Virus record (IMG/VR): IMGVR_UViG_3300028822_000274
Coordinates: 1 to 64,000 of that record
From: a virus
Reading direction: 5' to 3' (one strand)
DNA length: 64,000 nt
Positions 1 to 64,000 of this stretch are shown piece by piece. Below the pieces are notes generated by a model. The model saw only the letters and a program-made list of their open reading frames with translations. It was not told the DNA's origin and ran no database searches. The translations under genes and the position numbers were made by a program. Numbering within the stretch: position 1 is the first letter of the stretch; every line of letters begins with the position of its first letter.

Positions 1-254
1 CCCCTATATATGGTGGGTAGTACGGAACACTGAACCACGTGTATTTTGTGAAAAACCCTGTCTGTTTGGTACTGTGCAGGGTTGTCAAAACATCGAAATC
101 AAAATAAAAACGCGGAAAAAGCGGCCCGAAAAAGAGGAAAAGTCTAAGAATATCAATAATTTAATACATACTCTCTTTATAACCCCCTATACATGTACCC
201 CTATAAATAGAGAGAGTAGTACCCAAAGACCCTTACGCACCCCTCTGGGTGTGG

Positions 255-500
255 GCCCTTAAGAATGCAGGGGACAGACTTTTTATCGATTTTGGAGAGG
301 CCTGCATTGAGAGCACAGAGCCCCAATATCCTGAATGATTCCATAGAGATACCCAAAATAGAGCCCTACAGAGCACAGAGTACAGAGCCCATCATCTAAG
401 AGTACTTATACACTTAATTTGGCACGTCGCTTGCACTGTATGCCCCTGAGAGCACAGAGCTCCGGTTCCGACCCCTAAGAATGCTAAGAGTACAGAGTGA
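255..500. repeat. Iterated short repeats AGAG(C/T)ACAGAG in the non-coding left end
   Basis: GAGAGCACAGAGC at 309-321 and 448-460; CAGAGCACAGAGTACAGAGC at 369-388; AGAGTACAGAG at 487-497; TAAGAATGC at 260-268 and 476-484. Confidence 0.7.
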
Positions 501-1171
501 CGGTACACCTCGTCACAAATTTTTTTGGGGACGGTTTCTACAGAGGACCATTAAGCAATAATTACGTACACTTAACCCCCGTGCCACCCCCGAACGAACT
601 CAAAATGTAGTCGAAATGAGCCTCGAACTAGCCCCAAAGGAGCTGGGAAAAGAACGGTGAATGAGCCCGAGAAGCACCTCTTTTATAGGTTATAGGGGTA
701 AAAACATGACTTCCTTCCAGGACGAAGCCCGAGGTAACGTCGGACAAGCTCCTGAGTATCCAAAGAAATGAGTTTCTCTAGGAAAAACGAGTAGTTACGT
801 GGATAAGCCCCGATATACCGTAGAACATAGGAGCTAAGAACCGTGTGGTACGCCGCTTTAATTTTTATGCGGGATTGAAGCTTGTTTCTGCATAAAGTGC
901 ACATTTCAGATATAAGGGTAGACCCGATTTTTGCATAAACCCTACATTCCTCTAGTGGTTTTACCAAGAACATCTTATATTGAGTCAAGGGCACGGCATC
1001 ACGGGCTGCTGGTTGGAAGGACCTGAGGTACCATGAGCCAGTGAACATCTGAAAAGTTAAAGGCCTGAAAATTGAAATTCTGCTTCCTACTCGACCAGTC
1101 GTACTAAAAACCTACAAAATAGCGGTTAACGCACAGAGGCCTGAAAATATTGGGTTTTTGGGTGAATTATG

Positions 1172-1199
1172 TTGACAAAACGGCTCTGTGTGGTACTCT
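1172..1199 (+). promoter_or_regulatory. Sigma70-type early promoter, copy 1
   Basis: TTGACA, 16-nt spacer, TGG-TACTCT (extended -10); lies upstream of the first gene; same motif recurs at four other sites. Confidence 0.75.
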
Positions 1200-1236
1200 T
1201 TTTGTAGTTGGGCAACGCAATTACAACGAGGAAATC

Positions 1237-1368
1237 ATGGATCAAGCTGAACTGTACGATGGGCTTTTGATGTACTCGGCCCCTTACAATCGGGTCGTCG
1301 AACTTTTTGAAAAAGCCTATGCTGCTCTAGGTCGATGCTGGATGTCAGCATGCCAGGTGTTTCGATGA
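1237..1368 (+). CDS. Small hypothetical protein
   Basis: GAGG RBS before ATG at 1237; stop overlaps the next ATG (ATGA). Confidence 0.5.
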   Translation: MDQAELYDGLLMYSAPYNRVVELFEKAYAALGRCWMSACQVFR

Positions 1369-1721
1369 TCTCTCAGTCAGAACAGTTCGAACTCATGGCT
1401 CAGCGAAAAGGTCTGAACGTCTTCGACGAGTTCGAGGACTCAAAGTTCAGGTTCATCTGGGTGAGTCCTAAACACCGGGAGCATGCCTACGGCGTCATTC
1501 GTGCCCGCTCATTTTTCGGGGCCTTCAAAAAAGCCGTGGAAGTCAACGACGTCCTCCAAGGCCTTGAGATCCTGAGCATGAGGTACGAAAACCCCATGGT
1601 CTTCTACGGCCGTGACCTCGTCGGCAGGCTGACAGTAATGTTCGATACCGTCGAATTGAGCATCATGAAATGCCTGCGTGATCCATCTGAAATTATGAAT
1701 AGCTCTAAGGAATTCCTATGA
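1365..1721 (+). CDS. Hypothetical protein, paralog of 1718..2017
   Basis: Starts MISQSEQFELMA; coupled by ATGA overlaps on both sides. Confidence 0.65.
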   Translation: MISQSEQFELMAQRKGLNVFDEFEDSKFRFIWVSPKHREHAYGVIRARSFFGAFKKAVEVNDVLQGLEILSMRYENPMVFYGRDLVGRLTVMFDTVELSIMKCLRDPSEIMNSSKEFL

Positions 1722-2017
1722 TTGACCAACGAGAACAATTCAGGCTTCTGGCCAAAGATTTTGACTGGTTGTTTGTAGAAGGGTCGAGTGTTTTTTATAA
1801 GTATTCTTGGGAGGACCGCGAGAAAAACGAAGGGGGTTTTGGCCTTTTTGAGGCCAAGAGCATGTTTGATGCTTTCTCCAGTATCATCGAGTTGTTCAGG
1901 AATTTCCGGGATCATGATTTGCTTAGAGTTTGTGTGTTTTATGGTCACGTGTCCATCTATTTTGAGGGCATTTTATTGAGTATCAGTAGATGTAAAGATC
2001 AATATGTGGATGTGTGA
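1718..2017 (+). CDS. Hypothetical protein, paralog of 1365..1721
   Basis: Starts MIDQREQFRLLA; AAGGA RBS. Confidence 0.65.
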   Translation: MIDQREQFRLLAKDFDWLFVEGSSVFYKYSWEDREKNEGGFGLFEAKSMFDAFSSIIELFRNFRDHDLLRVCVFYGHVSIYFEGILLSISRCKDQYVDV

Positions 2018-2076
2018 TGAATAAGATGTCAAACGCATGTGGAACGCTGGCGCTGCCAACAGAATAAGGAGTAACA

Positions 2077-2301
2077 ATGAGAAAAGGGGCATTAAGGTTA
2101 TTGGCGGACGTAATCTTGTCTGGTATCCCGTGGACTCCACAGACCCCTTGGTCAGGATCAGATGTTTCCGAATGCCTGAGGCTCAGGTGGTTGCGCAGCG
2201 ATGAGGAGGGTGGACTCGTACCGACCATGGAGGGCATCCAGTACTACGAAAAATTCAAGGGTCAGCTGGAAGCTCCTGGGGATGTTTTGTGCCGATGGTA
2301 A
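2077..2301 (+). CDS. Hypothetical protein, possible winged-helix
   Basis: RBS plus ORF; C-terminal LRSDEEGGLVPTMEG resembles a wing hairpin. Confidence 0.5.
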   Translation: MRKGALRLLADVILSGIPWTPQTPWSGSDVSECLRLRWLRSDEEGGLVPTMEGIQYYEKFKGQLEAPGDVLCRW

Positions 2302-2326
2302 TTCGCGGCCAAGAAAGAAGGAAGAC

Positions 2327-2581
2327 ATGAGCAAATTACTCAAAGTCAGGATTAAAAAGGAAGGCGATCAACACTCCACTACCCTGGAGTCCGAGCAGGA
2401 CATCATGTTATCCGAGGTAGTGTCGGTCATTAATTCTTTGTGCAGATCTGCATTTCGGCAGTGTGCCACGAACGTCGAATTTTGTGATGTCTTTGATCAC
2501 ATTATCCTGACTGTGAATTCGGCTCACAAAGAAGAATTTATGCTTTTTGGGCCAAAGGGAAGAAAAGAACAGCTATCTTGA
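2327..2581 (+). CDS. Hypothetical protein
   Basis: AAGGAAG RBS before ATG at 2327. Confidence 0.55.
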   Translation: MSKLLKVRIKKEGDQHSTTLESEQDIMLSEVVSVINSLCRSAFRQCATNVEFCDVFDHIILTVNSAHKEEFMLFGPKGRKEQLS

Positions 2582-2647
2582 TGACTGTTTTCTGGAGGTT
2601 ATCATGGCATTGATTATCGAAGTGACGCTCTGGAACGACGGCAGCTG

Positions 2648-3208
2648 ATGAGAAGCGTACCTGACGATTATCATATTTATTGGACAACATGCCCTGATTG
2701 CGGGTCGCGGGTCCATCCAGCCGAACAGCCAGATTGTGACTGCGATGTATGCGAGGAGTGTGGTTGTGTGTACTGCGAGTGCCAATATTGCGAATGCTGC
2801 GGTGAGCTGATTCCAGCTGGGGATTCATTGTGTTGTGACTGTGCGGTCGATCTGGATGGGCCCACAGAGTGGGTTAAAACAAATAAGGAGCAAAAAATGT
2901 GTGAAGAGCCTACTGTACGTTGGTGTTATAATTGTGGTGCTAATCTTTTGGCATTGCCTTCGACACCAAACGAAGAACTGTTCTGCGATGCATGCGAGGG
3001 GAGAATCGCAGAAAAAGAAAATATTGTAGATATTGCGAAAGGTACCATTTGGACGAGACAGTCTGGTGAGGATGTCAAAGTACTTTACGCCAATGAAAAA
3101 TTTGTTCGTTTTCGCGGAGTCGAATCGGACAGGCGGCGTGCTAAACTAAAAAGGGAATTTATCAGGATGTTCTCGCCCCAGAAAAAGGCGAAAATGGGGG
3201 CTGAATGA
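2648..3208 (+). CDS. Cys-rich multi-zinc-finger protein
   Basis: Many CxxC pairs (CPDC, CDVCEEC, CQYCECC, CYNC, CDAC); in-frame internal AAGGAG-ATG at 2897. Confidence 0.6.
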   Translation: MRSVPDDYHIYWTTCPDCGSRVHPAEQPDCDCDVCEECGCVYCECQYCECCGELIPAGDSLCCDCAVDLDGPTEWVKTNKEQKMCEEPTVRWCYNCGANLLALPSTPNEELFCDACEGRIAEKENIVDIAKGTIWTRQSGEDVKVLYANEKFVRFRGVESDRRRAKLKREFIRMFSPQKKAKMGAE

Positions 3209-3438
3209 CCGAAACGAAAACAAAAAGTTCTTATGATATTATTGATGATTTGGGGGTTTTGAATAGCCTCGAAATGAAAGAAATATCACGGTTAGCACAC
3301 CAAGTTTATTGGCTTGTAATGGACAACATTGGGTGGGCCCCCAAATCAGTGTCGGAGCGTATAATCCATGAGTTGGCCCGGCAGATCCTACGAAGGATGC
3401 CGGAGGATATAAAGGAGCAGTTGTGCCTAAAAAATTGA
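3205..3438 (+). CDS. Hypothetical protein
   Basis: ATGA-coupled ORF. Confidence 0.55.
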   Translation: MTETKTKSSYDIIDDLGVLNSLEMKEISRLAHQVYWLVMDNIGWAPKSVSERIIHELARQILRRMPEDIKEQLCLKN

Positions 3439-3863
3439 AACCATGCCCACTTTGTGGTGGTGGAGCCTCGCTTCTCCCACATGGAGTTTCTTGCAATAAT
3501 TGTTCTTTGTGGTTGGGTGGAGGGACCAGAGCGATAGATAGGTTTCACGTCATAAGCGGCAACAAAAAAGATGTACCGCACAATTATGTGGCTGCAGTGT
3601 GGAACGAGCGTGTGATCGAGAAGCAGGCCGAGATAAAGTGTAATTTCAACGAACTCAGGCGAAGGATCGCTAGCGCGTACAATAAACTTGTTGCTTGCCA
3701 GGACGACATTGATGAGCAACAAGCAGCGTTGTGCGAACTACAGGTATGGCTAGGGACTCTGATGGAACTTCACAACCCCGACGATCCTCATGACTCTGAC
3801 GATTTGTCTGATGAGGTGAAGCTCCTCCATGCTGGTGAGCCGCAGGAGTTTCTGGGTACATGA
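3423..3863 (+). CDS. Lar-like (restriction alleviation family) zinc-ribbon protein
   Basis: N-terminal LKPCPLCGG...CNNC...AAVWNER matches the Lar family pattern; AAGGAG RBS. Confidence 0.55.
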   Translation: MPKKLKPCPLCGGGASLLPHGVSCNNCSLWLGGGTRAIDRFHVISGNKKDVPHNYVAAVWNERVIEKQAEIKCNFNELRRRIASAYNKLVACQDDIDEQQAALCELQVWLGTLMELHNPDDPHDSDDLSDEVKLLHAGEPQEFLGT

Positions 3864-3864
3864 C

Positions 3865-4206
3865 ATGACAGAGAAGAATAAATGTAAGACCTGCAAATAT
3901 TTCTTGTGGATACTTGGGAGCAATTTTGGGTGGTGCACTTATCGTATGATCGGAAAACTTCCGTTAGATGTATGTTGCAACCAAGAGCACGTGGAAACAA
4001 CTAAAAATATCCACCAATCCTGCGAGACGTGTGAAGCATTCGTTGAAAGCTCCGAGGAGTTTGGGACATGCCGTTACAACCCTCCGGTGCCTGGATCTGG
4101 GCCGAGTGTCCTGGGTTTTTGGCCTCCTGTGAGGAGGATTTGGTGGTGTAAAAAATGGGCGGTGAGGCGCAAACTAGTCCCTGCTGATGAAGATATTTCC
4201 AAATGA
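3865..4206 (+). CDS. Cys-rich hypothetical protein with two CxxC...GxC modules
   Basis: CKTCKYF...GWC and CETCEAF...GTCRYNPP...WPPV...WC. Confidence 0.6.
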   Translation: MTEKNKCKTCKYFLWILGSNFGWCTYRMIGKLPLDVCCNQEHVETTKNIHQSCETCEAFVESSEEFGTCRYNPPVPGSGPSVLGFWPPVRRIWWCKKWAVRRKLVPADEDISK

Positions 4207-4213
4207 GGTAGTC

Positions 4214-4669
4214 ATGGAAGATTATTATAGGGACATGAACCAAAGGGAGTTCGACGAGCTGTACCAGGACTATGACTGGTGCGGTGACGTCTGTTCGAGG
4301 TGGCCCATTGGTCCTGGTGACTGCCCTATTTGTGGGGCGGACACTGTGCTTCGTGATGGTCCGTACGGCAGGTTTTTCGGGTGCTGCGATTTTCCCAGAT
4401 GCCGTGGAATCAGAAGATACAGTCAAGATCTTGTTCCATCGAAGCGAGAGAAGATAAGCGTCGAGTTGGAAATAAGGACGCACGAAAAACGTTGCGGGGA
4501 AGACTGCTGTTTTCTGTATGAGGATTCCGACACCTCGCTCCCAGGATGTAATTTGTTCCGGGTAATGCTGGATTTTGAAAGCGCAGACGAAATTTTGCGC
4601 TGCGAAGCGTGTATGCAAAAGACCAGTCGAAACAGAAGAAAGTGGTGGGTGACACACGATGGAAGATAA
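4214..4669 (+). CDS. Protein with a topoisomerase-type C4 zinc ribbon
   Basis: CPICGADTVLRDGPYGRFFGCCDFPRC matches the zf-C4_Topoisom pattern; GAGG RBS. Confidence 0.7.
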   Translation: MEDYYRDMNQREFDELYQDYDWCGDVCSRWPIGPGDCPICGADTVLRDGPYGRFFGCCDFPRCRGIRRYSQDLVPSKREKISVELEIRTHEKRCGEDCCFLYEDSDTSLPGCNLFRVMLDFESADEILRCEACMQKTSRNRRKWWVTHDGR

Positions 4670-4855
4670 ATACCTTCAAAAATTATTGTCATCGTTTGTG
4701 AGCTTGTAAATATTTCTGAAAACCAACCTGTTTTTCCAGGTGATGTTCTGAGTCACGGGACAGCGAACCGTTGTGTTCATGCAGGCATGGTAAGACGAGA
4801 CGCGGATGGAGACTTCGTGCTCACGACCACAGGGAAATCCATAGGAAGGAATGAA

Positions 4856-5167
4856 ATGACGGGTTATTTCAATTACAGGGCAATGGGCATGTCTCGGGCA
4901 GAATGCCTCTCCAGGCTCTACAACAAGGCACAATGTCAGGGTATGGGTTTCCTGCATTTTGACTCGAAACCGATGACTCTGAAAGAAGCCGAGGGGATCA
5001 TCAAGTATCGAGAAGAAAACAAAATGGGTTTCTACTTCGATTACCTCAAGGGTAGGGTCATGAAAGTAGACCTCGGAGATGGGATTGTGAGTCTCGTGTT
5101 CTACGATAGGGACAATGGACCAGACGCTGGTGTGGAAGCACTGACAGACCCAAATTGGGTCGGATAA
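4856..5167 (+). CDS. Conserved viral hypothetical protein (GMGFL / YFDYLxGRVMKVDL / YDRDNG family)
   Basis: Motifs LYNKAQCQGMGFL, YFDYLKGRVMKVDL and YDRDNG; AGGAAGG RBS; the frame stays open upstream to 4670. Confidence 0.6.
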   Translation: MTGYFNYRAMGMSRAECLSRLYNKAQCQGMGFLHFDSKPMTLKEAEGIIKYREENKMGFYFDYLKGRVMKVDLGDGIVSLVFYDRDNGPDAGVEALTDPNWVG

Positions 5168-5179
5168 AAAGGAGAAACG

Positions 5180-5296
5180 ATGAATAAAGCAAAGAAAAGA
5201 AGGAATCGACGTCGCAACAGGGACATGAGATGGGTCGAGCGTTGTGGTCATGACATCGAGGAGACAAAATCCTTAAGAATGACGACCGAGGTGTGA
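5180..5296 (+). CDS. 38-aa Arg-rich peptide (not in the ORF track)
   Basis: AAGGAG RBS; MNKAKKRRNRRRNRDMRWVERCGHDIEETKSLRMTTEV; TGATG overlap with the next ORF. Confidence 0.5.
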   Translation: MNKAKKRRNRRRNRDMRWVERCGHDIEETKSLRMTTEV

Positions 5297-5439
5297 TGCG
5301 CTGCGACGCGTATATCGAGGACATCCTCGACACCGATGAGGGTTATATGCCTCCAAACAGGCAAATTTACCCCGAAAGCCAAATCTCAGGTCCGATTCGT
5401 GTGGTCTGCATGAGGGAGATGCCAAATGGTATCGAGTAA
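5296..5439 (+). CDS. 47-aa hypothetical protein (not in the ORF track)
   Basis: GAGG RBS, TGATG coupling, fills the gap to the next gene. Confidence 0.4.
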   Translation: MRCDAYIEDILDTDEGYMPPNRQIYPESQISGPIRVVCMREMPNGIE

Positions 5440-6301
5440 TTCTTGGTGGAAGGGAAAGAAGGCGTCTGAGATCAGCCTGGAACTTTACGCGGCAGTAAAG
5501 GCGGCGTTTCCCTCCCCTCAATGGATTGTCCTGGAGGAGATCTCTATCCCAGGTTCAAATGGGTCTCGCAGGGCTGACATCGTTGCTCTGTCTATTTGGG
5601 GACCCACGAGAGTCGTGGTTTGTGAGATCAAGGCTTCGAGAGCTGATTTTCTGAACGAGATTCGGGACCCAAGCAAACGTGAGCGTGGCGTCTCTTTTGG
5701 GACCGAGTTTGTTTTTGTCGTCCCTCACAACATGGTGAGGGTAGATGAGGTCCCTGAAGGCTGTGGTTTGTACGAGGTGCAGCGGAACCGAAGACTGAAG
5801 CGGACAAAATCTGGGACGCAGAAGAAGAACGTCGGTTGGACGCAAGCCGTGTTTCATAACTTCGTTCGCGCCATCGTGTATCGCAAGGATGAAGCTCACA
5901 GGGCGTTTTATGAGGCCGGGAACCAGGGAACGAAGATTTACAAGAATCTCTTCAAGGCTCTCGGCCAGGAATGGTCTTTGGAAGAGTTGTTGGACCTGAC
6001 GAAGACCCTGTATAGAGGCCTGTTATTCAAGAAGAGCGATGTTGAGCAGGCCTCGATGGATTTCAGGGCGCGTATGAATCAGGATAACGAGGTCATTCGA
6101 TTGCGAGATCTCGAAAGCACAGTCTGTGATTTGTGCGGCTATGGGATACGGACTGGACAGGATTTTGCCAGATGGTTTTCGAAAAGAGGGACTTTAGGTA
6201 ATCCAGATGACAGGAGGGATTTTTACGAGATAGAATCTGCCTACAGGGCGCTGAGCAACATTATCAAGAGAAGAAACGAACTTAAAAAAAGACGAAATTA
6301 G
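5426..6301 (+). CDS. PD-(D/E)XK nuclease, MmcB-like
   Basis: EE...RRADIVAL...CEIKASRADFLNE motif. Confidence 0.7.
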   Translation: MVSSNSWWKGKKASEISLELYAAVKAAFPSPQWIVLEEISIPGSNGSRRADIVALSIWGPTRVVVCEIKASRADFLNEIRDPSKRERGVSFGTEFVFVVPHNMVRVDEVPEGCGLYEVQRNRRLKRTKSGTQKKNVGWTQAVFHNFVRAIVYRKDEAHRAFYEAGNQGTKIYKNLFKALGQEWSLEELLDLTKTLYRGLLFKKSDVEQASMDFRARMNQDNEVIRLRDLESTVCDLCGYGIRTGQDFARWFSKRGTLGNPDDRRDFYEIESAYRALSNIIKRRNELKKRRN

Positions 6302-6310
6302 GAGTTTAAA

Positions 6311-6844
6311 ATGTCTGAAAGAATCCCTTGTCCTATTTGTGGTGAAAGCATCATGGCGTCTGCAAAAAAATGTAGATTTTGTAATGAGGACATCGAAAAG
6401 TTTGCGCGAAAACAGGAGGCACTAATAGAGCGCGACATCTTCAAAGGGAAGCTGCCGGTCATCTACGATCTTGGTCAGGTTGCAGTCATTTTGTTGCTGT
6501 CCTTGATTTTCATTGTGCCGGGTCTAATCGCTCTGTTGGTATATTGGATCAAGGCAACGACAACGCATTATCGAGTGACTACCCAACGGATTCTACTGAC
6601 GAGTGGCGTTTTTTCGCCTCGTGCTGACACCATTGAATTGTTTAGGGTCGATGATATTGGTGTCACCCGTCCATTTTTAATGCGTCCATTTGGTTATGGC
6701 TGCATTCATGTTTGGACTTCTGACCGTTCGTCAGCAGCAAAAGTAATTGTCACCAAAGAATATGATAGAATAGTAAATGATTTGCGGGGTCATTTATTTG
6801 CTTCACGAGAACAACGAAACGTCATGACACTATCAAGAGCATAG
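6311..6844 (+). CDS. Zinc-ribbon + transmembrane + bacterial PH-domain protein
   Basis: CPICGE...CRFC; hydrophobic hairpin; YRVTTQRILLTSGVFS...IELFRVDD...FGYG (bPH_2 pattern). Confidence 0.75.
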   Translation: MSERIPCPICGESIMASAKKCRFCNEDIEKFARKQEALIERDIFKGKLPVIYDLGQVAVILLLSLIFIVPGLIALLVYWIKATTTHYRVTTQRILLTSGVFSPRADTIELFRVDDIGVTRPFLMRPFGYGCIHVWTSDRSSAAKVIVTKEYDRIVNDLRGHLFASREQRNVMTLSRA

Positions 6845-6860
6845 GAAGGAAGGAAAAGGA

Positions 6861-7079
6861 ATGTCCGACATCATCAGCACAAAGGAATATCAAGAAGTCG
6901 TGAGCCTGGCGAAAAAGTCTCTGACGATGATCAAGGAAACAGTAGCGAGAGCAATCGATGGTGACAGCCTGGAACTTTCCGCAGCCGTGATTGTCATCGA
7001 GGACGAAGCTGATAGGGCGCTTGGAGCGCTTCGTCCAGTTGCTGCGACTTTCGAAACAGATGAGGGAGAGCATGACTGA
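6861..7079 (+). CDS. Hypothetical protein
   Basis: Strong purine-rich RBS. Confidence 0.55.
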   Translation: MSDIISTKEYQEVVSLAKKSLTMIKETVARAIDGDSLELSAAVIVIEDEADRALGALRPVAATFETDEGEHD

Positions 7080-7263
7080 GATGAAAAAGCTCACTGAAGA
7101 GCAGGCAGAAAATTGGCGTACCGTGTTGTCGATGACAGAATGCCCTCTTGTTGTTAAGCATCTCACGCACGATGAGGTTGAGCGCATTGCCTTCTTGGTC
7201 CAGGAAAAAGTGGATACCGAGATAGAGGAGCACGTCAAGGGTTACGTCGCGAACATACCGTAG
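7072..7263 (+). CDS. Hypothetical protein
   Basis: GGGAG RBS; overlaps the upstream stop. Confidence 0.5.
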   Translation: MTEMKKLTEEQAENWRTVLSMTECPLVVKHLTHDEVERIAFLVQEKVDTEIEEHVKGYVANIP

Positions 7264-7279
7264 GGAAGCGAGGGTTCTG

Positions 7280-7660
7280 ATGGGCCTTTTAGATGATCTG
7301 ATAATCAGAGCAGAATGTAGCGGCACATGTAAGGGCCTTACCTTCAGGTACAAAAAATCTGTTTGGTACGATGACGATGGCAACTTTCACCTCAAGGAAT
7401 CATTCAGAAAGCTCAAGAGGGAATCTTGTGATGGTTTCTGCGATGAAAACACCGATAATCGTCAGTGCATAGCGAACGCATTCGAAGAAGACATCAGGAT
7501 GGTAGGCATAGATGAGATTTGGGGCAGCATGGAGTTCCCATACGACCTTGAGGATGGCTGCAAAGTGAAACTCAACATTAATCCTGGGCAACGTGACTAT
7601 TGGACGGGTTATTACGAAGACTGGAATTACGTGATCAATATTGCAGATAAACCAAAATAG
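7280..7660 (+). CDS. Cys-containing hypothetical protein
   Basis: ORF with RBS; KLKRESCDGFC motif. Confidence 0.6.
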   Translation: MGLLDDLIIRAECSGTCKGLTFRYKKSVWYDDDGNFHLKESFRKLKRESCDGFCDENTDNRQCIANAFEEDIRMVGIDEIWGSMEFPYDLEDGCKVKLNINPGQRDYWTGYYEDWNYVINIADKPK

Positions 7661-7663
7661 TTA

Positions 7664-7691
7664 TTGACAAAACTATCCCACCTGCTACTCT
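7664..7691 (+). promoter_or_regulatory. Early promoter, copy 2
   Basis: TTGACAAAAC...TGC-TACTCT, 16-nt spacer, intergenic. Confidence 0.75.
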
Positions 7692-7730
7692 ATACAAAGT
7701 AGGCCACTTCACAAAAGAAAGGTTCTGATA

Positions 7731-7889
7731 ATGGAATTGATGTTCATCGTTTCTTTGTCTTTGTTTGGTTATATACTCCCTGAGTTTTTCGTGTCCATGG
7801 GAGGGTCCAAAGCAACAATACCTTGCGGGCAGAATTTAATCAGCTTCTCTTCTGCTTTGCTGTTTGCCCTGTGGTTCATTTACGGCTGA
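7731..7889 (+). CDS. 52-aa hydrophobic membrane peptide (not in the ORF track)
   Basis: GAAAGG RBS directly after the promoter; MELMFIVSLSLFGYILPEFF...SSALLFALWFIYG. Confidence 0.5.
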   Translation: MELMFIVSLSLFGYILPEFFVSMGGSKATIPCGQNLISFSSALLFALWFIYG

Positions 7890-8009
7890 GTGCATATTTT
7901 TGATTCATTTATGCATCTTCAGGCTTATTCCATTTGTTTTTCCTTCATGCAGTTGCTTATGGTAGAATAAATAACGACCGATGTGGAGGACACAACAAAA
8001 GGAGTTGGT

Positions 8010-8291
8010 ATGGCTACCCTGGAAAACTGCTGCGGAATTGAGGACTTGATGCAGGCCGATTTTTGCTCTGAGCTGAAGAAGAAGCTATTGCATCAACACT
8101 ACACCAGATATTCCGTGTTGTTCGACGGAGCGAAGTTCTTCTACTTCTGCCACAGCTTTGCCCAGGCATTGGCGGTGGCCTGCAGTAATCTCAGGCTCAA
8201 AGGGTCGTACAGGGAAGTCTGGGAAGAAGACGATTCAGTGTGTTTCGATGTCGGTGGGGCACCGATGAAAATAAAGAAGATCAAAGCGTAA
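8010..8291 (+). CDS. Hypothetical protein
   Basis: AAGGAG RBS before ATG at 8010. Confidence 0.55.
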   Translation: MATLENCCGIEDLMQADFCSELKKKLLHQHYTRYSVLFDGAKFFYFCHSFAQALAVACSNLRLKGSYREVWEEDDSVCFDVGGAPMKIKKIKA

Positions 8292-8307
8292 AACAAATAG
8301 AGGTAAA

Positions 8308-9930
8308 ATGTCTTCACGACGAACATTGGTTTCGGCTGGACCGATTCCTTCAAAACTGGACTCTGTCAAGTACATCACGAATAGATTCAAGGGCAGAACA
8401 ATAGTGGACATGGCGCACAAGCTTGCCAGCTGGAATAATATTGTTGATTTGGTTGTGTGGAAGCATTCTCCAGTCAAGCAATTCCTGGCATTCAAGTCCA
8501 TGGCTCGTGACGGTTCGATTATTCATGAGGTAGACGATGCCGTCGACTATTACGAAACCATGGAACGTCTTGCCCCAAAATATTCTGCGTTTGTCCTTGG
8601 AGCTGCGGTGGCAAACCTGATGCCGTCATATCCGTATGAAGGCAAGTTTCCATCTCACAGGTACCAGGAAGGCGAAGAGTTTGAGATCCAATTTGAAATA
8701 GCACCAAGAACAATAGACATGATAAAACACGTGAATCCACGTTGTTGCTTGATTGGCTATAAGCTTTACGACGGAACCCACGAAGAGCTTATAAAGGCAG
8801 CAAAAATTACTCTGGTTAACAGTCATGCGAATGCGATTATAGCCAATGATCCTAAAAATCTTATGGTTAAGCACGTCCTGCTTCCAGATGGCGCTACTAT
8901 TACTTTAAATGCAGGCAATAATGTTCAGCCAGCGCTTTTTATAGACGGTCTAATACGTCTTAAACACCATAAATCTGTCAGGGTTGGCTTGGACAGGGAA
9001 AGTATTTTACGGGAAAAGAACGAGCTTCCTATTTTGGTTTGCGAGCATTTCGAGAAATACATAAAGAAAGGCCATCATGGTGCCTGCGCTGTTCGTGGAA
9101 ATGGTTGCCATGTTATGACCTCACGCAATCACGAGGGCATAAGCATTGTTCTCGAAAACAACAAAATGAAGGACTGGGATAACCCGGAAATCTCTTTTGC
9201 AGGACACAAGCCGACAAAGAATGCTCCACTCTTATTTGACGAGCTAGCTAATGATTACGTTTTTGCCGTCCACCACAGACACGTAGAAAATTACGGTCTT
9301 GAGGTGTTCGGACATTCTTGTCCAGGAACAACAGAAGAGATGGAGAGCAAAAGCTCGGGGGATTACTACATAGAAAAGCACGGCACCATAGAGAAGAAAT
9401 ACCTCTACAACACAGACTGGAGCAAGTATTACGAATTGTATCCAGATAAATACTTCAAGACCCATCCATTGATGATGACAATATACGATGAAACCGAAGG
9501 GAAGGGTGTCTTGGACGTTGGGTGTAATACCATGTTCAGGAGTGAGTTTTGGCTCGATCCCAACATACACAGTGATAGGCCTGGACGTGTTACGTATGAA
9601 ACTCTTGGTAAATACGAATACATCATTCTCAACAACTCGATAAATTATCTCACAGAAGAGGAAATAGACCTTCTGATAGCCGCATTACAACCTGGTGGCA
9701 TGATGGTTGCCAATACGTTTGCCGATGCTCCGAAAAGGAAAATAACTGAGAACGAGATTGTGTATTCGACAGATACACATGTGTATCATATTTTGTGGGA
9801 TGGGCAGAGCAGGTACTACCAACACTCCTTTTATAACAGAGGGTTCAATTTCTGGCATTCGAAGAATTTCCTATCGAAGCTGTACAACAATAAGAGGTCT
9901 AGATTATTAACTATTGTGCGACCAAAATAA
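8308..9930 (+). CDS. Fusion of a CoaB-like (phosphopantothenoylcysteine synthetase/DFP) ligase, a class II aldolase-like domain and a class I SAM methyltransferase
   Basis: LVSAGPIPSKLDSVKYITNRFKG, GAAVAN, LIGYKL and IIAND follow the CoaB motifs; G-x-x-AVR, KPTKNAPLL, VHHRH, PGT and HG are aldolase II-like; VLDVGC...NSINYL...LQPGG is methyltransferase-like. Confidence 0.7.
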   Translation: MSSRRTLVSAGPIPSKLDSVKYITNRFKGRTIVDMAHKLASWNNIVDLVVWKHSPVKQFLAFKSMARDGSIIHEVDDAVDYYETMERLAPKYSAFVLGAAVANLMPSYPYEGKFPSHRYQEGEEFEIQFEIAPRTIDMIKHVNPRCCLIGYKLYDGTHEELIKAAKITLVNSHANAIIANDPKNLMVKHVLLPDGATITLNAGNNVQPALFIDGLIRLKHHKSVRVGLDRESILREKNELPILVCEHFEKYIKKGHHGACAVRGNGCHVMTSRNHEGISIVLENNKMKDWDNPEISFAGHKPTKNAPLLFDELANDYVFAVHHRHVENYGLEVFGHSCPGTTEEMESKSSGDYYIEKHGTIEKKYLYNTDWSKYYELYPDKYFKTHPLMMTIYDETEGKGVLDVGCNTMFRSEFWLDPNIHSDRPGRVTYETLGKYEYIILNNSINYLTEEEIDLLIAALQPGGMMVANTFADAPKRKITENEIVYSTDTHVYHILWDGQSRYYQHSFYNRGFNFWHSKNFLSKLYNNKRSRLLTIVRPK

Positions 9931-9933
9931 ACG

Positions 9934-9962
9934 TTGACAAAACTTAGTGTCTGCTATATATA
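9934..9962 (+). promoter_or_regulatory. Early promoter, copy 3
   Basis: TTGACAAAAC...TGC-TATATATA, intergenic. Confidence 0.7.
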
Positions 9963-10027
9963 TTTCTCGTGCCAATAATTAACCAAAAATAACCGGCAAT
10001 TTGTTGGTAAGGCACAGGGAGGTTTAC

Positions 10028-10417
10028 ATGGGTTGTTCACATAGGAAAGATCTTTTTTGTTGGCAGTGTTCTGAGTCTGAGCCTTGCGCAATACCTCCGG
10101 CTGCGTGGTGTCAGCACTGCAAAAACATCGTTTCGAACAAGGCGAGCACGTCTCGTTCTTTGATTCAAAAAATAATCTCGAACAAAGAGAAGTACACTGA
10201 GAGAGAGGTGCTTCTGGCAGAAAACATGCTGTGGCTGATCTATGACGCGTCACAAAAAACTGAGGCGCTGATGGATTCGTACAGGAATCTCCTCGACGGC
10301 TATGTTTACGCCGTAAAGCGTTCTGAGGAGCTTCACCAGCAGCTTTTTGAACTGAGGAGGGATAAGGATGAGTCTGGTGATAGGGCAATGGATAGCAAAC
10401 AGCGGCGCGCAGGATGA
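10028..10417 (+). CDS. Zinc-finger + coiled-coil hypothetical protein
   Basis: GGAGG RBS; CWQC and CQHC. Confidence 0.6.
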   Translation: MGCSHRKDLFCWQCSESEPCAIPPAAWCQHCKNIVSNKASTSRSLIQKIISNKEKYTEREVLLAENMLWLIYDASQKTEALMDSYRNLLDGYVYAVKRSEELHQQLFELRRDKDESGDRAMDSKQRRAG

Positions 10418-10418
10418 T

Positions 10419-10574
10419 ATGATGGCGGCCATCGAGTCATTCTTGTCTGAGCTTGATCAAGAAGGCGACCTCGGAGACACGGTAAACAATCTCAAGTTGT
10501 CTGAAAGGGTTCGCTTGTTCTCTTACATCTGTTCGTTGCTGGAAAGGGAGGCGGCGCTGCATGAAGCAACATAA
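10419..10574 (+). CDS. Hypothetical protein
   Basis: AGGA RBS; fills the operon gap. Confidence 0.45.
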   Translation: MMAAIESFLSELDQEGDLGDTVNNLKLSERVRLFSYICSLLEREAALHEAT

Positions 10575-10812
10575 AAATGAATGTGTCTTAGGCAACTGCT
10601 GGGATTCGACTGACGAACATGAGGTTCTGCCTACTGATGAATGGTGCCCAAGGTGCCGTGAGCTGGTGAGTATTAGATGCGCGGTCATCGAGGGCGAAGT
10701 GGCAAAGGTCTCGAAGGATCCTTCCAGGTACTGTCAGGAGACGAGGGCGGCATCAGAAATGATGTCGTGGTTGCTGAGAAAAATAGCGTTGCTCCAAACT
10801 TACAAGGAGTAG
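10561..10812 (+). CDS. Hypothetical protein with CxxC
   Basis: GGAGG RBS; WCPRC. Confidence 0.55.
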   Translation: MKQHKNECVLGNCWDSTDEHEVLPTDEWCPRCRELVSIRCAVIEGEVAKVSKDPSRYCQETRAASEMMSWLLRKIALLQTYKE

Positions 10813-10817
10813 GGAAG

Positions 10818-11054
10818 ATGGAGAAGAGTTTGAGGGACAGGATTGGAAAGGTGATATTGGAGGCATTCGAACGCTCGTACTGGGAGAGCAGGCACGAGTC
10901 ATCTGATCCAAGAGAACACCTTAATTACGACCCTGATGTGTGTTGGAGGGCAGCAGACAGTGTTGTTGCAGTGATCGTCGAAGCTTTGACTGGGCAGAGA
11001 AGCGTACCGAAGAAAAACGGCGGGATCTTAGTAGACAGCCATCGTCTATTTTAA
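10818..11054 (+). CDS. Hypothetical protein
   Basis: RBS before ATG at 10818. Confidence 0.5.
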   Translation: MEKSLRDRIGKVILEAFERSYWESRHESSDPREHLNYDPDVCWRAADSVVAVIVEALTGQRSVPKKNGGILVDSHRLF

Positions 11055-11066
11055 ACGGAGTCAAAA

Positions 11067-11549
11067 ATGAAATTGGAAGAAGTTCGACCTGAGCTGCGGT
11101 GGTTCGTCAAAAAAATGGAATCTCGAATGGCGGTAAACGACGGGGTGAAATCTGGGTGGGAGGTAGAGCCATTAAATTATTTTTTGGGCCGGATTGACGA
11201 CGCCGCTTCTGGGCTTTCCTCAAGAATAGTAAAGGGGTGCGGCGTGTTGGAGAAGGCCGCAGATATATCAAATTATGCAATGATGCTGGCTTATGTGTGG
11301 ATGAATGGCATATCACTAGGTGATAGGCGTTCAGCTGAGGACGATTTCCCAAAAATTCTTGAGGACAAAACTCAAGAGCATCATGCTAATTCTGCATTTG
11401 ACAGGCTCAACAAGCTCGAAAACGCGGTTGATGTATATCTTAAATACTGCGGCCCGTGTGAGACAGACACCGAAGAACATGGTTTCTGCTGTGACTGGGA
11501 CGACTGCCCCTATTGCAACCTATACAGAATAGTAAGAGAGGGTAGGTGA
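11067..11549 (+). CDS. MazG-like/all-alpha NTP pyrophosphatase-fold protein with a C-terminal Cys cluster
   Basis: FVKKMESRMAVND..KSGW...KAADISNYAMML resembles the phage 'NDHKGGW...EAADVANFAMM' family; catalytic Glu residues look degenerate. Confidence 0.5.
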   Translation: MKLEEVRPELRWFVKKMESRMAVNDGVKSGWEVEPLNYFLGRIDDAASGLSSRIVKGCGVLEKAADISNYAMMLAYVWMNGISLGDRRSAEDDFPKILEDKTQEHHANSAFDRLNKLENAVDVYLKYCGPCETDTEEHGFCCDWDDCPYCNLYRIVREGR

Positions 11550-11552
11550 AGT

Positions 11553-12326
11553 ATGCTGTGTGAAAGATGTGGTCAGTGGTCGGCATTTTATGAGCTTTAT
11601 GGGGAGAAGCTGTGCGACTTCTGTCTTATTGCCAGGAAGACAGAGTATCTGGATCAAGATTATGGTCATCACATATCTCTTCCGATAAAGAAGATTCCCT
11701 GTGTCACCGAAGCCATAAAAATCCGGTCACGCCTTAAGCAGACCAAACTTAACCGGGTCTTGATCGATATGTCGCCTGTCAAAGGGTCGGATGTTTATGC
11801 GTATGTAGTTGACCATGAAGTCACACCGGAATTTTTTGAACAGAAGGTTAAGCCGATCCTCAAGGCAGGTCATTTTTCTGACCCTACATTTATTTTGTGT
11901 CGTCCTGTTTTTGAGGAAGAGCGTGCTGTGAATGAGGTTGGGAGGGTGTTTAGTCTTAGCAGCACCAAAGAATCCGACATGACAGACACCTTAGATGTAT
12001 TCTTTTCTTTCTTGACACGTCTGAATTATGAGAAGGATCTATGCGAAATAACCGGTCGCAAATATAGTTTTTCTGAGTTTGTATCTAAACTCATAGGCGC
12101 TCAGTTTTATGACTGTATGCATAGTGGAATGAACAAAAAGCTGGTCTCGTTGCTCAAAACTCTTATCAGGCGTTTGGGTGCGGATCTTAGTACTGAGGTT
12201 TATCCTGCGGACACCAAAGGTGACAATTGGTATACTCTTGGTGATTGGCTTATGGAGGTTCACGACTTGCCGGAAGTAAACTTGAAGGCGATGCCTGAAA
12301 ACGTCGTGTCTGCACTAACAAAATAG
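11553..12326 (+). CDS. Hypothetical protein with an N-terminal zinc finger
   Basis: CERC...LCDFC; AGGTG RBS. Confidence 0.65.
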   Translation: MLCERCGQWSAFYELYGEKLCDFCLIARKTEYLDQDYGHHISLPIKKIPCVTEAIKIRSRLKQTKLNRVLIDMSPVKGSDVYAYVVDHEVTPEFFEQKVKPILKAGHFSDPTFILCRPVFEEERAVNEVGRVFSLSSTKESDMTDTLDVFFSFLTRLNYEKDLCEITGRKYSFSEFVSKLIGAQFYDCMHSGMNKKLVSLLKTLIRRLGADLSTEVYPADTKGDNWYTLGDWLMEVHDLPEVNLKAMPENVVSALTK

Positions 12327-12334
12327 GCGGTAAA

Positions 12335-12595
12335 ATGAGGGAGGATATGAAATACATAATGATAAACAAGCAAGCTCCTGTTTTGTTCTCTCCAGCTTTG
12401 GAACATGCTGCTGTAGCTAATGCATGCGTACAAAGTGCTTCTGACATAATTACAGGCGCTGGTTTTGTGATGATTTTGCCTGAAGGCAGAGCAGAATGTT
12501 ATGGTTCTAGTGTAAGCCTCGGTGATTTACCTGCAGGAAAACATGACAGTAAAATAGTCACAAAAACGTTGTTCGGGGAGGAACACAATGGCTGA
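12335..12595 (+). CDS. Conserved phage hypothetical protein
   Basis: KYI...PVLF...H...GAGFV...CYGSSVSL pattern; true start may be 12347. Confidence 0.6.
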   Translation: MREDMKYIMINKQAPVLFSPALEHAAVANACVQSASDIITGAGFVMILPEGRAECYGSSVSLGDLPAGKHDSKIVTKTLFGEEHNG

Positions 12596-12920
12596 CAAAA
12601 AAGAAAACAACAAAGGTATTACGTCCGGCGTAGATTTGGCTTCTCTCTTGGATGTCTCGCCGGAACAACTTGCGGCCCTGCAGTATGATGCGTTGAAGGG
12701 GCATGCCATTTCCAGGCTCAAGAAAGTCATCTCCTTATTGGAGGACAATCATTTGTGCCAAATTGAGGGTGAGATGAAATATTCTCCCGCTGGTGGCGCA
12801 TATGGTGGAGACAACCACTACGTTGATTTTTCCTGGTGCGAGTCTCAGCGTGAACATGGACGCGGTGTTGATTTGTTGGAGGTCGTGATCGATTTAATGC
12901 GACTTCAAAATCAAATATAG
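12588..12920 (+). CDS. Hypothetical protein
   Basis: GGAGG RBS. Confidence 0.6.
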   Translation: MADKKENNKGITSGVDLASLLDVSPEQLAALQYDALKGHAISRLKKVISLLEDNHLCQIEGEMKYSPAGGAYGGDNHYVDFSWCESQREHGRGVDLLEVVIDLMRLQNQI

Positions 12921-12950
12921 GGTGCACCATGGGTAAACCGGAGAACAAAG

Positions 12951-13184
12951 ATGAATAAAAAAGAAGCAAAAATAAAAGCACTTGGGCATGTTACTTTAGT
13001 TATTGATACAGCAATAGATGATATTTATGACTATTTTTGTACTATGCCAAGTAAGGATAGGGAAAAAGTAAAAGAAGCAATGGGTGAAATCAATGGAACC
13101 CTTTGGCGTCGCTTGCTGAGATTGTCGAGCAATAAAACAAAGGGCGAAAAGCCCACTGAGGAAGAGTTCGGACAACGTTGTTAA
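12951..13184 (+). CDS. Hypothetical protein
   Basis: GGAG RBS. Confidence 0.55.
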   Translation: MNKKEAKIKALGHVTLVIDTAIDDIYDYFCTMPSKDREKVKEAMGEINGTLWRRLLRLSSNKTKGEKPTEEEFGQRC

Positions 13185-13210
13185 GGCACTAACTGAGTGG
13201 GGAGCTACTC

Positions 13211-13420
13211 ATGGTCAATGATTTTGAGCCCGTTGCAAGCGAATATGGAGCGGAAGAAATAAACCTGTCCGTATTCCAGGCCCATGGTCCTGGCTCATGT
13301 CCTCTATGTGGCAGCAATACGATACTGACATCAGGGGAGTACGGAAGGTTTTACGGCTGTGTCAATTTTCCAGATTGCTGCGGATCGAGGCAGGTGAAAA
13401 TCATATACATACTAAAATAG
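13211..13420 (+). CDS. Stand-alone topoisomerase-type C4 zinc ribbon
   Basis: GPGSCPLCGSNTILTSGEYGRFYGCVNFPDC. Confidence 0.7.
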   Translation: MVNDFEPVASEYGAEEINLSVFQAHGPGSCPLCGSNTILTSGEYGRFYGCVNFPDCCGSRQVKIIYILK

Positions 13421-13427
13421 GATCGTC

Positions 13428-13727
13428 ATGAAGATTAAGATTGAAAACAAACATCTTTATTCAATGGGCGAAAATGTTGTTGTTACGGCTATATCTTCTT
13501 TTGAGAATATAGATGGGAAAATGGAGGTTAAGACAAACAAATTGGCTGTCCCTAGAATCGGAAAGGTCACTGGTGTAAAAAGCGTTTGTGGTAATGAGTT
13601 CTGGACTGTTCGTTGGGGGATCATGAACAAAGAGGTCCTGGTTTCTCCAGAAAACATACGGGTTCCCCCTTACGGAAAAGCCGGTGATTTTCCTGTTTTA
13701 AACAGACAGAAAAGTTATTTTTGTTAG
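13428..13727 (+). CDS. Hypothetical protein, SH3/KOW-like
   Basis: Beta-rich ORF with AGGA RBS. Confidence 0.55.
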   Translation: MKIKIENKHLYSMGENVVVTAISSFENIDGKMEVKTNKLAVPRIGKVTGVKSVCGNEFWTVRWGIMNKEVLVSPENIRVPPYGKAGDFPVLNRQKSYFC

Positions 13728-13735
13728 TAGTTCTG

Positions 13736-13764
13736 TTGACAAAACCCACCGTATGGTATACGTT
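13736..13764 (+). promoter_or_regulatory. Early promoter, copy 4
   Basis: TTGACAAAAC...TGG-TATACGTT, intergenic. Confidence 0.7.
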
Positions 13765-13806
13765 ACTGCTTGGTAGTTGCTGACACCCAAAAAGAAAGGG
13801 TCTTCG

Positions 13807-14772
13807 ATGAAACACTTATTGTTAAGTGTCTTGTTTTTGGTGTCCTGTGAAACAGCAGATGTGCCTTATTATGTTACATTTGGCTCAGGACCTGGCACTA
13901 CATCTGAGACATTCGAAGGTACGCATCAGACTTCAGTAGATACCGAGGAGACCGATGATTGGATTTGGATTGAAGATACTGGGAGCACTTCTGATTTTTC
14001 TACTATTTCTACCGTGGATACTGGTAGTGACAGTGAGGCAGGAAGTGCTGTTTCGGGTTCAGCAACGGAAACTGAAGATACGTGGCCGCACGAAACAGAA
14101 CAAGAAATGACCTCGACGGAGGTGGAGACTGTGGAAACGGACTCGGTGCCGGAGCCTGATACGGAAACGGAAGAAGAAACTCAGGGAACTGAGGACCAGA
14201 CGGTTGAGACAGAAGAAGACACGATAGACACAACAGATTTTTTGGATACTTTTGACAGTGACACTGGCTCAGGATCAGAATACGTCGATACGGTCTCTGA
14301 ATTTGATTCCGGCGATACTGACCCAGAAGAAGACACAGGAACAGGTATAGATACGAACCCGGATACAAACTGGGTGACAGATCCTGATACCGGCGATCCT
14401 ATTTGTCCTCTGAATGATGCGATGTTCGATGGTTTGTCAGATACATGCTGGTTTCTGGGCGAGGGGGACGAGAGTTGTTTGGATGTTTGCAGTAGGTTCA
14501 ACGGCGAATACAGTATTAGAACATCATCTTATGTAGGCTCAATAGGAATAGCTGATCATGGTTTTGAAGCTATGATTGCCTGCAGGGACATGCTGAAATG
14601 GTTTGATGTTGACCGCAAGGGAAAAGACCCAAATGAGCTGGGTTCAAACGACACTCATTTAGGTTGTTACTTCTTCACTAGCCAGGAAACCAGCTATATT
14701 GGGTTGTCCTCGACAACACCAGAGGCACGTGATCCAGAAGCACGGCGTTTGTGCGCCTGTGTAGTTTATTAA
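13807..14772 (+). CDS. Lipoprotein with a long Thr/Asp/Glu/Ser-rich linker and a Cys-rich C-terminal domain
   Basis: MKHLLLSVLFLVS-C lipobox; about 170 aa of low-complexity acidic sequence; C-terminal domain CW...SCLDVC...RRLCAC. Confidence 0.75.
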   Translation: MKHLLLSVLFLVSCETADVPYYVTFGSGPGTTSETFEGTHQTSVDTEETDDWIWIEDTGSTSDFSTISTVDTGSDSEAGSAVSGSATETEDTWPHETEQEMTSTEVETVETDSVPEPDTETEEETQGTEDQTVETEEDTIDTTDFLDTFDSDTGSGSEYVDTVSEFDSGDTDPEEDTGTGIDTNPDTNWVTDPDTGDPICPLNDAMFDGLSDTCWFLGEGDESCLDVCSRFNGEYSIRTSSYVGSIGIADHGFEAMIACRDMLKWFDVDRKGKDPNELGSNDTHLGCYFFTSQETSYIGLSSTTPEARDPEARRLCACVVY

Positions 14773-14790
14773 CTGAAAGGACAAATAGAT

Positions 14791-15075
14791 ATGGCAAAGC
14801 CAGAGAAGGAAACTCGAAGTTTGGCCATGGCAGCGTATTGTCATCAATGTCTTGGGTATTATCAGGACGGAAAACACGACTGTGAGGCCGCAAGGTGTCC
14901 TCTCTACAAATGGATGCCGTACAGGAAGCTCGAACCCGACACGACCTGGTTAAAGTACAACCCGAGGTCGAAAGGACTGGTTACTTGGGAAGATAGCGAG
15001 CGGGAGCTTAGCGCTGAAGCAAAGCAGGCTGCAGCGGATAGAATCCGTGGCTTGCACAAGAAAAAGGAAGGATGA
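14791..15075 (+). CDS. Conserved phage zinc-binding protein
   Basis: AYCHQCLG...DC...CPLYKWMPY. Confidence 0.65.
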   Translation: MAKPEKETRSLAMAAYCHQCLGYYQDGKHDCEAARCPLYKWMPYRKLEPDTTWLKYNPRSKGLVTWEDSERELSAEAKQAAADRIRGLHKKKEG

Positions 15076-15076
15076 C

Positions 15077-15403
15077 ATGGATATTTTCTTCGGGCCGTCA
15101 GGAAGCGGAAAAACAACAGAACTTTTGAAACTTGCGCACCGATCTCCTTATATTATTGTAACGATGTCAAAACAGCGAGCCTATTTTTTATATAAGGAAT
15201 CACTCAGTTCTGATCTTTCTATTTATTATCCGATTACCTATACTGAACTTTTACATAATAGCGTCATTCATGAAGGGTCTAGGATCCAGGGATTTTTGTT
15301 TGATGATGTGGAACAGTTTTTACATCTAATCTCTAACGGAAAGGCTGTTCGCGCAATGACGTTTTCTGCGCCGGTAAAAGGCGAAGTTCACGGAGCGTCC
15401 TGA
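15077..15403 (+). CDS. Small P-loop NTPase
   Basis: Walker A GPSGSGKT and Walker B-like FLFDD. Confidence 0.65.
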   Translation: MDIFFGPSGSGKTTELLKLAHRSPYIIVTMSKQRAYFLYKESLSSDLSIYYPITYTELLHNSVIHEGSRIQGFLFDDVEQFLHLISNGKAVRAMTFSAPVKGEVHGAS

Positions 15404-15669
15404 TGTTGAGGTTTCGGGCAGTAGACAAGGGAAATATCTGCTATGGCGAAGATTCGGTTCAAGAAACGTGTACAAAAAAACGAGGTCACTTCTCAGTCGA
15501 AAGAAAAATCAGAGACGGTTCAGCAGTCTTTGGAGTGTGCCACGACGGCTGGTCAGAACACGAAGTCTGCAGAACGAGAAAAGAGGCAATCAATAGAGCA
15601 GAACAACTCAGAAAGCACTTCAGCTGGGGTAGAGATTTCATTTTCAGAGTTGTCCACATCACCGAATAA
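15403..15669 (+). CDS. Hypothetical protein
   Basis: TGATG-coupled ORF. Confidence 0.45.
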   Translation: MLRFRAVDKGNICYGEDSVQETCTKKRGHFSVERKIRDGSAVFGVCHDGWSEHEVCRTRKEAINRAEQLRKHFSWGRDFIFRVVHITE

Positions 15670-15676
15670 CCCACCG

Positions 15677-15850
15677 ATGTTCCGGTCACACCATGACGCG
15701 GCAAAGGAAGGGTGCCCGGCATGTGGGGCAGAACTCAACGCGAAATGCGTTATCCCAGCTCACCAGTACTGGACGATTTGTTGTTGGCGATGCCAAAAGA
15801 AGAAGCTTTATGATGTCAACTACCACATCAAAGGCACTAAAAAATCATGA
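15677..15850 (+). CDS. Small zinc-ribbon protein
   Basis: CPACG...CCWRC; start uncertain. Confidence 0.5.
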   Translation: MFRSHHDAAKEGCPACGAELNAKCVIPAHQYWTICCWRCQKKKLYDVNYHIKGTKKS

Positions 15851-16023
15851 ATAGTGAATTAAATCTCACGACCGACAATTTCATGTTGGTCTGCTCCAGG
15901 TGCGGCTCTTTTGAAGGCCCCCTTTATCTCATACCAGGTAGAAACGGACAGTTTTTATCTGGGTTCATTGTTTGCTGTGAGGGTTGTCTGGAAGTTGTAA
16001 TACCTAATAACAAGGATGAATGA
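15847..16023 (+). CDS. 58-aa zinc-finger protein (not in the ORF track)
   Basis: CSRCG...CCEGC; ATGA-coupled at both ends. Confidence 0.55.
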   Translation: MNSELNLTTDNFMLVCSRCGSFEGPLYLIPGRNGQFLSGFIVCCEGCLEVVIPNNKDE

Positions 16024-16226
16024 TGTTTCACTCTATGGATATTGATGGAAAATTCTTTGTGGAAATTATGTGCGATAAATGCTCTCACGCTGGCCCAAGA
16101 GTTCCGGCCAAAGGTTTCCTTGATCCAGAAGCAAGAAAAGAAGCAATCGAAAAAGCAAAAGAAAACGGTTTTTTGGACGAAGAGTGTTACGGCGGAAGGG
16201 CTTACTTCTGCGCAAACTGCAAATAG
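16020..16226 (+). CDS. Small zinc-finger protein
   Basis: CDKC...FCANCK. Confidence 0.6.
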   Translation: MMFHSMDIDGKFFVEIMCDKCSHAGPRVPAKGFLDPEARKEAIEKAKENGFLDEECYGGRAYFCANCK

Positions 16227-16235
16227 GAGAACGAC

Positions 16236-16454
16236 ATGGGAGACAATTACATCTTTACATTTGGCGTAGGGCATGAACTGGCAAAATATTACGTCGAGCT
16301 TTGTGGCGACATTTCCTCTACTCGGGAGGAAATGTTTCGTCTTTTCGGACCACACTGGGCCTTTCAATATGACAAGAAGAAAGGGGACGAGCTTGTGAAG
16401 GAATACAATTACATCCCTCTCAAAGTCGATTCTCCGGTGTCATTCCATCAGTAA
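16236..16454 (+). CDS. Conserved phage hypothetical protein
   Basis: FTFGVGH...YV...REEMFRLFGPHWAFQY pattern; AGGAG RBS. Confidence 0.6.
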   Translation: MGDNYIFTFGVGHELAKYYVELCGDISSTREEMFRLFGPHWAFQYDKKKGDELVKEYNYIPLKVDSPVSFHQ

Positions 16455-16464
16455 AGGCTTTGTC

Positions 16465-18099
16465 ATGAAGATAGAAAAAGCAAGAGTTGAAGAAGTACGC
16501 CTCTCTGTGCCTGAAGGATTCAAAACAGCAGCAGAAGCTATAGAGCATTACGGCAGGATTTGCTATCGCTCAGAAGACAAAATCACCGAAACTTCTGCGG
16601 ACAAATTTGTGGATCGCCTGTACAAGAGTGGGCACCACGCCATGCTCGAGTTCTGTGATGCGACCGTAATCTATTCCTGTGATAGGGGTATGTCTCACGA
16701 GCAGGTTCGTCACAGGCTGGCCTCCTTTGCCCAGGAATGTGTTTCAGGTTCGACGAAAGTCCACAAAAAATGGTCTGTGAAGCAACTATACGATAGAAGC
16801 CAAACAGCCATGGGTAGGGAGTACAACAGTAGGCTTTTATTAAGAAGCGTGGACTCTGTTGGGAATATAGTTCAGAACAAGATGAAGGATATATGGCTTG
16901 TGGGTAAACGGCCGGTATTTCGTTTAATGACGAAGCTTGGCTACAGTATAGACGTTACTTCAGAGCATAGGTTCTGCATGAAGGACGGCTCAGAGATAAG
17001 ACTGAGCGAACTGAATGTAGGAGATCGTGTCTTGGTGAACGGGAGACCGGCGGCAATAAAAATTCCACATGAAGACGTTGAGGCCATGTATTTGCAGGAA
17101 GCAATGAGTCCGAGCGAAATAGCTGATACACTGTGCGTTCCTTACAGGAGCGTATTAAATTGCCTGCATAAACAAGGGGTATTTCAAAGGCGTCTTAACG
17201 ACAAAAACAAAGAAAAATATACCAAAAACCACACGAACGATTCTTATGAGAAGATGCGTTGCTCTATAAAAGAGCAGTACAAAAACGGCAGAATGGCGTG
17301 GAATAAAGGTCTGTCAGAAGACGACCCTTCTGTGTTTATCCAGGCGGAATCTCTTCGAAAAAACCATTATGACAATCGTCCTCTAGAGGAAAATTCTAAT
17401 TGGAAAGGGGGTGTGGATTCTGGTGTTGCACGGCGACGCAAGGCTGAGGTGGATGCTTGTGAGCTATGTTCTTTCCAAGGTTTTCTTGAGGTTCACCACA
17501 TAGATAAAAACACGAAAAACAATACGCCAAAGAATCTGGTAAAGGTGTGCAGGAATTGTCATAAAAAACTTCATTTTGGTTGGCATATCGGAATGGTTGC
17601 ACATGAAGATGAGGTAATATCCATAACGCCACTAGGTTTTGAGGATGTGTTTGACATCGAGATGTGCTCCCCATATCACAATTTCGTTGGTAACGGGATT
17701 GTGACCCACAATAGCACGCGATACTGCTCGTACAACAAGTCAAAATTCGATGGGGAAATCACAGTCATCGAGCAACCCTCCATAGCCGCTGCTGAAGGCT
17801 CAAAAGGAGCTGTTGCCAAGGCTACCTATGAACAGGCAGCACTATACGCTGAGGAGGCGTACAAGAAGCTCCTGGAGTGCGGAATAAAGCCCCAGGAGGC
17901 GCGGGCGGTACTACCGATAGGTCTCAGGACACGTATTGCAGTTAAGGCGAATCTGAGGGAGTGGCTTACGATTTTCAGCCTTCGTTGCGATACCCCAGCA
18001 CATCCGATAATCCGCGAATGTTCAAAGGAGGTACTCCGTGTCTTACGAGAGCGAGTCCCGTCAGTCTTTTCGGACCAGGGGGAGAGGTTCATGCTTTGA
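16465..18099 (+). CDS. thyX: Flavin-dependent thymidylate synthase ThyX, intein-containing
   Basis: GRICY, SGHHAMLEF, SHEQVRHRLASFAQE|STRY, QEARAVLP, NLREW...LRC...AHP. Confidence 0.95.
   Translation: MKIEKARVEEVRLSVPEGFKTAAEAIEHYGRICYRSEDKITETSADKFVDRLYKSGHHAMLEFCDATVIYSCDRGMSHEQVRHRLASFAQECVSGSTKVHKKWSVKQLYDRSQTAMGREYNSRLLLRSVDSVGNIVQNKMKDIWLVGKRPVFRLMTKLGYSIDVTSEHRFCMKDGSEIRLSELNVGDRVLVNGRPAAIKIPHEDVEAMYLQEAMSPSEIADTLCVPYRSVLNCLHKQGVFQRRLNDKNKEKYTKNHTNDSYEKMRCSIKEQYKNGRMAWNKGLSEDDPSVFIQAESLRKNHYDNRPLEENSNWKGGVDSGVARRRKAEVDACELCSFQGFLEVHHIDKNTKNNTPKNLVKVCRNCHKKLHFGWHIGMVAHEDEVISITPLGFEDVFDIEMCSPYHNFVGNGIVTHNSTRYCSYNKSKFDGEITVIEQPSIAAAEGSKGAVAKATYEQAALYAEEAYKKLLECGIKPQEARAVLPIGLRTRIAVKANLREWLTIFSLRCDTPAHPIIRECSKEVLRVLRERVPSVFSDQGERFML
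16738..17712 (+). mobile_element. Intein (325 aa) with an HNH homing endonuclease
   Basis: Starts at Cys (CVSGST), block B VTSEHRF, ends VFDIEM...HNFVGNGIVTHN followed by Ser; internal CELC...EVHHID...NTPKNLVKVCRNCH HNH motif. Confidence 0.93.
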
Positions 18100-18234
18100 T
18101 GTTGACTTCGATGTTGAAGACAAAATAGGCACTTCGATTCTATGCGAAAAGCTTGCGAGCGGGTAATTATTGTGCAGTTGGATTGACTGCAAACGTGATA
18201 TGTGTTTTAAATGCCCCGTCAGAACCCTTCCCCT

Positions 18235-18270
18235 GCCCCGTCTCCTATTTGCCCTACTAGGAGGCGGGGC
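18235..18270 (+). promoter_or_regulatory. GC-rich 13-bp hairpin between the early region and the terminase gene
   Basis: GCCCCGTCTCCTA (18235-18247) pairs with TAGGAGGCGGGGC (18258-18270) with one G-U pair. Confidence 0.6.
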
Positions 18271-18348
18271 TCCTTGCATCGAAAGTAGTTTTTTGCTCCT
18301 ATCTGGTATATAAACTTTAGGTAGGGCCGCATAAGACATGGTGAAAAC

Positions 18349-20118
18349 ATGGCAGATAGATCTAAAAAAAGCGAACAGGATTATGATGATGAGGTTCAGG
18401 CAGTAGCCAAAACCTTGGAAAAGAAAGAGCTGACCGACAAAGAAGTCGAAGCTCTGAGTGACATGGTTATGGCTTTTGTCGCACAAATGACTGGAGTCGA
18501 ACTCTATCCATATCAATATGAGTTTGGTTGGCGCGTCGTCTATTCCCTACTCGTAGAAGACGCGGAGGAAGTAACCGCGTTATTCAGCAGGCAGATGGGA
18601 AAGTCAGAAACAATAGCGAATATAGTTGTTGCTTGCATGGTTCTCTTTCCAGTGTTTGCCAGGAACATCACCTGGGACGAAAGAATATCCAAGTTCAGAA
18701 ATGGCGTTTGGGTAGGTATTTATGCTCCAAACTATGAGCAGGCTGGTATCCTGTGGACAAGAATGAAGTCCAGGTTGTACTCAGACGAAGCCAGGTCAGC
18801 TCTTCTTGACCCGGACATCGATATGGACATCGATAAGATTTCGAAGAACATGTCTCTGCCGAATGGTTCGTTTGTGGATTCTGGCACGGCTTCTCCACAG
18901 TCCTCGATTGAAGGTAAGACCTACCATCTAATCATCCTTGAGGAGTCTCAGGATATACCGACGAACAAAATCAAAGAGTCGATCCATCCTATGGCGTCTG
19001 CTACAGCGGGAACGTTGGTGAAGATCGGAACTCCAAACAGAAAACGCTCTGAGTTTTATGAGGCATGCCGCAGGAACAAAAGAGCTGACCTTGCTGACGG
19101 TTCTCTGCGATCCAAAAAGAGGCGTCACTTTGAATATGATTATACAGTAGGCCAGAAACACAATCCCAGGTACCGCAAGTATATCCAAAAAGAAAAATCA
19201 CGACTAGGCGAGGATTCTGATGAATTCCGGATGAAATACCGTCTCCACTGGTTGCTTGACAGAGGTATGTTCATCAATCCCGACGTTTTCGAAGAATGTG
19301 GTATCAAAGATTCGAGTTCGAATCTCACGGCTGTGATTGGCAAGGGCAGAAGAAAACGCGAAATAAAATTCATTCGTCCGCCCAATGTCGTTACCTACGA
19401 TCCTGGCACAGAAGGGATTGTTGCTTCCATAGACGTCGGGCGAACAAACTCAACAGTTGTCACCGTGGCAAAGGTATTCTGGGACAACCCGGTAGAGTTT
19501 GCAGATTCGGATCGATATTACATGCACATTATGAATTGGCTTGAGCTTGTTGGTGATGACCATGAAGCTCAGCATCCCCAGATAGTTGATTTCCTGAAGA
19601 ACTATTCTTTGTCTCAGGTCATCGTCGACGCCACAGGTAAGGGCGACCCTGTCTATTCCAGAATTGCGGCATCACTCGATGGTTATGGCGTCTACGTTCA
19701 GCCGTTTGTTTTCAATGCAGCGTCGAAAGACGTGGGGTATAAAACTCTCGGTCAGGAGTTGTCTTCCAGGAGGCTCACGTATCCTGCAGGAAGTCGAGCT
19801 AGTAGGCTGCAGAAGTGGCAGCGGTTTGTGTCCCAGATGGAAGACCTTGAAAAAGAATGGCGAGGCCAACAGATGGTGGTCCACAAGCCGAAGCACAGCT
19901 CTGATGCCCGTGATGACTTTTGCGACTCCTTGATGATGCTCTGTTGGCTTGTGAATGTCAGAGGCACCATGGAGGTAGAAGAAGGCCCGAATCCATTCAT
20001 CGGTCGTCAGTCTAGATGGACTGCTGCTGGTATGCTTCAAGACGCGAAAGCGTGGTATAAGGGTGTAACAGAGCCTGCGAAGATGCCCCGTAAGAGCAAA
20101 CGTGGGAAGTGGGATTAG
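18349..20118 (+). CDS. terL: Terminase large subunit
   Basis: LYPYQ, Walker A SRQMGKS, Walker B LIILEE, coupling motif IGTP, RNase H-like SIDVG, VDATG, DDFCDS. Confidence 0.93.
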   Translation: MADRSKKSEQDYDDEVQAVAKTLEKKELTDKEVEALSDMVMAFVAQMTGVELYPYQYEFGWRVVYSLLVEDAEEVTALFSRQMGKSETIANIVVACMVLFPVFARNITWDERISKFRNGVWVGIYAPNYEQAGILWTRMKSRLYSDEARSALLDPDIDMDIDKISKNMSLPNGSFVDSGTASPQSSIEGKTYHLIILEESQDIPTNKIKESIHPMASATAGTLVKIGTPNRKRSEFYEACRRNKRADLADGSLRSKKRRHFEYDYTVGQKHNPRYRKYIQKEKSRLGEDSDEFRMKYRLHWLLDRGMFINPDVFEECGIKDSSSNLTAVIGKGRRKREIKFIRPPNVVTYDPGTEGIVASIDVGRTNSTVVTVAKVFWDNPVEFADSDRYYMHIMNWLELVGDDHEAQHPQIVDFLKNYSLSQVIVDATGKGDPVYSRIAASLDGYGVYVQPFVFNAASKDVGYKTLGQELSSRRLTYPAGSRASRLQKWQRFVSQMEDLEKEWRGQQMVVHKPKHSSDARDDFCDSLMMLCWLVNVRGTMEVEEGPNPFIGRQSRWTAAGMLQDAKAWYKGVTEPAKMPRKSKRGKWD

Positions 20119-20191
20119 GTTTATTGCCCTAAATTTTGTAGACTGTATTTGTTTCTGGCTTTGCGCCGTAGTTTAATGAGGAGGATCCAAA

Positions 20192-21793
20192 GTGGGAACT
20201 TATGAGACCCCAAGTCATGCAGCTTCTCTGTCTATTTCCGATATGTACGATTCATTCTTTGGTGATGACGCAGCACAGTCTCACAGTAGGAGGCTCATGG
20301 CATACCGGAGATATTGGCTTTACTATACAGGAAAACACTGGTCTTACACTCGTGGGGAGAGCGACCCGACATTGACGTTTAATTACTGTAGACGCCTTGT
20401 TGATCTGCACGTAAATTTCACTTTTAAGGGCGGATTCAAGATCACTATTCCTGAAGACCCGGTCACGCCTGGGCCAGACAAAAAAGACAGGGATTTTATA
20501 CGTGTTATGCTTGAGGAAACGTGGAATAACAACGATAGGGACCTATGGCTTATGGAAGCTGGCCAAAGTGGTTCTGTTACCGGCGACGTTTTTGCTAGGG
20601 TGTCTTGGGACGATACGGATCCTCTCGAAAACCCATATGCGCGAGTTGACCTCCTCCCCTCTCATTTTTGTTTTCCTGAGTTTTGCGGTCCTCACGGAGC
20701 GAACAAGAAGAGTATTCGCAGGATCCTGATTGTGAATCCGGTGTATAAGGAACCGGAAGACATTGCTGTTTCTGGGGTGTACTTCAGCCGGAACCCAAAG
20801 CCCAATACGACGTCCTCTTTGTTACTCGAATCAGAAGAGTGGATTGCTGCCAGGTATGATAAGCGAACCGGTGAGATGCTGTCGCCAGCGAAGGTTCGCT
20901 ACTACGAAAACAAAGAATATGTTGGTGAGAAAGTTTCCCCGATAGGCGAGATACCGATAGTGCATATCCCAAACTATCCGCTGTCTGGCGAGTATTATGG
21001 AATGTCAGATCTTGCTGACATCATGGATCTGAATCGGGAGCTTAATGAAAAGGCGACCGACATCTCAGACATCATCAATTACCATGGCTCACCGACAACG
21101 ATTGTTTCTGGTGCCAAGCTCACGGATCTTGAAAAAGGAGCAAACAGGGTTTGGTCTGTGCCGGAAACCGCCAAGGTTTACAACCTGGAGTTGAACGGGG
21201 ACCTCTCCGCTGCTTCTGAGCATTACGACAAGGTTCGCTCTGCTCTTATCGAGCTGTCAGGAACCACTGAACAGGCGCTCGGTAATTTCGAAGGTTCTGT
21301 TCCACCCTCGGGTGTCTCTCTCCAGCTTCAATATTTGCCTATGTTGGATAAGCGCGATGTGCGCGTCCTGATGTTCAGGACTGGATTGAGATTGATCAAC
21401 CGCCTGATCCTGAAAACGACTGAGATAGGGGACCCTGCTTTTGGTGCCAAAATGGCCAAGGTCGACGGAAACCCGTATCGAAACGACGTTACGTTTGCTG
21501 AACCTCTACCACAGGATGAGAGGCGAGAGCTTGAGGTTACGAAAGAGCGTCTTGTGCTCGGTCTTTCGAATAGACGTCGTGAGCTGGAGAAACAAGGTGT
21601 ACCTAAAAACGAGATCGATAGAATCCTCGAAGGCGTCAAAGAAGACATGATGCTCGACAACGATGCTATTTTCTCTGGCACTGATGATGTAGGAGTCGGG
21701 AGCGGTAATTTCCAGCTTGATCGAGGTGGCGCTGACTCAACGAGAGGTGAGAAGATCGTTGACAACGACATCGATAACAACCTCGAAAAATAA
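20192..21793 (+). CDS. Portal protein, SPP1 gp6-like
   Basis: Follows terL; TFNYCRRLVD, IPIVHIPN...YYGMSDL, SGVSLQL. Confidence 0.88.
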   Translation: MGTYETPSHAASLSISDMYDSFFGDDAAQSHSRRLMAYRRYWLYYTGKHWSYTRGESDPTLTFNYCRRLVDLHVNFTFKGGFKITIPEDPVTPGPDKKDRDFIRVMLEETWNNNDRDLWLMEAGQSGSVTGDVFARVSWDDTDPLENPYARVDLLPSHFCFPEFCGPHGANKKSIRRILIVNPVYKEPEDIAVSGVYFSRNPKPNTTSSLLLESEEWIAARYDKRTGEMLSPAKVRYYENKEYVGEKVSPIGEIPIVHIPNYPLSGEYYGMSDLADIMDLNRELNEKATDISDIINYHGSPTTIVSGAKLTDLEKGANRVWSVPETAKVYNLELNGDLSAASEHYDKVRSALIELSGTTEQALGNFEGSVPPSGVSLQLQYLPMLDKRDVRVLMFRTGLRLINRLILKTTEIGDPAFGAKMAKVDGNPYRNDVTFAEPLPQDERRELEVTKERLVLGLSNRRRELEKQGVPKNEIDRILEGVKEDMMLDNDAIFSGTDDVGVGSGNFQLDRGGADSTRGEKIVDNDIDNNLEK

Positions 21794-21802
21794 AACCCTA
21801 CC

Positions 21803-22693
21803 ATGGATAAAGAACCAAAATTCGCTGTAGGTGGCAGTGACCCTGATTTAGCCAAAGCGAAGTCAGCGCTGTATTCTGCTCTTGTTGCTGACGCAAAAAT
21901 AGTCCGAGGAAGAATTGTATCTTTATTAGAGTTGCTGCTGCCTTATCTAAATGATCCTGCAAACTACACTGCTGACGGTACGCGTTTACTTTCAAGGCCA
22001 AAGTCAATTTTGATGGGAAGAATAAAAAGGTCTTTTCCTGAAATAATCAGGAAGATCGATTTCGATATAAGATCAAGCGTACGGTCAGCGATCAACACTA
22101 CAGTTGATAGCCAGATTGAATCGATGTCTAAAAAGAAACTACCTGTACCTACAAGGCAAGAAGCAGACATAGTAAAAGAAGAAGCTTTACTTGGTCTTGG
22201 ACGTGACTTCCCGAGAGGAAGTGGTGTGACTTACGAAAACCGTCTTTCAAGAATAGAGCGTGTTCACTCAAAGCAGCTTGAAAGAATAGTCGGCTCCACG
22301 CACACAGAAAATGCAAAAAGCAAAATAACCTCCGACGTAAGAACTGCTCTCTTACACTCAAGCCCTGGCCCCACTCCTGTTCAAAATGGAAGTCTGGCGA
22401 AAAAGGTCATGCGTCTGTCTTCTGCTGAATCAATGAGGCTTGTAAACGAAGCAGAATCCGGTTTGTTTGCGAGCGCTGGCGTAGAGTTTGCCTATTGGCG
22501 TTTGAGCCCATCTCACAAATGGGAAGGTGGTGGTGAAATTTGTGAACAAATGGCATCTCGCGAATCTTCAGACATAAATGCTCTTGTAAAGCAGCGTGAT
22601 GCTGCCTTGATGACAGAAGGACTGTACCTGATAAAGAATTGGCCCTCATATCCACATCCATTTTGTAAGTGCTTCGCTGAAGCCGCGATATAG
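21803..22693 (+). CDS. Head morphogenesis/minor capsid protein, MuF-like
   Basis: Follows portal; WRLSPSH...ICEQ...PHPFCKC. Confidence 0.7.
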   Translation: MDKEPKFAVGGSDPDLAKAKSALYSALVADAKIVRGRIVSLLELLLPYLNDPANYTADGTRLLSRPKSILMGRIKRSFPEIIRKIDFDIRSSVRSAINTTVDSQIESMSKKKLPVPTRQEADIVKEEALLGLGRDFPRGSGVTYENRLSRIERVHSKQLERIVGSTHTENAKSKITSDVRTALLHSSPGPTPVQNGSLAKKVMRLSSAESMRLVNEAESGLFASAGVEFAYWRLSPSHKWEGGGEICEQMASRESSDINALVKQRDAALMTEGLYLIKNWPSYPHPFCKCFAEAAI

Positions 22694-22763
22694 GAACCCC
22701 ACCCTTTTTTTATTTTTTCAGACCGATAGTGGCTGTTTTTTACTTTTGGTCTCTTCCCAATCG

Positions 22764-22792
22764 TTGAATTTATTTTGGGAGAGTGCTATCTA
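22764..22792 (+). promoter_or_regulatory. Candidate promoter for the head operon
   Basis: TTGAAT, 17-nt spacer, TGC-TATCTA in a 180-bp intergenic gap. Confidence 0.4.
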
Positions 22793-22875
22793 TGTTAGAG
22801 ACACTTTGACAGAGTTCTATGAATTTTTAGGCTCTGTTACAGATTTAGGAAAATCGATTCACAGGAGGTCGAAAA

Positions 22876-23055
22876 ATGGCGATGAACGCAGGACAAGTTG
22901 GTGGCGGGAATGGTGGCCAAACTGACATGGACCGTGGCAAGAGCCACGCATTCCCATATTCGAAGGGTCAGAGGAAGACCGGCAAAATCGGGGGTGGAAG
23001 CTCCGCTCCTAACCCGGTCGACAAAAGTGGTCTTTCGAGGCCCATGACCAAGTAA
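22876..23055 (+). CDS. 59-aa Gly-rich basic protein (not in the ORF track)
   Basis: AGGAGG RBS; MAMNAGQVGGGNGGQTDMDRGKSHAFPYSKGQRKTGKIGGGSSAPNPVDKSGLSRPMTK. Confidence 0.7.
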   Translation: MAMNAGQVGGGNGGQTDMDRGKSHAFPYSKGQRKTGKIGGGSSAPNPVDKSGLSRPMTK

Positions 23056-23109
23056 CACTAGAAAGACACACACCTTCGACCCAGTTGAAAACACTTTTTG
23101 GAGGACCCT

Positions 23110-23868
23110 ATGCCAGACAAGACGAAACAAGACAATGACACACGGCAAGCGAGCGATGACAAAACCTCGCAGACACACGACATGACACCCCAGAGCGACA
23201 AGGCAGTCGAACCAACAAAGAGTTCCGAAAGGACTTATTCCGACAAGGAACTCTCAGAGCTTGTTGAAAAGGCGCGGGCTGAAGAGAAGAATAAGGTCTA
23301 CTCGAAGCTCGAATCTTTTAAATCAGAGAAGGAGAAAATCCTTTCAAATCTCGAAGAACTGCGGGAAGCAAAAAAACAATTGGAGGCAGACCGAGATTCT
23401 TTGAGGGAAGGACGCGCATCCGACTTGAAATCAGTGAACGAAGAGCTGAGCCAACTGCGAGAGCAGAATGAAAAACTCCAGCAGGCAATCGACGCCACGG
23501 TGGAAAACTCTTCTCGTCAGATTCGCGAACACGAATTGCGTGCTTACAAGGCCGATAAAATTCGTGAGGCCGGTTTGAAACTCACTGAGCTTGTCTCAGG
23601 GTCTTCCGAAGAGGAGATCGAAACTGCAATTAAGGCCGCAAAGAAGCGTGAGGACGAAATTGCCGAGCAGGTTCGCGAGCAGGTCAAAAAAGAGCTTGCT
23701 GGTGATCTCCCGAGGCCGATTTCGACCGACAGCTCCAGGGGCAGGGGACCTGATCCGCAGGTTAATGTCCAAGACAGAATGTCTGTGGCTCGATTGCCGC
23801 GAGACGAGTACCTCAAGCGGCGTGCGCAACTGTTGAGTGATGCGAGAATCAAGGCCGGGCTGGAGTAA
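23110..23868 (+). CDS. Capsid scaffolding protein
   Basis: Coiled coil immediately upstream of the capsid gene; ARAEEKNKVY; GGAGG RBS. Confidence 0.8.
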   Translation: MPDKTKQDNDTRQASDDKTSQTHDMTPQSDKAVEPTKSSERTYSDKELSELVEKARAEEKNKVYSKLESFKSEKEKILSNLEELREAKKQLEADRDSLREGRASDLKSVNEELSQLREQNEKLQQAIDATVENSSRQIREHELRAYKADKIREAGLKLTELVSGSSEEEIETAIKAAKKREDEIAEQVREQVKKELAGDLPRPISTDSSRGRGPDPQVNVQDRMSVARLPRDEYLKRRAQLLSDARIKAGLE

Positions 23869-23895
23869 AGCCCGCCATTTTAAGGAGGAATTAGA

Positions 23896-24858
23896 ATGCC
23901 TTTTTCAGCTGTAAGTACCGCCGCAGGAACCCACCTTGCACTGCCCCAAGCAATCCTCGACGTCTATTCGATGGACATCGAGCACGAAGCTCTTGGAATC
24001 ATGCGATTCGAGGAGTTTGCGACTCTGAAGACTGATCTGATGGCCCAGGCTGGCCAGACGATCACGATGAATCGCTACAACAATCTGACTCGCGGCTCTG
24101 CCCTCACGGAGAGCACGGAAATGTCGGAAGTGGCGATCACGGCAACCCAAAAAGCCATTACCGTTACCGAGTATGGTAACGCTGTTGGTGTCAGCGAGAA
24201 GCTGCTCAAGATGGCTCAAGACGACCTCTTGAAAGAATCCGCAGTTCTCTTGGGTCGTGACTACGCGGTCGTGAACGACCTGATGATTCGTGATGCCCTC
24301 GGTGGTGCCACCAACGTTCTGTACGGTGGTAACAACTCGTCCCGCGCTGCCATGGACGGAGCCGTTGACTTTTTCGACGTTGAAATTCTCCGGCAAGGCG
24401 TGGAGACTCTCCAGACCAACAATGCCCCGAAATTCATGGGTGATTTTTACGTCTGCTTCATCCATCCCCACCAGGCTGCGTACCTGAAGAGGGACCCTGA
24501 CTGGGTTGCCGCGCAGAACTATGCTGGCACCCGCAATCTGTTCAGTGGTGAGTTGGGCCGCTGGGAAGACGTGGTCTTCATCGGCACCACTCATTGCCGT
24601 AACGGTGCCGCTGGCACATCCGATCCGGGCTACCTGGCGGCGTTGGCTAATGCCGCGACTGGCGGAGCTTCGAACGCTAATGTGTATGAAGCGCTTCTGT
24701 TCGCCGATTCCGCAGTCGGTAAAGCCATGGCGCTGCCGGTAGAAATGCGTGACGGTGGGACCATGGATTACGGCAGGAAACACGGGCTGGCCTGGTACTC
24801 GATCATGGGTTCCGGAGTCCTGGAAGATGATTTCATCGTCCGTCTTGAGACCGTCTAA
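23896..24858 (+). CDS. Major capsid protein, N4-gp56 family (HK97 fold)
   Basis: GQTITMNRY, TVTEYGNAV, FIHPHQAAYL...DPDW, GELGRWEDVVF, DYGRKHGLAWY; strong RBS and highly biased codon usage. Confidence 0.92.
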   Translation: MPFSAVSTAAGTHLALPQAILDVYSMDIEHEALGIMRFEEFATLKTDLMAQAGQTITMNRYNNLTRGSALTESTEMSEVAITATQKAITVTEYGNAVGVSEKLLKMAQDDLLKESAVLLGRDYAVVNDLMIRDALGGATNVLYGGNNSSRAAMDGAVDFFDVEILRQGVETLQTNNAPKFMGDFYVCFIHPHQAAYLKRDPDWVAAQNYAGTRNLFSGELGRWEDVVFIGTTHCRNGAAGTSDPGYLAALANAATGGASNANVYEALLFADSAVGKAMALPVEMRDGGTMDYGRKHGLAWYSIMGSGVLEDDFIVRLETV

Positions 24859-24873
24859 GGTCTGCACGTTTGG

Positions 24874-24908
24874 GTGTGGCCCCCGGAAACGGGGGCTACG
24901 CTTTTTTG
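24874..24908 (+). terminator. Intrinsic terminator after the capsid gene
   Basis: GTGGCCCCCG-GAAA-CGGGGGCTAC followed by GCTTTTTT. Confidence 0.85.
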
Positions 24909-24931
24909 TCTCAAATCTTTAAGGAGTCATT

Positions 24932-25321
24932 ATGGCTTACAAGAAATCGAAGAAGTTGACGAAGAAGGACACTACAAAGAAGAGTGAAAAACCTTCCGTG
25001 ACTGAGAAAAAAGCTATGGACTCTACTAAGAAGGAAGAAAAGCCCGCACCTATTCCCGAAGAGGAAGAGGTGGTTGAAAAAGTTGCTCTTCCTAAAGAGT
25101 CTCCGCTTGAGAAAAAGATCGAGGAAGAAAAACCACCGAAAGAGCTGGACAAGCTCCCTGTCGCTCTTCCCAGCGAGGAAGCGAAACAGTACGAGACTTC
25201 GGTCGCTCTCAAAACTACCGTCAAACGTTGCGGTGTGTGGTTCAAGCTCGTCACCGGAAAAAAGGTTACCGGGACGAAAGAGCAAATTGCGTACCTTCGG
25301 TCATGTGGACTGGTGAAATGA
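24932..25321 (+). CDS. Lys/Glu/Pro-rich hypothetical virion-region protein
   Basis: AAGGAG RBS; low-complexity N-terminus with a small globular C-terminus. Confidence 0.7.
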   Translation: MAYKKSKKLTKKDTTKKSEKPSVTEKKAMDSTKKEEKPAPIPEEEEVVEKVALPKESPLEKKIEEEKPPKELDKLPVALPSEEAKQYETSVALKTTVKRCGVWFKLVTGKKVTGTKEQIAYLRSCGLVK

Positions 25322-25331
25322 GAGAGGCATC

Positions 25332-26102
25332 GTGGCAACATACAACGAGATCATCAATACGGTTCGTAGGCGGGTAGCCGACTACAAAGAGAATCGAGTT
25401 TACTCTGACGAGTATTACTCAGACGCTGTCTCGTTCGCGCTCAGCAAACTAAGCCACGATTTTTCTGAAAACTACGCCACTGTCTCTGACGTACCTACCT
25501 TCAGAGTATTCCTTCTGACAAAACTTGCTGTCATCGAGATGTGCTACGTCCGCGCTGCGGAATTTGTCGATGTCGATGCTGGCGAGGAAATTTCTGGGAG
25601 CGCCCATTCAATCAAGGTCCCTGATCTTGAAATAGACGGCGAGGGCACTTCTCCCAGTGAGGCTGCTCAGTCTTGGTTGCGGTATGCTCAGAGTCTACAG
25701 AATGAGTATGATGGCGAACTTGCTCATTCTGGGGGATCCTCAAATGCTGCAGAGGTTCAAGTAGCCAACCTGAAGCGTATCTCTTTGACCACAGGCGGTT
25801 ACAGGAAATATGCTCTTGATCGTGGTCTTGCTGCTGTGACTGTTTCTGCTGTTGTTGCTGACAACAAAGTCACTCTGTCTTGGTCAATACTTTATGACGA
25901 AACTTTCATGGCCTATGAAGTTCTTAGGGGCACCTCATTATCCATGGAAAATGAAGAACGAGTGGCTTATATCACAGACAACCAGAAAAGCTCTTATGTT
26001 GATATTGTCCCTGATTCCGGGACGTATTACTATCGGGTTAAAACGGTCAACCCGAACAATATCAAGAATGCTGGGAACACCCTGACTGTGGTGGTGCCGT
26101 AA
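25332..26102 (+). CDS. Head-tail adaptor with a C-terminal FN3-like domain
   Basis: Position in the module; VTLSW...YEVLRG...YVD...GTYYYRVKTVN. Confidence 0.65.
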   Translation: MATYNEIINTVRRRVADYKENRVYSDEYYSDAVSFALSKLSHDFSENYATVSDVPTFRVFLLTKLAVIEMCYVRAAEFVDVDAGEEISGSAHSIKVPDLEIDGEGTSPSEAAQSWLRYAQSLQNEYDGELAHSGGSSNAAEVQVANLKRISLTTGGYRKYALDRGLAAVTVSAVVADNKVTLSWSILYDETFMAYEVLRGTSLSMENEERVAYITDNQKSSYVDIVPDSGTYYYRVKTVNPNNIKNAGNTLTVVVP

Positions 26103-26518
26103 TGCTGACTGAGGTACATATTCAGAGGATGGTAGATAACGCCATCACCAAGTATGACTCTGGACCTATTATGTATTATCCATACGAAGCAGGAGCTGTG
26201 GATATTTACAAACAGCGGACGAAGTCATTCGGAACAGCGGTGTATCTCGTTGGCAGAGCGATCCTGAACCCTACAAAAGAACAGATTTCAGTCATAGGTA
26301 ATGAGGAGCGCTACGACGTAGCGTTCCTCTTTTCCAGGCTTGAAATGATCAAGAAGTTTCCGTCTGCTTCTGAGGGTGAATGGATAAACGTAGATGGAGA
26401 ATTTTCGTGGTGGGATAGAAGGTATAAGATTGAAAAGGTGGCTCCGTCAGGACAAATCGGAGCTTCTTTTTCTCTGGTGATTGCCCTTGGCATGACGATT
26501 CAGGGAAGTCGTGATTGA
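26102..26518 (+). CDS. Head closure/stopper protein (putative)
   Basis: Position and size; beta-rich. Confidence 0.55.
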   Translation: MLTEVHIQRMVDNAITKYDSGPIMYYPYEAGAVDIYKQRTKSFGTAVYLVGRAILNPTKEQISVIGNEERYDVAFLFSRLEMIKKFPSASEGEWINVDGEFSWWDRRYKIEKVAPSGQIGASFSLVIALGMTIQGSRD

Positions 26519-27000
26519 TGACCTCTAGCAAGCAAAGCTCTGTACGGCTAACTGGTGACTGGGAACGTTTTAGAGCCTGGTGTAGCTGGATCGTAAACGG
26601 CGGCCATATGGCAGAGCTTGAGAAAATGGGAGAGCAAATCGGGGGTTTGGTTAGAGGTACACTCAGACGTCATATCACGGCGCAAGACCTGGGATGGAAG
26701 AAGCTCTCTGATCACACAATACAAAAAAAAGGACACCCCGTAGTCTATGTGGATAGTGGAACGTATGTGAGTAGCATAGGAGTAGAAGTACAAAAACAAA
26801 ACACATACGATTTAACAATAAGCATCTTTCCGGACGGTTATTATGAAGAACGCGGCAAAGAAATTGCTGAAATAGCTTTCTACATGGAATACGGAACGAA
26901 GGATATGCCAGCAAGACCTCTTTGGAGACCTGTTTATGAAGCAACCAGGAACATGGAAGAGATCGTGAATTTTGACATGGAAAGGGTGTTTTCTCCATGA
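26515..27000 (+). CDS. Neck/tail completion protein (HK97 gp10 / virion morphogenesis-like)
   Basis: WKKLSDHT..KKG, EYGTKDMPARPLWRP. Confidence 0.75.
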   Translation: MMTSSKQSSVRLTGDWERFRAWCSWIVNGGHMAELEKMGEQIGGLVRGTLRRHITAQDLGWKKLSDHTIQKKGHPVVYVDSGTYVSSIGVEVQKQNTYDLTISIFPDGYYEERGKEIAEIAFYMEYGTKDMPARPLWRPVYEATRNMEEIVNFDMERVFSP

Positions 27001-27704
27001 CGTCTCTGGCTACCACACTAAAAGCGATAGACGCTGCATTGATAGCCAAATACAGCGGAATAACGATAACTACGAGCGATGGAGATACGGCCGTAACTCC
27101 TTTCATAGAATCCCCTCTGCCAGAGGTTTTTGATGAAAGGTCATTTCCTTCAATATCGATAAAACTCCTGTCTGTTCTTCCTGATTACACGAGGATTTAT
27201 GAGTCAGAAGATTTCAACGAAGAAGAAACTGACTACGACGTTACAGTAGATCCACCTGTCAGGAGCATGAGGAGCAAACCTCTTCCGTATCGTATTTTGT
27301 ATTCCGTTGACACATGGCATAGAGCCAGAGCAGGTGAATCTAGGGATCTTGTCACGGAGGCAATTCTCCATAAAACAAGACCTAGAGGTAGTATGACCGT
27401 CCAAAACATAGATGGAGTCGACATAGACGTTTGGATGTTTTGGGAGGGCGGGATACGAACACTCGACGAGATAGATGTTGACGAAATTATCTATCACAAA
27501 ACTTTGAGTGTTGTTATATTGGCTTACTTAAGCACAACTAAGGCTGACACTGTGTCTGAAGAAAAAGCTGTTACTACTGTTGATTTGGACATATACAACA
27601 GACATGTTGAAACCGACTCAACTGGAACAACGGTTGATGACTCTAAGAACGTGAAAGACATTTCAATACGTGTTACAGATACAGATGTCGAAGTGAGTCC
27701 ATGA
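26997..27704 (+). CDS. Tail terminator / Pvc16-like protein
   Basis: Immediately upstream of the sheath gene; FPSISIKLL...P.PYRILYSVDTW. Confidence 0.6.
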   Translation: MTSLATTLKAIDAALIAKYSGITITTSDGDTAVTPFIESPLPEVFDERSFPSISIKLLSVLPDYTRIYESEDFNEEETDYDVTVDPPVRSMRSKPLPYRILYSVDTWHRARAGESRDLVTEAILHKTRPRGSMTVQNIDGVDIDVWMFWEGGIRTLDEIDVDEIIYHKTLSVVILAYLSTTKADTVSEEKAVTTVDLDIYNRHVETDSTGTTVDDSKNVKDISIRVTDTDVEVSP

Positions 27705-27785
27705 TGAGTTTTCACTCCTCCGGAATGCGCTTTTGACATTGGTGTTCTTTAGTGGAGGAGCAAAGCGTTTGTCGCAAAGGAGTAA

Positions 27786-30242
27786 ATGATGCCAATTTAT
27801 ACGTTTCCAGATGTGTACGCGGAGGAGGTAACCTCTCTTGAGGGTCCTATCCAAGCCGCTGCAGTAGGCAAAGGTGGTCTGCAGGCAGTGACTCAGAAGG
27901 GTCCTCCTGGAATCCCGATCAGGACTCGGACCTTCGACGCGTGGAAAGAGATTTTTGGTGGTTATGAGGCTGCGGCTCGTGGCGATGCGGCTTACGAGGC
28001 CAAGGCGTTTTTCGCTGAGGGTGGCTTCGAGTTGATCACCGTTCGCCAGGTGGCCTACACCGACATCGACGACAAGACGACCTTTGTTGGCGGTGTTGCA
28101 TCGAGGACCATCGATACTGACGGTGTTGCTGCGACTGCTGCTACGAAAACAGGGGCTGTCGGTACGTACGCCATGTCTGCAGGTGATACCGTTGTAGTAG
28201 ACGTCGATGACGCCGGTGACGCTACGGCAACGTTTGACGCTGCTGCCGGATATGTCGAAGACACGACTGGTTATCCTGTCGCAGATCAAGACGGTCTAAC
28301 CATCACCCTCAAAATTGATAATGGTGCTACCCAGACAGTGACGTTCTCCGGAGCAACCACAACTGTTGCTGGCATCATCGATCAAATCAATGCCCAGATT
28401 TACGGTGGTTACGCAACGGAAAATGGCGGGCAGCTCAGGATCGTCAGTGACAAGCTCGGAACTGGGAGTTCTGTGGAAATCACTGGTGGTACCCACGGTT
28501 TGACGTTTGGTGCTGCCACTGCCGGTACCGGTGATGTTGTTGACATTCGTGCAGTCACTGCCACTGAGGTTAAAACTGTCATCGAGGCCGACACCACTGC
28601 GACTGTGACGGTGAATGCAGATGGATCATTTACGATTTCTTCCCCGACGACTGGCGCTGCCTCTGAGCTGGACTTTACCGGCGGTACTGGCCTCACTGCT
28701 CTCGGCCTTTCGGTCGAAACCATCGTCGGAACTGCAGCAGGTGCGACGTTCAACACGTTGACACTTCAATGCGGCTACCGCAGCTACACTGCTCCAGGAG
28801 TTTATGGTAATCTGTTGAAGGCGAAGATCACCCAGAATCCGAGGCATGCGTCTGCAGGAGCTGGATCCGACATCGCCGCTGACATTACCGCTTCGGATAC
28901 GTCCGTCCAGGTTGTTTCGGCACAAGGGATCAATGCTGGCTCAGTGATTAAGGTCACTGATGGTACGAACACCGAGTACAAAGAGGTGACCGGTGTGAGA
29001 ACCACTGTTGTGGCCGGAGTCGTATCATTCTTCGTCGACATCGATGGCACGTTCTCCAACCCCTATGTGACTGGTGTTACCACGCTTCAAACCCAGGAGT
29101 TCGACATCCAGGTGTACGAGGGCGATGTTTTGGTCGAGACATGGCCTCAGTTGTCGATGCTCGATACCGCTGACAACTACGTCGAAACGGTCATCAACGA
29201 TGAGAATTTCGGTTCGAAGTACATCGTAGCGACCGACCTTGACGCTGCTGCCGGACTCGGTGCTGATCTTCCTGCCAGTGATTCTGCTGCTACAGCTCTT
29301 TCTGGTGGATCCTCTGAGATCGTTGGCTTGGCCGACACTCACTGGATTGGATCCTCGACAGGCAAGACAGGTCTGTATGCGTGGGATGAGATCAACGAGT
29401 TCATGCCGTTCTGTACGCCTGGTAACAACAACGCTGCTCTCGTCCATGCTGCTGCGGCTTATGCCAAGGACAGAATCTGGATGGAGTACCTGACCTACGT
29501 TGACACTGGCATGGCCGGTGCTGACGCTGTGGCGTATCGTGAGTCCATCCTCGGTGTTGATTCGAGTTACGTGTCTCTGTACGCCGGTGGCGAGAAGGTC
29601 TTCGACCCTGCTGGTTCCGGGTCCGCTCCACGGCGTCTCATCTCTGGCCTGGGTGCCATGATGGGTATCCGTGCCCGCGTTGATTCTTTGTCCGATTCTG
29701 GACCGTGGGAAGCCCCCGCTGGCCAGGGCGACTTCGGTGTCCTCCGCTCTGCCCTCGACGTTGCTACCGAGTACAGCAACACCGACCACGGGCTGATGAA
29801 CGACGCTCACATCAACGTCATCAGGAAGTTCTCAAACACGAGTGCTCCGGTTGTTTGGGGTACCAGAACTCTGGACGCTTCTGTGCCGCAGAAGTTCCGG
29901 TACATTCCAGTACGCAGGTTCTTCCAGTTTGTGGAGAAATCGATTGTCGACTCCACTCGTTGGGCTGTGTTCCGGAACAACAACGACAACCTGTGGGTGC
30001 GGCTGAAAGATCGTATCAGTGATTTCCTTCTGGGTCTGTTGGGTGACGGGGCTTTCCCGACCACCGAGGCGGCAACCGCGTACTTCGTCAAGATCGGATT
30101 CGCTGACGGAACCATGGACAGCGACGACGTTGACAGCGGCAAGGTCATCGGACAAATCGCACTCGCTCCGAACAAGCCGGGCGAATTCATCATTTTCCGT
30201 TTCAGCCAATACACTGCTGGAGCGGATGTAACTGAGGCATAA
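27786..30242 (+). CDS. Contractile tail sheath protein
   Basis: YTFPDVYAEE, GPWEAPAG, INVIRKF...VWGTRTL, RYIPVRRFFQFVEKSI...WAVFRNN, IALAPNKPGEFIIFRFSQ. Confidence 0.95.
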   Translation: MMPIYTFPDVYAEEVTSLEGPIQAAAVGKGGLQAVTQKGPPGIPIRTRTFDAWKEIFGGYEAAARGDAAYEAKAFFAEGGFELITVRQVAYTDIDDKTTFVGGVASRTIDTDGVAATAATKTGAVGTYAMSAGDTVVVDVDDAGDATATFDAAAGYVEDTTGYPVADQDGLTITLKIDNGATQTVTFSGATTTVAGIIDQINAQIYGGYATENGGQLRIVSDKLGTGSSVEITGGTHGLTFGAATAGTGDVVDIRAVTATEVKTVIEADTTATVTVNADGSFTISSPTTGAASELDFTGGTGLTALGLSVETIVGTAAGATFNTLTLQCGYRSYTAPGVYGNLLKAKITQNPRHASAGAGSDIAADITASDTSVQVVSAQGINAGSVIKVTDGTNTEYKEVTGVRTTVVAGVVSFFVDIDGTFSNPYVTGVTTLQTQEFDIQVYEGDVLVETWPQLSMLDTADNYVETVINDENFGSKYIVATDLDAAAGLGADLPASDSAATALSGGSSEIVGLADTHWIGSSTGKTGLYAWDEINEFMPFCTPGNNNAALVHAAAAYAKDRIWMEYLTYVDTGMAGADAVAYRESILGVDSSYVSLYAGGEKVFDPAGSGSAPRRLISGLGAMMGIRARVDSLSDSGPWEAPAGQGDFGVLRSALDVATEYSNTDHGLMNDAHINVIRKFSNTSAPVVWGTRTLDASVPQKFRYIPVRRFFQFVEKSIVDSTRWAVFRNNNDNLWVRLKDRISDFLLGLLGDGAFPTTEAATAYFVKIGFADGTMDSDDVDSGKVIGQIALAPNKPGEFIIFRFSQYTAGADVTEA

Positions 30243-30267
30243 ACAGCTTCGAGACTGGAGGAAATAG

Positions 30268-30723
30268 ATGCCTGATCCGTATCGCAATTTTAAGTTCGAG
30301 GTTGAAATCGATGGTTTCGTCAGGGCTGGCTTCTCGATGGTGAGTGGACTCAGCGACACCACCGAGGACATCACATACCGGGAGGGAGGGGAGAATGAGA
30401 CTCCTCACCATCTCCCAGGGCAGACCACATTCAATGACCTCACTCTGTCGCGTGGTTCGTCGGATGATTCTGATTTCATCTCTTGGCGAGAGGAGATCTT
30501 TGACATCGACAAATCGAACGGTGCTCAGGGTGACAATGAGTCGTTCCGGCGTTCGCTGACGATTTATCTCAAGGATAAATCCGGTGCGAGGGTCAAGAAG
30601 TGGAAAGTTCGGAGGGCTTGGCCCAAGGAATTCACCACTGAAGATCTCGACGCCAGTGGAAACGATGTTTTGATTGAAAATATCGTCCTCGCCAATGAGG
30701 GCGTGAAAAAAGAGACATTGTAA
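30268..30723 (+). CDS. Tail tube protein (T4 gp19 / Afp-Pvc tube family)
   Basis: DPYRNFKFEVEIDG..AGF..VSGL...YREGG...LPGQT...LTLSRG...AWP...LDASGNDVLIE. Confidence 0.95.
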   Translation: MPDPYRNFKFEVEIDGFVRAGFSMVSGLSDTTEDITYREGGENETPHHLPGQTTFNDLTLSRGSSDDSDFISWREEIFDIDKSNGAQGDNESFRRSLTIYLKDKSGARVKKWKVRRAWPKEFTTEDLDASGNDVLIENIVLANEGVKKETL

Positions 30724-30781
30724 GTAACACGTAGTTGTTTCGGCATAAGCCACAACAATTTTGACCACAGGAGACAATTCA

Positions 30782-31621
30782 ATGACCGACGAGATCCATT
30801 CTATCGATGATTATGTCAGCCAGGATGACGTAGACATCTCTGATGCCGTTCGTTTGCCCGTAGGGTTGGAGGTCAACGGCACCCGTTATCGTGAAGTTGT
30901 TATTGACGAGATGACGGGTGTCGACGACCACAATCTGTCTTCCAAAAAGGTTTCCACAAACGGAGCGAAAGGCGTGTCCATGATTCTGAACCGTTGTATC
31001 CAGGAAGTACCTGGTTATCTCGATCAGAAACGGGATCCGTCCAAGCTTTTCAATCGTTCGTTGGCTCAAAACCTGACTGTGATCGACCGTGATTACCTCA
31101 TCTCCAGGATCTACATGCTTGGCGGCGAGAATGACGTTGTTATGGCCGGTAAATGCCCGAGGTGTGGTGATTCCTGGGAGGAAGATACGAAGCTCAGTGA
31201 CATGGAGGTCATCGAGTGGCCTGAGGACAAACCACTGGAGATCGAATTCGAGCTTCCTGTCGGATTGACGACAGTCAAAGATGGAAAAAGAGTGATCCAC
31301 AAAAAAGGGCGTTTGAGGTTCCCTACTGGAAAAGAGCAAGAGCGTGTCGGAGATCTCGACAGTCCGGCGTCTGCTTTCGATGCCATGTTTGCAGCATGCA
31401 TCGTTGAGCTTGGCGAGTTGGCGTCTGAGGACATCGACCAAACGACCATGAGGAATATGAAGTCGAGGGACCGAAGATACCTCATGCGACACATGCAAGT
31501 TTCGCTTCCTGGTCTTCGCCAGTGGAAAATTGTAAAATGTGAATGTGGTCGGCTGTTCGACATTACCGCTGACCTCACGGCTTTTTTCGATGGGAGGCAG
31601 GAGAGCGGAAACAAGTCCTAA
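30782..31621 (+). CDS. Tail assembly chaperone (0-frame product)
   Basis: Lies between tube and tape measure; LPVGL, LTVIDRDYL, CPRCG, RFPTG, CECG. Confidence 0.8.
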   Translation: MTDEIHSIDDYVSQDDVDISDAVRLPVGLEVNGTRYREVVIDEMTGVDDHNLSSKKVSTNGAKGVSMILNRCIQEVPGYLDQKRDPSKLFNRSLAQNLTVIDRDYLISRIYMLGGENDVVMAGKCPRCGDSWEEDTKLSDMEVIEWPEDKPLEIEFELPVGLTTVKDGKRVIHKKGRLRFPTGKEQERVGDLDSPASAFDAMFAACIVELGELASEDIDQTTMRNMKSRDRRYLMRHMQVSLPGLRQWKIVKCECGRLFDITADLTAFFDGRQESGNKS

Positions 31622-31761
31622 AGAATCTAGTCGAACAGGTTCACCATCTTGCGACAGCTTACGGATGGACCGAAGATCAGGTTCTGCGCCTCCCAAACAA
31701 ACGGCGGTTGGCCTATTGTACTTTAATCAATAGGGACTGGCGAAAACAACGAGGTACCTGA
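31582..31761 (+). CDS. -1 frameshift extension of the tail assembly chaperone
   Basis: Slippery T TTT TTC at 31582-31588; the -1 frame reads ...EQVHHLATAYGWTEDQVLRLPNKRRLAY... and its TGA overlaps the tape measure ATG. Confidence 0.8.
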   Translation, partial: FFRWEAGERKQVLKNLVEQVHHLATAYGWTEDQVLRLPNKRRLAYCTLINRDWRKQRGT

Positions 31762-34559
31762 TGCCCCTTTCTCTCAGCGGAACCGGTGGTAGCAACATGA
31801 TGATGGGTATTCAAATGCACATGAGTACTCAGGGTGTTGTTACCGGCGCAACTCTAGTCAATCAAAAAATGGAGAATATCGGCAAAACGGCCAGGAGAAC
31901 GGCTCGTAATATCGATGCGACCTCTGAATCAGTCCACGAAATGGGCCAAGCGTATCTCCAGGCATCAGCGAGTCTGGCTGCGTTTGGGTTTGGGATTCGA
32001 CAAATAGGCGTTTCGATTTTCGAGGGTTTCACTAAGCCTATTGTTGATGCCGCCTCCAAATATGAAACCGCCATGTCTCGCATGCAGTTTGCGACGAATG
32101 CGACAGAAAGAGAGATGGCGGATCTGGACAGGACTATGATTCGCGTTGGTTTGGAGACAATTGAAACTCCTGCCAGTGCCGCTGAGGCGTTTCGTAGTTT
32201 GAGGACTGCTGGTCTTGAAACTAACGAAGCACTCGCTCTTCTGCCCAAGACAGTTCAGATGGTGACTGGCGCTGCCGGTATGATGGGGATGGATCAGGCC
32301 GTTCGTGCGACTGTTGCGACGGTTAAAAAATTCCAACATACCGGAGCGTCCTTCACCAAGCTAATGGATGACATCGCACAGGCGACACGTGAGACAGCGT
32401 TGCAGTGGGAAGATATGCCTGTGTTCATCAACGCACTTCGTGATGCTCCTATGAGACTTCGGGCGACTACGGCAGAAATGCTGGCACTTGGTGGTGTGAT
32501 GAAGGCCGGTGGTATGCAGTCTGCGCAGGCCGGTCAGGCGATTTCGATTTTCGCGAACAAGCTGATCACGAACTCACGTAAAATTAATGCCGTCATGGCC
32601 AAGGGCGGCCTGGCAAAAGAAGATTTCTTCGCGATGGACCCGAAGAATTTACGACGAAGAATGATCATGCTCCAGAAATTCGGTGTCGAAATGTTCGATG
32701 TCGCTGGCAAGCTGAAACCACTGAAGCAGATTCTAGTTGAGGTCATAACGAGATCTCAGGAGCTTGCGAAAGTCAGTGACGAGGAGGCTCTGACGACAAT
32801 CAGTGGCGTGTTCGGAGAAAAAGCGGGTTCAATGATCTCCATGCTCCAGCAGCTATCTAAAAACGGAATTGATGCTGGGCAAGCCATGTCAAAGCTGATC
32901 AATTCTGTGGATAAGTCAGCAGGAGCAATGGAAAAAGCAGAAAAGGCTTTCCTCAATACTTCAGAAGGTATCAACAAACTCATTGAAGGTACCCAACAAA
33001 CGATTCAGCTCCTTCTAGGAAGGACCGTTCTTCCTCTCTATGCAGACCTTTTGGTCATAATGAAATCTGTGCTGAATTCATTCTTATCTTTTGTCGAGAA
33101 TCACCCAGCTGTCGCTCGTGCACTCACTGTCATAACAATAGGGATAGGTGCATTGGCAGTAGCATTCGGAACACTGCTTCTTGTTCTTGCTGGAACACTG
33201 TTTTACACACAAATCCTTGGTCCTGCTTTGCTTGCGATTGGTGGTCCTGCTGCAGCGGTTGCTTTAGGTCTTACGGCAATACAAGCTGCTATGGCTCCTC
33301 TTGCTGTTATGGGTGCTGTGGTAGCCGGTGTATTTGTTGCTATGTTTGCTGCTTTCAAGTTGTTTGATCATGTAATGACGTCACAGACTGATGCCGTTGC
33401 GATAACGATCAGAAATTTCTTCAACGACATCAAGTTGATCGCTCAGGGTGTTATGGAATGGTGGAACGGAAAGGGCGGACCGAACTCGATGAAACTGTTC
33501 GAGCAACTTGAAGAACGAGAGCTTACCGGAATAGTCGGGGCTTTACTCCAGTTTAAGGAAAGAATAGTCAGTTTGTTTTCTGGCATTTGGCAGGGGGTTA
33601 AAGATGCGTTTTCTCCTTTGTTGGCTGCCATCAGGGGTGTTTGGTGGGCGGTAGGGTTCTTGTTCGATAGAGTAAATTCCTTGTTCCGTCTATTTGATAC
33701 GAGCGACATCAGAGATCAGCTGCCTAAGTGGGAAGCTCTGGGTAGAGTCATAGGATGGATCGCTGGGACTGTTTTAGTTCTATTCATAGCTAAAACAGTA
33801 GCTGCAACTGTGGCTCAGGCTGCACTTGGTGTTGTTATGTTGGTCACGAATATCAAAACAATAGCTCTTGCTGCAGCAGTAATTGCCTTGGGGTATGCGT
33901 ACGTGTGGGCCTTAAAGAAAGCTGATTCATTTGGCGAAAAACTTGGCCCGTGGATGTATGACATGATTGATAAAGCACAGATCGCTGGCGCAAAAATGCA
34001 GCACAAAATAGGCGATCTTGGCAGATTTGTTGTGGCTTGGTTCAAGGAAGGGTTTACTGAAGGATGGGATCAGTTTGTAAGCTGGCTTTTGAAGCAAGCC
34101 GAATATGTAATTACTTTGTTAAAATCGCATATAGGATTGGCTAGTTCTGAAGATGTTGACAAGGCTTTTAAAAAAGCTGCCGGTAAAGCGATGTATGCGC
34201 CAAAATATGGCACAGAAAGAATTGCGGAACTTACAGTAAAGGAACATTACGGTGTGCCAAACGCAGCCGAAATGAAAAACGAAGCCATGCGAGCCGAGAC
34301 TGCTTATGCTTATGCTCGCTCAAAGGGCGTTAAATTAGAAAAGCCTGATAGAGGTTCTATCGACTACTCTCTTGAGTCTGGTGGCCATCGTGAATGGGGT
34401 GATTACCATAAAAACCACAAAATAGAAAACGTCAACATCACAATACAGGGCGATGTAACACGAGATAACGCCAAGCATTTTGCTGACAAGGTTTCCGATG
34501 CCATGTATTCCAAAATGGAGCAGGAATGGGAACTTGGCTATTCTGTCATGGAGGAGTAG
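31761..34559 (+). CDS. Tape measure protein
   Basis: 932 aa, Ala-rich and helical, with a TP901-like core and central hydrophobic segments. Confidence 0.92.
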   Translation: MPLSLSGTGGSNMMMGIQMHMSTQGVVTGATLVNQKMENIGKTARRTARNIDATSESVHEMGQAYLQASASLAAFGFGIRQIGVSIFEGFTKPIVDAASKYETAMSRMQFATNATEREMADLDRTMIRVGLETIETPASAAEAFRSLRTAGLETNEALALLPKTVQMVTGAAGMMGMDQAVRATVATVKKFQHTGASFTKLMDDIAQATRETALQWEDMPVFINALRDAPMRLRATTAEMLALGGVMKAGGMQSAQAGQAISIFANKLITNSRKINAVMAKGGLAKEDFFAMDPKNLRRRMIMLQKFGVEMFDVAGKLKPLKQILVEVITRSQELAKVSDEEALTTISGVFGEKAGSMISMLQQLSKNGIDAGQAMSKLINSVDKSAGAMEKAEKAFLNTSEGINKLIEGTQQTIQLLLGRTVLPLYADLLVIMKSVLNSFLSFVENHPAVARALTVITIGIGALAVAFGTLLLVLAGTLFYTQILGPALLAIGGPAAAVALGLTAIQAAMAPLAVMGAVVAGVFVAMFAAFKLFDHVMTSQTDAVAITIRNFFNDIKLIAQGVMEWWNGKGGPNSMKLFEQLEERELTGIVGALLQFKERIVSLFSGIWQGVKDAFSPLLAAIRGVWWAVGFLFDRVNSLFRLFDTSDIRDQLPKWEALGRVIGWIAGTVLVLFIAKTVAATVAQAALGVVMLVTNIKTIALAAAVIALGYAYVWALKKADSFGEKLGPWMYDMIDKAQIAGAKMQHKIGDLGRFVVAWFKEGFTEGWDQFVSWLLKQAEYVITLLKSHIGLASSEDVDKAFKKAAGKAMYAPKYGTERIAELTVKEHYGVPNAAEMKNEAMRAETAYAYARSKGVKLEKPDRGSIDYSLESGGHREWGDYHKNHKIENVNITIQGDVTRDNAKHFADKVSDAMYSKMEQEWELGYSVMEE

Positions 34560-35108
34560 ATGAGTTACTCAGGTAGACCACTAAAAAAGGGTTGGCTTGG
34601 CAGGATTAGAAACGGTGAATTAGACGGTTTCTATGATTTTCAATACAACCCGACGGACTTTACTGAGTCGGTGAATCCTCAATACTCAATGGTAGACCCT
34701 CCCGGGTCTCCAATGCCTACTGCCGTTTTTAAATCTTTATCCAATGATGAAGTTGCATTCCGGCTTTTGCTTGATGCCACAGATCCTTATTACGACGAGC
34801 AGCTAGGGATATGGGCTCAGCAGGCATTCCTAGAAAGCCTCGCTCGTCCTGAACTCGAAACATACATGGAAGGCCTCGGTCAGTTTGTTCCGCCGCCTCG
34901 TGTTGTCCTCGGTTTAGGGCCTAGAATTTGGGATTGTGTTCTCACTAACTATTCTTTCCGTACTATTCGGTGGAATCGGGAAATGATTCCTACACGTGGT
35001 TTTGCAGATGTTGCATTCAAAACAGTATTTGTCGATTTCGACACGATAACTGGCCAGTATCAAGAGCTTCTTGTTTATAGAGATATGGCAGAGCTAAAAG
35101 GAGCGTAA
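34560..35108 (+). CDS. Tail tube initiator / CIS tube-like protein
   Basis: FQYNPT...LLLDAT...PPRVVLGLG...IPTRG pattern. Confidence 0.7.
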   Translation: MSYSGRPLKKGWLGRIRNGELDGFYDFQYNPTDFTESVNPQYSMVDPPGSPMPTAVFKSLSNDEVAFRLLLDATDPYYDEQLGIWAQQAFLESLARPELETYMEGLGQFVPPPRVVLGLGPRIWDCVLTNYSFRTIRWNREMIPTRGFADVAFKTVFVDFDTITGQYQELLVYRDMAELKGA

Positions 35109-35405
35109 ATGACGATTTTCTCTGGATCTAGGTATCGGATAGAAAAACCGATTCAAGTTCAAACAGCTGAAGGAACGAGTATTTGCCATAAGCTCAGGAA
35201 AACAACAGTTGAACCGCCTTTGGGTTCAAAAAGATACACTACAAAAGCGGGGGACACGTTAGAGTCGTTGGCCTTCGAACGCTACGGAAACGCGAATAAG
35301 TGGTACATCATAGCTGATGTCAATCCACATGTTTTCTGGATGTTCGATTTGATGGCTGGCCAGGACATCATCATTCCACCGAAATCATACGCGGAGCTTG
35401 GTTAA
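35109..35405 (+). CDS. LysM-domain baseplate protein (gpX-like)
   Basis: GSRY...GDTLESLAFERYGNANKWYIIADVNP...GQDIIIP. Confidence 0.85.
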   Translation: MTIFSGSRYRIEKPIQVQTAEGTSICHKLRKTTVEPPLGSKRYTTKAGDTLESLAFERYGNANKWYIIADVNPHVFWMFDLMAGQDIIIPPKSYAELG

Positions 35406-36817
35406 TGAATGCAGTTAAATTCCCTCTTATGGCATTTTGGGTTGCTGGGAAAGAGTTATCCTCAAGCGCTATGAGAAACATTCTCAACATTTCTCTAACG
35501 TACAGAGAGAAGAAAGCTTCTGATGGCACTGTTATTTTCAGTGACCCTGATTTTGAGCTTGCGTCATCTCAGGTCTTCAAGAAAGGGCGCAGTTTTGCAT
35601 TTTTATTGGGGTGGGCTAACGAGGCGAAGCCTTGTGGCCCATTCATAGTTAAGAAGTACTCTATCGACGCCGGGTCAGATGGGATGCCAAAATTTATACT
35701 ATCTTTTCAGGACCTGTCTCACAAATTGAACAAGAAGCAGAAAACGAAAAAACATCTCGGAAAACCTGCTCAAATCATAAAAAAGATTGCTGAGGAAAAT
35801 GATCTTGGGTACGACATCCAGAGTATCGAAGCTCTTGAGTTCACAGATTCTTTTCCTTTGATGCAAGCCCACATGACAGACGCACACCTTATCCAGTGGC
35901 TGGCGAATAAATACGGATACGTTTGGGGTCTTGAAGGACAAACATTGGTTTTCCGCAGACCTGAAAATGATGATGACGCTGGCAGGCAAACTGAGGTTCC
36001 TGTTTTGTCATACCGTATTCATGGCGCATCAATGTCGAGTTTTTCGTGCGAAGTTAAGTTCGCCAGCAAAGGTAAGAGAAAAAATGCTACGCAGAAGAGT
36101 TCTGGCATAGATGTTTTGACAGATGCTCCATTGAAGAATCAATCTATAGCAGCCATAGATACCGTAAAAGATTCAATACGTGAGGTTGTTCCACAGATTG
36201 GCCAGGCGATTGAAGGTGCATTTTCTGGTAGTGAAGCTGCACAAACAGATAAAGAAAAGCCATATAGCGGTAAGGTTAAAAATTTTGATGCTCCGACTGG
36301 TTTTTGGAGTGAGACCGAATTAGGGTCTGCCATATCCGATGCCATTGGCACAGATGAAAAAGATGAGGAATCTGGCGGTGACACTAAGAGCAGAGAAGAG
36401 GCTCTTAGGGAGTCTGCTGGTGTCCTATCGAGGTCGACTGAAATAATAGAAGCATCAGTTCAGCCGAGACTGGCCTCCATGAAGTACCGTCCGGGTGCAT
36501 CTGTGATTCTCGCTGGTTTAGGTCCTAGATTCAGCGGTAAATATCGCATTACCGAAGTCAGACATGTGTATGGGGAAAATTCGTTTACGACAACTTTGTC
36601 TGTCGTTAAACGTGATTTTGGTCCTTCAGGAAAAGACAGGGAAAAAATAGGTGACGCTGCCGAACAGCCTGAAAACATACCAGGCAACGAAGACACAAGT
36701 ACGAAGCCCCCCTCTAAGGATTTTTATGATGATTATAAAGATTTTGGCCTTGGTACGGGGCAATGGTCAACCAGAAGAGAAAAGCGAAAAAAGATCGACG
36801 GAGTAGATGATGTTTAA
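35405..36817 (+). CDS. Baseplate hub / late control D-like protein
   Basis: IIKKIAEE, QAHMTDAHLIQWLA, GLGPRFSGKYRITEVRH...FTTTL. Confidence 0.8.
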   Translation: MNAVKFPLMAFWVAGKELSSSAMRNILNISLTYREKKASDGTVIFSDPDFELASSQVFKKGRSFAFLLGWANEAKPCGPFIVKKYSIDAGSDGMPKFILSFQDLSHKLNKKQKTKKHLGKPAQIIKKIAEENDLGYDIQSIEALEFTDSFPLMQAHMTDAHLIQWLANKYGYVWGLEGQTLVFRRPENDDDAGRQTEVPVLSYRIHGASMSSFSCEVKFASKGKRKNATQKSSGIDVLTDAPLKNQSIAAIDTVKDSIREVVPQIGQAIEGAFSGSEAAQTDKEKPYSGKVKNFDAPTGFWSETELGSAISDAIGTDEKDEESGGDTKSREEALRESAGVLSRSTEIIEASVQPRLASMKYRPGASVILAGLGPRFSGKYRITEVRHVYGENSFTTTLSVVKRDFGPSGKDREKIGDAAEQPENIPGNEDTSTKPPSKDFYDDYKDFGLGTGQWSTRREKRKKIDGVDDV

Positions 36818-37517
36818 CCCGGAATTCAGGGATCGTTTTTCTGGTCGGTATTTCGGAAAATACCGTGCTTACGTGACCGACATTGATGACCCAAAACAGT
36901 TGGGTAGGGTCAAAGCTAAGGTCCCTGAAGTCCTCGGGGATGACGAGGAGATAGGGTGGGCTTTGCCTGCTCCCGTGACTGGCGGTGCTCCGAATGTCGG
37001 TGATATGTGGATTCCGAATGTCGGCAATTTCGTGTGGATCGAATTTGAGTCTGGGAGTCCTGAATATCCTGTTTGGTCGCCTGGTCCTTGGGCGATACGT
37101 GATGGCGGAAGCATGACCCCTAAGCATTCTCGCGGCGAAAAAGATCTGACGGATTATTCTGTTCGCGAAGCTGGGAATGCTCCTCCCTCCCAATTTTCTG
37201 GCTCTTATACTCGCGTTCGTTCCATCCAGAGTGACGATGGTTCTTTTTTGGAGTTTGACGCTACGTCGGGGCAGGAAAGGGTTCAATTATCACATCGATC
37301 TGGCTCAAGACTTGAGTTCACGGCAGATGGTGGTGTCCAGGAAGTAGGTATTGCCGGTGTCAGGAAGATGGTAACCGGTAACTACAACCTACAAGCTGGT
37401 TCAGAAGAGCGTCTCATACTCGGCGAGAAGAATCTTAGGGTTGAGGGTATAACGAGCGAGGAATATGTCGGCAATAACGAGCGAGGAATATGTCGGCAAT
37501 GTGTCGAGGGCATATAA
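36807..37517 (+). CDS. Baseplate spike (gpV/gp5 OB-fold), N-terminal part; frameshifted
   Basis: YFGKYRAYV..DDP..LGRVKAKVP...WALP...P.VG..VWIEFESG.P.YPVW; the frame is broken at the 25-bp duplication. Confidence 0.85.
   Translation: MMFNPEFRDRFSGRYFGKYRAYVTDIDDPKQLGRVKAKVPEVLGDDEEIGWALPAPVTGGAPNVGDMWIPNVGNFVWIEFESGSPEYPVWSPGPWAIRDGGSMTPKHSRGEKDLTDYSVREAGNAPPSQFSGSYTRVRSIQSDDGSFLEFDATSGQERVQLSHRSGSRLEFTADGGVQEVGIAGVRKMVTGNYNLQAGSEERLILGEKNLRVEGITSEEYVGNNERGICRQCVEGI
37449..37498 (+). repeat. Perfect 25-bp tandem duplication
   Basis: ATAACGAGCGAGGAATATGTCGGCA at 37449-37473 and 37474-37498. Confidence 0.95.
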
Positions 37518-38178
37518 TGCTGTGTCTGAGGCAGGGAGCAGTTATTCGTCCTCCTGGGAGGGATCACATGAGGTATCTTGTGACGGCGGTTATTCTGTTG
37601 GATCTGCTGGAAATGGTTCGCTGTCTTTTGCTGGCCAGCTTGCTGTTTTCACTGGTTCGAATGTTCAGTTAACGGCTCTCGAATCGATAGATATGATCGC
37701 TTCTGCTGCCACGACAGGGGAAGTCCCTCGCGGACCTCTGGCACTTCCGGCGATGACTTTGCATGGATTCAATGGTCTTGTGAGTCTTAAGGCGACTGAT
37801 GTGACTGGGCTGGCCAAGGTCTGTTCACTCGAACACAATCCTACGACACTGGGGACAGCATCATCGACGTGGCAGGTTGCGCTTGGCGCTGTTCCGAGCG
37901 GGAAAATAGAGCTGGTGGACACACCCGCTACTCCAGCCACACCGAACGTGATGCTGGGGTCTGGAGCACTGAAACAACCTGTGCCAATGGGCGACAACGT
38001 GGTTCAGCTTATATCAAATATTTGGACGTTTTTATTGACTCACACGCACCCATCAGGTGTTGGGCCTACAGGTCCGTCTGCTGAATTGGCGGCTGCTTCA
38101 CCAACGATAGATCCTGTTCTTTCTGCTCCAGCGGGTTCTCCGAATGCTCTCAAATCCATGTACACGGTTACATCATGA
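37465..38178 (+). CDS. Baseplate spike, C-terminal part
   Basis: Continues the spike after the duplication; ends with the metal-binding HTH motif (THTHPSGVGPTGP). Confidence 0.75.
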   Translation: MSAITSEEYVGNVSRAYNAVSEAGSSYSSSWEGSHEVSCDGGYSVGSAGNGSLSFAGQLAVFTGSNVQLTALESIDMIASAATTGEVPRGPLALPAMTLHGFNGLVSLKATDVTGLAKVCSLEHNPTTLGTASSTWQVALGAVPSGKIELVDTPATPATPNVMLGSGALKQPVPMGDNVVQLISNIWTFLLTHTHPSGVGPTGPSAELAAASPTIDPVLSAPAGSPNALKSMYTVTS

Positions 38179-38681
38179 GTATGATAGCCGCCAGACCGAT
38201 ATTCATCTCGAATCTCGTTAGACTGTGGGAGGTAACAAAGCCCGACAGCTATGTGGACACCTGCGATGAGATAGAAGATTTTTGGACGAATGCTCGTGTT
38301 ACTGGTTTCGAGGCAGCGGCAGGTCCAGTGTTTGTACCCCAGGTCACGTATACGCCTATGGCTGTGCTGTCTGTTCCTGGTGGCACTGCAGCTGGAGCGG
38401 CCGGGCAGATTGAAAATGCGTTGACGATGTTGTGTATTTCTTCCGTCTTCACTGTCATCCCTCCATCAGTTTCTACGCCTCCGCCAGTACCTATTCCAGG
38501 TGGACCAGCCACACCAGGGCTTTTGACAACGAATTTGACCTCGATTTTTATTTCTGGGGCGCAAGGGTCTATTGCGAGTCCTGCTAATTCTGCGGCAAAA
38601 GCCATCGCGAATTTTTTGAGTGGGTGGCAAATTGTAGTTGCCGTTCCTCCAGCAGCCGGTTCTCCGGTACCGATAATTTGA
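38175..38681 (+). CDS. Pro/Ala-rich hypothetical baseplate or spike-tip protein
   Basis: Coupled to the spike gene. Confidence 0.55.
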   Translation: MSMIAARPIFISNLVRLWEVTKPDSYVDTCDEIEDFWTNARVTGFEAAAGPVFVPQVTYTPMAVLSVPGGTAAGAAGQIENALTMLCISSVFTVIPPSVSTPPPVPIPGGPATPGLLTTNLTSIFISGAQGSIASPANSAAKAIANFLSGWQIVVAVPPAAGSPVPII

Positions 38682-38686
38682 TCGCC

Positions 38687-39004
38687 ATGGTTTGGGATTT
38701 AACAAAAAAACACGCAGAAAAACACGATTTGGCCTCTTGCGATCCTGCTGCTATTCAGAAATGGAAAGAAGATCTTCTTCCTAAAATAAAAGAAGCAACA
38801 AAAAACACTGATATTAAGCAAAAGCTTGAGGCCTTATCAGAAGCTTGTTTTTTGTTTTCATCGCAAATGGCGTATGATTCTGCTATGAAAACACGTGCTC
38901 TTGTAACAGTGATGAAGCATAGACACGGGTTGACAGACGAGGAGATAGAAAAATGCCTAACTGGATCAGCTTCGACCCTTCGGATCTCTACCCGCAAGAA
39001 ATAG
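38687..39004 (+). CDS. Hypothetical protein
   Basis: ORF within the baseplate operon. Confidence 0.5.
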   Translation: MVWDLTKKHAEKHDLASCDPAAIQKWKEDLLPKIKEATKNTDIKQKLEALSEACFLFSSQMAYDSAMKTRALVTVMKHRHGLTDEEIEKCLTGSASTLRISTRKK

Positions 39005-39912
39005 ATGACGCGTTAGGCGGATTCAGTACAGTAGTAAGCACGTTATCTTCTGCGCTGGATACTCTTGGGGACATAATTGATGTAATATCTGCTTTTGCTG
39101 GCGGAATTGATGACATAAATGCAGCGATAATAGAAGCGGTCCAGGATTTGATTGTGAGTATCACTCAACAATTGACACAGACCGGCGTTTTTCAGCTTTT
39201 TCATACATCTCCTTCTGTTTCTTACACTCTCCCACCAAGACAGTGGCTTGCCGATGTTGCTGCGTCTCTCACCGATAGGATGGACGAGAGAAGGCCTATA
39301 TTGGTTGATGAAAGCGCTTATGTCGGGGCTGTTGTGGTATTGGCTACATCAGAAAATTTAAAAGATTTATTTACTGATTATTACAACCTCTCACAGTTGT
39401 TCCAGAGAAGGATTGCTAGACTTTCCCAAATAAATAATTGGCCTGTTGTCGGCCAGGAGTTTACTGTTGAGGAAGGTGTGGGTAGGGAACCAAATTGGAA
39501 TTCAAAAAAGGTTGTCGATATAATACCGAGGCTCGGCGAAATAACAGAAAAGATGCTCGGGTTTGCTAATTCGATCTCAGGGCCAGCGTCCTCGTCTGAT
39601 CTTTATGGAAACTTTGCTGACATGTTGTCTGCAAAAGCTTCCTATCTCACAAACTTTGTTTCTGACATAGAAGATATACTCAATGCAATCTCTATCGTGT
39701 TGAATTTTGATGGGGCTTACGTTCTTCCAATTTACGGTCAAGGAGATGCAGACTGGCTAAAAACACAGTTATTAAATTCTAGTGGTGGCCCACTTGACGC
39801 TGAAGATGCTAATTACTCTATGGGAGCAATGCTTTTATCGACAGGAGCAACGACAACACCTGCGGATACGTTGTTTTCGTTGTTTGGTTTGGCCACGGAG
39901 GTGACGCCATGA
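38953..39912 (+). CDS. Hypothetical baseplate-region protein
   Basis: GAGGAG RBS; 319-aa helical protein. Confidence 0.7.
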   Translation: MPNWISFDPSDLYPQEIDDALGGFSTVVSTLSSALDTLGDIIDVISAFAGGIDDINAAIIEAVQDLIVSITQQLTQTGVFQLFHTSPSVSYTLPPRQWLADVAASLTDRMDERRPILVDESAYVGAVVVLATSENLKDLFTDYYNLSQLFQRRIARLSQINNWPVVGQEFTVEEGVGREPNWNSKKVVDIIPRLGEITEKMLGFANSISGPASSSDLYGNFADMLSAKASYLTNFVSDIEDILNAISIVLNFDGAYVLPIYGQGDADWLKTQLLNSSGGPLDAEDANYSMGAMLLSTGATTTPADTLFSLFGLATEVTP

Positions 39913-40286
39913 CAATTTATCCGAGCGGGATAAAATTTCCATTCACTTTTGTTAGTGCGGGTGGAGTAGGAAAAGCAGATAATGGAGACAAAGTTCTTGC
40001 TAATTTAAAAGCACTAATTTTGTCTAAAATAAATGAACGTCTCATAAGAAAGAGTGTTGGGACGATAGGTTATTCACGTGTTTTCAAATCAGCTCATGCG
40101 ACGACATTAGAACCTGTAAAACATTTGATTAGGCAGGCAATAGTGAAGTTTGAGCCAAGAGCTGTTGGGGTAACAATCGACTTTAGGTCACAAGATGATA
40201 GAGCTGGCTCTAAGGTCATAGCAGATGTGGCTTTCATTTTTAAAAACACAGGGGAACCTGTTAAGATGAGTTTGGAACTGGATTAG
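39909..40286 (+). CDS. Baseplate wedge / sheath initiator (GPW/gp25 family)
   Basis: GIKFPF...NERL...IRQAIVKFEPR. Confidence 0.85.
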   Translation: MTIYPSGIKFPFTFVSAGGVGKADNGDKVLANLKALILSKINERLIRKSVGTIGYSRVFKSAHATTLEPVKHLIRQAIVKFEPRAVGVTIDFRSQDDRAGSKVIADVAFIFKNTGEPVKMSLELD

Positions 40287-40294
40287 GAGGACAC

Positions 40295-42058
40295 ATGCCA
40301 GTCGTTACGACTCTCTCCGGAGAAACAATTTCAGTTGATTTGGAGACTCGAGATTTTGAAGGTTTTCGATCTGACGTCTTGGATTCAGGTGGCCTCGCTG
40401 ATACGTATGCTCCTGACTGGACAGACAGGTCTGAGCTTGACCTCGGTGTCGCTCTTGTTGAGTCTTTTGCTTTCATGGCTGATAACCTGGCGTATTACCA
40501 GGACCGCTGGGCGAATGAAGCTCTTTTCCCATCTGCTGTTCAGAGAAGATCGATTATCGAGCACTGCAAGCTCATAGGATATGAGTTGCGCCCTGCGGTG
40601 AGTGCGAGAGTAGAGCTGACGTTCATCGCAAGCGGAGCTGGCACTGTTCCAGCCGGAACGAAAGTTCTCGTAGATACTTCCGATGGTTCAAGCCCAGCCA
40701 CGTTTGAGCTTGTCTCTGATTTCGTCTCAGCAGGTGCCGGTACTACGACTGGTGTCATTGCCTACGAAGGAAGCTCTGTCGATGAGGTCATCGGTTCGAG
40801 TGATGGTTCTCCGGATCAGTCGTTCGAGCTGTCGAGCACTCCACTCGCTTTGAATCCAGATGGATCTTCGAGCCTGGAAGTGACTGTTACAGTCGGAGCT
40901 GTCGACCAGGTATGGACCGAGGTTGACAATTTTTTGGAATCAGATTTTACAAATCAGCATTTCCGCACAGAAATAGACGAGAATGACACTGTCACTGTGA
41001 TTTTTGGTGATGGTGTCAACGGTGCGATCCCGTCGAGCGGGGTGGACAACATATCAGCAAATTATCGTGTTGGCGGCGGTATTTCTGGAAACCAGATTGC
41101 CCCTGATAAGCTGACTCGACTTGTTGGCTCATTTGCTTTTGTTACGTCAGTGACGAACCCTGCGGCTCCTACAGGTGGCATCGATAGGGAAACGATAGCG
41201 CAGGCAAAGGTAAACGCTCCTTTGAGCCTTAAAGCCATGAATAGGGCTGTGACGCACGACGATTACAAAGCTATCGCTCTCCAGGTACCTGGTGTGCTTC
41301 ATGCGTTTGCTTATCGTGGTGCCGGTAGTTTTGAGGAACGTGTTGTGATCGCAGGTGGCGGGTCGGATCCTGTTCCTGCTGGAACATGGGATCCTTACAC
41401 AGAGACTGGCACCGACTTGATAGGGGCTGTCGGCGAGTATCTCAGCGCAAGAAAAACGACACCTGTAGTGCTCTACGTTGATCCTGTTCGCGTTGTAGAT
41501 GTGCGGCTGATTGTGAACACATATTTGTACAGCAACACGAGACAGTCAGATGCACTGAGGGTTATCGACGATGCGATAACTGATTTGTTTGCTACGGAAA
41601 ACCAAGTCCTCGGGCAGCAGGTTCCTCTTTCCAGGGTTCATGAAGTAATAGAAGGGCTCACTGGGATTGATTACGTTAATGTCCTTCAGATGCAGCGTGT
41701 ACCGAATCCCAGAAAATTGCCGTTTGGTAGCTCCACTGATGTTTCGATTGGTGATTTTATCGTCGGTCCAGATACATTAGATGAAACGTATACTCTGTCA
41801 TTTCTGACTTCCACAACATTTGAGGTTGTAGGCGCTGCAACAGGGTTTCAAGGAACCGGGATTGTCGGTTCGGCTTTTACTACTTCAGATGGTACTTTAA
41901 CCTTTACTGTTACAGCTGGCGCTATAGCTCCTTCAAACACAGACAGGTTTGAAATAGTTACTGGCCCATACGTTGGGAACATAAATCCAGCCGACGACGA
42001 GATGGTCAGTCTTTATAACGATACTTTCCAGAGTGTAGTGTATGGCGGTATAGTCTAA
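40295..42058 (+). CDS. Baseplate J-like protein (Afp11/Pvc11-type)
   Basis: RDFE...PDWTDRSELDLGVALVE.FA...YYQD..ANE, FGDGVNGAIP, YRVGGG..GN, RAVTHDDY. Confidence 0.9.
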   Translation: MPVVTTLSGETISVDLETRDFEGFRSDVLDSGGLADTYAPDWTDRSELDLGVALVESFAFMADNLAYYQDRWANEALFPSAVQRRSIIEHCKLIGYELRPAVSARVELTFIASGAGTVPAGTKVLVDTSDGSSPATFELVSDFVSAGAGTTTGVIAYEGSSVDEVIGSSDGSPDQSFELSSTPLALNPDGSSSLEVTVTVGAVDQVWTEVDNFLESDFTNQHFRTEIDENDTVTVIFGDGVNGAIPSSGVDNISANYRVGGGISGNQIAPDKLTRLVGSFAFVTSVTNPAAPTGGIDRETIAQAKVNAPLSLKAMNRAVTHDDYKAIALQVPGVLHAFAYRGAGSFEERVVIAGGGSDPVPAGTWDPYTETGTDLIGAVGEYLSARKTTPVVLYVDPVRVVDVRLIVNTYLYSNTRQSDALRVIDDAITDLFATENQVLGQQVPLSRVHEVIEGLTGIDYVNVLQMQRVPNPRKLPFGSSTDVSIGDFIVGPDTLDETYTLSFLTSTTFEVVGAATGFQGTGIVGSAFTTSDGTLTFTVTAGAIAPSNTDRFEIVTGPYVGNINPADDEMVSLYNDTFQSVVYGGIV

Positions 42059-42103
42059 ACCAATGTGCTGCTCTGAGTAACGCGAAATTGTGAGGAGAGA
42101 GAA

Positions 42104-42916
42104 ATGGCGAGTAAAAATTATGGTCAAATTGGCGTTGGTTCTCCGATAGAACTAGGGAAGGGCGGCGCAAAAGTCAAAAATAACTCGGGGGTCGTAGAGG
42201 CGAGGAATAACGCCGACGACGATTTTGCTGTTGTCCGCGCAGCTTCCCCCCTTGGCGATGATGATGTGGCGACCAAGGCATGGGTTGAACGGAGATATGG
42301 CGTCGCTATATCTGGTCAGATTGACGGTGGTGCCCCCCCTGCTGCCGGTACCCCGGGCAGAATATTCCTCTGCACCACAGCGGGTGGGTCATACACTCTC
42401 AATTATCTGTATCGTGATGATGGCGCTTCCTGGAATGAGATCGTTCCTGTTGAGGGTATGACCATCGGTGTTACCGATGCTTTATCCGGAGGAACAGTCG
42501 AGTTCCAGGCCGATCACGTTTACATTTGGGACCTCGACGCGACTCAATGGGATGACGTTGGTCCGGGTTCATCAGGCACAGTCGCGCAAAAAGTCGAAGA
42601 GCGAGCTGTTCAAGTAGAATACACAGACACGACAATTAATATTGGCGGGACCGTCCCTGCGAACGCTACTGTCTTGAGGGCAAGGGTGTCGGTGTCCCAG
42701 GCATTCGATGGTGTTACACCGACAATCATAATAGGTGATGCTGTTGATGATGATCGTATCATGAAAGCAACTGAGAATGATCCTGAAACGACTGGCTTGT
42801 ATGTTGTTGATGCTCATTACAAATATGGTGGGAGTACTCAGCTTGTTGCTGAAGTGACTACCAGCGGTGCATCTCAAGGCATAGCAACCGTTATCGTGGA
42901 ATTTGCAAATACTTGA
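42104..42916 (+). CDS. Putative tail fibre/virion structural protein
   Basis: DDVATKAWV fibre motif; C-terminal beta domain. Confidence 0.6.
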   Translation: MASKNYGQIGVGSPIELGKGGAKVKNNSGVVEARNNADDDFAVVRAASPLGDDDVATKAWVERRYGVAISGQIDGGAPPAAGTPGRIFLCTTAGGSYTLNYLYRDDGASWNEIVPVEGMTIGVTDALSGGTVEFQADHVYIWDLDATQWDDVGPGSSGTVAQKVEERAVQVEYTDTTINIGGTVPANATVLRARVSVSQAFDGVTPTIIIGDAVDDDRIMKATENDPETTGLYVVDAHYKYGGSTQLVAEVTTSGASQGIATVIVEFANT

Positions 42917-42932
42917 TAGATAGAGGAGTGCC

Positions 42933-45900
42933 ATGAGCGTTTTCAGCAATTTACGCGGTGTCCTGTCAACTGCTTTTTCTCTCGGCAAAACAGATAAGAT
43001 CGAGATAGAAAACAGTTCTGGAGACTTTGTTTTAAAAACAGCAGGCTCAGAACGTGCTCGTCTAAATTCCAGTGGTGTGACAGTTACTGGTGATTCGGAT
43101 TTGTCAGCAGGGTCTGTATATAAAATAAATGGCACACAACTTGACGGTGGCGATGTAGGGCTCGGAAACGTCACCAATGACGCACAGCTAAAAAGAGCAG
43201 CAGGAGACATAAATACTTTCACGGAAAAAGGTACTCCTGTTGCTGCTGATCTCCTTCTCGTAGAAGATAGTGCTGACAGCAACAACAAAAAGAAAGTACA
43301 GATAGACAATCTTCCTGCGAGCGGATCAAAACCTATCGTTCAGACTCTGAAAGTCGGACAGGCTGGATCGGATGTAGATTACAACTCGATCAAAGACGCA
43401 GTTGATGCAGCTGTTGCAGGAGGAGCCTCTGGATCTGCCCCGTGGAGAATCGACGTGTACCCTGGAGCATACGTCGAAGACCCGATGACGGTTCCTCTTG
43501 GGGTTAATATCATATCAACAGATCAACGGGTAGACACTGTATTCGTAGTAGCTTCTGATCCCACAAATGACCTATTTACTCTTGCCGGTGGGTACATTTG
43601 TGGCCTGAATATGTCTGGAGTCACCTCTACTGGGAAGGCTCTCGTAACAGCTTCTACGGCAGGGTCCCTGAACGTCCTTCACGGAGTTTCTTTCAACAAC
43701 TGCTATTATGGAATCCACGTATCAGGCGGGGCTACGATGATTTGCACCAACGTATCCTGTTTGATCGCAAGCGCTGGCGTATCAGTTGACACAGGGATTC
43801 GTGTTACTGGGACAAGCTCTTTCTTGCTTATGTCTGGTTGTTTTTTCAGTGTACCATCAGCAGTTCTTCCTGCATATGCTTCGAATCCGATTGAAACTGC
43901 AGTTTGTATAGAAGATGCAGCTGATGCTTTTATATTAGGTGGGGTTTTTCAGGTTTCCCCTAAAAATTCTGACGCGAATGCTATTCTTGTTGATTCTGCG
44001 GCTACTTGTTTTGTGTCGAGCGGCGTTTTTGCAGGTTGCGGCAATGCAATCCATATAGGGTCGTCTGGTTCGAATACTTCTGTTGTTTCCCAGGGCAGTT
44101 CTTTCAAAGACAATTCTCTGAACACTCTCATTGATAGCAGCACAGGTACTATTTTCTGTAACGAGACTGTTGATCTTGTCCAGGATTCCCTTGTTTCAGG
44201 AGCAAAAAAACTGGGTGTAGCCCAGATTCGAGATGACGAACGAGTAGACCTCTTAGGTGATGTTCAGTACAAATTCGTAGAAACGGATAGACGAGCTGGG
44301 CTCGGTGTTTTCTTCAATGAGATGGGTGCTTCCGGTGTGTCCTCAGGTGGCATCGTGTCCATAAATTCAGGCCTCGATGTAGACGTTTCCGCTGGTACAG
44401 GATGGGTTAGGCGCAGGTCGACCTACAACGATTTGGCGTCTGTTGTCTGGAACGACGTCATAGCGCTGACGTTGACGGCAAGCAACACAAACTACGTTTA
44501 TTACAACGAGACTTCTGGTGCTGTTACAGCTTCTGTTACTCCTCCTGGGTATTCAGATTCAATTTTGTTGGCTACTGTTGTCACCGATGGATCTGGGGTT
44601 CGGTACATTCATCAAACAAGGAACTATGTAGACTCTCCTGCTGAGCAGCTGAGGGATTATCTCCTGGCTACAAGAAAGATTGCTTTGAATAGTGGTCTGG
44701 CTGTAGACGCCGGGACGACTTCGCTGAAGTTCGACGTTACGGTTGGTTCCTACTACCTGGGTCTTGACCTTATCTCGTTCGCCGGTGCTGCTGATGCCAC
44801 GTTCTCATATTTTTACGGGACAAATGGGGCGAACGAGGTCTCGTCTCAAACTGAGATCGACGACGAATACTACGACAACGCAGGTACACTGACACTCCTT
44901 ACGGCTGGGTATTTCAAGGCCGATACAGTTGTCTTGACCAGCGATGGCAGAATCAGCGTCATCTATGGCACCGAGGAATTCGCGACTCAGGAAGAAGCAG
45001 AGTCGGCGGCTGTAGCGAATACCCCTACTTTCATCGAGCACTCAGCTATTCAGTTGGCAAATATCGTCGTCGAAGACGGTGCTGGCATAGCATCTTTCGT
45101 CGACATCAGGCCTCAGCCTGGCGCTATTACAGGTGGTGGTGGAGCTGCTGGAGTCAGCAACCACGGTCTTCTCTCTGGTCTTGCTGATGACGACCATGTT
45201 CAATATCTGCTGTCTTCTGGTTCGAGGGCCATGTCAGGTTCTCTTGATATGGGCGGGAACAACATCACGAACGTTGCGAACGTAGATGGTGTCGATGTCT
45301 CAAGCCACGCTTCACGTCATGATCCTGGAGGAGCTGACTCACTCACAACTGGTACTCCCGTAACAACTCTGGTGGATGGCGCAGCGGCAGAAGGGTCTGC
45401 TGCGAGTTATGCCAGGAGCGATCACCAACACGGAATAGCGAGTGGCGTTCCCTCTTCTGTGGGAACCTCCAATTCTGCTGGTTCAGCGAGCACTGTTGCT
45501 GCCAGTGATCACGTTCATGACCATGGCGCTCAAACAGATGGGACTTTACATGCTGCAGCCACAACTGGGGTCAATGGCTTTATGTCTGCAGCAGACAAAA
45601 CAAAGCTTGATAATGCCACGGCAACACCAACGGCAGACAGGCTTGTCATTGCGGACGGATTCGGCACAGTTGATGATTGGATAACGAGTGGTGATTTAAC
45701 AGAAGCAGTCTCGTCTGTACTCACCATAAATAATGGTTCTGGGGCAGTTCTTGGCTCAGGCACGTCTATCCAAATTGCACAGGCTGGTGCAGGTCAAAGT
45801 GGCTATTTAACTTCTGTTGATTGGAATACATTTAATGATAAAATTGACGGTGGCGTTAATGTTGGCGCATTAGGTGTAGGTGTTTTCAAACAAAAAAATG

Positions 45901-47024
45901 GAACCGATCTAGAATTTTTGAACATAAATTCTGGATCGAATAAAATCACAGTTGTTGCTGATTTAAGTAACGATGAAATAGATATAGATGTAGATGAGTC
46001 TAATGTCGTCCATCAAAATCTTTCTGGGGCAGGGACAAATGATCATTCAGCCATAGACGCTCATATTGGAAACTCTAACATACACTTTACTGAAAGTTCT
46101 ATCGACCACACTAACATATCTAATATTGGGGCGAATACACACGCTCAGATTGATACACATATTGCAGACAGCACCATTCATTTCACTGAAGGGAATATTG
46201 ATCATACTGCTATTCAGAACATAGGGACAAACAGCCACGTTCAGATCGATGCTCATATTGCGAGCACAACGAACCCACACTCTGTTGACAAGACTGATGT
46301 GTCCCTCGGGAACGTCACCAACGATTCTCAGCTGAAAAGGGCGGCAAATGATTTTACAACTTTCACTGAGAAGACTTCACTCGCAGACGATGATGTAATT
46401 CTCATTGAGGACAGCGCTGACACTTACAGCAAAAAGCGGCTGAAAGCTGTAAACCTCCCGAGTGGTTCCGGTGGTGGAGGGCCTTCTACTCCAGGGACAA
46501 CGACTGATAATGCCATTGTTCGATGGGACGGGACAGACGGTTCTGCTATTCAGAACAGCGGTACAACTGTCGATGACAACGACGTCATCACTCTCAATAG
46601 CGATGGTGGTGCAGTCAAGGTTTCGACTCCAGCTAGTGATTTAAATGCAAACGGAATCATAATTTCAGGTACAGTAGACACTAACGCAACTGGTGTCGGA
46701 GCGCTGCTTTTCCTGAATACAGATGGGAACTGGGACGAAGCTCAGGCAAACTCTGCTACTACAGTTGGTCAGCTCGGCTTGGCCATGGAATCTGGTACAG
46801 GGACGAAGAAAATCCTTCTGTATGGTATTTTCAGGAAGGATGCCTGGGGTTGGTCTGTCGGACACCAAAACGGCGCTCTTTACGTGAGCGGGGCGACTGC
46901 CGGAGCCATGACGCAAACCGCCCCTAGCACTGATGGTTACCAGATTCAGAAATGCGGATACGCGATAAGCGCAGATGCGATTATGTTTGCGCCGTCGCCT
47001 GACATCGCGGAGTACGTAGCATGA
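42933..47024 (+). CDS. Long tail fibre/spike protein (1363 aa)
   Basis: Two copies of DVxLGNVTND; YNSIKDAV...PGAY beta-helix entry; His-rich repeats; DNAIVRWDG motif. Confidence 0.8.
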   Translation: MSVFSNLRGVLSTAFSLGKTDKIEIENSSGDFVLKTAGSERARLNSSGVTVTGDSDLSAGSVYKINGTQLDGGDVGLGNVTNDAQLKRAAGDINTFTEKGTPVAADLLLVEDSADSNNKKKVQIDNLPASGSKPIVQTLKVGQAGSDVDYNSIKDAVDAAVAGGASGSAPWRIDVYPGAYVEDPMTVPLGVNIISTDQRVDTVFVVASDPTNDLFTLAGGYICGLNMSGVTSTGKALVTASTAGSLNVLHGVSFNNCYYGIHVSGGATMICTNVSCLIASAGVSVDTGIRVTGTSSFLLMSGCFFSVPSAVLPAYASNPIETAVCIEDAADAFILGGVFQVSPKNSDANAILVDSAATCFVSSGVFAGCGNAIHIGSSGSNTSVVSQGSSFKDNSLNTLIDSSTGTIFCNETVDLVQDSLVSGAKKLGVAQIRDDERVDLLGDVQYKFVETDRRAGLGVFFNEMGASGVSSGGIVSINSGLDVDVSAGTGWVRRRSTYNDLASVVWNDVIALTLTASNTNYVYYNETSGAVTASVTPPGYSDSILLATVVTDGSGVRYIHQTRNYVDSPAEQLRDYLLATRKIALNSGLAVDAGTTSLKFDVTVGSYYLGLDLISFAGAADATFSYFYGTNGANEVSSQTEIDDEYYDNAGTLTLLTAGYFKADTVVLTSDGRISVIYGTEEFATQEEAESAAVANTPTFIEHSAIQLANIVVEDGAGIASFVDIRPQPGAITGGGGAAGVSNHGLLSGLADDDHVQYLLSSGSRAMSGSLDMGGNNITNVANVDGVDVSSHASRHDPGGADSLTTGTPVTTLVDGAAAEGSAASYARSDHQHGIASGVPSSVGTSNSAGSASTVAASDHVHDHGAQTDGTLHAAATTGVNGFMSAADKTKLDNATATPTADRLVIADGFGTVDDWITSGDLTEAVSSVLTINNGSGAVLGSGTSIQIAQAGAGQSGYLTSVDWNTFNDKIDGGVNVGALGVGVFKQKNGTDLEFLNINSGSNKITVVADLSNDEIDIDVDESNVVHQNLSGAGTNDHSAIDAHIGNSNIHFTESSIDHTNISNIGANTHAQIDTHIADSTIHFTEGNIDHTAIQNIGTNSHVQIDAHIASTTNPHSVDKTDVSLGNVTNDSQLKRAANDFTTFTEKTSLADDDVILIEDSADTYSKKRLKAVNLPSGSGGGGPSTPGTTTDNAIVRWDGTDGSAIQNSGTTVDDNDVITLNSDGGAVKVSTPASDLNANGIIISGTVDTNATGVGALLFLNTDGNWDEAQANSATTVGQLGLAMESGTGTKKILLYGIFRKDAWGWSVGHQNGALYVSGATAGAMTQTAPSTDGYQIQKCGYAISADAIMFAPSPDIAEYVA

Positions 47025-47530
47025 CGACTGGATGTATTTGGGGATATTGGGATAGATGGCACGAAGGCATGACTGCAAGCATGACTGAGGCCATGAGAGT
47101 ATGTGATGGCGATGACCTTCATGTTGTTGTTATTGAAGGATCCACTGAAATAAATGAAAAGGTAGAAGTAAAAAGAAGTTACCTTGTGCACAGAAGAAAC
47201 TATGTGAAAGATAAGGTCAAAGACATAGCAAAAGATACAGGGTACAAACCAAAAATAATTTACCATATCTATGAAACTCTAACTGAAGCAATAACAGATT
47301 GTGGCTCTTATCCATTTGATATTTTGTTTGTTGTTGAACATGATAAAAATAATTGTGTGCCATTTAACGCAAATATAGCAGCAGCACAGTTTTCAAAAAC
47401 TTCTTCCGGGCGCAAGGAAGCTAAATTGCATGTTGTTAAATCTGTATTTGAAGAAGGCACTGAAATAACATGCTCTTCAACAAGGTTAAGAAAAAGGGAG
47501 AAGCTAAGAAATAGGGCTAAAAATAAATGA
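47021..47530 (+). CDS. HIGH-superfamily nucleotidyltransferase, archaeal/eukaryotic CoaD (PPAT)-like, divergent
   Basis: GYWDRWHEG resembles GTFDxLHxGH; C-terminal LHVVKSV...ITCSSTRLR resembles ISSTxIR; 169 aa. Confidence 0.6.
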   Translation: MTTGCIWGYWDRWHEGMTASMTEAMRVCDGDDLHVVVIEGSTEINEKVEVKRSYLVHRRNYVKDKVKDIAKDTGYKPKIIYHIYETLTEAITDCGSYPFDILFVVEHDKNNCVPFNANIAAAQFSKTSSGRKEAKLHVVKSVFEEGTEITCSSTRLRKREKLRNRAKNK

Positions 47531-48165
47531 GCACTTCTATTACATTATACACTGCTGCGGAAAACGACGCGCAGGACCATGGTTCCTCTATAAGTAACGC
47601 TTTGCCCCTAACTGTAGGGTCTATTAGTGGTGGTTTTTCTTCGACCTCCTATAATGTAGCTTATAGACATAAACCTAATATATCTCAATCTGGTGAGCGT
47701 GTTGTGGTTGACAATTTTACGACAACAGTTACTGCTTCAAGCTCAAACGGAGGTGGGGCATTTAATGGTGTTGTTGGTATCCATGATGGTGATTGTCCTG
47801 ACTTGTCAACTAATAATATAGCTAAAAATTATAGTGATATAGGAAATAGTGTTTCTGTATCTTTCCCTTCAAGCAAATCTGCTGGGGACACTCTTACCCC
47901 ATCTTCGCTGAAAGATGCTGCGCAGGCTTGGTTTGATAGATCAGGTTATGCGCAAGATGATTATATTGGGATTTGGTGGGACGAGTCAGATGCGGCAAAA
48001 GGTGAGTATTGGGATTTGAGGGATGGTGATTATGAACCCCAAACTGATAGGCCAAGAATCGATCTTGAGTACCACAAAGCAAGCAAAGCCAAGTGGAATA
48101 AAACAACAAATATAAACTTAAAGATTAATGGTGTTCCATCTGATAATCTGGGCGAGGTTCTATAG
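47527..48165 (+). CDS. Beta-rich structural protein, paralog A
   Basis: Colinear with 48165..48794. Confidence 0.7.
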   Translation: MSTSITLYTAAENDAQDHGSSISNALPLTVGSISGGFSSTSYNVAYRHKPNISQSGERVVVDNFTTTVTASSSNGGGAFNGVVGIHDGDCPDLSTNNIAKNYSDIGNSVSVSFPSSKSAGDTLTPSSLKDAAQAWFDRSGYAQDDYIGIWWDESDAAKGEYWDLRDGDYEPQTDRPRIDLEYHKASKAKWNKTTNINLKINGVPSDNLGEVL

Positions 48166-48794
48166 TGGGTACGACTACTACATGGTATACGCAAGCTTTG
48201 TCTGATGCACAAGAATGTACCTCTTCTGTTATTTCTAATACTACAAACCTAACTGTCGGTTACCCAAGTAGCACTGACAAAAGGGTCGCCTATAGAGTTC
48301 AACCTAGCATTTCTCAGGACGGTGAAAGGGTAATCGTTAGCACAGCCACTTCTTCTATAAAATGCTCTACTGGAAATGGCGACGGTGCGTTTATCTCCCC
48401 TATAGGGGTTCATGACGGCAGCGCTCCAGATTTGACTTCCGATAATTTGGCTTTTAATTATACGGAAATAGAACCAAACATAGATTTTTCTGTTCCTTCG
48501 ACAAGAAGCGCAGGGGATGTCTACACCACTGGGAGCCTAAAAGATCATGTCCAGGCTTGGTTTAATCGTTCCGGATATAGCTCATCAGATTATTTGGGCG
48601 TTATTTGGGAGGGCGGCGATTCTGCGAAGAACGAATATATAGATACTTATCAGGGTAATACTTCTGCAACGGGGGATAGGTGTAGGGTCGCGTGTACTTA
48701 CCATAAAGCCAGTAAGGCAAAATGGAATGGTACAGCAAATTCTAAGTTGAAACTTAATGGTGTGGGTTCTGATAATCTGATTGAGCTGGTGTAA
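48165..48794 (+). CDS. Beta-rich structural protein, paralog B
   Basis: Shares VAYR..P.ISQ.GERV.V, HDG..PDL, QAWF.RSGY...DY.G and YHKASKAKWN with paralog A. Confidence 0.7.
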   Translation: MGTTTTWYTQALSDAQECTSSVISNTTNLTVGYPSSTDKRVAYRVQPSISQDGERVIVSTATSSIKCSTGNGDGAFISPIGVHDGSAPDLTSDNLAFNYTEIEPNIDFSVPSTRSAGDVYTTGSLKDHVQAWFNRSGYSSSDYLGVIWEGGDSAKNEYIDTYQGNTSATGDRCRVACTYHKASKAKWNGTANSKLKLNGVGSDNLIELV

Positions 48795-48817
48795 CTCAAA
48801 CGGAAGTTGAGATTATA

Positions 48818-49393
48818 ATGTCGAACGGAACCCACGAGAAGTACAACACACCGACAAGAGGGAATTCTTCATCTTTTCTTGAGAAGTATTTGGATAAAAA
48901 GGCTGACAGGGACTGGATTGAAGCAAAACTGGAGTCTGCTGCCATGCAAGTGAACACTCTGAGAGCTGATATGCACGACACGAAGAAGATCGCAAATTCT
49001 GCAAAAAGGAAATCTGAAATGCCTCATGAATGCTCACAAAAAGATATGATTGAATACACTACACAAACAATAGCCAGCTGGACAAAATGGTGGCGTGGCA
49101 TATTGGTCAGTGCGTTGGGTTTCTTGATTATAGTTGGTGGCTCGTGGCTTTATCAATACTTCACTTTAAACAACGATGTGGCAACAACAAAAACAGCTAT
49201 AACTGAGCTCAAAGGCTCTGTAAGAAGCATAGAGGAATCACAGAAAGAGCTTAGTGACATAGTTAGGGAGTCTATTATTAATGAAGACAAAAAGAACCAG
49301 AAAAATATTTCTGAGATTAGGTCTGCATTAAGAGATGTGCTAAAAGAATTTAGAGTGGCAAATGAAAATCGCAGTGGTAGGAGAGGTAGCTGA
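48818..49393 (+). CDS. Single-pass membrane coiled-coil protein
   Basis: Transmembrane segment WWRGILVSALGFLIIVGGSWLY flanked by coiled coils. Confidence 0.7.
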   Translation: MSNGTHEKYNTPTRGNSSSFLEKYLDKKADRDWIEAKLESAAMQVNTLRADMHDTKKIANSAKRKSEMPHECSQKDMIEYTTQTIASWTKWWRGILVSALGFLIIVGGSWLYQYFTLNNDVATTKTAITELKGSVRSIEESQKELSDIVRESIINEDKKNQKNISEIRSALRDVLKEFRVANENRSGRRGS

Positions 49394-49971
49394 TGCCGAG
49401 AAAAGTATTACTAGGTCCTATAGTAGACCAATTTCCTATCTACGAGCTAGACGGGATTCACAAGCATTCTGGTGGTTCTGCGTATACAGTTACGATCTGG
49501 AAGGATGGTGTTGAGCAGGCTATTGACTATACGATTACTGAAATCGGTACTTCCGGCGAGTATACATTTGAGTTCACGCCAGATGACGTCGGTTATTGGG
49601 TGGCCGAAGTCATTATCGCTTACAACACCGAGGTTTACGCGGGCGAGTATGATGTTTACGAGACGGATCCTGCTCAGGCATTGTTCAATGCTGCTTACGA
49701 TTCAGGAACGCTATATCTCGAAGCGTGGCTTGATAGGCAGGGGATTTCGGTTCCTGCCGCTGATCTGGTGTCTTGCCAGGTTGATGTGTACGAGCAGGAC
49801 GGTTCACTACTTGTCTCGTCGACATCTGCTGCCCCAAGACTGAACGGAAGATTTAGCATGACGGAATCCGTGGTTTTGTTAGACGATAAGCCGTATAATG
49901 TATCTGTGAGCGTGACTGATGCATTGGGTACAATCACAACGTACCACGCGTTTACTACGGTGCAAGGATGA
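49393..49971 (+). CDS. Ig-like beta-sandwich structural protein
   Basis: EIGTSGEYTFEFTP...GYW. Confidence 0.65.
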   Translation: MPRKVLLGPIVDQFPIYELDGIHKHSGGSAYTVTIWKDGVEQAIDYTITEIGTSGEYTFEFTPDDVGYWVAEVIIAYNTEVYAGEYDVYETDPAQALFNAAYDSGTLYLEAWLDRQGISVPAADLVSCQVDVYEQDGSLLVSSTSAAPRLNGRFSMTESVVLLDDKPYNVSVSVTDALGTITTYHAFTTVQG

Positions 49972-50114
49972 CGACTATTTTCGTGAAGAATGAACGAGTG
50001 CAGCCACTGTTTTTATCAGGGCTTGAGCCTGGTGAGTCGGTTCCGGATATTTACACGAATCTGGAAGTAGAGGTTTTAGATACCATCGAAGTCTCGATCT
50101 GCTGGGAGGACTAA
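49968..50114 (+). CDS. 48-aa acidic protein (not in the ORF track)
   Basis: ATGA-coupled; ends immediately before the next ATG. Confidence 0.5.
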   Translation: MTTIFVKNERVQPLFLSGLEPGESVPDIYTNLEVEVLDTIEVSICWED

Positions 50115-50462
50115 ATGGGACCTGTTGCAGCTACCTTTGCGATAAAACAAAATGCCAGGCGACCATATTTGAGGATGCTCGTCAAAGACCAAGATGGTAA
50201 TCCGTTTGACTTTTCTGGCGCATCTGGCGTTACTTTTTTGATGTACGACGGTGAAGGAAACGAGATTGTATCCGCTCCGGCTTCTATTGAGGCTCCTCCT
50301 TCTTCCGGGGTCCTGAGGTATGCTTGGGCTGATGGAGATACGGAAGAAGCTGGTGAGTTTCGAGCGGAATTTGATGTCTCTTACGGAGCTGATGACGTTA
50401 TGACAGTTCCGGTTAAAGGGAACATCCTTATTAGGATTTTTGGAGGTGTGAACGATGCCTAG
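50115..50462 (+). CDS. BppU N-terminal-like Ig domain protein
   Basis: IKQNARRP.L...G.LRYAWADGDT..AGEFRAEFDV...TVP. Confidence 0.7.
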   Translation: MGPVAATFAIKQNARRPYLRMLVKDQDGNPFDFSGASGVTFLMYDGEGNEIVSAPASIEAPPSSGVLRYAWADGDTEEAGEFRAEFDVSYGADDVMTVPVKGNILIRIFGGVNDA

Positions 50463-52866
50463 TGTTTCTTTGGTTGTTAATGTTGCAGGTGAATCAGAAG
50501 GTGTTCCAGGCCAATCAAGAACGTTTCCTTACTCAAAAATATCCGGTGCTGGGGCCTTAGTTACTGTGTCTCTGTCAGATAATACGGGCATCACGAGCTA
50601 CTTTTGGGAGATCGTAGATAAACCGCCCGGTTCAACTGCTGTATTGAGTGATGCCACTGCATCAGCCCCGACTTTTACAGCAACACATGCAGAGCCTGGA
50701 ACGTATCTCATACGGTGTACTGTTAACGGTGGTCAGTCTTTTGGTACTATCGGTGTAGCCTTTACGACTGATACATTGGCTCTAAGGAAAATCGCAGCAG
50801 GGGAAACCACTGAGTTCGATGCACAAAAGGGTTGGTCAGTAGCGATAAATGATATTATAGAGGCAGCTGAGAGTTTTGGTTCGGGTGCCGTCTCAGGTGT
50901 TATTCGTTCTGATGGTTCGGTGGCATTTGAGGGGGATCAGAGCTTAGGCGGCAATAAGTTGACAGATTTGGCTGCTGGGACAGAAGATAATGATGCTGCC
51001 ACGTATGCCCAGGTAGTTGCTGCATCATTGTCTGGCAGTTCTTTGTACGGCTTCCCAAATTTTAAGGAAGATTCTACTCTATCTTTTGAGCCTATTTTTT
51101 CTGAATGGCAGTTTACCATTTCTCCAGTAGATACGACTTTTGATGTTTGGGTTGGGACAAAATTCAGTCTCACAGAACAAACGTTATTGATTTCTGGTGA
51201 TTCTGGGTATCATTGGATATATTTCAACTCTGATGGGATTCTTACTGAAGTTGTAAACCCAGACGAGGTTACAAAAAGAACTTTATACAGAGAAACTGCG
51301 CTTGTTGCTATCATTTATTGGATTTCGCCAGGAACATGGATCTCCATGTCTGACGAGCGTCATGGTACGCTCATGGATGGTGCAAGTCGATATAATTTAC
51401 ACACAACGATAAGCCCAAAATACATGTCTGGTTTTGATCTTGGAGATTTTTTGCCTGATGAAGATGGATCTGTAATTGCACATGCCCAATTTTCTGTTTC
51501 TTCAGGTTCTTTTTCAGATGAAGACCTAATACATGATCTTGAAGAGCAAAGCAGTACAGCTGCTTGGTTTACTTATTTTAAAAATGGGGCTGGTGTGTGG
51601 GAAAGACACATTAATCCGGACGTAAAAAAATGTGCATCAGCAATAAAATACTTTTCTCTCGGAGAGGCATTCCTAAGCCATTACAATTTAAATTCAGAAG
51701 GCACATGGAGCTTAGAGCCTATTCCAAACGAAAAGTATTTCATGGTTCATGTTTTTGCGACTAGCGACCCAGATAGACCTTTTATATCTGTAGTTGCCAG
51801 GTCATACCATAGTATTTTATCGAAGGCGTTTTCGTCTGCCAGGGATGACATAATTGATATTTTGGCTGACCTTCCATTTCCAGAATGTATACCGATTGCG
51901 TCTGTGTGTTATCGTTCCTATAGAGGCGATACATTTGTTGTATCACTTAATTCAGATGGTGTTACTACGCATATAGATTGGAGAGAAGACACACACGAAG
52001 GAAATGTGATATTAAAAGATGGGGTAAACGTTGGGCCTCGATTTCCTGGGGACTCACTGAAACTGAGCCAGTATTCTTCTGATAGTTTGCTGGATAGGGC
52101 ATTTATTATAAATGGTATTTCTGTTGGAGATAGTATATCCGAACCTTCTATAACATTTACGATAGATGATGATTTTTGGGCTTCTATCGAGGTTTATGGT
52201 ATATCAGGTGAACTTGGATACTATAATAATATTCGGTTTCTTATACCGGATTATTTTGGTGGTGAAACAATTAATATAGCTAACTTCGGTGAGCGGCAAA
52301 CAATTTTAGGTTGCGGTGGCAGTGATCATGAGCTTATCATAGATGGAGATGATTACTCTGAGCTTGGTTTTTATTCCGATGGGGACTACAGGTGTATGTT
52401 TGAATATTCACTTGGTACAGATGCACTAACAGTTAGTGGTATAGGACTTGGCGGAGGGGATAACTACCTGTGGATTACGCCTGGTTCGTTTTATATCTCT
52501 AATGCTGGTTATTACGACGGATGTGTAGGAATACAGACTAGTGAGCAATATGACGAAACAGGTACTTACGTAGTAGATTCTTTTGAACCTTATAGAGATG
52601 CGGGCGGCTGTGAGTGGTTGTATGTTGCAGCAAATGATTCTGGGGCATCAGAAATTGTAAGAACAGGTAGAATCCATGTTGCATATAACATGGCTGATTC
52701 TTTGCTGGATGTAAATGAAGTTGTAGGGTCCGAAATAGGTACTTCAACAGACATAACTTTTGATGTAGCTATAAACGGAAGCTCAGTAGAGCTGAAGGCG
52801 ACAAATTCGCTTGGATCCTGGAGGATCACTACCTATCTACTGAACATGGATAGCAGTCACGGCTAG
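50455..52866 (+). CDS. Tail fibre-like protein with an N-terminal PKD/Ig domain
   Basis: SYFWEIVDKPPGSTAVLSDAT..PTF...PGTY; GNKLTDLAAGT..DAAT fibre motif. Confidence 0.7.
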   Translation: MPSVSLVVNVAGESEGVPGQSRTFPYSKISGAGALVTVSLSDNTGITSYFWEIVDKPPGSTAVLSDATASAPTFTATHAEPGTYLIRCTVNGGQSFGTIGVAFTTDTLALRKIAAGETTEFDAQKGWSVAINDIIEAAESFGSGAVSGVIRSDGSVAFEGDQSLGGNKLTDLAAGTEDNDAATYAQVVAASLSGSSLYGFPNFKEDSTLSFEPIFSEWQFTISPVDTTFDVWVGTKFSLTEQTLLISGDSGYHWIYFNSDGILTEVVNPDEVTKRTLYRETALVAIIYWISPGTWISMSDERHGTLMDGASRYNLHTTISPKYMSGFDLGDFLPDEDGSVIAHAQFSVSSGSFSDEDLIHDLEEQSSTAAWFTYFKNGAGVWERHINPDVKKCASAIKYFSLGEAFLSHYNLNSEGTWSLEPIPNEKYFMVHVFATSDPDRPFISVVARSYHSILSKAFSSARDDIIDILADLPFPECIPIASVCYRSYRGDTFVVSLNSDGVTTHIDWREDTHEGNVILKDGVNVGPRFPGDSLKLSQYSSDSLLDRAFIINGISVGDSISEPSITFTIDDDFWASIEVYGISGELGYYNNIRFLIPDYFGGETINIANFGERQTILGCGGSDHELIIDGDDYSELGFYSDGDYRCMFEYSLGTDALTVSGIGLGGGDNYLWITPGSFYISNAGYYDGCVGIQTSEQYDETGTYVVDSFEPYRDAGGCEWLYVAANDSGASEIVRTGRIHVAYNMADSLLDVNEVVGSEIGTSTDITFDVAINGSSVELKATNSLGSWRITTYLLNMDSSHG

Positions 52867-52875
52867 GAGGGACAT

Positions 52876-53199
52876 ATGGCTAGAAGCAAAATATTTGAGG
52901 TTGATGACTATACTTCTTCCTTTGGTGTAAGTAAAGAAGGTTTGAAGAGCGTTGTCAGCTCTAGTGCTTCAGGAAAATTTAGCAAAAAGAAAAAAGTGAA
53001 AAAGACCACCCCAAAAGAAACAGTCATACCTACGCGCGAAATGATCGAAGAGGTGGTTTCTTTGCTAGCTAAAGGGTGGACCCCCGAAAAGATAAGAAAT
53101 ACGATAGTTGATTCTGAAGGGAAAAAAATGAGTTCGGCTCAGGTAAAGGCGATTTATGATCTTGTTCGTGAGCACTTGAAAGAGACGGGTGCGCAATGA
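52876..53199 (+). CDS. Basic hypothetical protein, possible HTH
   Basis: AGGAGG RBS; Lys-rich linker. Confidence 0.6.
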   Translation: MARSKIFEVDDYTSSFGVSKEGLKSVVSSSASGKFSKKKKVKKTTPKETVIPTREMIEEVVSLLAKGWTPEKIRNTIVDSEGKKMSSAQVKAIYDLVREHLKETGAQ

Positions 53200-53600
53200 G
53201 AATCAGGAACCCACTTAATCCGGCAAGGGCTCAGGTACTTGCAGAAGCGGCGTTTGTTAAAATAGTCCCCACCCAAGTTGTTTGTACAGACAACTCTACT
53301 GAGGATATTGTTTTGGCTACTGCTTCTAGTGTTCGTGGATGTACTCTAGAATATTCATTCTTACTTCCTATAAGCGGAAAAATTCAAACTGGTACGTTGG
53401 ACGTCATACATGATGGTGCTACAGCGACGATAATCTCGAATTTATATAACTACGATGAATCTGTTGGTGAATTTCCTGGGTTGACATTTTCTGCTTCTAT
53501 AGTCGGGGATGGTTTGGTTTTGTCTTTAACTATGGCAGCCATTGGCGAGGATCCACTTTTTTCTTACAAGAAGATCGATTGGCCAGCAAGCGAACTTTAA
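53196..53600 (+). CDS. Hypothetical structural protein
   Basis: Resembles the C-terminal domain of 50455..52866 (TGxLxV...TFxxxIxG..L.L). Confidence 0.6.
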   Translation: MRIRNPLNPARAQVLAEAAFVKIVPTQVVCTDNSTEDIVLATASSVRGCTLEYSFLLPISGKIQTGTLDVIHDGATATIISNLYNYDESVGEFPGLTFSASIVGDGLVLSLTMAAIGEDPLFSYKKIDWPASEL

Positions 53601-53666
53601 AATATAAGTTTGGTTGCAGCTATAAAAGTTTGGTACCATAGACAACAACAAAGGAGACACGGCATC

Positions 53667-54122
53667 ATGAAGAATTTTGAAGTACTGAAACTGACTCAAT
53701 TTTTGAATGCCAAAGAAGCGCAAGATCTTGTCTTGTCTATAAAGGCAAACATTGCCCTACAAAAAAATATTCCTGTTTTGCGTGAAGAATTACGTGTTAT
53801 GGGCGAAGTTGAAAAGAAGGTATTGGCAAAGTCGGATAGATTTTCTGAATTTGAGAAGATAAAAAAGAAGCTTGAATCGGATTTTGAGGGGGAGGAAGAT
53901 TTAGGAAAAAAGAACAACTTGCAGCGTCAGTTTAATGATGTCGTCTCAGAATATGAGGATGAAATCGTTGAACAAAACAAAAAAATAAACGAGTGGAAGA
54001 ATTTTTTGGAGGAGCCTTCTTCACTTGATTTGATGAAGATTTCTCTTTCAGATATAAAAAACGAGTCGATGAGCAAAGCTGGGTTCGAGGCCTTATCCCT
54101 TCTCATCGAAGAAGATGAGTAA
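53667..54122 (+). CDS. Coiled-coil hypothetical protein, possible fibre chaperone
   Basis: AAGGAG RBS. Confidence 0.65.
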   Translation: MKNFEVLKLTQFLNAKEAQDLVLSIKANIALQKNIPVLREELRVMGEVEKKVLAKSDRFSEFEKIKKKLESDFEGEEDLGKKNNLQRQFNDVVSEYEDEIVEQNKKINEWKNFLEEPSSLDLMKISLSDIKNESMSKAGFEALSLLIEEDE

Positions 54123-54190
54123 CCGGCTTTTCTTGTTTTTATGCTCAATATGTTTGTGACTATTGGGTTGCTACGTGATAGGATTTTGAC

Positions 54191-55459
54191 ATGCCTGGAG
54201 TAGGAGTAAAACCTTATGGCGTTTCTGGGAGCATAGGACCTTCGTCTGCTTCGTCTTCTCCTACGTCATTGGGTCCATTTGGTTTCGATGTGAAGGCAAA
54301 AAGCGTTGGTAATGCTCTGACGATTTCTCTGGGTATTCCTGAGTTGACTGCATCTCCTGACTGGAACAGGCAGCTCAAGATCCTTCGAAAAATCGGAGAG
54401 TATCCACAGGCTCACAACGATCCTGATGCGGAAGTATTTTTGGTGAAGTCTTACGCTGCAATAGGTGGTGTGTCAGAGACTTATGATGACGCGGTTCTCC
54501 TTCCGGGACAGATTTACTATTACGCGATTTTCGCTCAGACATTGACCGGCTCGTGGGTTCACGATTGGCGCCTGGATCGAGCTGCGGCTTATCCGTATGG
54601 TCGTTGGGGTTGCGCTGATTATTTGTTTGGCTCATTGCCTTTTGGCTGGCAGAAAGCGGATTCTGATGGCTCTGGCCATCTTGAGGATTTTATCACAATC
54701 TTTGGGGCCCTTTGTGATAACATCAAGACTGACGCGGAGCATCTTCGAAGCCTTTTCGACACCACGAATATCCATACTGAGTTGATAGAGTACCTCGACG
54801 ACAAAATTGCGTGGCCGACGTGGTACTCGGCAGGCGGATTGAAGCGCAGAAAAGACACAGAAAGAGCTGTAGACCTCTACAAGCTTATCGGTCGTGAGGA
54901 TGCCTACGTCCAGCTTTTGGAGTCTGTTTCAGATTGGGACGCTGAAATAACTGAGGGCTGGCGATTCGTCATGTTCTCAAACAACAAATTTAGCTCTACG
55001 ACTCCTGACACCTCGGATCCTGACCTCTTGCCGAATGTTGGACTGACGACAGATCTCCTGAAATATACGAACGACGACGGTTCTTGGCACAGTCTTTCTG
55101 GTCTGTTGTTTTTGATGTCTGAAATAGCAGGTGTTTCTGGCCCGTTTACTTTGGCAATGGTCAGCAGGTACCATGAGCTGATAGAGCTGGCTAAAGCGAC
55201 TTATGCCAATTATCAGCTTGTGCTCATTCCTAGCAGCGAAGAACTATTTGACTTGGCATCGAGGGTGGCAGATGAGTGGGGTGTTGGCTTTGATACGATT
55301 ATCAGGCACTCTTTTGTTGACTCCGCTCTGGAAACAGATCTTGGTGCTACGACATCGAGTGTAAGCTTGTTCGAATCGTGGGGTCCTGCTGTGGCTTATA
55401 CGAGCCTGTCGAGCAACATTGATTATAGGACCTATCATTCGGCGCTAGCCTACACGTGA
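54191..55459 (+). CDS. Baseplate wedge tail protein I-like (Afp12/P2 gpI-type) with an N-terminal FN3-like domain
   Basis: YLFGSLP..WQKAD...LEDFITIFG...D.....ELIEYL...IAW...AVDLYKLIG. Confidence 0.7.
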   Translation: MPGVGVKPYGVSGSIGPSSASSSPTSLGPFGFDVKAKSVGNALTISLGIPELTASPDWNRQLKILRKIGEYPQAHNDPDAEVFLVKSYAAIGGVSETYDDAVLLPGQIYYYAIFAQTLTGSWVHDWRLDRAAAYPYGRWGCADYLFGSLPFGWQKADSDGSGHLEDFITIFGALCDNIKTDAEHLRSLFDTTNIHTELIEYLDDKIAWPTWYSAGGLKRRKDTERAVDLYKLIGREDAYVQLLESVSDWDAEITEGWRFVMFSNNKFSSTTPDTSDPDLLPNVGLTTDLLKYTNDDGSWHSLSGLLFLMSEIAGVSGPFTLAMVSRYHELIELAKATYANYQLVLIPSSEELFDLASRVADEWGVGFDTIIRHSFVDSALETDLGATTSSVSLFESWGPAVAYTSLSSNIDYRTYHSALAYT

Positions 55460-55466
55460 GGTATTT

Positions 55467-56033
55467 ATGAAGTCTTTGACAGAAAAATTTGGGTCCGTTG
55501 AGGGACCGAGAATTGTCGGGCGTTGGTTTGACAAAATCAAGTATTCGGATGGGACTGTTGAGCTTGGTCAGCACGGTGAGTTCGAATGGGGGTGGAATCA
55601 GATTCAGAATTCCTTCGCTACTCTGCTCGCCGCTTGGTGCCGTGCCGAAGCTGGTTATGGCAGAATCAGCTATCTTGCCGTTGGTGCTGGCCAGGCTTCG
55701 TGGGATGTGACTCCACCAACACAGCCGTACGCAGAAACGACGTTGAACAACGAGACGTTCCGGAAAACCATCGATCAGGCGAACATCGTATTCATTGACC
55801 CTGTGACGAATGCCTCGACTGGGGGCACACCAAGCTCAAAGCTTGAGATTACCACAACCCTTCTCGCTGCCGAGGCGAATGGTACACTGAGGGAATTTGG
55901 AATGTTTGGCGGAACAGCTACTGGAGTCACTGATTCCGGTGAAATGGTAAACTGGATTGTTCATGCTAGAATTGATAAAGATTCGAGTATGGAAATAGAA
56001 AGAAAAATCCGACTGGAATTCGTGACTGTATAG
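55467..56033 (+). CDS. Tail collar/fibre-anchor-like protein
   Basis: NQI...YLAVGAG...L.NETFRK...EANGTLREFGMFGG...IDKDS. Confidence 0.7.
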   Translation: MKSLTEKFGSVEGPRIVGRWFDKIKYSDGTVELGQHGEFEWGWNQIQNSFATLLAAWCRAEAGYGRISYLAVGAGQASWDVTPPTQPYAETTLNNETFRKTIDQANIVFIDPVTNASTGGTPSSKLEITTTLLAAEANGTLREFGMFGGTATGVTDSGEMVNWIVHARIDKDSSMEIERKIRLEFVTV

Positions 56034-56042
56034 GAGTTAAAA

Positions 56043-58274
56043 ATGGCTGGAGTTACACCAAACGTAAGTAGAGATAGTTTCGATTTCTCAAAGGCGTATG
56101 AAAAATTGAGCCTTCAGCAAGGCGTTCCGATCATGGATAGTGACTGGAACGAGGCTCTGGACAATATCTGGATTCGCGGTGTGCATATGCTGAACCATCT
56201 GTTCATCGGGAATTGCCGCTTTCCTATCGTCGAGCCTGACGGAACGGAAACTTCTGGGTCTGGTTTTCGTGTCGAGGAGTCAACGACAGATAATACGAAC
56301 AACTTTACGATTTCGGCTGGATATGCTTGTTGCTATGGTGTTGTTGTTGGTTCAACGCAGACCATGCCTCCGGCTGATATTGAATACGAAGACCAGGAGA
56401 TGTTCTCAGGTACAATTAGTGTTGTCTCTGGGTCAGACATCGTAGATGATGACAAGGCATTTTCAGCAGATCACGATCTTGTGGGCTGCCGAGTAAAGAT
56501 GACTTCTGGTGCTGCATCAGGAGCCATAAGACCAATATCAGCTCGTGTCAGTGGGACCAGGATAACTATATCTTCTGTAGTCGGTGTCTCGTCTGGTGAT
56601 ACGTATGTCATTATTCCCCCAGAATTGACGACTCCTCCATTGAGCAACAGGGATGACGATGTTTATCTTCAGGTCTATTTTGAAGATATGAATGAGGATG
56701 AGGATTCGGCGATCAACCATCCTGGAACTGGGATCGAATCTGTCCATAAAACGAAGATCAGATCAGTAGTTAGGGTAGCTGAAGATTCGAGTTATTCTAA
56801 TTCGACAGCAACAGGCGCTCTTGCCAGTTATGCTGTCAGGACCATGAAGATCGCTACCCTGAGAAGACTGGTCTCTGATACTCGTATCCAGACGTCGATG
56901 ATTGATGAGGAGGACAATTTAAAACGAGGCCTTGGTGTTCTTGACGCAGAAGATATTCCGTTTGGCCTGAGTAACTTCACGGGTCTGGGATATGATATTG
57001 GTACTGGCGGTGCGAATGTCCAAGATGCCGTAGATGGTGTAATTACTTCATTGAGTGACGACAGTGATCCTGCTTTGGGTGCTGGGTTGATCGGTATAGG
57101 TGATGTTTCAGGAGCTCCTAATAGCTTGAGCGCCGGTACTCTGTATGACGCCATGGGCGAGCTCCTTGAGCATGTGAACCATAGATTAAACCAAATACAT
57201 CCGACCAGTTCCATATCAGAACCCCTCCTTATATGGAGATCACATAACAAGACGGCAGATTCACATGTTGACTCTGACACAACATCAGTTTATCTACTAA
57301 ATACCCCAACAGGTCTGGGTGGAGATTGTATAGCATTTTGTCATGGGTGTTATTTAGACGGAGCGCTGGCCTACCCAGCAAATGATTCGCCTGTGACAGC
57401 CTCCATTTTTATGTGGGGGGCAAACGGTTCTAAACATACGAGCAAAGAGCTTCCACTGGCTAGTTGGAGCTGGGATACTGACGCAGACTGGGATGCGATA
57501 GAAGAGTATGCCAGGCCTTTGACAATTTTATCGGGCAGATCTATCGGTTTGTCGGGTCAAAAGGGTTCTGTCACTTTGGGCCTCAATTCTATTACAGACG
57601 GAGCAGACCACGATGGGGAAGCATATATAAGTGGCTATATGCCTACCCCCGTTGTAAACCCGTTAAAATTTTTCACGGCATACGACCCAGATTATTGCGG
57701 GCCACACATATACTACACGTCAGAGGGTCTCTGGATAACGTCTAATGCTCACTGGAGCAGTATAACAAACGAGTGGTACCCAAATGATGATACTGAAGAT
57801 GCCAATGCGGTGTTAATCGCAACATATGGCGTTATATTCTACCACAAATCGAGTTCAACACCGGGTTACTCAAGCGGCTGGCCGCTTGATACCTGGGACG
57901 CGGCACAAAGAATTGGTCAAGTCGTCGGCGCAGAAGCAGCAAGCGCAGGGACAAATTACATTTATGGTGGTATCACATCTACAGGAAACATTTACGAGAG
58001 GAGCTACTATAGCCTCTTCTTTTCATTTAGATTTTCTTCAATAACAGACACGATTTCATTGATGGGTATGGAACAAGCGAATAACTTCAAAACAAGATGG
58101 TCTACGCCTCCGGCAAGTTATTCTATGATTGAATCTTCCAGTAATCTTAAAGACACCTGTACGGTGTCTGAAGTAGGTAATTGGGGTTTTGAAATTGATA
58201 TGAACGTCGTAAATGTAACAGCCAACGTTTACAATGCGGCGTACGTTAGGGGTGAAGTTGAATTTTACAACTAA
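56043..58274 (+). CDS. DUF6519-like tail fibre attachment protein
   Basis: N-terminal SRDSFD..K.Y....QQGVPIMDSDWNE; VYLQVYFED...ED..I..P. Confidence 0.7.
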   Translation: MAGVTPNVSRDSFDFSKAYEKLSLQQGVPIMDSDWNEALDNIWIRGVHMLNHLFIGNCRFPIVEPDGTETSGSGFRVEESTTDNTNNFTISAGYACCYGVVVGSTQTMPPADIEYEDQEMFSGTISVVSGSDIVDDDKAFSADHDLVGCRVKMTSGAASGAIRPISARVSGTRITISSVVGVSSGDTYVIIPPELTTPPLSNRDDDVYLQVYFEDMNEDEDSAINHPGTGIESVHKTKIRSVVRVAEDSSYSNSTATGALASYAVRTMKIATLRRLVSDTRIQTSMIDEEDNLKRGLGVLDAEDIPFGLSNFTGLGYDIGTGGANVQDAVDGVITSLSDDSDPALGAGLIGIGDVSGAPNSLSAGTLYDAMGELLEHVNHRLNQIHPTSSISEPLLIWRSHNKTADSHVDSDTTSVYLLNTPTGLGGDCIAFCHGCYLDGALAYPANDSPVTASIFMWGANGSKHTSKELPLASWSWDTDADWDAIEEYARPLTILSGRSIGLSGQKGSVTLGLNSITDGADHDGEAYISGYMPTPVVNPLKFFTAYDPDYCGPHIYYTSEGLWITSNAHWSSITNEWYPNDDTEDANAVLIATYGVIFYHKSSSTPGYSSGWPLDTWDAAQRIGQVVGAEAASAGTNYIYGGITSTGNIYERSYYSLFFSFRFSSITDTISLMGMEQANNFKTRWSTPPASYSMIESSSNLKDTCTVSEVGNWGFEIDMNVVNVTANVYNAAYVRGEVEFYN

Positions 58275-58283
58275 GGAGCGATT

Positions 58284-58790
58284 ATGAGTGTGGTAGAAGC
58301 AACCAAGCAGTGTATAAAGTCGGTTTGTCCTTGCGGGGCTTTGTCAAAAATTGAATATTCTGAAGTGCTTGTAGCACGGGCCTCAGTTCAGTTTCCTGTT
58401 TGTGAGGAATGCAAAAAGCGTGTCAATGGCGTGCTGGCAAATCCGTACGACGACTCCTGGGCAAACTTAAGCCGCGAAGAAGTTCGAAGGCAAGTAATAG
58501 GGCAGGTAGTGCATAAATGGGCGTTAGAAAGCGGAGTTGCTAAGCTAAAAAAAGAGGATTCAGTAGAAGATCTGATGCAAGTCGCTGCTCTAGAAGGGAG
58601 ACACGAGTTCGTATCTGACGACAAAGAAATATACACAGCGGAGATTCAACCAACAAAAAAGGAAAGACGAAGAATCTACCTAGAGACTGGCAAACCAGTT
58701 GAGGATCCTTCTGTGCAAAAACCTAATAAGGAGCTTACAGAGTACAAAAAGAAGGTTATAGAGATCGCATCAGAAGGAAGCACCGATTGA
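58284..58790 (+). CDS. Zinc-ribbon hypothetical protein, possible fibre chaperone
   Basis: CPCG...PVCEEC. Confidence 0.6.
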   Translation: MSVVEATKQCIKSVCPCGALSKIEYSEVLVARASVQFPVCEECKKRVNGVLANPYDDSWANLSREEVRRQVIGQVVHKWALESGVAKLKKEDSVEDLMQVAALEGRHEFVSDDKEIYTAEIQPTKKERRRIYLETGKPVEDPSVQKPNKELTEYKKKVIEIASEGSTD

Positions 58791-58804
58791 TCTCTTCGAG
58801 GAAA

Positions 58805-58833
58805 TTTCAAAAAATCAGAAAACCATATATAAC
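58805..58833 (+). promoter_or_regulatory. Candidate promoter
   Basis: TTTCAA, 17-nt spacer, TATAAC in an intergenic gap. Confidence 0.35.
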
Positions 58834-58913
58834 ATGTAAAAGGTGGATCAATGGTTGGTCTGTCTTTAACCTGTTGCGCCGGGGAATAAACGGCGCGGAA
58901 GGAGGTAGTCGAG

Positions 58914-59819
58914 ATGGGTAGAGATATTCGAAAACTCGACTTGCTGGCGATTTCTGCCAGTAAAAAAGCTGTGGATCTACTTCATGGGTACTTGAAGGGG
59001 ATTCGCGAGGACATCGTTTCGTCGCTGAGTGGTGGACTGAGGAACTTCCATGTTATTCCGAGAGCGCTCATCACGACTGCCGACGCCACGGATTTGGCGA
59101 GTGGTCAGACTTTGGCGAATGCGATCAAAGCTGACATGAACACGCACTTTGCGTCGACTGATGAGCACCCTTTGGCCTCTGGTCAAACGATTGCTGCTGC
59201 AGATGCATCAGATCAGGCGTCGATGAACACTTTGATGAACGAAATCAAGGGGGACCTGAACACGCACCTTACCGAGGCTGGCGTGCACATGGTTTCTGAC
59301 CTGTTCAACACCGTGACTGCAGCTAACGCAAGCGACGAGGCGACTTCGGTCACTCTCGTGAACCAGGTGAAGGCTCTGTACAACGTTCACATCGCGTCTT
59401 CTATCGCTTCGCTGGTCGCCCATAAAGGAACAGTGGGGAATCAGAATGTTGTGGCGGCTGACGCATCCGACCTCGGAACTGTGGTCACTCTGGCGAATGA
59501 CCTGAAAGGTGTTGTCAACCTGCACCTGGCTTCGTACGGTTTCCAGGGATCTCACGTTGCTGCTTCTGCTGAGACCGTTGCTGCTGCAGATGCATCAGAT
59601 CAGGCGACAGCGAACACGTTGCTGAACGAAATCAAGGCCGATTTCAACACTCACCTCCTGGAGTCGGGTGTTCACATTTCGTCTGATTTCAAGAGCATCA
59701 TCTCTACTGCGGATGCTTCTGACCTTGCGTCAAGCGTCACCCTGGCGAATGCTCTCAAGTCGACGTTCACGTTACACATTGCCAACGCCATGACCGCAGG
59801 TTTCATCGCGGACATGTAA
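58914..59819 (+). CDS. Six-repeat His-containing protein, probable head fibre/decoration
   Basis: Six ~40-aa repeats A(D/N)A(S/T)DxA(S/T)xxTLxNxxKxxxNxH; AAGGAGG RBS; capsid-like codon bias. Confidence 0.65.
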   Translation: MGRDIRKLDLLAISASKKAVDLLHGYLKGIREDIVSSLSGGLRNFHVIPRALITTADATDLASGQTLANAIKADMNTHFASTDEHPLASGQTIAAADASDQASMNTLMNEIKGDLNTHLTEAGVHMVSDLFNTVTAANASDEATSVTLVNQVKALYNVHIASSIASLVAHKGTVGNQNVVAADASDLGTVVTLANDLKGVVNLHLASYGFQGSHVAASAETVAAADASDQATANTLLNEIKADFNTHLLESGVHISSDFKSIISTADASDLASSVTLANALKSTFTLHIANAMTAGFIADM

Positions 59820-59874
59820 GATTTGATTGGTGCTGAAGGTATTACCGGGCATCTGAAAAGAGAAAGGAACTACA

Positions 59875-60255
59875 ATGGCTAGTTTGAAAATTGGTTATGA
59901 CATGTTTGCCGGATCCTCACAGGCCGGTACCGATTCTGGTGTTCCTGGTGTTATCCAGGTGGAAACTGCCAAGGCTGAGCCGTACAAATGTCGGATCCAA
60001 GAGCTGGACACGAATGAGTACTACGACGCCGTCACCCGCACTTTCCAGGGTGGTGCGACGACTCCGTCTGAGGAGTTGACGATCCCTGGGTCGGACGAGG
60101 CGAACCCGCAGGCTTTGCGTCGCATTGCTTTCCGGATTCCTGAGGAAGCTCAGGCCGGGATCGGTGCTGCCGGTGCGACTTTCACCATTTATGCGGCAAC
60201 GACTGATGCGGTTGATTCGGGACAAGAGTCCCTGACGATCACATTCCAGCCGTAA
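59875..60255 (+). CDS. Hypothetical virion protein, paralog of 61678..62094
   Basis: GYDMFAGSSQAGTDSGVPGVIQVETA...CRIQ. Confidence 0.7.
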   Translation: MASLKIGYDMFAGSSQAGTDSGVPGVIQVETAKAEPYKCRIQELDTNEYYDAVTRTFQGGATTPSEELTIPGSDEANPQALRRIAFRIPEEAQAGIGAAGATFTIYAATTDAVDSGQESLTITFQP

Positions 60256-60284
60256 TAGGTTGACAACAGGAAATGTTTTTACTC

Positions 60285-60321
60285 GACGCCCATCTTAAAA
60301 ACAGGTGGGCGTCTTTTTTTT
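60285..60321 (+). terminator. Intrinsic terminator
   Basis: GACGCCCATCT / AGGTGGGCGTC stem followed by T8. Confidence 0.8.
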
Positions 60322-60331
60322 GGAGGTACAT

Positions 60332-60712
60332 ATGGGATTCCAGAGCGCATGGACATTTTTCGTTGATTCAGTTTTTCCCCACTGGCCGGGTTTGTTTTTT
60401 GCTGTATTCGTGTCAATCATTGCACAGGTGCTGAAGAATAATATTCTGACAAGGACATTAGCGGCTAAAAGTAAAGTGATATTCTGGGTTCGGCGTTTGT
60501 TTCCAGTGATTTTGCTTTTTCTAGGTTTGGTTCCAGGTTTGACTTGGCCAGATGAAATTCTTCCGGGAATAGATACGACAGTCGAAAAAGTTTGGTATTT
60601 TGTGGGGTGTGCAGGTTGCTCGATACTCTGTTACAACATTTTTAAGCAGTGGGTTAAGAAAAAATACGACGTAGAACTTATTCTACAGGAGGAAAACGAA
60701 AGTCATGGCTAA
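60332..60712 (+). CDS. Putative holin (3 transmembrane segments)
   Basis: Three hydrophobic segments and a charged C-terminus; GGAGG RBS. Confidence 0.6.
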   Translation: MGFQSAWTFFVDSVFPHWPGLFFAVFVSIIAQVLKNNILTRTLAAKSKVIFWVRRLFPVILLFLGLVPGLTWPDEILPGIDTTVEKVWYFVGCAGCSILCYNIFKQWVKKKYDVELILQEENESHG

Positions 60713-60914
60713 ATTCAGAAAAATACCTGTGATCATAGACGCCATCAGGATAAAAAAAGAAATGACGATCGATACTCTCGAAGGTCGTATGAATGGTAAA
60801 GCTGGTGATTGGCTTCTTACAGGTGTTGATGGCGAGCAGTACCCATGCAAGGACTCGATATTCAGAAAAACATACGAACCAGCCGACGAAGATGCAGAAA
60901 AGATGTGGAAATAA
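60705..60914 (+). CDS. Conserved small phage protein (RKxPV...TLEG...GDW...GExYPCK family)
   Basis: MAKFRKIPVIIDA...IDTLEGRM...GDWLLTGVDGEQYPCKDSIFRKTYE. Confidence 0.8.
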   Translation: MAKFRKIPVIIDAIRIKKEMTIDTLEGRMNGKAGDWLLTGVDGEQYPCKDSIFRKTYEPADEDAEKMWK

Positions 60915-60915
60915 T

Positions 60916-61263
60916 ATGAAAACAATCTGGAAATGGGTAAAAGACAAAGCAGCCTGGATAGTAATAGCATTTTTTATTGTTTTTTCTGTGTTATTCGGAT
61001 CGTTTTTGTCTTCAAGAAAAGTAGAAAGGAGGAAAAAAGAAGCTAAAAAGAAAATTGAAGGGGCAAAAAAGTTGGGTGAAAAGGCAACATATTATGATGG
61101 AGTAGAATCTGGTTTACACGAATCTGAGTTTCTATTGGACTCACAGATAGAGGGCATAAACGAAGAATCAAAGAAGACAAAAAAAGAAATAGGAGAGATG
61201 GATGCTCAGGAAGTTGCTGATCGTTTTAACGCTCTGTACGATTCCGACTCTCGCTCAAACTGA
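60916..61263 (+). CDS. N-terminal transmembrane + coiled-coil protein, i-spanin-like
   Basis: Transmembrane segment AAWIVIAFFIVFSVLFGSFL followed by a coiled coil. Confidence 0.55.
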   Translation: MKTIWKWVKDKAAWIVIAFFIVFSVLFGSFLSSRKVERRKKEAKKKIEGAKKLGEKATYYDGVESGLHESEFLLDSQIEGINEESKKTKKEIGEMDAQEVADRFNALYDSDSRSN

Positions 61264-61666
61264 GGAAGTGGCTGAGGAAGTGGCAGACCTGGACAAGTAC
61301 GAAATCCAAGGAGCTTTTGTTCTTGACGTAGACGGTGTGACTGGTGTTTGGATGCCATTAAATATGGCCCGAAAAGCTCTTGCTGCATCTGAACTCGCTA
61401 AAAAGTTGGAGCTTCGACAGGATCTTCTGGAGCTGAAAATAGATATTCGAGGCGAGAGAATATCTGCCTGCAAATCTGCTCTTTCTTTATCGAAAGAGTC
61501 GCAGGAAAAAGCTCTTGAAGCCGTGACAATACAGAATGAGGTAATCTCCGACCTGGAGGAAGAACAGGATTCGTGGTATCGAAAACCGATTGTTTGGACC
61601 GGTGTCGGTGCCGTCCTCGTTGTGGCTCTTGAGGTCGGTTTGTTTTTTGTTGTTCAGTCAATGTAA
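61202..61666 (+). CDS. Signal peptide + coiled coil + C-terminal transmembrane protein, spanin-like
   Basis: MLRKLLIVLTLCTIPTLA signal; WYRKPIVWTGVGAVLVVALEVGLFFV anchor; overlaps the upstream gene. Confidence 0.55.
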   Translation: MLRKLLIVLTLCTIPTLAQTEEVAEEVADLDKYEIQGAFVLDVDGVTGVWMPLNMARKALAASELAKKLELRQDLLELKIDIRGERISACKSALSLSKESQEKALEAVTIQNEVISDLEEEQDSWYRKPIVWTGVGAVLVVALEVGLFFVVQSM

Positions 61667-61677
61667 AGGAGGTTCCT

Positions 61678-62094
61678 ATGGTCATGCCTGGTGGACCTGA
61701 CATGCCTCTTGGTCCAAGTAGTGGTATGTATAGAGCGGGGTTTGATATTTTCGACGGTTCTTCACAGGCCGGTACGAATTCTGAGGTTCCACCCGTTATC
61801 CAGGTGGAAACTGCCTTGCCGACGCACTACTATTGTAGGATCCAGAGAATATCTGACAATTTGTATTACAACGCGACGACGAGGGCCTATCAATTGTTTC
61901 CGCCGTCTCCATCCGACGAGCTGGGGATTCCGGGGTCTCTTGAGGCGAGACCAGATTCTATCAGGCGGCTTATGATGAGAGTCCCGGATGAAGCAAGGGA
62001 TGGGATGAACCATGAAGGTGCTGTCTACACTGTCTATGCGCCAGTAGACACAGCTAGATTTGGTGTCGCAATAGTCGCCACATTCAAGCCATAG
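61678..62094 (+). CDS. Hypothetical protein, paralog of 59875..60255
   Basis: GFDIFDGSSQAGTNSEVPPVIQVETA...CRIQ. Confidence 0.7.
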   Translation: MVMPGGPDMPLGPSSGMYRAGFDIFDGSSQAGTNSEVPPVIQVETALPTHYYCRIQRISDNLYYNATTRAYQLFPPSPSDELGIPGSLEARPDSIRRLMMRVPDEARDGMNHEGAVYTVYAPVDTARFGVAIVATFKP

Positions 62095-62117
62095 TCAGCC
62101 TGACCGTCAGCCTGACC
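62094..62117. repeat. Tandem 12-mer GTCAGCCTGACC x2, each internally palindromic
   Basis: Copies at 62094-62105 and 62106-62117; GTCAG-C-CTGAC dyad. Confidence 0.85.
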
Positions 62118-62140
62118 AAACGAAAATTAAAAAAAATTAG

Positions 62141-62168
62141 TTGACAAAACTTTTTCGCTTGGTATTAT
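62141..62168 (+). promoter_or_regulatory. Early promoter, copy 5, with an A-tract UP element
   Basis: TTGACAAAAC...TGG-TATTAT, 16-nt spacer. Confidence 0.8.
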
Positions 62169-62210
62169 TTCCTGGAAGTAACGGCAACAAACAAATTCCA
62201 GGAGAAGAAA

Positions 62211-62921
62211 ATGAAACGAATTAAAGACTTGTCAGAAAGCGAAATCTTAGAATTGACCCAAGAGCAGCTCGAAGAGTTGGTTCTAATTGAGGCAGCACAT
62301 TCCGGCGTGAAGCTGCCTGACTCAGCTCCTGCGGTTCCTGATTACCCGGAAATCGGTAAGCCGAGCAAAACTCTGTACACATGTGGAGCATTCAACTTTC
62401 ATTGTGATTCGCTCGACATTTTGAACGAGTTCATCAAGGTCATTGTTGACCACAAGGACAACCTGTTCACATGTGAAACAGACTGGCAAACCAAGGCGAC
62501 ACACTGTGAGAAGGGCATCCCGACATCTGGATGGGCCAACAAGATCGCTCCTGCGACAGAAACGGCGTACACGCAGGGAGAATATGCCGAACTCAAGGGT
62601 GAAATCAAAAAGAAGGAGGAAATGCGGGAGGAATACAAAAAAGCTCTCGATGAGCACAGTGCTCAGATGGAGGAGTACGATGATATCTGTTCTGATGTCA
62701 TGTCGCATTATTATAATGCGGTACGAGCAAAGAACAGGAAGCAGCATCTTGTAGCAACATTCCTGAAGTATTATAAGCTTGCGGAGCAAAATTTCGACAT
62801 CGCTCTGAAGTTCTTCAAGAATGCTTACGCTGACGAAAACGAGAACATGGAAGAGCTTGAGGCTCTCTTCCAGGAAGAAGTTTCTGCCAAAGATGAGGAA
62901 AATGGCAAAGAGAAAGTCTGA
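62211..62921 (+). CDS. Conserved phage hypothetical protein
   Basis: AGGAG RBS; LSESEILELT.EQ...P..P..P...A.KFFKNAY. Confidence 0.75.
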   Translation: MKRIKDLSESEILELTQEQLEELVLIEAAHSGVKLPDSAPAVPDYPEIGKPSKTLYTCGAFNFHCDSLDILNEFIKVIVDHKDNLFTCETDWQTKATHCEKGIPTSGWANKIAPATETAYTQGEYAELKGEIKKKEEMREEYKKALDEHSAQMEEYDDICSDVMSHYYNAVRAKNRKQHLVATFLKYYKLAEQNFDIALKFFKNAYADENENMEELEALFQEEVSAKDEENGKEKV

Positions 62922-63207
62922 AGACCTGGACAAGTACGACTGGCTCCTGATTCTGATGATTCAGCATTTCTTGGACTCGGGAGCCGTAATCTCGATTCGG
63001 AAGCTGAGTGAATATTTCTATGACTTCGATTATCCGAAGGTAAAGAAGAGGATGACCAAGCTCAAGTCTATGGGGATCGTCTCGGCAAAGCGTGCCAGTT
63101 CCAAATTGTGGGAGTACGAACTCCACACCGAAGTCATGGATAAATTTGCACTCAGGGAAAAACTCACCACCGATTTTGGGCACAAACTTTCTCGTGGTTT
63201 ATTCTAG
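62902..63207 (+). CDS. Winged-helix DNA-binding protein
   Basis: SIRKLSEYF...KVKKRMTKLKSMGIV...WEYEL. Confidence 0.65.
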   Translation: MAKRKSEDLDKYDWLLILMIQHFLDSGAVISIRKLSEYFYDFDYPKVKKRMTKLKSMGIVSAKRASSKLWEYELHTEVMDKFALREKLTTDFGHKLSRGLF

Positions 63208-63297
63208 ACGATGTAATTTTATTCTTTCTCATTTTGTTGTTTACTAAACTTCGGTCTTTGTGTAGTGTGTGTGGTGTTCAGGTTTTCGATGACACGG

Positions 63298-63332
63298 TAG
63301 ACATAATCACCCTCACCCTATGATTATGTCTA
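63298..63332. promoter_or_regulatory. Perfect 12-bp inverted repeat, operator-like
   Basis: TAGACATAATCA-N11-TGATTATGTCTA. Confidence 0.7.
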
Positions 63333-63362
63333 TTCAGTTTGTCAATAGTTTGGTATGGTCTG

Positions 63363-63417
63363 AAAACCCGATAACGAACTGGAGTGGTGAGGCCCGGTTT
63401 GTTATCGGGTTTTTTTT
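63363..63417 (+). terminator. Long hairpin with a T-tract (terminator or attenuator)
   Basis: AAAACCCGATAAC / GTTATCGGGTTTT perfect arms plus 7 inner pairs, then T8 and a GGAG RBS. Confidence 0.7.
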
Positions 63418-63427
63418 GGAGCCTGAA

Positions 63428-64000
63428 ATGCTCGATTTTCTCCTCTGCCCTGATTTCGACGCCGTCGACACCAAAATACTTTTGATCTTGCATGAAATTC
63501 AGAAGGTCTATGGAAGCGTGAGCCAGAAGGATGTCGCTACTTCCATGGGTGTGAGTACAGCAACAATTGAACGCCGTATGAGCAGGCTCAAGGATCTTGG
63601 TGCCGTCGATGTAGAAAAAACGGGGACACGCAGGAGAAAGTATGACATCCCCCTCTTGATTCTCAGCGAAGCGAAAGACCTTACGAAAACAGATGTGCGG
63701 GAAAATTACCCCCTCGCTGGTGAGGGAATAAGTTCTCCCTCATCGCAAGTATGTTTAGGATCTATTACCAATATCAAAAAAGGTACTGATAACGATCTGG
63801 ACGTCTCTTCTAGTTCGTCTGACGTATATGGTACTATACTTGCGATGATGGAAAACTTTCCGGAGGAGGAACCGATGAAATTTTCCGGTCCACAGGGAAA
63901 AATCGCTGATGCGATAACTGCGGCATCAGAACGAACCAAGAAGGTCCATAATCAAGTCCGCGAAAAACGGATCGCACATCAAAAAGCGAATGCCGATCTT
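63428..64000 (+). CDS. N-terminal winged-HTH protein, probable replication initiator (truncated by the window end; not in the ORF track)
   Basis: GGAG RBS; open to 64000; VSQKDVATSMGVSTATIERRMSRLKDLGAV followed by a Ser-rich linker. Confidence 0.6.
   Translation, partial: MLDFLLCPDFDAVDTKILLILHEIQKVYGSVSQKDVATSMGVSTATIERRMSRLKDLGAVDVEKTGTRRRKYDIPLLILSEAKDLTKTDVRENYPLAGEGISSPSSQVCLGSITNIKKGTDNDLDVSSSSSDVYGTILAMMENFPEEEPMKFSGPQGKIADAITAASERTKKVHNQVREKRIAHQKANADL

Follow-up and report, generated by a model that had tools for sequence, protein, structure and literature searches.

A phage-encoded fusion of CoaB-like, class II aldolase-like and methyltransferase-like domains and its split relatives

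The fusion gene and its predicted domains

The window analysed here is a 64,000-nucleotide stretch of viral DNA (positions 1 to 64,000 of the IMG/VR record IMGVR_UViG_3300028822_000274), carried by a 104-kb contractile-tailed phage whose genome is 100% complete. Translation of the window gave a single intact plus-strand frame at 8308..9930 that encodes 540 amino acids with no internal stops. The original prediction had claimed this frame, and all of the motifs that it quoted are at the stated places in the translated protein. An upstream ORF ends with a stop at 8291. No tRNA genes were found in the window. A ThyX gene located 6.5 kb from the fusion gene encodes an ordinary thymidylate synthase and is interrupted by an intein. 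The elements of the fusion gene are as follows.

8299..8303, plus strand: Shine-Dalgarno-like AGAGG, with 4 nt between it and the ATG at 8308 (direct reading of the sequence)
8308..9930, plus strand: whole gene for the 540-aa CoaB-like, aldolase-II-like and methyltransferase-like fusion protein (P0001), stop codon included (ORF list and translation)
8308..8967, plus strand: domain 1, residues 1-220, CoaB/PPCS-like Rossmann ligase domain (Pfam PF04127, Foldseek, VIA)
8332..8394, plus strand: N-terminal nucleotide/acyl-transfer motif, residues 9-29 (SAGPIPSKLDSVKYITNRFKG) (HMM alignment to E. coli and M. smegmatis CoaB)
8602..8616, plus strand: AAVAN, residues 99-103, where the cation-binding Asp of the CoaB motif AAVAD is replaced by Asn103 (HMM alignment)
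8641..8664, plus strand: GKFPSHRY, residues 112-119, a loop specific to the family where CoaB has its K-X-K-K triphosphate loop (alignment)
8968..9402, plus strand: domain 2, residues 221-365, predicted C-terminally truncated class II aldolase/adducin fold (folded alone; Foldseek, VIA)
9208..9228, plus strand: KPTKNAP, residues 301-307, aligned to KPSS(E/D) of class II aldolases (profile alignment to AraD 1jdi)
9268..9384, plus strand: putative metal-site motifs VHHRH (residues 321-325, with H323 and H325), PGT (339-341) and HG (358-359, with H358) (profile alignment to FucA and AraD)
9403..9927, plus strand: domain 3, residues 366-540, predicted reduced class I SAM-methyltransferase fold (VIA; homology to stand-alone downstream genes)
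9508..9561, plus strand: shortened motif I, VLDVGCN (residues 401-407, its first six letters at 401-406), followed by strand 2 with the acidic end WLDP (D417) (alignment of fused and stand-alone forms; model)
9634..9720, plus strand: catalytic-side motifs NSINYL (residues 443-448, with N446 and Y447 of I-N-Y), LQPGG (460-464) and ANTF (columns invariant in alignments)

The AF2 model of the full-length protein has a pLDDT of 91.4 and a pTM of 0.86. Taken together with the searches below, it indicates that the protein is composed of three domains, each with a matched fold, the second and third being assigned by structure prediction and by their relatives. AlphaFold modelling with Foldseek and VIA comparison, close to the check named in the original prediction, mapped the domains to the CoaB, class II aldolase and methyltransferase folds. 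The Pfam search assigned only the DFP domain (PF04127) and matched no aldolase or methyltransferase family. The folds proposed for the second and third domains were borne out by structural comparison (Z 12.1 and Z 14.1, respectively), whereas a Pfam family match for either of them is absent from this protein.

Conserved and altered sites in the three domains

The similarity of domain 1 to CoaB extends well beyond chance. Residues 2-183 match Pfam PF04127 with an E-value of 8.7e-18 (65.2 bits against a gathering cut-off of 22), the family profile matches the solved CoaB structure 2gk4 with an E-value of 2.4e-18, and the domain superposes on CoaB structures with a TM of about 0.8 in Foldseek and with Z 23.4 to 2gk4 and 22.5 to 4qji in VIA. 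It shares a Rossmann-type fold with the CoaB/PPCS enzymes, both the streptococcal monofunctional form (2gk4) and the CoaB domain of CoaBC (4qji, 6tgv, 1u7z). The HMM alignments reproduced the predicted motif-by-motif match to E. coli CoaB, in which the G-rich N-terminal motif and the AAVA, GY/F and AN motifs are retained, the last two as IGYKL (residues 149-153) and IIAND (177-181). N25 aligns with E. coli N210 (M. smegmatis N211) and K113 with E. coli K289, both being 98-100% conserved among the 123 long and short sequences of the family. In E. coli CoaB, N210 is needed for the second half-reaction and K289 is the lysine of the first. The N210D variant of that enzyme was crystallised with 4'-phosphopantothenoyl-CMP (1u7z), and its Asp can be seen in the alignment. 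To our knowledge, CoaB carries out one reaction only.

The remaining parts of the CoaB site are rebuilt in this family. In the M. smegmatis (Msm) enzyme, N211 is among the active-site residues, D281 (the Asp of AAVAD) coordinates a cation with the CTP triphosphate, and R207 (E. coli R206), an Arg conserved from bacteria to human, has been proposed to position the cysteine (PMC7794376). Three elements of CoaB, namely R207, D281 and the K-X-K-K loop, are replaced here by other invariant residues. In the HMM alignment, K21 stands in place of the cysteine-positioning Arg, and it is invariant across the 123 sequences together with D18, N25 and G29 of the N-terminal motif. Asn103 replaces the Asp in 100% of the same sequences. 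The triphosphate loop reads GKFPSHxY and retains a single Lys, with K113, F114, S116 and H117 invariant. NCBIfam CoaB equivalog models gave 52.3 (TIGR02114), 51.9 (NF005231) and 45 bits (TIGR00521) against cut-offs of 217.2, 265 and 219.7, respectively. Judging from these replacements and scores (at best 52 bits against 217-265), domain 1 is not a canonical CoaB, as had been anticipated from the altered substrate loop. The substitution of Asn for the cation-binding Asp might impair its nucleotide chemistry.

Domain 2, when folded alone, gave a pLDDT of 85.9, and every top Foldseek match against the PDB belongs to the class II aldolase superfamily (best E-value 2.9e-4), with YgbL/OtnC in first place. 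According to VIA, it has Z 12.1 to DrdA 6btd (rmsd 2.2 A over 122 residues) and 11.6 to FucA, superposing on class II aldolases with an rmsd of 2.0-2.2 A over about 122 residues, and it covers only residues 1-166 of the approximately 206-residue fold, the last 40 or so being absent. PF00596 did not match this protein at E-values up to 10. Within the family, one member (P0188) reaches 20.1 bits against the cut-off of 22.2, three members bear a precomputed PF00596 label, and one Atlas cluster bears both PF00596 and PF04127. This superfamily includes the aldolases FucA and DrdA (5-deoxyribulose-1-phosphate aldolase), the epimerase AraD, the dehydratase MtnB and the decarboxylase YgbL/OtnC, as well as the iron oxygenases NovR, TqaM and pyruvic oxime dioxygenase.

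The histidines H323, H325 and H358, invariant in the 123 sequences, line up with the HxH and HG motifs found in FucA, AraD and YgbL, in profile alignments that are individually weak (E-values 0.14-0.57). In FucA, the zinc-ligand histidines are H92, H94 and H155. The PGT, GxxxxR and K-x-(S/T) segments fall into register with FucA and AraD in the same weak alignments. In the profile alignment, the acidic metal ligand or catalytic residue of class II aldolases, a fourth ligand (E73 in FucA and D76 in AraD), is replaced by Asn305, which is present in 97% of the family. Further differences from the known enzymes are the truncation, the placement of the domain between two other enzymes, and R273, which is invariant in the 123 sequences and lies in the phosphate-binding turn. 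Because the last 40 or so residues and the acidic ligand are missing, domain 2 could serve as a binding domain rather than a catalyst.

Domain 3 gave Z 14.1 to CypM 7wzg in VIA (170 residues aligned, model residues 369-539) and 13.1 to both CgnL and 3d2l. Its structural neighbours are mostly small-molecule or peptide N-methyltransferases, such as CypM, CgnL, CcbJ, GSMT, DesVI and GNMT. Homologues of it stand as separate genes downstream in the short-form loci, and two of these genes (L012 and L014) pass Pfam methyltransferase cut-offs, the former with 39 bits for Methyltransf_23 against 27. All fused members score below the thresholds of the Pfam methyltransferase families (best E-value 0.003), and this protein gives no match to them. 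The core fold and the C-terminal beta sub-domain are shared with class I methyltransferases (CypM 7wzg, CgnL 7pd7, 3d2l, CcbJ, GSMT, DesVI and GNMT; Methyltransf_23/25/11) at Z 14.1-12 over about 170 residues, and so are the acidic residue of strand 2 and the post-strand-4 and GG motifs. The domain differs from them in its length of about 175 residues versus 240, in the shortening of GxGxG to G-C/G-N, and in the loss of a helix and the strand-3 region.

In the model, the usual GxGxG loop and the helix after it are absent, no helix being present between the strands at 401-404 and 414-416. The alignment places this change in the whole fused lineage, where motif I reads G-[GC]-N and where both the next helix and the strand-3 region have been deleted. 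The acidic residue that ends strand 2 of the methyltransferase fold typically binds the SAM ribose. Its counterpart here, D417, shows at least 90% conservation among the fused forms and lines up with an Asp/Glu in the stand-alone ones. The NSINYL, LQPGG and ANTF motifs are retained in both fused and split forms. Since the SAM-binding motif is shortened, the activity of domain 3 is not assured in the fused lineage, and methyl transfer might have been lost there with the deletion of the SAM-binding loop and the following helix.

Split forms, carriers and evolutionary history

The family is small, with 233 representatives, among them about 39 full-length homologues that are 32-53% identical to the fusion protein. 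Among 16 viral loci, mostly from huge phages, 15 encode domains 1 and 2 as one gene and domain 3 as a separate one, which abuts or overlaps downstream in 14 loci and lies about 1.2 kb downstream in the remaining one (L013). Fully fused forms are found in locus L001 and in the window. Because domain 3 is a separate, generally abutting gene in the 15 viral loci, what the window carries is a conserved module in its fully fused state. In huge phages and CPR/DPANN genomes, the split two-gene form (L002-L016, L021) shows orthology across each of the three domains, which follow the same order and keep the same invariant residues. It differs from the form described here, which is one polypeptide with a reduced-type methyltransferase in a 104-kb phage, as compared with phages of 200-550 kb. 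The three parts form one evolutionary unit, obligately linked as one or two genes. The long forms fall into one clade in 39 of 40 cases (support 0.997), which suggests that the fusion originated essentially once. A single locus, L002, possesses the reduced-type methyltransferase as a separate gene.

Strong constraint over the 123 long and short forms is seen in domain 1 at D18, K21, N25, N103, K113, S116, H117, R134, K152 and N180, and in domain 2 at R273, K301, N305, H323, H325 and H358. No architectures longer than the three-domain fusion were found in the family search. Over-length members are few and have no informative extra domain, with the exception of a chimera (P0183) that has a CoaC-type flavoprotein N-terminus. 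A survey of 150 neighbours within 5 kb of 18 loci revealed no independent recurrent neighbour other than the methyltransferase, all recurrent Pfam families being derived from one syntenic lineage. The lack of a consistently linked gene fits substrates that are already supplied by every host.

No nucleotide match turned up in the phage collection, and the protein search there returned five records only, namely uncultured huge phages plus a CoaB-only match in Methanothermobacter phage psiM100. BFVD contains no viral structure with the three-domain architecture, no usable match came from a feature search of the ESM Atlas, and none of the PADLOC defence models matched the fusion protein. We found no description of this family in the literature. 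For the copy from Oscillospiraceae (L018), a prophage check gave matches only to PHROGs of unknown function.

The genomic context of the module differs from that of CoaB. Whereas CoaB is partnered by an N-terminal CoaC flavoprotein, the CoaB-like domain of the fusion is partnered by a C-terminal aldolase-like domain and is always linked to a methyltransferase, and the module occurs in phages and in genomes without the rest of the CoA pathway. As proposed, no CoaC scored above the cut-off in this complete phage, and neither did CoaE or the NAD genes (NadE, NAPRTase-family). The module provides the sole PF04127 match of the CPR, DPANN and small-genome carriers, and no CoaC or CoaE was found in them, these carriers being incomplete MAGs in which absence is not proof. 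One carrier genome has an ordinary coaBC besides the module. The three parts, which are found together in both giant phages and ultra-small microbes, do not resemble a pathway for coenzyme A.

Proposed activity and alternative explanations

With moderate confidence, we propose that the protein is a self-contained, single-chain module of three enzymes that acts on a common cellular small molecule outside coenzyme A synthesis. In the first step, the CoaB-like domain would use an NTP and a carboxylate to form an acyl-nucleotide and would then transfer the acyl moiety to an amine or some other nucleophile that is not cysteine. We infer this step because the counterparts of N210 and K289 are retained and the Arg with a proposed role in placing cysteine is replaced. 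In the second step, the aldolase-like domain, with three histidines for a divalent metal and Asn for the carboxylate ligand, may perform a lyase, decarboxylase, dehydratase or oxygenase-type reaction at a portion of the same molecule that bears a phosphate or a carboxylate. Finally, the methyltransferase-like domain would methylate the product of the earlier steps, most likely on nitrogen. The original prediction had suggested that the end product may be a modified nucleotide, a cofactor or a signal.

The last step is the one questioned by a somewhat doubtful alternative, in which the fused lineage retains two enzymes and a pseudo-enzyme, domain 3 having lost SAM binding to become a lid or a substrate-binding scaffold. 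The change of GxGxG to G-[GC]-N, the deletion of the next helix and the strand-3 region, and the sub-threshold Pfam scores of the fused members all point in this direction. However, D417 is kept, the motif IV N-Y and the GG, NTF, P, E and H positions are shared with the canonical stand-alone partners, and domain 3 is conserved as much as domains 1 and 2. In addition, the separate gene for the reduced type in L002 shows that this type of methyltransferase is kept for its own sake.

An unlikely explanation is that the module decorates DNA, tRNA/rRNA or protein rather than a small molecule, for example by attaching an amide-linked group to a carboxylated base and then methylating it. The phage setting and the self-contained nature of the module, which lacks linked biosynthetic genes, would agree with such a role, and huge phages and CPR/DPANN organisms are rich in translation-related genes. 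The stand-alone methyltransferases also score on the RsmD-like Cons_hypoth95, FtsJ and PrmA models and match the MADS mad2 model of PADLOC, the latter being a generic match only, and the invariant (V/I)-N-Y of motif IV bears a loose resemblance to amino-methyltransferase motifs. On the other hand, the fusion protein has no nucleic-acid-binding domain, the closest structures to domain 3 are small-molecule or peptide methyltransferases, and no base-hydroxymethylase, DpdA or similar gene is recurrent within 5 kb of the 18 surveyed loci. The window has no tRNA genes and its ThyX is ordinary; nothing in the analysis points toward DNA modification. For the CoaB and class II aldolase families, we know of action on small phosphorylated metabolites only.

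A function linked to NAD appears very unlikely. It would involve the modification of a pyridine nucleotide precursor, such as the carboxylate of nicotinate mononucleotide, as a means of counter-defence or of supplying the phage with NAD. In three loci (L007, L014 and L016), the module is flanked by genes for NAPRTase and NAD synthase. Single neighbouring genes of the survey encode an NAD-dependent ligase, Tpt1 and Macro proteins. Being syntenic with one another, L007, L014 and L016 represent a single lineage, and the other 15 loci have no NAD genes within 5 kb. The complete phage described here has neither NadE nor a NAPRTase-family gene, and the papers on viral NAD systems that we examined do not mention such a protein.

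Least credible of all is a non-canonical route to 4'-phosphopantetheine or CoA, in which phosphopantothenate is ligated to cysteine and the aldolase-like domain replaces CoaC as the decarboxylase: the CoaB fold with its N210 and K289 equivalents, the position of domain 2 where the CoaB partner is expected, the decarboxylases of the class II aldolase superfamily (e.g., YgbL/OtnC, the top Foldseek match) and the sole PF04127 match in CPR, DPANN and small-genome carriers would suit it, but the cysteine-positioning residue, the cation Asp and K-X-K-K are all replaced, the equivalog models score at a quarter of their cut-offs, CoA synthesis leaves no role for a dedicated methyltransferase, an ordinary coaBC accompanies the module in one carrier genome, and no enzyme would act next on the product in the CPR, DPANN and small-genome carriers, because CoaE and CoaC were not found in these MAGs.

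Returning to the favoured three-enzyme module, we suggest more tentatively that it converts common host precursors into a new methylated, amide-linked metabolite or cofactor analogue, the ligase derived from CoaB having acquired another nucleophile specificity and the aldolase fold providing a metal centre of three His, and that huge phages, this 104-kb phage and ultra-small symbionts may use this product to rewire or exploit their hosts. If true, this reading would add a branch to CoaB chemistry, and its product would be new as well. The single-chain form described here is the most convenient version for expression and assay. The family is a tightly conserved offshoot of CoaB in which the cysteine, cation and triphosphate sites are all rebuilt and which is permanently joined to two other enzymes, and its carriers are phages and organisms with minimal metabolism. 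Identification of its product would reveal an enzymatic role new to the CoaB fold, perhaps together with a new metabolite by which phages and episymbionts act on their hosts.

The fused gene and its surroundings

The predicted three-enzyme fusion P0001 is encoded by one unbroken ORF of 540 codons, preceded by a ribosome-binding site (AGAGG) that ends 5 nt before the ATG; the upstream ORF stops at 8291. The source virus is a single record of 103,713 bp with 100% completeness (CheckV), the first 64 kb of which form the window. It is a contractile-tailed phage, with terminase, portal, major capsid, sheath, tape measure and baseplate genes located downstream of the target gene, which itself sits in an upstream region made up of small genes, most of them without annotation. 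The features discussed here are as follows.

5426-6301, + strand: MmcB-like nuclease-fold protein (PF06319, 24.2 bits)
6311-6844, + strand: bacterial PH-domain protein (bPH_2, E 9.5e-14)
8308-9930, + strand: target gene, P0001
16465-18099, + strand: flavin-dependent thymidylate synthase ThyX, 544 aa, with an intein inside (PF02511, E 1.4e-37)
42933-47024, + strand: large ORF of the tail-gene region, 1363 aa
56043-58274, + strand: large ORF of the tail-gene region, 743 aa

The Cys-rich N-terminus of the PH-domain protein looks, by eye from the translation, like a zinc ribbon. The ThyX intein matches Intein_splicing (E 6.7e-13) and contains a homing endonuclease of HNH type (HNH, E 9.5e-5), and neither large tail-region ORF has a PHROG match at E<=0.001. 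Within positions 1-64000, the long ORFs are nearly all on the + strand and GC skew is positive in each 2-kb bin, so that the cumulative skew climbs steadily; both features fit a single direction of transcription or replication across the window.

Folds and conserved sites of the three domains

The whole-chain AlphaFold2 model of P0001, built from an alignment of 39 homologues, is confident (pLDDT 91.4, pTM 0.86). Residues 1-220 constitute a CoaB (phosphopantothenate-cysteine ligase) domain, as supported by Pfam DFP (E 8.7e-18), by the family profile against streptococcal CoaB 2gk4 (E 2.4e-18), and by comparison with solved CoaB structures (Foldseek TM ~0.8; structural alignment Z 23.4 and 22.5). 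Residues 366-540 adopt the class I methyltransferase fold, with Z 14.1 against CypM and Z 12-13 against a series of small-molecule and peptide N-methyltransferases. Because the whole-chain structure search barely sampled the middle region, this domain was modelled separately from a 16-sequence alignment built by reference (pLDDT 85.9). Its leading Foldseek matches in the PDB are all class II aldolase/adducin proteins (YgbL, FucA, DrdA, AraD, MtnB/APIP, NovR, TqaM and pyruvic oxime dioxygenase). The best structural alignment (Z 12.1, rmsd 2.0-2.2 A, ~122 residues) spans only residues 1-166 of these ~206-residue enzymes, and the fold is therefore C-terminally truncated. Thus, the originally predicted fusion was borne out: its motifs were all located where predicted, the reading frame is intact, and structure prediction with structural alignment supports each of the three proposed folds. 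The fusion is a new variant assembled from known enzyme folds.

In HMM alignments to the E. coli and M. smegmatis (Msm) CoaB proteins, N25 of P0001 is the retained equivalent of E. coli N210, the Asn of the second half-reaction, and K113 is the retained first Lys of the K-X-K-K loop. Other positions of the site are changed, as the original prediction had claimed. Lys21 occupies the place of Msm R207, the Arg proposed for positioning cysteine, and Asn103 that of D281, the Asp holding the cation on the CTP triphosphate (PMC7794376), while the remainder of the loop beyond its first Lys is rebuilt as GKFPSHxY. Conservation at K21, N25, N103, K113, F114, S116 and H117 reaches 98-100% in a set of 123 family members, long and short forms alike; judging by this, the replacements are not decay. 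A short-form subgroup (P0179, P0195, P0202, P0221, P0226 and P0229) has a 25-35-residue insertion directly before the invariant GKFPSH loop.

At E<10, the middle-domain profile reached five PDB sequences, all of them class II aldolases, in matches that are individually weak (E 0.14-0.57) and consistent in register. In these weak alignments, IVHxH corresponds to the two-His metal motif, HG to the third metal His, PGT to the FGT of FucA, and KATLN to KPSS(D/E). Given the consistent register, the three putative metal histidines H323, H325 and H358 appear to be kept, and they are invariant. By the same weak alignments, Asn305, present in 97% of the family, replaces the carboxylate that serves as metal ligand and catalytic residue in aldolases.

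Relative to stand-alone orthologues, motif I in the third domain of the fused forms is shortened (VLDVGCN versus LDLCxGxGxL), and both the following helix, which is also absent from the P0001 model, and the strand-3 region are missing. The domain retains D417, the acidic residue closing strand 2, together with invariant (V/I)-N-Y, GG, NTF, P, E and H positions. That this trimmed domain is a pseudo-enzyme, a question separate from the substrate, is possible but doubtful.

Distribution and origin of the module

A word-indexed search yielded 110 relatives in two length classes, ~40 full-length proteins of 525-580 aa and ~70 proteins near 365 aa with the first two domains only. In a tree of the shared region, 39 of 40 long forms make up one clade (support 0.997), which indicates that the fusion arose essentially once; the window protein falls on a divergent branch with P0002-P0005. 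Among 16 viral loci, mostly on contigs of 200-550 kb, one (L001) is fused as in the window and 15 are short-form. An ORF of ~210-264 aa abuts or overlaps the short form downstream in 14 of these 15, and in L013 the corresponding ORF lies ~1.2 kb further on. These downstream ORFs share one similarity cluster, joined via the fused proteins, and of six that were scanned, those of L012 and L014 exceed Pfam SAM-methyltransferase gathering scores. The three parts evolve as one unit.

The family, although real, is rare: of 1.84 billion representatives searched exhaustively with its profile, only 233 match at E<=1e-30. Among species-representative genomes, the module occurs in gut Firmicutes MAGs, one small Gammaproteobacteria MAG, one Yanofskybacteria (CPR) genome and one Woesearchaeota genome. 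A literature search found no description of the fusion family, none of the catalogued viral structures matched its architecture, and the protein itself matches no defence model. No architecture larger than the three-domain fusion was found within the family, and over-length members offered nothing informative apart from P0183. The first ~150 residues of this representative are a CoaC/HFCD-type flavoprotein domain (PF02441, E 9.5e-27) ending with an ACG..G.G-like motif, followed directly by KFPSHNY and the remaining module; the N-terminal half of the CoaB-like domain is missing. P0183 may represent a chimera that exists in nature or a product of misassembly.

Possible function of the module

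Housekeeping CoaB identity was rejected on several grounds: scores are about one quarter of the NCBIfam equivalog cut-offs, three of the residues or loops defining CoaB chemistry are replaced, and the complete phage lacks both CoaC, in agreement with the original prediction, and CoaE. Neither enzyme was found in the CPR, DPANN and small-genome carriers, although these are MAGs and may be incomplete, and an Erysipelotrichaceae MAG has the module together with a normal coaBC.

The neighbourhood survey proposed earlier identified the methyltransferase as the sole constant partner; supply genes do not travel with the module, which makes common metabolites of the cell the probable substrates. On balance, we lean towards a three-step tailoring enzyme. 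In the proposed order, the first domain would use NTP to activate a carboxylate and transfer it to a non-cysteine nucleophile; the second may catalyse a divalent-metal reaction at the three-His/Asn site, with a lyase, a decarboxylase, a dehydratase or an oxygenase as candidate activities; and the third would methylate the product, probably on nitrogen given its structural neighbours. The pairing of a ligase with a second enzyme echoes the logic of CoaB-CoaC, but the second enzyme differs and the domain order is opposite. The earlier interpretation, a repurposed pathway for a modified nucleotide, cofactor or signal rather than CoA, was upheld in part: the domain layout, the altered ligase site and the missing CoaC are supported.

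A nucleic acid or protein substrate seems unlikely. An NAD-related substrate, a sub-case of the three-step reading, is less likely still: NAPRTase-family and NadE (NAD synthase) genes flank the module (~3-4 kb upstream, 0.2-0.7 kb downstream) in the huge-phage loci L007, L014 and L016 only; these loci are mutually syntenic, and neither gene was found in the complete source phage, leaving a weak link to NAD salvage. In the same three loci, a conserved ~180-aa ORF with no family assigned adjoins the module upstream. A non-canonical CoA route is the least probable of these readings.

The window adds to the family a fully fused form of single origin with a reduced methyltransferase type, in a complete 104-kb myovirus-like phage without NAD genes. 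The fusion is moderately interesting and, because all three parts are on a single chain, readily testable.

Follow-up and report, generated by a model that had tools for sequence, protein, structure and literature searches.

Within the window, the 64,000-nucleotide stretch of viral DNA analysed here, a gene for a protein with the fold of phosphopantetheine adenylyltransferases (PPAT) belongs, through translational coupling, to the late tail-fibre operon and forms an obligate two-gene module with a downstream gene for a predicted beta-sandwich protein of ~210 residues, which is duplicated in this phage. The encoded protein, P0001, is a member of the HIGH (cytidylyltransferase-like) superfamily, in which it represents a fast-evolving side branch, specific to phages, of the archaeal/eukaryotic-type PPAT lineage, and it is the obligate pairing of its gene with that of the ~210-residue protein that is new here. 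Accessory genes behind fibre genes decide fibre folding and binding, and the known ones (Tfa, gp38 and similar) represent few families. If the assignments made here are true, a new kind of fibre accessory module would join them, in which a nucleotidyltransferase fold from metabolism is tied to a partner predicted to be carbohydrate-binding-like.

The features of the region are collected in Table 1. The start ATG of the PPAT-like gene shares an ATGA with the TGA of the 1363-residue fibre gene, and its own TGA shares an ATGA with the start of the first partner gene; a first-pass annotation of this DNA had described a 169-residue ORF that overlaps the fibre stop and is coupled to the next gene, and this is confirmed. 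The second partner gene begins with GTG in a 1-base overlap with the TAG of the gene before it. Upstream, a gp25-like gene (39909-40286), a Baseplate_J gene (40295-42058) and a 270-residue phrog_4042/4302 gene precede the fibre gene in that order. Promoter and terminator scans across 42-53 kb found no more candidates than in shuffled sequence, hence no internal signals, and GC3 is 27-36% in the PPAT-like gene and its partners versus 47% for the window.

Table 1. Features of the fibre module and its surroundings, in window coordinates
Feature	Position	Strand	Basis
Long tail-fibre gene, 1363 aa	42933..47024	+	Position after baseplate genes; His-x-His repeats; shared C-terminal domain
C-terminal domain of the fibre, ~133 aa, found in many phage fibres	46623..47021	+	Identity to C-termini in L002, L003, L004 and L006
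PPAT-like HIGH-fold protein P0001, 169 aa	47021..47530	+	ORF, overlaps, family, profile homology, fold
Motif 1, GYWDRWHEGM: HxGH with last His replaced by Met (M17)	47042..47071	+	Aligns with GTFEPLHEGH of 3do8
RRNYV with conserved R58, start of second helix	47192..47206	+	Aligns with Arg of 3do8 and of TagD 1coz
CSSTRLRKR, ISSTxIR-type motif, start of last helix	47471..47497	+	Aligns with ISSTRIKRGE of 3do8
Partner copy 1, P0013, 212 aa, acidic, predicted beta-sandwich	47527..48165	+	Homology to downstream genes, HMM matches
Partner copy 2, P0014, 209 aa, paralogue of copy 1	48165..48794	+	52% identical to P0013
191-aa protein, one central hydrophobic segment, flanking coiled-coil-like regions	48818..49393	+	Sequence; weak Rz-like spanin and phrog_19043 matches
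192-aa acidic protein, possibly Ig-like	49393..49971	+	Weak Big_13 match
BppU_N adaptor-like gene	50115-50462	+	PF10651, E 1.1e-5
Second fibre-like gene, 803 aa	50455-52866	+	Matches parts of L004 and L002 fibres

The identity of P0001 emerges from its family. Searched alone against Pfam, PHROGs and PDB sequences, the protein returned nothing useful, and the PF01467 model found no match in the phage genome. A family profile built from 12-14 rare homologues gave the archaeal PPAT 3do8 as its first match in the PDB (E 2.7e-4, profile 8-156 to 3do8 residues 7-140), and the remaining matches were to NadR-NMNAT, TagD and CCT only, all of them members of the superfamily. NF001985, the archaeal PPAT model, matches 10 of the 14 family members over their full length with a best E of 6.5e-12, and the canonical members span its positions 3-145 of 157 in collinear order with all motifs; the best member scores 45.8 bits against a cut-off of 104 bits, and the window protein has no match at E<=1. 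PF01467 is matched by three of 12 relatives (best E 2.3e-5), with no match at E<=1 for the window protein by itself, and P0010 reaches 27.9 bits against the TIGR00125 cut-off of 27.7. The archaeal PPAT-type call made at first pass is thus borne out by motif order, profile and fold, but PPAT membership by curated cut-offs is not.

Structure prediction agrees with this placement. An AlphaFold (AF2) model of P0001 computed from 14 sequences (pLDDT 87.9, pTM 0.81) shows the order beta-alpha-beta-alpha-beta-alpha-beta...beta-alpha, the Rossmann-like alpha/beta fold of the HIGH superfamily, built on a parallel sheet of five strands. Foldseek placed 3do8 first (E 6.9e-6), VIA gave Z scores of 13.4 for 5x3d (rmsd 2.5, 123 aligned), 12.6 for 3do8, 12.1 for 3glv and 12.0 for 4nah, and the nearest neighbour of an ESM Atlas model was the archaeal PPAT family (TM 0.70/0.78). 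The first-pass annotation had staked its call on the fold, and the predicted structure does have that of a Rossmann-like HIGH nucleotidyltransferase.

All of the motifs on which that call had been based are present in P0001: GYWDRWHEGM at residues 8-17, LHVVVI at 33-38, RRNYV at 58-62, FDILFV at 99-104 and CSSTRLR at 151-157, an ISxTxxR-type motif with which the last helix begins. Because they comprise the most conserved columns of the 14-member family and pair one-to-one with the motifs of 3do8 in the profile alignment, they are not a product of chance. Columns at least 80% identical across the family are G8, W10, D11, H14, G16, R58, F99, D100, S152, R157, K158 and R159; G8, D11, H14 and G16 are invariant in all 12 sequences that retain the N-terminus, R58 in 14 of 14 members and R157 throughout, and for S152, K158 and R159 conservation is 85% or higher. 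Residue 17, the final His of HxGH, varies among these 12 members (His in four, Met in five, Gln in two, Thr in one), such that the His is lost in eight, including the window protein with its H-E-G-M at residues 14-17. The replacement of the second His by Met that had been noted at first pass is a real, inherited state: the five Met17 sequences, the window protein among them, make up a single clade. The canonical HxGH is kept in four distant members. Erosion extends to the SST motif in P0005, P0008 and P0009. A purely non-catalytic role for the family would leave the perfect HxGH of four members and their SSS motif unexplained.

The constant partner of this gene is the ~210-residue predicted beta-sandwich protein and not the fibre as such. 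P0013 (pI 4.6) is 32-51% identical to the genes directly downstream of the nucleotidyltransferase-like gene in four other phage loci (L002, L003, L004 and L006), and in all five phages read, the window included, the nucleotidyltransferase-like gene lies immediately upstream of a ~210-residue gene, as it does at every locus reached via either protein. This arrangement is maintained across phages whose nucleotidyltransferase-like proteins are only 23-30% identical. Matches to the P0014 family fall on the same contigs as the nucleotidyltransferase-like homologues, with both families on contigs of matching sizes (5024, 8463, 41877, 51062, 93603 and 197215) and one homologue pair carrying adjacent NCBI locus tags (GY854_02350 and GY854_02355). 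The two thus share a contig in at least five further cases, the context of P0002-P0010 being read from equal contig sizes and the one adjacent tag pair. The distance matrices of the two families are also correlated (Mantel r 0.44, p 0.005).

For the partner, a carbohydrate-binding-like beta-sandwich is predicted, the ESM Atlas being the sole basis of this assignment: the P0014 model (pTM 0.78) has as structural neighbours domains of large multidomain surface or secreted proteins, and a CBM96-type cluster is among its feature hits. With the partner family as query, neither Pfam (E<=10) nor a profile search of the PDB yielded anything credible, the only matches being chance ones to antibodies. 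Both P0013 and P0014 are without a signal peptide and without a membrane segment.

The 1363-residue fibre has repeated His-x-His segments and found no match of its own in Pfam, PHROGs or PDB sequences. Its C-terminal domain is 41-62% identical by pairwise BLAST, and 43-76% identical in an alignment of the 133-residue domain, to the C-termini of the genes directly upstream of the nucleotidyltransferase-like gene in the same four loci; in L002, collagen-like proteins of the PHROG 'tail fiber' class have it too. The gene upstream of the pair ends in this domain at all five loci, on shafts that differ (collagen-like, 1092 residues, or only 188 residues), and the window as well as L003 and L006 show ATGA or TAATG overlaps. 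The first-pass proposal of a link to the fibre gene is real: the position directly behind the fibre recurs in four other, very divergent phages. The accompanying suggestion of a fibre chaperone is unlikely in an obligatory form. The domain occurs at 54 IMG/VR loci, most of which (~50) have no pair downstream, and these ~50 fibres that carry the domain without the gene argue, indirectly, against a general need for the nucleotidyltransferase-like protein in its folding; on these grounds we reject an obligatory chaperone of the C-terminal domain.

The account that we find most likely, and hold tentatively at a little below even confidence, is that P0001 is a PPAT-derived, catalytically crippled binder of a nucleotide or phospho-ligand that serves the beta-sandwich partner at the fibre tip. 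P0001 would act there on or with the partner, in its maturation, loading or attachment, and would not supply metabolism with dephospho-CoA. Because the residues of the old nucleotide-binding site are the best conserved, a selected function at that site is suggested, and canonical catalysis may be dispensable because the last His of HxGH is replaced by Met here and by Thr or Gln in sister lineages with the same gene arrangement. In the PPAT of H. pylori this last His is required, with no detectable activity in H18A (PMC12784347), and H31 is likewise required in the FADS of C. ammoniagenes (PMC3509593). If this account is true, the change from HxGH to HxG(M/T/Q) would offer a natural series in which the passage from enzyme to binding protein can be followed. 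We know of no fibre chaperone with this fold.

The possibility that P0001 is instead an active nucleotidyltransferase, which would place AMP or CMP on a phosphorylated acceptor so that the activated group (a CDP-alcohol, an ADP-sugar or a dephospho-CoA-like compound) decorates the partner or the fibre tip late in infection, is a real one that we nevertheless consider rather unlikely. The strong conservation of the other superfamily motifs (G8, D11, H14, G16, R58, SST and R157) and the full HxGH of four members speak for it, as does the L002 cassette, which has GT2-TPR, sulfotransferase and GT4 genes 2-5 kb downstream of it. At the last HIGH position, a residue other than His is tolerated by some active class I enzymes (TrpRS 'TIGN'), so that Met, Gln or Thr need not abolish activity. 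Against this stand the loss, in two-thirds of the members that retain the N-terminus, of a His on which both PPAT and FADS depend, the lack, next to the pair, of a conserved transferase able to use an activated product, of which the 210-residue protein alone is constant, and the window's own fibre module, which is without a glycosyltransferase. A CoA-pathway enzyme fold might, more speculatively still, have been recruited to work solely with a novel class of accessory proteins at the fibre tip, either as a pseudoenzyme whose old nucleotide pocket serves to load or dock the acidic beta-sandwich proteins onto the fibre or for their covalent marking with a nucleotide-linked group. In both cases tail-fibre maturation would include a nucleotide-dependent step, and to our knowledge no such step is known for any phage.

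It is improbable that the genes form a host-surface or superinfection-exclusion moron island beside the receptor-binding genes, in which the nucleotidyltransferase-like, beta-sandwich and 191-residue proteins would act on the envelope or receptor of the infected cell rather than on the virion. Receptor-blocking genes do adjoin receptor-binding-protein genes (T5 llp), the low GC3 makes the nucleotidyltransferase-like gene and its partners compositionally foreign, and here, as in L004, the pair is followed by a protein whose hydrophobic segment may span the membrane. That membrane protein, however, is not conserved in L002, L003 and L006, neither partner copy has a signal peptide or membrane segment, and start/stop overlaps bind the pair to the fibre gene. 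Less probable again is that the gene lies in the fibre operon by accident and its product serves metabolism or counter-defence in an auxiliary way, as a true PPAT in CoA synthesis or as an NMNAT-like enzyme that regenerates NAD+: although PPAT, NMNAT and FAD synthetase are the closest homologues and the phage also has a CoaB-like DFP domain (8308-9930), the scores fall far under the PPAT cut-off, the catalytic His is lost, and both position and partner recur among highly divergent phages. A pathway shared with the CoaB-like gene is unsupported, as that gene is found in only one of the five other cassette phages. A nucleotide sensor of the universal stress protein (USP) type, favoured by a first, poor AF2 model (3 sequences, pLDDT 54; Z 9.6-11.1) that the 14-sequence model superseded, is very improbable, since with the confident model its Z of ~10 lies below the 12-13.4 of cytidylyltransferases and every sequence-profile match is to a nucleotidyltransferase, with no USP match in Pfam or NCBIfam.

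Archaeal/eukaryotic PPAT (A. fulgidus 3do8; NF001985/PRK00777; the PPAT domain of eukaryotic CoA synthase) is the nearest known system, being the best match of the phage family by profile, Foldseek and ESM Atlas model and sharing with it the size (~150-170 residues), the Rossmann HIGH fold and the motif order GxFDxxHxGH, conserved Arg, FDxxxV and ISSTRI(K/R)(R/K)xE. The phage family differs in its identity of only 14-16%, in scores under half the PPAT family cut-off, in the Met that ends HxGH in the window protein, and in its setting in a tail-fibre operon, always paired with the predicted beta-sandwich protein. Small cytidylyltransferases (the Fom1 CyTase domain 5x3d, TagD/GCT 1coz and 2b7l, and Thermoplasma 3glv) give the highest Z scores (13.4, 11.4 and 12.1, respectively) and are matched by the profile in their N-terminal part, HxGH helix included. 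At its C-terminal motif, however, the phage family is of the PPAT type, and the catalytic His is missing. Phage 'cytidyltransferase'/NMNAT families (PHROG 395, 3462 and 7878) belong to the same superfamily, and the BFVD structural neighbours of P0001 are such proteins; weak PHROG matches, however, are found in only three of the 14 members, the window protein not among them, and no fibre or beta-sandwich pairing has been described for those families. One protein of the superfamily, gp140 of cyanophage S-SZBM1 (362 residues), has been detected in purified virions (PMC9146016).

By position, the gene resembles those of the Tfa type (lambda Tfa, Mu U, P2 G and T4/T2 gp38), which likewise come immediately 3' of a fibre gene, are translationally coupled, and are also compositionally distinct and exchanged as a cassette. 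The likeness ends there, as P0001 has a HUP/Rossmann fold with no sequence or fold similarity to Tfa or gp38, and no tail-fibre-assembly match in Pfam or PHROGs; the fibre C-terminal domain, moreover, is widespread without it.

The family is small: of 5.8 billion clusters at 90% identity, it accounts for about a dozen. No match was found in 50,697 isolate phage records, whether by tblastn of P0001, P0011 and P0014 or by blastn of the module, in viral and metagenome contigs scanned with the family alignment, P0006 and P0007, or in genome contigs scanned with P0009 and a family alignment, which therefore pointed to neither a prophage nor a host. Fused forms, sought among proteins of 332-2000 residues, were not found, which is weak evidence, and literature searches turned up neither a fibre accessory of nucleotidyltransferase fold nor a description of the pairing. 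Because the family is rare and absent from cultured phages, the immediate impact of these findings lies in annotation and in hypotheses on fibre biology rather than in any long-standing open problem.

The 191-residue protein has a 28%-identical counterpart at the same place in L004 only and is not a constant part of the cassette. For the 192-residue protein that follows, the counterpart in L003, at 36% identity, is the gene next after the pair. Because the 803-residue protein farther downstream matches fibres of L004 and L002, the PPAT-like gene sits between two fibre genes.

The 169-aa nucleotidyltransferase-like (NT-like) ORF behind the long fibre gene is a real and well-supported feature, a variant within a known superfamily. 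As a single sequence, its product had no match in Pfam (E<=1), PHROGs or the PDB, and PF01467 matched nothing in the entire phage genome. The family is very rare: only two 64%-identical relatives were present among 5.8 billion clusters, and 1.84 billion proteins, searched exhaustively with an HMM, yielded ten representatives; two of the family sequences (P0006 and P0007) are apparently N-terminally truncated. The best PDB match of the family profile was 3do8, an archaeal-type phosphopantetheine adenylyltransferase (PPAT) of Archaeoglobus fulgidus (E 2.7e-4), in an alignment that spans profile positions 8-156 and matches every motif to its counterpart; only NadR-NMNAT, TagD and CCT followed. 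PF01467 was matched by 3 of 12 members (best E 2.3e-5) and PHROGs weakly by 3 of 14, and 10 of 14 matched NF001985, the model for the archaeal PPAT subfamily, at full length (best E 6.5e-12). An AlphaFold model from 14 sequences (pLDDT 87.9, pTM 0.81) placed nucleotidyltransferases at the head of the fold searches, with VIA Z scores of 13.4 for the Fom1 CyTase 5x3d, 12.6 for 3do8, 12.1 for 3glv, 12.0 for the PPAT 4nah, 11.4 for TagD and about 10 for universal stress proteins. Foldseek also ranked 3do8 first (E 6.9e-6), BFVD structural neighbours were viral cytidylyltransferase-like proteins, and the ESM Atlas model lay nearest to an archaeal PPAT family (TM 0.70/0.78) and to the eukaryotic CoA synthase in its PPAT domain. 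A universal stress protein fold was favoured only by a poor three-sequence AlphaFold model (pLDDT 54), a preference that the 14-sequence model reversed. Because of these profile and fold-search matches, the archaeal-type PPAT family proposed by the first-pass annotation is correct for homology and fold, but not as a PPAT assignment by curated thresholds, NF001985 scores reaching 43-46 bits where the cut-off is 104.

The motifs read in the first pass were all located (residues 8-17, 33-38, 58-62, 99-104 and 151-157). Across the 14-sequence alignment G8, D11, H14, G16, R58 and R157 are invariant and conservation is 80% or more at W10, F99, D100, S152, K158 and R159, so that the nucleotide site, with its three canonical motifs, supplies most of the best-conserved columns. 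The residue at the last His of HxGH (position 17) differs by clade: His is kept in one well-supported clade (P0010, P0011, P0012 and L006), Thr occurs in P0005 and Gln in P0008 and P0009, while the reported replacement by Met extends to the whole five-sequence clade of the window protein. The SST motif is eroded to SAT in P0005 and P0009 and to CDT in P0008. Activity was undetectable in the H. pylori PPAT mutants H18A, S128A, S129A and R133A (PMC12784347), and replacement of H28, and especially H31, abolished adenylyl transfer in C. ammoniagenes FAD synthetase (PMC3509593). Given the conserved motifs and these mutant data, the window protein retains a recognisable nucleotide site and, judging from its sequence, lacks the final His needed by the canonical mechanism.

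Both proposed couplings of the ORF, found where the first pass had placed it, hold: its ATG shares an ATGA with the TGA of the fibre ORF, and its own TGA forms a second ATGA with the ATG of the first of two partner genes. The initiating GTG of the second partner gene shares one base with the TAG before it, and these overlaps, which are signals of co-translation, join four genes in an unbroken chain. The NT-like ATG is preceded at 8 nt by a GGAG. The surrounding genes are of contractile-tail phage type, on an IMG/VR source record of 103,713 bp that is complete by CheckV and of which the window covers the first 64 kb.

Features of the window around the NT-like gene and at the DFP-domain gene
Feature	Coordinates	Strand
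540-aa DFP-domain protein	8308-9930	+
Sheath	27786-30242	
gp25-like	39909-40286	
Baseplate_J	40295-42058	
Fibre, 1363 aa	42933-47024	
Fibre C-terminal domain	46623-47021	
NT-like gene	47021-47530	+
First partner gene	47527-48165	
Second partner gene	48165-48794	
191-aa basic protein; one central hydrophobic, possibly membrane-spanning, segment between coiled-coil-like regions	48818-49393	+
Possibly Ig-like protein	49393-49971	
BppU_N adaptor	50115-50462	
Second fibre-like gene	50455-52866	

The pairing with the partner is obligate. On a 195-kb phage contig (L002) the NT-like gene (P0011) has a collagen-like tail-fibre gene directly 5' and a 214-aa gene 3', the product of which is 32-38% identical to both partners in the window, themselves paralogues at 52% identity. 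An IMG/VR search with the partner family retrieved four phages (near-duplicate records stand for two of these), each with an NT-like gene immediately upstream of the partner. A partner profile search returned 18 clusters, several on contigs of the same length as those of NT-like homologues (5024, 8463, 41877, 51062, 93603 and 197215 bp), and GY854_02350 and GY854_02355, the NCBI locus tags of one pair, are consecutive; the context of six homologues is deduced from evidence of this kind. Across 10 pairs the distance matrix of one family correlates with that of the other (Mantel r 0.44, p 0.005), and the NT-like protein evolves faster (mean identity 30% versus 45%). The partner is acidic (pI 4.2-5.0), with no signal peptide found, and is predicted to be a beta-sandwich from its ESM Atlas model (pTM 0.78), whose structural neighbours belong, as domains, to large multidomain proteins that are surface-located or secreted. 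A CBM96-type cluster among its feature matches makes carbohydrate binding a possible lead only, since Pfam and profile searches of the PDB returned nothing for it.

In all five readable loci the gene upstream of the NT-like gene ends in a shared C-terminal domain of ~130 aa, which has 41-62% identity with residues ~1196-1363 of the window fibre, and the start/stop overlap recurs in L003 and L006. The shafts are wholly unlike: the window fibre has 1363 aa, that of L004 1092 aa and that of L003, a mini-fibre, 188 aa, and L002 has a collagen-like one. The domain, which matched no Pfam or PHROG entry, forms a large family (L008-L061) at the C-terminal end of very different fibre genes. Of 54 IMG/VR loci that carry it, only those of the four phages already known have the pair downstream, the others having diverse downstream genes, which argues against an obligatory chaperone of the fibre tip; because the domain mostly occurs without the pair, the pair is best described as an optional add-on to such fibres. 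The fibre of the closest relative (L003:4931-5497) joins the N-terminal ~110 and C-terminal ~170 aa of the window fibre, the whole shaft being absent. The window fibre itself repeats a ~50-aa segment (GNVTND.QLKRAA...EDSAD...NLP) near both ends (residues ~77-128 and ~1123-1175), and its residues ~1010-1100 hold a series of repeats with His-x-His (IDAHI, IHFTE, IDTHI), which we take to be similar to the metal-binding ones in T4 gp37 and P2 gpH.

The most economical reading, which we favour tentatively and at somewhat less than an even chance, is that the function under selection would be binding at the old active site, in the service of the predicted beta-sandwich partner at the fibre tip, since the gene arrangement is the same whether position 17 is H, M, T or Q and the nucleotide site is otherwise best conserved. 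The main rival, and a less likely one, is an enzyme still active in making or attaching a nucleotide-activated group: the clade with an intact HxGH speaks for it, as do genes for glycosyltransferases and a sulfotransferase that L002 carries a few kb further downstream, and it is weakened by the loss of the His elsewhere and by the lack of a conserved transferase next to the pair. A metabolic PPAT or NMNAT role would fit the CoaB-like DFP domain encoded by the phage but is unlikely, that gene occurring in just one of the five other cassette phages, and a host-surface or exclusion island is possible at a low probability.

What is new is an undescribed, tightly conserved partnership of an NT-like gene with a ~210-aa partner gene. 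Our literature search found no published tail-fibre accessory with a nucleotidyltransferase fold; as a loose precedent, virions of cyanophage S-SZBM1 were found to contain a cytidylyltransferase of 362 aa (PMC9146016), against 169 aa here. Sequence searches of isolate phage records and GTDB representative genomes did not find the cassette. Within the window the NT-like gene and its partners are compositionally foreign, with GC3 of 27% and 30-36%, compared with 50% in the fibre C-terminal domain and 47% in the whole window, and the change in composition coincides with the fibre/NT junction. Low GC3 at 47050-48800 and in the second fibre gene (31%) suggests recent exchange of receptor-binding modules.

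The two genes after the pair are kept in some loci only; the 191-aa protein has weak Rz-like spanin and phrog_19043 matches and a 28%-identical counterpart in the same place in L004. The N-terminal ~180 aa of the 540-aa protein match Pfam DFP (CoaB-like C-terminal domain, PF04127; E 8.7e-18), and residues 1-244 have a 38%-identical counterpart in the L002 phage, absent from the other cassette phages. The L002 phage also encodes, 3' of its fibre block (L002:11896-16497), a Spherulin4-like protein, a GT2-TPR glycosyltransferase, a sulfotransferase and a GT4 glycosyltransferase, which may together tailor glycans of the virion or of a surface.
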